Of a stretch of DNA of 1,292 bases, positions 1-1,292 are shown piece by piece; position 1 is the first letter of the stretch; each line of letters starts with the position of its first letter. The notes under the pieces were generated by a model. That model saw nothing but the letters and a program-made list of their open reading frames with translations. It had not been told where the DNA came from and did not search any database. The DNA comes from a phage. The stretch is from the sequence record OR846086.1; one strand, given 5' to 3'. Both the position numbers and the translations under genes were made by a program.

Positions 1-29
1 GCAACTCTGCACGCCTGGAGTACAAACCC

Positions 30-359
30 ATGACCGACGCCATCAAACATGAGCGAGAGGCTCAGGGTAAGCAGATCGCCCCGCATCACTTCAGCAACGA
101 AGCTGACCTGATTAACCGACTGGCGCTGGGAATGACGGCGGCCAAGTTCCGCGTGCATCACGAAATCGGGAAGAAAGAGCCGATCCGCGATTACCTGACG
201 CCGGAACAAATTCACTGCATCACCGAGCTACAGCGTGCCAACACGGTATTCATCAGCATGGGGTGGGACTTCGAACAACGCAAAGAAGTGCTGCGCGGCA
301 TGTTCGAACGTAATCATCGTCAGCCCCTTATCGAAGAACAGCACCGTCTGGCGGCCTAA
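30..359 (+). CDS. Hypothetical His-rich protein, 109 aa as called; may be the C-terminal part of a longer ORF because the frame has no stop between position 3 and the ATG at 30
   Basis: ATG at 30 with GGAG (17..20) 9 nt upstream; TAA stop at 357..359; codon usage strongly G/C-ending (my hand count about 73 of 107 codons, GC3 roughly 68%), with Ala mostly GCC/GCG and Leu mostly CTG. Eight His in 109 aa, including two HH pairs. No homolog recognised from memory. Confidence 0.72.
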   Translation: MTDAIKHEREAQGKQIAPHHFSNEADLINRLALGMTAAKFRVHHEIGKKEPIRDYLTPEQIHCITELQRANTVFISMGWDFEQRKEVLRGMFERNHRQPLIEEQHRLAA

Positions 360-376
360 GCTACGGAAATAGCTTC

Positions 377-401
377 GAGAGCCACTTTCACAACGGCTCT
401 C
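377..401 (+). other. GC-rich stem-loop GAGAGCC-(11 nt)-GGCTCTC, 18 nt downstream of the ORF1 stop; possible transcript 3'-end or stability element, not a canonical intrinsic terminator
   Basis: Perfect 7-bp inverted repeat (377..383 and 395..401) with 5 of 7 G:C pairs; the downstream sequence is CATTACAAAG, so there is no U-tract. Confidence 0.2.
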
Positions 402-492
402 CATTACAAAGCCTATCTACGGGCGGGCTTGATAATGAAACCGTGATTTACATCCCTACAATACGGGTATGTAAAAGATAGTTCAGGCGAGA

Positions 493-512
493 ACAGATTT
501 AACTAAATCTGT
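493..512. promoter_or_regulatory. 20-bp palindrome ACAGATTTA-ac-TAAATCTGT with perfect 9-bp arms; candidate operator for a dimeric DNA-binding protein, or an RNA hairpin (8-bp stem, 4-nt loop)
   Basis: Read directly from the sequence: the reverse complement of 493..501 equals 504..512 exactly. It sits in the non-coding spacer, about 135 bp after the ORF1 stop and about 210 bp before the ORF2 start. Confidence 0.3.
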
Positions 513-719
513 GTACCACCAGTTATGGCAGTACCGCGAAACAGCCCAAGCCAGTAAGTGGGGAAAATAACACTGGCAGCCACTGAAAGATGAACCTCCT
601 GCCTTATGGCAAAAAAGATTCTTTGTGGTGGCGGACTGATGGAAAGACATCGGTTATTGCAGAGGCCATTCAATGAGTGGTCTAGACAATGGCTTATCCC
701 AACAACCGGAGCCAACACA

Positions 720-962
720 ATGGCAGAGATTACAGCATTGACAGAATTACAGCAGATGAACCTCGATATCCTCCGTTTAGTTCAAAGCGATACCGCAGCA
801 GCAGAGAAAGCGATCGCATTCGTTGCTGGAAGTAAGCTGAACTTCGAACTGTTCAAAGACCAACTGGTTTTGGCGCAGGGTGAAGGAACGGCATTAGCTC
901 GCGCAGAAAAGGCTATTCGTGAGGCAAAAGAAGCGTTAGACCTGTTCACCGCCGGAGTATAA
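720..962 (+). CDS. Small hypothetical protein, 80 aa, Ala/Leu/Glu/Lys-rich and probably all alpha-helical; start reassigned from 606 to 720
   Basis: ATG at 720 is preceded by GGAG (708..711) with an 8-nt spacer; TAA stop at 960..962. The 606..719 extension in the ORF track has no Shine-Dalgarno (the sequence upstream is CCTCCT) and is packed with rare codons (AGA, AGG, CGG, TTA, TTG, CTT, TGT, GGA), unlike the body of the ORF. Confidence 0.68.
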   Translation: MAEITALTELQQMNLDILRLVQSDTAAAEKAIAFVAGSKLNFELFKDQLVLAQGEGTALARAEKAIREAKEALDLFTAGV

Positions 963-964
963 TC

Positions 965-1292
965 ATGGCAAATCCAAATTTCACGCCATCATGGCCTCTC
1001 TACAAAGATGCTGACGGTGTATATGTGTCTGCTCTTCCGATTAAAGCTATCAAATACGCTAATGACGGAAGTGCAAACGCAGAATTCGACGGCCCGTATG
1101 CTGACCAGTACATGTCAGCGCAAACAGTAGCCGTATTCAAGCCAGAGGTTGGCGGATATCTGTTCCGGAGCCAGTACGGCGAGCTGCTCTATATGAGCAA
1201 GACAGCATTTGAAGCTAAGTACACTTCCGCAAGCGGTTCAGTAACGAATGCAGAGACGGCGGATAAGTTATCTACTGCTCGCACTATCACAC
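965..1292 (+). CDS. Hypothetical protein, N-terminal 109 codons only (3' partial, continues past the window end); Tyr/Ala/Ser/Thr/Gly-rich, no signal peptide
   Basis: ATG at 965 with GGAG (954..957) 7 nt upstream, lying inside the 3' end of the preceding ORF; only 2 nt separate the upstream TAA from this ATG, indicating translational coupling. Open frame to the window end; codon style matches ORF2 (GC3 roughly 46% by hand count). Nine Tyr in 109 aa. Confidence 0.72.
   Translation, partial: MANPNFTPSWPLYKDADGVYVSALPIKAIKYANDGSANAEFDGPYADQYMSAQTVAVFKPEVGGYLFRSQYGELLYMSKTAFEAKYTSASGSVTNAETADKLSTARTIT

Follow-up and report, generated by a model that had tools for sequence, protein, structure and literature searches.

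A mosaic, gene-free spacer with a widely shared, near-invariant core in the late operon of a P22-like Salmonella phage

The question raised by this locus is what a gap of some 360 nucleotides, at positions 360..719, is doing within a phage late operon. The window (the whole stretch analysed, 1,292 nucleotides of record OR846086.1) is part of the late operon of a P22-like Salmonella phage and contains, in order, a Rha regulator gene, the spacer, DUF2560 (P22 orf80) and a gene for a Dec-like protein. ORF1 (1..359, plus strand) is the 3′ part of the Rha-family regulator gene, running off the left end and stopping at 359; it matches PHROG 2657 (‘transcriptional regulator’, E = 6e-43), its counterpart in SPN9CC is annotated as a 228-aa transcriptional regulator, and homologues in E. 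coli carry the label ‘Rha family transcriptional regulator’. The DUF2560 gene (720..962, plus strand), the homologue of P22 orf80, is identified by Pfam PF10834 (E = 2e-22), by PHROG 571 and by annotations, and starts at ATG 720 behind a GGAG Shine-Dalgarno sequence at 708–711. It is followed by the 5′ part of the gene for a Dec-like head decoration protein (965..1292, plus strand; PHROG 3018 ‘head decoration protein’, E = 5.5e-45), annotated as ‘head decoration protein’ in SPN9CC and as dec in phage L.

The sequence-only reading of this DNA had described 360–719 as a long gene-free gap of lower GC content than ORF1, and both points hold: neither the ORF list nor comparative tests of small ORFs yield a gene, and the GC fraction is 0.42–0.49 across 351–700 against 0.54–0.60 in ORF1. 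The plus-strand ORF 606..962 encodes 118 aa, its first 38 codons forming an in-frame extension of DUF2560 into the spacer (606..719) that the earlier reading had doubted for want of a Shine-Dalgarno sequence. The doubt was justified. The ORF has no Shine-Dalgarno sequence, and only the first 15 codons from ATG 606 are conserved, followed by more than eight types of tail (18–45 aa, or fused to DUF2560). The start is lost in three sequences, an A-run frameshift occurs in four, substitutions fall 5/4/4 over the codon positions with no third-position bias, and no Pfam or PHROG family matches the peptide. The fusion itself is due to 36 nt deleted in comparison with the majority form, which carries CTACACGGGATAACTTAACTGATATCCCTTTTAACGG at this site (junction 700..701; alignment columns 405–440); the deletion joins the ATG 606 frame to DUF2560 and so creates the ‘orf118’ of ST64T/L, annotated as such in phage L.

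A plus-strand gene in any of its guises (the ST64T orf118 extension, P22 orf25 or the ATG 606 ORF) failed tests of frame, start and stop, Shine-Dalgarno sequence and codon bias; the lengthening of DUF2560 to 118 aa in ST64T/L (orf118) and the calling of orf25 in P22 are probably annotation errors. The minus-strand ORF 503..718, with a GTG start and 71 aa, exists but fails the comparative tests, in keeping with its earlier description as spurious. None of three overlapping small ORFs, starting at ATG590, ATG606 and minus-strand GTG583, shows the pattern of a conserved gene; a lipoprotein signal in MAKKILC and an A-AAA-AAG slippery heptamer were considered by eye and dropped. As judged by sequence comparison, the spacer is non-coding.

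This non-coding stretch is strongly folded, with a whole-spacer energy of −117 kcal/mol, compared with −90 ± 5 kcal/mol in dinucleotide-shuffled sequences (plus strand z = −5.2, minus strand z = −4.6). Alignments resolve it into a mosaic, running from a hairpin at 377–401 through block A (402–437) and an optional insert (444–516) to block B (517–704). Block B is common to many lambdoid phages at the lysis/packaging junction, being 92–98% identical in P22, L, ST64T, HK97, HK022, HK620, Sf6, epsilon34, BTP1 and an Stx2a phage. It was found in 182 phage records and in 1,133 of 5,426 complete E. coli genomes, about a fifth; in E. coli prophages, 401–704 is approximately 95% identical and carries the annotation ‘none’. 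The hosts are Escherichia, Shigella and Salmonella, with single cases in Klebsiella and Shimwellia. Its position is constant, downstream of lysis genes and upstream of packaging genes; of 122 loci, 117 have it in the same orientation as the late genes and five are ambiguous. Its neighbours change: at least 10 different ones occur on each side, with at least 10 unrelated ones upstream and at least 8 downstream, and there are sharp mosaic breakpoints at about 517–527, 651 and 704. In several right-flank types the core of block B ends approximately 35 nt before the start of the next gene, the position of a leader.

The phage collection held no relatives of block B beyond the range of 92–98% identity, and a scan of genome contigs for distant homologues gave Shimwellia, E. 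coli, a few stray MAG contigs and nothing else; KU927492 and KU927498, taken at first as divergent copies (74–75% identity), are an artefact of terminal redundancy in linear records. The homologues were collected by similarity, so that diverged copies are under-sampled, and diversity within block B is too low for covariation. A literature search found no description of the element. The epsilon34 paper is silent on it, the Pas sRNA preprint concerns the Q-to-holin region, and the papers on P22 pid treat only the locus adjoining block B (PMC8835761, PMC3573128). That locus, an antisense unit with its own weak promoter and terminator, lies directly to the right of block B in P22, before orf80 (PMC8835761, PMC3573128). 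Replacement of P22 bp 40205–40800 by a CamR cassette left yields normal; the replaced segment corresponds to the window from about 551 onward and takes in most of the core. Block B therefore cannot play a large part in head-gene expression, and any function it has must be accessory rather than essential, since P22 grows normally without most of the core.

The earlier reading had offered promoters, a small RNA, an origin or a packaging site as functions for the spacer. Its failure to find a properly spaced promoter is borne out: the sole sigma70-like site, ATGAAA-16-TACAAT at 435..462 on the plus strand, has 9/12 matches and is probably a chance match, the window as a whole containing two sigma70-like sites against 1.1 expected by chance. 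Its −10 hexamer reads CACAAT in nearly all relatives, including the E. coli version of the spacer, and no site was called in locus L002; with a non-conserved site and a site count at chance level, a promoter function finds no support. On the plus strand, no spacer hairpin stands directly before a U-run as an intrinsic terminator would. The minus-strand terminator candidate at 616–595 is weak (3 GC pairs of 9), and the window has two terminator-like sites against 1.3 in shuffled sequence. Covariance searches of Rfam 15 (including AgvB, AsxR, Esr41, STnc100, IsrK and C4) with the window at a permissive threshold (E ≤ 10), and with 14 related loci at gathering or permissive thresholds, gave only a sub-threshold match of Proteo-phage-1, so that no family is assigned to the spacer; ARAGORN found no tRNA or tmRNA. 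The transcriptome of the BTP1 prophage in a lysogen lists no ncRNA or gene at block B, in a copy that is frameshifted and without block A. The small-RNA suggestion thus gains nothing from either source.

An origin or packaging site is also unlikely, block B being shared by phages of the pac type (P22, Sf6) and by HK97, a cos phage. It accompanies P22-type, PBSX/Sf6-type and HK97 (HNH plus cos) packaging modules alike. In HK97 its distance to the end of the linear record, where we take cos to be, is approximately 830 bp; in P22 it precedes the start of gene 3, presumably the site of pac, by approximately 1.1 kb. With differing terminase types, a location away from the packaging start or genome end, and its deletability in P22, a packaging role is improbable. 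Several further candidates were set aside: a moron as defined by Juhala et al., the spacer having no credible gene, sigma70 promoter or terminator; sigma54 and sigmaE promoters, IHF, Chi and ops sites, CsrA GGA motifs and MITE-like ends, all sought by eye; and a boxA/boxB (nut-like) reading of UUCUUUG and a hairpin with a GAAAGA loop, whose carriers appear to differ in early antitermination, HK022 presumably lacking the N type. Of the regulatory interpretation there remain a non-coding stretch and strong conservation of its parts, while the promoter, known RNA family, and origin or packaging readings fall away; that conservation implies that some constraint or selective spread exists.

The conservation is greatest in a near-invariant core of block B at 527..651, delimited on 128 distinct sequences. 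Identity is 98–99% per 10-nt bin over 550–650, about a quarter of the sequences diverge directly after 651, and the first 21-mer is exact in 120 of 131 loci found via a second anchor. Nucleotide diversity over 80 loci is 0.023 in the core, whereas the adjacent DUF2560 gene in the same loci has 0.076 at third and 0.011 at first and second codon positions, placing the core approximately threefold below the third positions. On the alignments, block B thus combines mosaic flanks and a fixed orientation with a core less variable than its neighbour’s third codon positions.

Structures are predicted within the core at 579..655 on the plus strand, where segment 575–660 folds with z = −3.5 (−2.6 on the minus strand). 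They comprise a long interrupted helix (579–584/627–632, 586–590/620–624 and 600–603/608–611) and a hairpin with a GAAAGA loop (634–641/648–655). Almost all of their pairs are invariant and so neither support nor refute them; the only common change within 579–655, T600A (34 of 105), breaks a closing pair. The common block B polymorphisms T555A, T574C and T600A all break predicted pairs, and block B showed no compensatory substitution on both sides of a pair. Base-by-base invariance spans approximately 75 nt of the core, which RNA structure alone leaves unexplained and which counts against a role purely in the folding of the message.

The clearest structures lie upstream of block B, on the plus strand. 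Hairpin 1 (377..401; GAGAGCC/GGCUCUC, 7 bp with an 11-nt loop) has its arms at 377–383 and 395–401 in minimum-energy folds. It belongs to a segment linked to the window’s Rha allele and occurs only in phages that also match 360–400, for example SPN9CC, E. coli MS1718 (from 378) and phage Oslo. Block A (402..437) forms a hairpin with a UACG tetraloop, an inner stem of 9 bp in the consensus (409–417/422–430) and a possible outer stem CAUUA/UAAUG. This is the most stable hairpin of the spacer and was absent from the dyads listed earlier. Block A is present in 87 of 129 usable block B loci and occurs without block B in mEp213, mEp043 and PhiR49_1. The optional insert (444..516), which contains no ORF and is present or absent among relatives, is recognized from two classes of spacing between blocks A and B, 84–86 nt in 35 sequences (34 loci and the window) and 26–27 nt in 55 loci; it is missing from approximately 58% of the loci with both blocks. 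It carries hairpin 2 (arms 447–456/466–475, 10 nt, 90% complementary) and hairpin 3 (arms 493–501/504–512, 9 nt, 100% complementary).

The three dyads named by the sequence-only reading (377–401, 447–475 and 493–512) are therefore all real by arm complementarity or minimum-energy fold. Its expectation that they would be conserved while their flanks drift did not survive: two of the three are within the optional insert, the third travels with the Rha allele, and the best-conserved part of the spacer (527–651) is outside them.

Substitutions in the hairpins preserve pairing in the plus sense, as read from the alignments. In block A, 99.5% of alignment cells are paired on the plus strand against 83.6% on the minus strand. 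Its five kinds of one-sided change are each compatible with plus-strand pairing, with C-to-U at three stem positions and changes at a U·G pair keeping it, and the consensus energy is −20.2 kcal/mol on the plus strand against −14.7 on the minus strand. Segment 370–443 accordingly folds with z = −5.2 on the plus and −2.6 on the minus strand; the window’s own block A copy has one A×C mismatch (T424C). Hairpin 2 retains a 3-bp GC extension across three sequence variants, in one of which a G-to-A change is paired by an inserted U, and hairpin 3 shows two independent A-to-G changes that give G·U on the plus strand and break pairing on the minus strand. The preference for the plus strand amounts to roughly seven one-sided changes against one or two (sign test, roughly p = 0.04–0.09) and is suggestive only; a shuffling control was not significant.

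These substitutions, keeping pairing on the plus strand only in three hairpins, favour with low confidence a reading of the spacer as a cis-acting, structured, untranslated and mosaic segment of the late mRNA, which we put forward as a tentative first choice. The spacer would lie on the Q-dependent late transcript, flanked upstream by the lysis cassette with an accessory gene (here Rha) and downstream by the genes for packaging and the head (here DUF2560, Dec and then terminase). The transcript would carry a chain of stem-loops (377–401, 402–437, 447–475 and 493–512) followed by the horizontally shared block B. Hairpins and block B may act in cis, as a structured leader and as sites of processing or barriers to decay, which would set the lysis portion of the message apart from its head-gene portion and protect the downstream message, in an accessory rather than an essential capacity. 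For the core of block B in particular, it is conceivable, with considerable doubt, that an undescribed functional element is present, be it a cis-acting RNA module of lambdoid late transcripts or a minute unit encoded antisense. Its accessory benefit, for example in the control of late mRNA fate or in a lysogen or anti-defence function, would be hidden in laboratory growth.

A cis-acting role of this kind has precedents, as intercistronic stem-loops tune the stability of polycistronic mRNAs at RNase III sites between T7 genes and in REP-type stabilisers of E. coli. Like these, the spacer interrupts a long phage operon with an untranslated stretch; its stable hairpins lack a U-tract, are co-oriented with the operon and carry substitutions that preserve pairing in the mRNA sense. 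Unlike them, its role in cleavage or stabilisation is only predicted, its stems of 7–9 bp are shorter than those of classic RNase III substrates, and block B is conserved in sequence and not in structure alone.

Somewhat less credible, and in our view doubtful, is the proposal that block B is a recombination joint at the lysis/packaging module boundary with no biochemical function. Crossovers by phage and host recombinases, with repeated exchange and gene conversion, would keep the block near-identical and widespread, and its ‘conservation’ would reflect recent horizontal spread, not selection on a product. The sharp breakpoints, the many unrelated neighbours on both sides, the absence of more distant relatives from the phage collection, the narrow host range and the dispensability in P22 all fit this proposal, as does the situation in a known region of moron insertion exemplified by P22 pid. 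It is opposed by the core diversity, threefold below the neighbour’s third codon positions in the same 80 loci, and by the fixed orientation and position, and it leaves unexplained both why the core is more uniform than the edges of block B and why hairpin changes preserve pairing. The modular theory of lambdoid phage evolution of Susskind and Botstein reportedly proposed conserved boundary or ‘linker’ sequences, and block B resembles such linkers as a short, highly similar non-coding segment between modules, both flanks of which are swapped. For linkers homology alone is predicted, whereas the core here is less diverse than neighbouring third codon positions and the hairpins show RNA-type constraint.

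What is at stake differs between these readings. If functional, block B would be a phage element of very wide distribution, overlooked by annotation pipelines even in several of the best-studied temperate phages; it could explain a differing handling of the lysis and head parts of the late transcript or, alternatively, reveal a new tiny accessory unit. If functionless, it would be a clean natural case in which a patch of homology is conserved where modules meet, relevant to a long-standing problem, the exchange of entire head-gene modules among lambdoid phages.

A tiny moron-like antisense unit on the minus strand, specifying a 19-aa hydrophobic peptide or a non-coding antisense RNA, is unlikely. 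It would consist of a weak promoter at about 650–617, an AGGAGG at 603–598 that can be sequestered by a U-run hairpin (616–595), and a GTG at 583–581 opening a short ORF (feature 581..616), an arrangement reminiscent of very small type I toxins. The hairpin is flagged by the terminator scan, is annotated as a minus-strand ‘terminator’ in phage L and is found over the Shine-Dalgarno sequence by two predictors. AGGAGGU is a 7-nt anti-Shine-Dalgarno match within the invariant core, with the GTG 11 nt later, a long spacing. From GTG583, the ORF is 19 aa in most loci (VAASVISPLTGLGCFAVLP as translated), and its frame and first 19 residues, MAASVISPLTGLGCF(A/V)VLP with the start read as Met, are kept in 100 of 106 distinct cores, with 6 synonymous against 9 non-synonymous polymorphic sites and the commonest changes synonymous or conservative. 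Antisense morons do occupy the region, as the neighbouring P22 pid shows. These points are offset by a tail that varies from 19 to 94 aa, frameshifts in the window (+1 A) and in P22 (+2), GTG changed to GTA in one locus and a weakened Shine-Dalgarno sequence in six. The best promoter, TTTCCA-16-AAGAAT by eye, reaches 8/12 and is below the scan threshold; the block A hairpin is poorer on the minus strand, so that a terminator is lacking; no PHROG or Pfam family matches; and nothing is listed in the BTP1 lysogen transcriptome, from the frameshifted, block-A-less copy. Among the morons and moron insertion sites of lambdoid phages, the P22 pid locus occupies the same genomic spot (PMC8835761, PMC3573128), but the window has no pid, and block B has on neither strand a convincing set of promoter, gene and terminator.

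The prospect that block B is a protein-binding region at the DNA level, an operator or an accessory recombination or packaging site built from repeated GGCAG and ACTG...GAAAGA motifs and the near-palindrome CACTGGCAGCCACTG, is slimmer still. Base-by-base invariance over 75 nt, not shaped by structure, would suit it, as would short repeated motifs visible by eye, but the motifs are not significant in a repeat search and the block is dispensable in P22. The carriers have unrelated terminases (P22-type, Sf6/PBSX-type and HK97 with HNH) and differ in their neighbours (Rha, KilA, GIY-YIG) and immunity regions, so that no common binding protein is evident; moreover, the perfect 20-bp palindrome at 493–512 gains A-to-G changes that break DNA symmetry and keep RNA pairing. 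Least probable of all is a plus-strand small RNA with its own promoter, or a small protein from ATG 606 (the orf118 extension, P22 orf25): the sigma70-like site at 435–462, a weak hairpin and UUUU after block B in the majority form, the favourable start context ATG-GCA-AAA-AAG and ORFs annotated here in some GenBank records speak for it, against a −10 that is not conserved, no site called in the E. coli form, a terminator-like hairpin that is deleted in the window and uncalled by the scan, no Rfam family, no ncRNA listed in BTP1, and an ORF with no Shine-Dalgarno sequence, variable tails, start loss and frameshifts.

The nearest known RNA family is RF03044 (Proteo-phage-1), which like the window element occurs in late regions of proteobacterial phages. 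The two share approximately 16 nt (AAAUAACACUGGCAGCC against AAaAACaCCGGCAGCC) and a 5′ AGCCAG, but membership was rejected because the window scores 16.3 bits (E = 5.9), below the gathering threshold of 42 bits; RF03044 also had no match in L001–L003 and 11 further loci. RF03044 has two internal hairpins, both missing from the window, which has 8 and 5 nt where the model has segments of 28 and 26 positions; a genuine member, L200 (84.7 bits), shows both. In L200, the sole member whose context was checked, the RNA lies between a PagL moron and holin-like ORFs, upstream of the latter, whereas the window element lies downstream of the lysis genes.

The window is 99.9% identical over its 1,292 bases to Salmonella phage S.Kent 1-2-1, and it aligns with SPN9CC and further P22-like phages (genus Lederbergvirus) at ~97% identity and with a single gap. 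In SPN9CC the antiterminator Q is followed by two tRNAs, holin, endolysin, Rz, a 228-residue 'transcriptional regulator', a gap, DUF2560, a head decoration protein, small terminase, large terminase and portal. The window contains the 3′ part of the regulator gene (1–359; PHROG 2657, with E. coli homologues of the Rha family), the DUF2560 gene (720–962; Pfam PF10834) and the first part of a gene for a Dec-like decoration protein (965–1292; PHROG 3018), which together with the SPN9CC order places the spacer (360–719) inside the Q-dependent late operon, where the lysis region gives way to the packaging and head genes. The Dec-like protein is dec in phage L; its homologue is labelled 'tail fibers protein' in many P22-like GenBank records, probably a propagated misannotation.

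The spacer is non-coding, a mosaic of hairpins and a horizontally shared block. As the sequence-only reading had observed, it lacks a credible open reading frame (ORF), the plus-strand ORF at 606–962 and the minus-strand GTG ORF at 503–718 both being present as described, and its GC content (0.42–0.49) is below that of the regulator (0.54–0.60). Residues 360–400 co-travel in alignments with the window's Rha allele. They are followed by block A (401–443), found in 87 of the 129 usable loci carrying block B and alone in a few phages; an optional insert (444–516), defining two classes of A-to-B spacing (84–86 nt in 35 sequences, that is, 34 loci and the window, and 26–27 nt in 55 loci); and block B (517–704). 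Block B is 92–98% identical across P22, BTP1, L, ST64T, ST104, epsilon34, HK620, Sf6, HK97, HK022, a Stx2a phage and many E. coli prophages, rising to 98–99% at 550–650 (128 distinct sequences). At its right edge about a quarter of the sequences turn unrelated just past 651, and most others past ~704; the majority form has 36 nt after 700 that are missing from the window, L and SPN9CC. Two pairs of polymorphisms within the block are linked, 525 A/G with 555 T/A (15 and 16 sequences, giving G×A, not a base pair) and C595G with T607A (4 of 4 loci), and no predicted structure or ORF accounts for either. KU927492.1 and KU927498.1 were rejected as 'divergent' homologues: the spacer is duplicated at both record ends, a terminal redundancy left in the assembly that misleads BLAST.

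Block B is widespread and goes unannotated, and its place and orientation are constant. Searches with the spacer alone matched 182 phage records, and searches with the whole window matched 1,133 of 5,426 complete E. coli genomes, almost always without an annotated feature at the match. Block B lies 3′ of the lysis cassette and 5′ of the packaging genes in all annotated cases; in 117 of 122 loci it points the same way as the long ORFs on either side, and the remaining five are ambiguous. Its upstream neighbours fall into 12 unrelated clusters, including several Rha and KilA-type regulators, Rz, HK97 gp73 and a GIY-YIG nuclease, and its downstream neighbours into 13, including DUF2560, a 126-residue protein, small terminase and an HNH protein. 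In one related locus (L054), the ORF downstream of the core begins as a small terminase (MAKLTDKQELF...) and runs straight into HNH-like sequence, which suggests a homing-endonuclease insertion or a fusion in terS. In P22, the antisense moron pid is directly to the right of block B, on the minus strand, where mapping has defined its promoter, its long 5′ UTR and its terminator (PMC8835761). Between block B and that terminator the P22 record has a 10-G run (40392–40402), which has 9 G in a related locus (L019); such homopolymer tracts are liable to length variation.

The near-invariant core of block B (527–651) has a nucleotide diversity of 0.023, compared with 0.076 at third and 0.011 at first and second codon positions of DUF2560 (80 loci with the same DUF2560 allele). 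When a second anchor was chosen outside the first, the search recovered 131 loci, and the first 21-mer was unchanged in 120 of them, so the invariance is not merely a search artefact, although strongly diverged copies would escape, homologues being found by similarity. Conserved as it is, the block is not essential. Casjens and colleagues swapped bp 40205–40800 of P22 for a CamR cassette (UC-0938/0937), and induction still gave ~10^11 per ml, like the c+ lysogen, with plaques and lysogeny retained (bioRxiv 10.1101/2023.08.15.553423). Block B occupies P22 40182–40366, so by coordinates the replacement covers window ~551 onward, making the core dispensable in the laboratory. The BTP1 and P22 copies are degenerate, lacking block A and being frameshifted.

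The spacer is not a promoter, a known RNA family or a packaging site. The sequence-only reading had found no properly spaced promoter, and the lone sigma70-like site (ATGAAA-16-TACAAT, 435–462) is at chance level (2 found versus 1.1 expected). In the window Rfam returned only Proteo-phage-1, at 16.3 bits (E = 5.9; gathering score 42), with both model hairpins absent; in related loci it returned only tRNAs, IsrK and C4, all outside the spacer element, and ARAGORN found nothing. Among loci fetched for the Proteo-phage-1 conserved 16-mer AAAAACACCGGCAGCC, L200 contains a genuine member (RF03044; 8078–8156, 84.7 bits). That RNA is upstream of the lysis genes, flanked by a moron for the lipid A deacylase PagL and by holin-like ORFs, whereas the window element is downstream of the lysis cassette. 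The sub-threshold score, missing hairpins and different context thus exclude the window element from the family. The L200 RNA occupies a late-leader position after Q. The observation concerns L200 and ~100 other IMG/VR loci (L139–L258): the 16-mer matches >120 viral contigs, and in most of these the hairpins clearly covary. A related prophage contig (L018, 1745–1933) has adjacent IsrK and C4 antisense RNA matches.

The spacer's fold is far more stable than those of dinucleotide-shuffled sequences (z = −5.2 on the plus strand, −4.6 on the minus strand), indicating dyad content above chance. The dyads named from the sequence are there (inverted repeats 447–456/466–475 and 493–501/504–512, and the 377–401 hairpin in folds); the strongest hairpin, 402–437 in block A, had been overlooked. 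It has a 9-bp stem and a UACG tetraloop, with a consensus energy of −20.2 kcal/mol on the plus and −14.7 on the minus strand. Across 19 sequence variants, plus-strand pairing is kept by C-to-U changes at three 5′-arm positions and by U·G-pair changes, and, weighted by locus count, 99.5% of alignment cells pair on the plus versus 83.6% on the minus strand; the window's own copy has one mismatch. A shuffling control for block A did not reach significance, since most of its pairs are invariant. Hairpin 3 (493–512) has two independent A-to-G changes (13 and 3 loci), giving G·U on the plus and C×A on the minus strand, and hairpin 2 (447–475) retains a 3-bp GC extension in three variants, in one through a G-to-A change and a matching inserted U. 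Segment z values point to the plus strand as well, at −5.2 (plus) versus −2.6 (minus) for 370–443, and −3.5 versus −2.6 for 575–660. RNAalifold found no double-sided covariation; the predicted block B helices (579–632 and 634–655) are nearly invariant, and the common polymorphisms T555A, T574C and T600A disrupt predicted pairs. The plus-strand pairing signal is thus suggestive, not conclusive.

We tentatively read the spacer as an element of the late mRNA that acts in cis: its stem-loops would be decay barriers or processing points, and block B a structured leader of whichever gene opens the packaging/head module; the next gene starts ~35 nt past the core in several right-flank types. A rather unlikely alternative is a recombination joint whose uniformity is maintained by repeated exchange. 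Either kind of feature, a structured intercistronic RNA or a conserved module boundary, is familiar, and nothing in the analysis points positively to an unusual mechanism; the element is real and widespread, yet dispensable in P22. Neither the searchable literature nor Rfam describes the block B element, although annotators of P22-like genomes have probably noticed the similarity.

The most gene-like feature of the spacer is on the minus strand, where a perfect AGGAGG (603–598) is followed, after 11 nt, by a GTG (583–581) opening a hydrophobic 19-residue ORF, its frame the same in 100 of 106 distinct cores. A minute antisense unit is nevertheless improbable: the tail ranges from 19 to 94 residues, the frame is shifted in the window (+1 A) and P22 (+2), and the independently anchored second sample has one GTG-to-GTA change and six weakened Shine–Dalgarno sequences. 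Polymorphic sites, counted manually, are 6 synonymous versus 9 non-synonymous, a ratio that does not discriminate. A DNA binding site is more doubtful still, as the A-to-G changes in hairpin 3 break its palindrome, which argues against an operator. Least probable of all is an independently transcribed sRNA or small plus-strand protein: in the transcriptome of the BTP1 lysogen, whose copy is degenerate, none of the listed ncRNAs (STnc6000 to STnc6070) falls between rha (388358–388963) and pid (389225–389539) (PMC7067206), and no Pfam or PHROG family covers the small-ORF peptides of either strand.

The plus-strand ORF from ATG 606, which has no Shine–Dalgarno sequence, as had been pointed out, is conserved only over its first 15 codons (MAKKILCGGGLMERH), beyond which it is whatever adjoins on the right (tails of 18–45 residues or a DUF2560 fusion). 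Its start is missing in three sequences, an A-run frameshift occurs in four, and substitutions by codon position are 5/4/4. The 36-nt deletion (junction 700/701) puts ATG 606 in the DUF2560 frame, annotated as 'orf118' in ST64T and L; as the deletion joins an upstream non-gene frame to DUF2560, these 118-residue annotations are probably over-calls, as is P22 orf25. In the same frame, 610–616 reads A-AAA-AAG, a slippery heptamer known from dnaX and IS911, adjoining an anti-Shine–Dalgarno-like ACCUCCU (594–600); each has a ~4% expectation in a spacer of this size, and the pair is probably a chance occurrence.

Follow-up and report, generated by a model that had tools for sequence, protein, structure and literature searches.

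A DUF2560 gene and the capsid decoration gene dec in the late operon of a P22-like phage: a tight junction that is probably an interchangeable slot and not a dedicated partnership

The DNA analysed here (hereafter the window, 1,292 nt of phage record OR846086.1) carries three co-oriented coding stretches, all on the plus strand: the 3′ part of a gene for a Rha-family regulator (1..359), a small gene of the DUF2560 family (ORF2, 720..962), and the first 109 of the 134 codons of the decoration gene dec (ORF3, 965..1292). In megablast searches it is 99.9% identical over its full length to Salmonella phage S.Kent 1-2-1, and about 94% of it, in two aligned pieces, is about 97% identical in SPN9CC and several other P22-like Salmonella phages (Lederbergvirus); these matches place the window in the late operon of a P22-like Salmonella phage or prophage belonging to this genus. 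The gene order of SPN9CC runs from a Q-like antiterminator through two tRNAs, holin, endolysin, Rz and a Rha-like regulator to a spacer of approximately 310 nt, and continues with DUF2560, a head decoration protein (134 aa), gp3 (small terminase, TerS), gp2 (large terminase, TerL), portal and scaffold, an order also found in a 99.9%-identical record (locus L031). The original prediction, made without database searches, had offered a phage or mobile-element structural or accessory module as one possibility for ORF2 and ORF3, and the P22-like late operon context bears this out.

The upstream coding stretch comprises the last 118 codons and the stop of a gene that starts outside the window. Its product matches PHROG 2657 ('transcriptional regulator', E 6e-43), the homologous stretch in E. 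coli is annotated as 'Rha family transcriptional regulator', and the complete rha frame in L031 (3811..4497) encodes 228 aa. Between rha and ORF2 lies a conserved non-coding spacer without assigned strand (378..704), which is about 95% identical in 1,133 of 5,426 complete E. coli genomes, where its flanking genes are mosaic and no gene is annotated within its copies; the spacer is itself a mosaic featuring two conserved blocks, at about 401-445 and 527-704. A search of the whole window against Rfam (E ≤ 1) returned no match. The predicted fold of 527-719 is mildly more stable than that of shuffled sequences (z −2.3 on the plus and −1.9 on the minus strand), and the spacer copies, all at least 92% identical, are too alike for a covariation test. 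Promoter and terminator scans stayed at chance level (2 hits vs. 1.1 expected and 2 vs. 1.3 expected, respectively), so that no internal promoter serving ORF2 and dec can be claimed. The right edge of the spacer coincides with a known moron insertion site, occupied in P22 by pid, which is located between orf25 and orf80 (PMC3573128); the window represents the no-insert form of this site. A terminator-like leftward hairpin (TTTTTTGCCATAAGGCAGGAGG) is present at 595..616 on the minus strand, in a scan whose overall count is at chance level, and the equivalent site of phage L is annotated as a leftward terminator (MW013503, 39485-39529). The hairpin sits to the left of the P22 site that carries the leftward-transcribed pid moron and might stop antisense transcription originating in pid-type inserts.

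ORF2 extends from ATG 720 to TAA 960..962 and encodes 80 aa, with a Shine-Dalgarno (SD) motif, GGAG, read directly at 708..711 on the plus strand, 8 nt before the start codon. Pfam DUF2560 (PF10834) matches residues 5-76 over its entire length (model positions 1-72 of 72) with 81.1 bits against a cut-off of 25, and PHROG 571 matches the protein with E 3e-36. Homologues include P22 orf80, ST64T/L orf118, epsilon34 gp69, HK620 hkbM and Sf6 gene 67, and 79 homologue clusters, nearly all of 77-80 aa, span Salmonella, Citrobacter, Cronobacter, Hafnia, Atlantibacter, Klebsiella and Pectobacterium. The frame is open from 606 to 962, and several records, including those of L and SF6, annotate an orf118 or 118-aa DUF2560 protein; a start at ATG 606, giving the 118-aa form annotated in ST64T, L and SF6, is nonetheless very unlikely. 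The additional 38 codons are absent from P22 and epsilon34, which retain the SD and ATG context of position 720, CGGAGCCAACA(C)AATGG, a context also conserved in L and SF6; they further fall within the spacer that has no annotation in E. coli, and no obvious SD precedes ATG 606. We prefer the 80-aa form because of the coverage of the Pfam model, the conserved SD and ATG context and the lengths of nearly all homologues.

P22 orf80, ST64T orf118, HK620 hkbM and Sf6 gene 67 share with ORF2 not only family, 80-aa length and SD-to-ATG context but also the C-terminal EALDLFTxGx tail and the site upstream of the terminase genes. They differ in allele and neighbor: ORF2 of the window belongs to allele A (the L/ST64T type), whereas P22 and HK620 carry allele B, 41% identical to it, and the abutting gene is dec in the window, orf59c in P22 and TerS in HK620-like E. 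coli prophages. An AlphaFold2 model of ORF2 (mean pLDDT 89) predicts a small protein of four helices (9-20, 25-35, 39-51 and 58-77), the last three residues lying outside the final helix, and the composition (A 20%, L 15%, E 10%) agrees with the original prediction. Sequence and profile searches against the PDB gave chance-level matches only, Foldseek comparison of the model with BFVD retrieved uncharacterized proteins only, with no DNA-binding or terminase-like match among the structural hits, and mentions of DUF2560 in the literature were limited to two papers, each touching on it in passing. Our best guess, taken from its position only, is a nonessential accessory protein of the late or packaging region. 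A truncated form was also seen in the HK97-type siphoviruses HK97, HK106, mEpX2 and mEp235, which keep only the first 27-28 codons of allele B at 93% identity; in HK97, HK106 and mEpX2 this remnant lies near the right end of the genome.

ORF3 is Dec, the capsid decoration protein of Salmonella phage L and its relatives, as identified by sequence: phmmer against the PDB returned a single match, the Dec protein of 6E3C (107 of 109 residues identical, E 6e-68), PHROG 3018 ('head decoration protein') matches with E 5e-45, and tblastn over the 109 residues shows 100% identity to epsilon34 gp71 and g341c gp67 and 98% to phage L Dec, while searches of ORF3 against Pfam and NCBIfam gave no match. Decoration had been among the roles listed for the pair by the original prediction, and for ORF3 it proved correct, as did the composition noted there (A 15%, S 9%, T 8%, Y 8%). 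Further equivalents are ST64T Orf-134 and ST104 ORF48. Compared with phage L Dec, the window protein has the same start (MANPNF...) and occupies the same place right before terminase gene 3, the two differing by two substitutions (N85K and A94T) that are both shared by epsilon34; the upstream neighbor of dec, in turn, is DUF2560 in the window and orf129 in L, ST64T and epsilon34. In epsilon34, gp71 gives a strong virion band at about 15 kDa with the N-terminal sequence ANPNF (PMC2629481) and, as the two proteins are identical over the 109 residues, this confirms the ORF3 start codon experimentally.

Each Dec chain of 134 residues consists of an OB-fold (folded residues 12-89), which binds the coat-protein lattice in its mature, expanded state, and a C-terminal segment (about 99-134) that forms a trimeric, three-stranded β-helix spike essential for capsid binding; the protein occupies a subset of the quasi-three-fold sites as 60 trimers (PMC6449081). 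It is found on mature L and epsilon34 virions in about 180 copies, binds expanded capsids and not procapsids, and stabilizes them against Mg chelation (PMC8022706, PMC6449081, PMC2629481); proteomics of phage L virion preparations found 22 proteins. Homology of ORF3 to Dec spans the OB-fold capsid-binding domain, which the window holds in its entirety together with the first ~10 residues of the spike region. The window stops at dec codon 109; the full gene and its downstream neighbors, whose retrieval had been proposed alongside the original prediction, are available in L031, where a complete 134-aa frame ending in ...TLTGAVTGSTSFDGSANVTIATTSGS is followed after 3 nt by TerS; in SPN9CC, too, dec stands immediately upstream of the small terminase gene 3. 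The C-terminal spike is thus very probably present beyond the window end, and by homology the encoded Dec would likewise be a virion protein that binds and stabilizes expanded capsids. Lambda gpD, T4 Soc/Hoc and T5 pb10 belong to the same class, sitting on the outside of the expanded capsid and stabilizing it (PMC7602432), but in sequence Dec is unrelated to gpD, Soc or pb10; the sections of the literature consulted contain no report of a small upstream partner for gpD, Soc/Hoc or pb10.

A tail-fiber identity for ORF3, at first suggested by its ...KLSTARTIT motif, was rejected: the motif belongs with the resemblance of the Dec spike, and that resemblance is limited to the C-terminal β-helix segment, which was modelled on T4 gp34 (PMC6449081). 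Many GenBank records nevertheless label dec as 'tail fibers protein' or 'tail fiber protein' (e.g., MK972685-MK972697 and KU927491-KU927498), a misannotation we trace to the modelling of the spike on the T4 gp34 tail fiber, while RefSeq versions of some of the same genomes read 'head decoration protein'. The GenBank label should be changed to 'head decoration protein Dec'.

At the junction of the two genes, the ORF2 stop at 960..962 is followed after 2 nt by ATG 965, the next ATG, which opens the 109-codon frame that runs off the window end, and the dec SD (GGAG, 954..957, plus strand, 7 nt before ATG 965) is contained in the GGA GTA (Gly-Val) that ends the ORF2 coding sequence. Both features, seen by direct reading and in the list of open frames, are as originally described; the two are real genes, tightly abutted and with the SD in their shared end. 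A single late operon covers the genes homologous to those of the window in P22 and L (PMC8022706), and it is by analogy with these phages that late cotranscription of ORF2 and dec can be expected. Neighbouring junctions in the SPN9CC late operon measure −29, −4, +2, +3, −23, 0 and +13 nt: by this comparison the tight ORF2/ORF3 spacing is real yet not unusual, close junctions being the norm in the operon. We also looked for a sequestered dec ribosome site in the predicted RNA fold of the junction and found no significant structure (−10.2 kcal/mol, z +0.51 vs. shuffled sequences), with the SD only weakly paired. With no stable structure over that site, sequence alone cannot show that dec depends on translation of ORF2, and an unburied site makes independent initiation as plausible as reinitiation. 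The arrangement had been called classic coupling: the tight stop-to-start distance and the SD within the upstream gene agree with that term, whereas the exposed dec site is not what strict dependence would entail. The coupling signal is real but generic.

What had been read from this coupling, namely a physical or functional partnership of the two products, did not hold up against gene order in related genomes. We compared the window with 30 fetched loci from about 10 genera, made up of 24 genome loci (Citrobacter, Symbiopectobacterium, Atlantibacter, Erwinia, Xenorhabdus, Yersinia, Providencia and Escherichia) plus phage records. DUF2560 lies upstream of the terminase genes in the window and in all 28 fetched loci that include downstream DNA (two end too soon), and the interval between them is either empty or filled by orf129, orf59c, dec, Dec-like genes or other small frames, such that in most loci DUF2560 abuts TerS, orf129, orf59c or others. 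In phage L, the type Dec phage, the order is orf118 - orf129 - dec: the 129-codon orf129 separates DUF2560 from dec, begins 3 nt after orf118 and overlaps the dec start with its own stop (TAATG). Epsilon34 has the same three genes (gp69 - gp70 - dec), in SF6 DUF2560 stands directly before dec, P22 reads orf80 - orf59c - gene 3 with no dec, and in E. coli P22-like prophages DUF2560 is followed after 2 nt by a small gene (TerS) preceding TerL. The two DUF2560 alleles, 41-43% identical, are distributed across these arrangements, with allele A found directly before dec (window, SPN9CC) or before orf129 and dec (L), and allele B found directly before dec (SF6), before orf129 and dec (epsilon34) or without dec (P22, HK620).

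In the phage collection DUF2560 occurs in 171 records (143 of them near full length) vs. 65 for Dec. In all Dec-encoding phages seen, a DUF2560 gene stands one or two genes before dec, but DUF2560 is also present where Dec is absent, namely in P22, HK620 and loci of E. coli, Klebsiella, Xenorhabdus and Yersinia; an obligate partner is expected to co-occur in adjacency with its client and to be missing where the client is missing, a pattern that DUF2560 and Dec do not follow. The original prediction had stated what would count against it, namely that the two proteins fall into unrelated, independently functioning families with no co-occurrence in other genomes: the first half applies, the families being unrelated and functionally independent, whereas the second does not, as both are found together in the P22-like lineage. 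The separating gene of L, ST64T and epsilon34 encodes 129 aa (PHROG 1365); its L and epsilon34 versions (2369-2758 of locus L002 and 2221-2610 of locus L003) contain an HExxH motif (HECAH), against NCBIfam it yields a single match, below threshold, to an HExxH-type domain (16 bits vs. 40), and it is also found without dec (L007). Among the loci, four MAG contigs labelled Cellvibrionaceae, Bacillota and Collinsella (L027-L030) carry enterobacterial P22-like prophage DNA whose TerL (in L028-L030 also TerS) is 99-100% identical to proteins of Salmonella phages or E. coli prophages, probably as a result of bin contamination.

In the 80-aa forms, the end of the DUF2560 gene is conserved independently of what follows it. 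All 24 of the 80-aa forms examined terminate in ...LF[TS]xG[AV], encoded by acYGGAGyaTRA or a close variant, and in 23 of these 24 tail-bearing loci a start codon is found 1-4 nt past the stop whichever gene comes next (dec, orf129, orf59c, TerS or others), the single exception being L027, with a gap of 29 nt before the next gene. The GGAG tail is missing from the shorter forms (74-77 aa) found in Xenorhabdus, Yersinia, Providencia, Erwinia and Symbiopectobacterium, and there the next gene follows after 8-58 nt, mostly behind an AGGAGG-type site of its own. At the nucleotide level, alleles A and B are closely similar only at the two ends of the gene (the first ~15 nt and the last ~30 nt), with 13/15 and 15/15 matches per 15 nt there vs. 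1-10/15 in most of the middle. We read the DUF2560 tail as a putative built-in ribosome-binding site and recombination junction.

In light of these results we consider it very probable that dec is one interchangeable occupant of a slot after DUF2560, and that its abutment with ORF2 reflects mosaic recombination and no dedicated partnership. ORF2 would be the resident small gene at the upstream edge of this variable slot, right before the terminase genes, and in the Salmonella, E. coli and Citrobacter lineage its last three codons (..xGx, acYGGAGyaTRA) would supply a ready-made ribosome-binding site, so placed that the start codon of whichever gene occupies the slot would fall 1-4 nt past the ORF2 stop. 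On the antiterminated late transcript, dec may then be translated by ribosomes finishing ORF2, that is by reinitiation, or through fresh binding at the exposed GGAG, and ORF2 and Dec would have no need to interact. Lambdoid moron and mosaic-junction slots such as the P22 pid locus resemble the DUF2560-TerS slot in harboring no or differing inserts between conserved flanks (PMC3573128), but a classic moron comes with a promoter and terminator of its own and often lies in opposite orientation, as pid does, whereas the genes of the DUF2560-TerS slot are co-oriented, show no promoter or terminator of their own and take their SD from the DUF2560 end. It is with the upstream accessory region, comprising rha and the pid-type moron site, that ORF2 itself might alternatively belong, as a nonstructural protein for host interaction or regulation; we regard this as unlikely. 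An assignment of ORF2 to DNA packaging is also doubtful, if somewhat easier to entertain: as an accessory factor of terminase or of early head assembly, it would have dec in its neighborhood only incidentally, in keeping with its fixed place just upstream of TerS/TerL in about 10 genera, with at least 12 loci in which DUF2560 abuts TerS directly or with a short spacer, and with the 28-codon remnant that HK97-type phages keep at the same place before cos and terminase. At least three unrelated TerS types follow DUF2560, however, with no partner covariation visible, the structural searches found nothing resembling a DNA-binding or terminase protein, and the classical account of P22 packaging calls on genes 3 and 2 only. 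Furthermore, a P22 prophage in which orf25-orf80 was replaced by a KmR cassette, removing orf80 in whole or perhaps only in part, still lyses and lysogenizes (PMC11016777).

A role in Dec assembly itself is far less probable than either of these assignments. Were ORF2 a dedicated chaperone or holdase, keeping Dec monomeric and assembly-competent until capsid maturation while coupling sets the stoichiometry, the tight junction with its shared SD and the presence of a DUF2560 gene just upstream in all Dec phages seen would find a ready explanation, as would two in vitro properties of Dec: it trimerizes over days whereas infection takes under an hour, and upon over-expression it adopts a nonoptimal 'closed' trimer (PMC11398494). 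The authors of that study explain the slow trimerization in solution by templating on the capsid, and both Dec over-expressed alone, made with no other phage protein, and acid-made Dec monomers bind purified P22 virions or capsids, the monomers trimerizing there (PMC11398494). DUF2560 is moreover found in over 100 phage records and most prophage loci without Dec (P22, HK620, Klebsiella, Xenorhabdus, Yersinia), the gene abutting dec in L and epsilon34 is orf129 and not DUF2560, and nearly the same Dec is found with two DUF2560 alleles that share only ~41% identity; a role specific to Dec is thus highly improbable for ORF2. No better placed is a broader version in which DUF2560 serves as a general late-stage holdase or adaptor, for Dec monomers in Dec phages and for another late protein elsewhere. 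If true, it would account for Dec trimerizing in days in vitro yet within the infection cycle in vivo, and it agrees with the occurrence of DUF2560 in every Dec phage seen, but it meets the same wide DUF2560 range without Dec, the intervening orf129 of L and the binding of Dec alone in vitro.

Dec and the gene order described here are already known, the latter being visible in many deposited genomes, and Dec is among the best-characterized phage decoration proteins: its structure has been determined by NMR and by cryo-EM, and on P22 particles it is used as a display scaffold. As for the slot reading favored above, it would make the DUF2560 end a conserved, ribosome-binding-site-bearing junction before the terminase genes at which small genes (dec, orf129, orf59c and Dec-like variants) are swapped, and as such a tidy case of mosaic exchange centered on a widespread and still uncharacterized gene of the model phage P22. 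It also illustrates that genes lying close together in a phage late operon should not be taken for partners on that account.

Divergent Dec-like proteins were also seen between DUF2560 and TerS in two loci, one from Yersinia proxima (L022, 4252-4854) and one from the Enterobacteriaceae genome MGYG-HGUT-00110 (L008, 4467-4835). The 122-aa frame of the latter, which may be truncated, matches Dec only at residues 55-104 (58%). In the 200-aa protein from Yersinia the similarity covers the Dec OB-fold (29% over 96 aa), and the protein differs from Dec at its C terminus, which reads ..GKPSTFAP..GTT..TAMAGNK.. before an Ala/Thr-rich tail; together, the two place Dec relatives beyond 'phage L and close relatives'.
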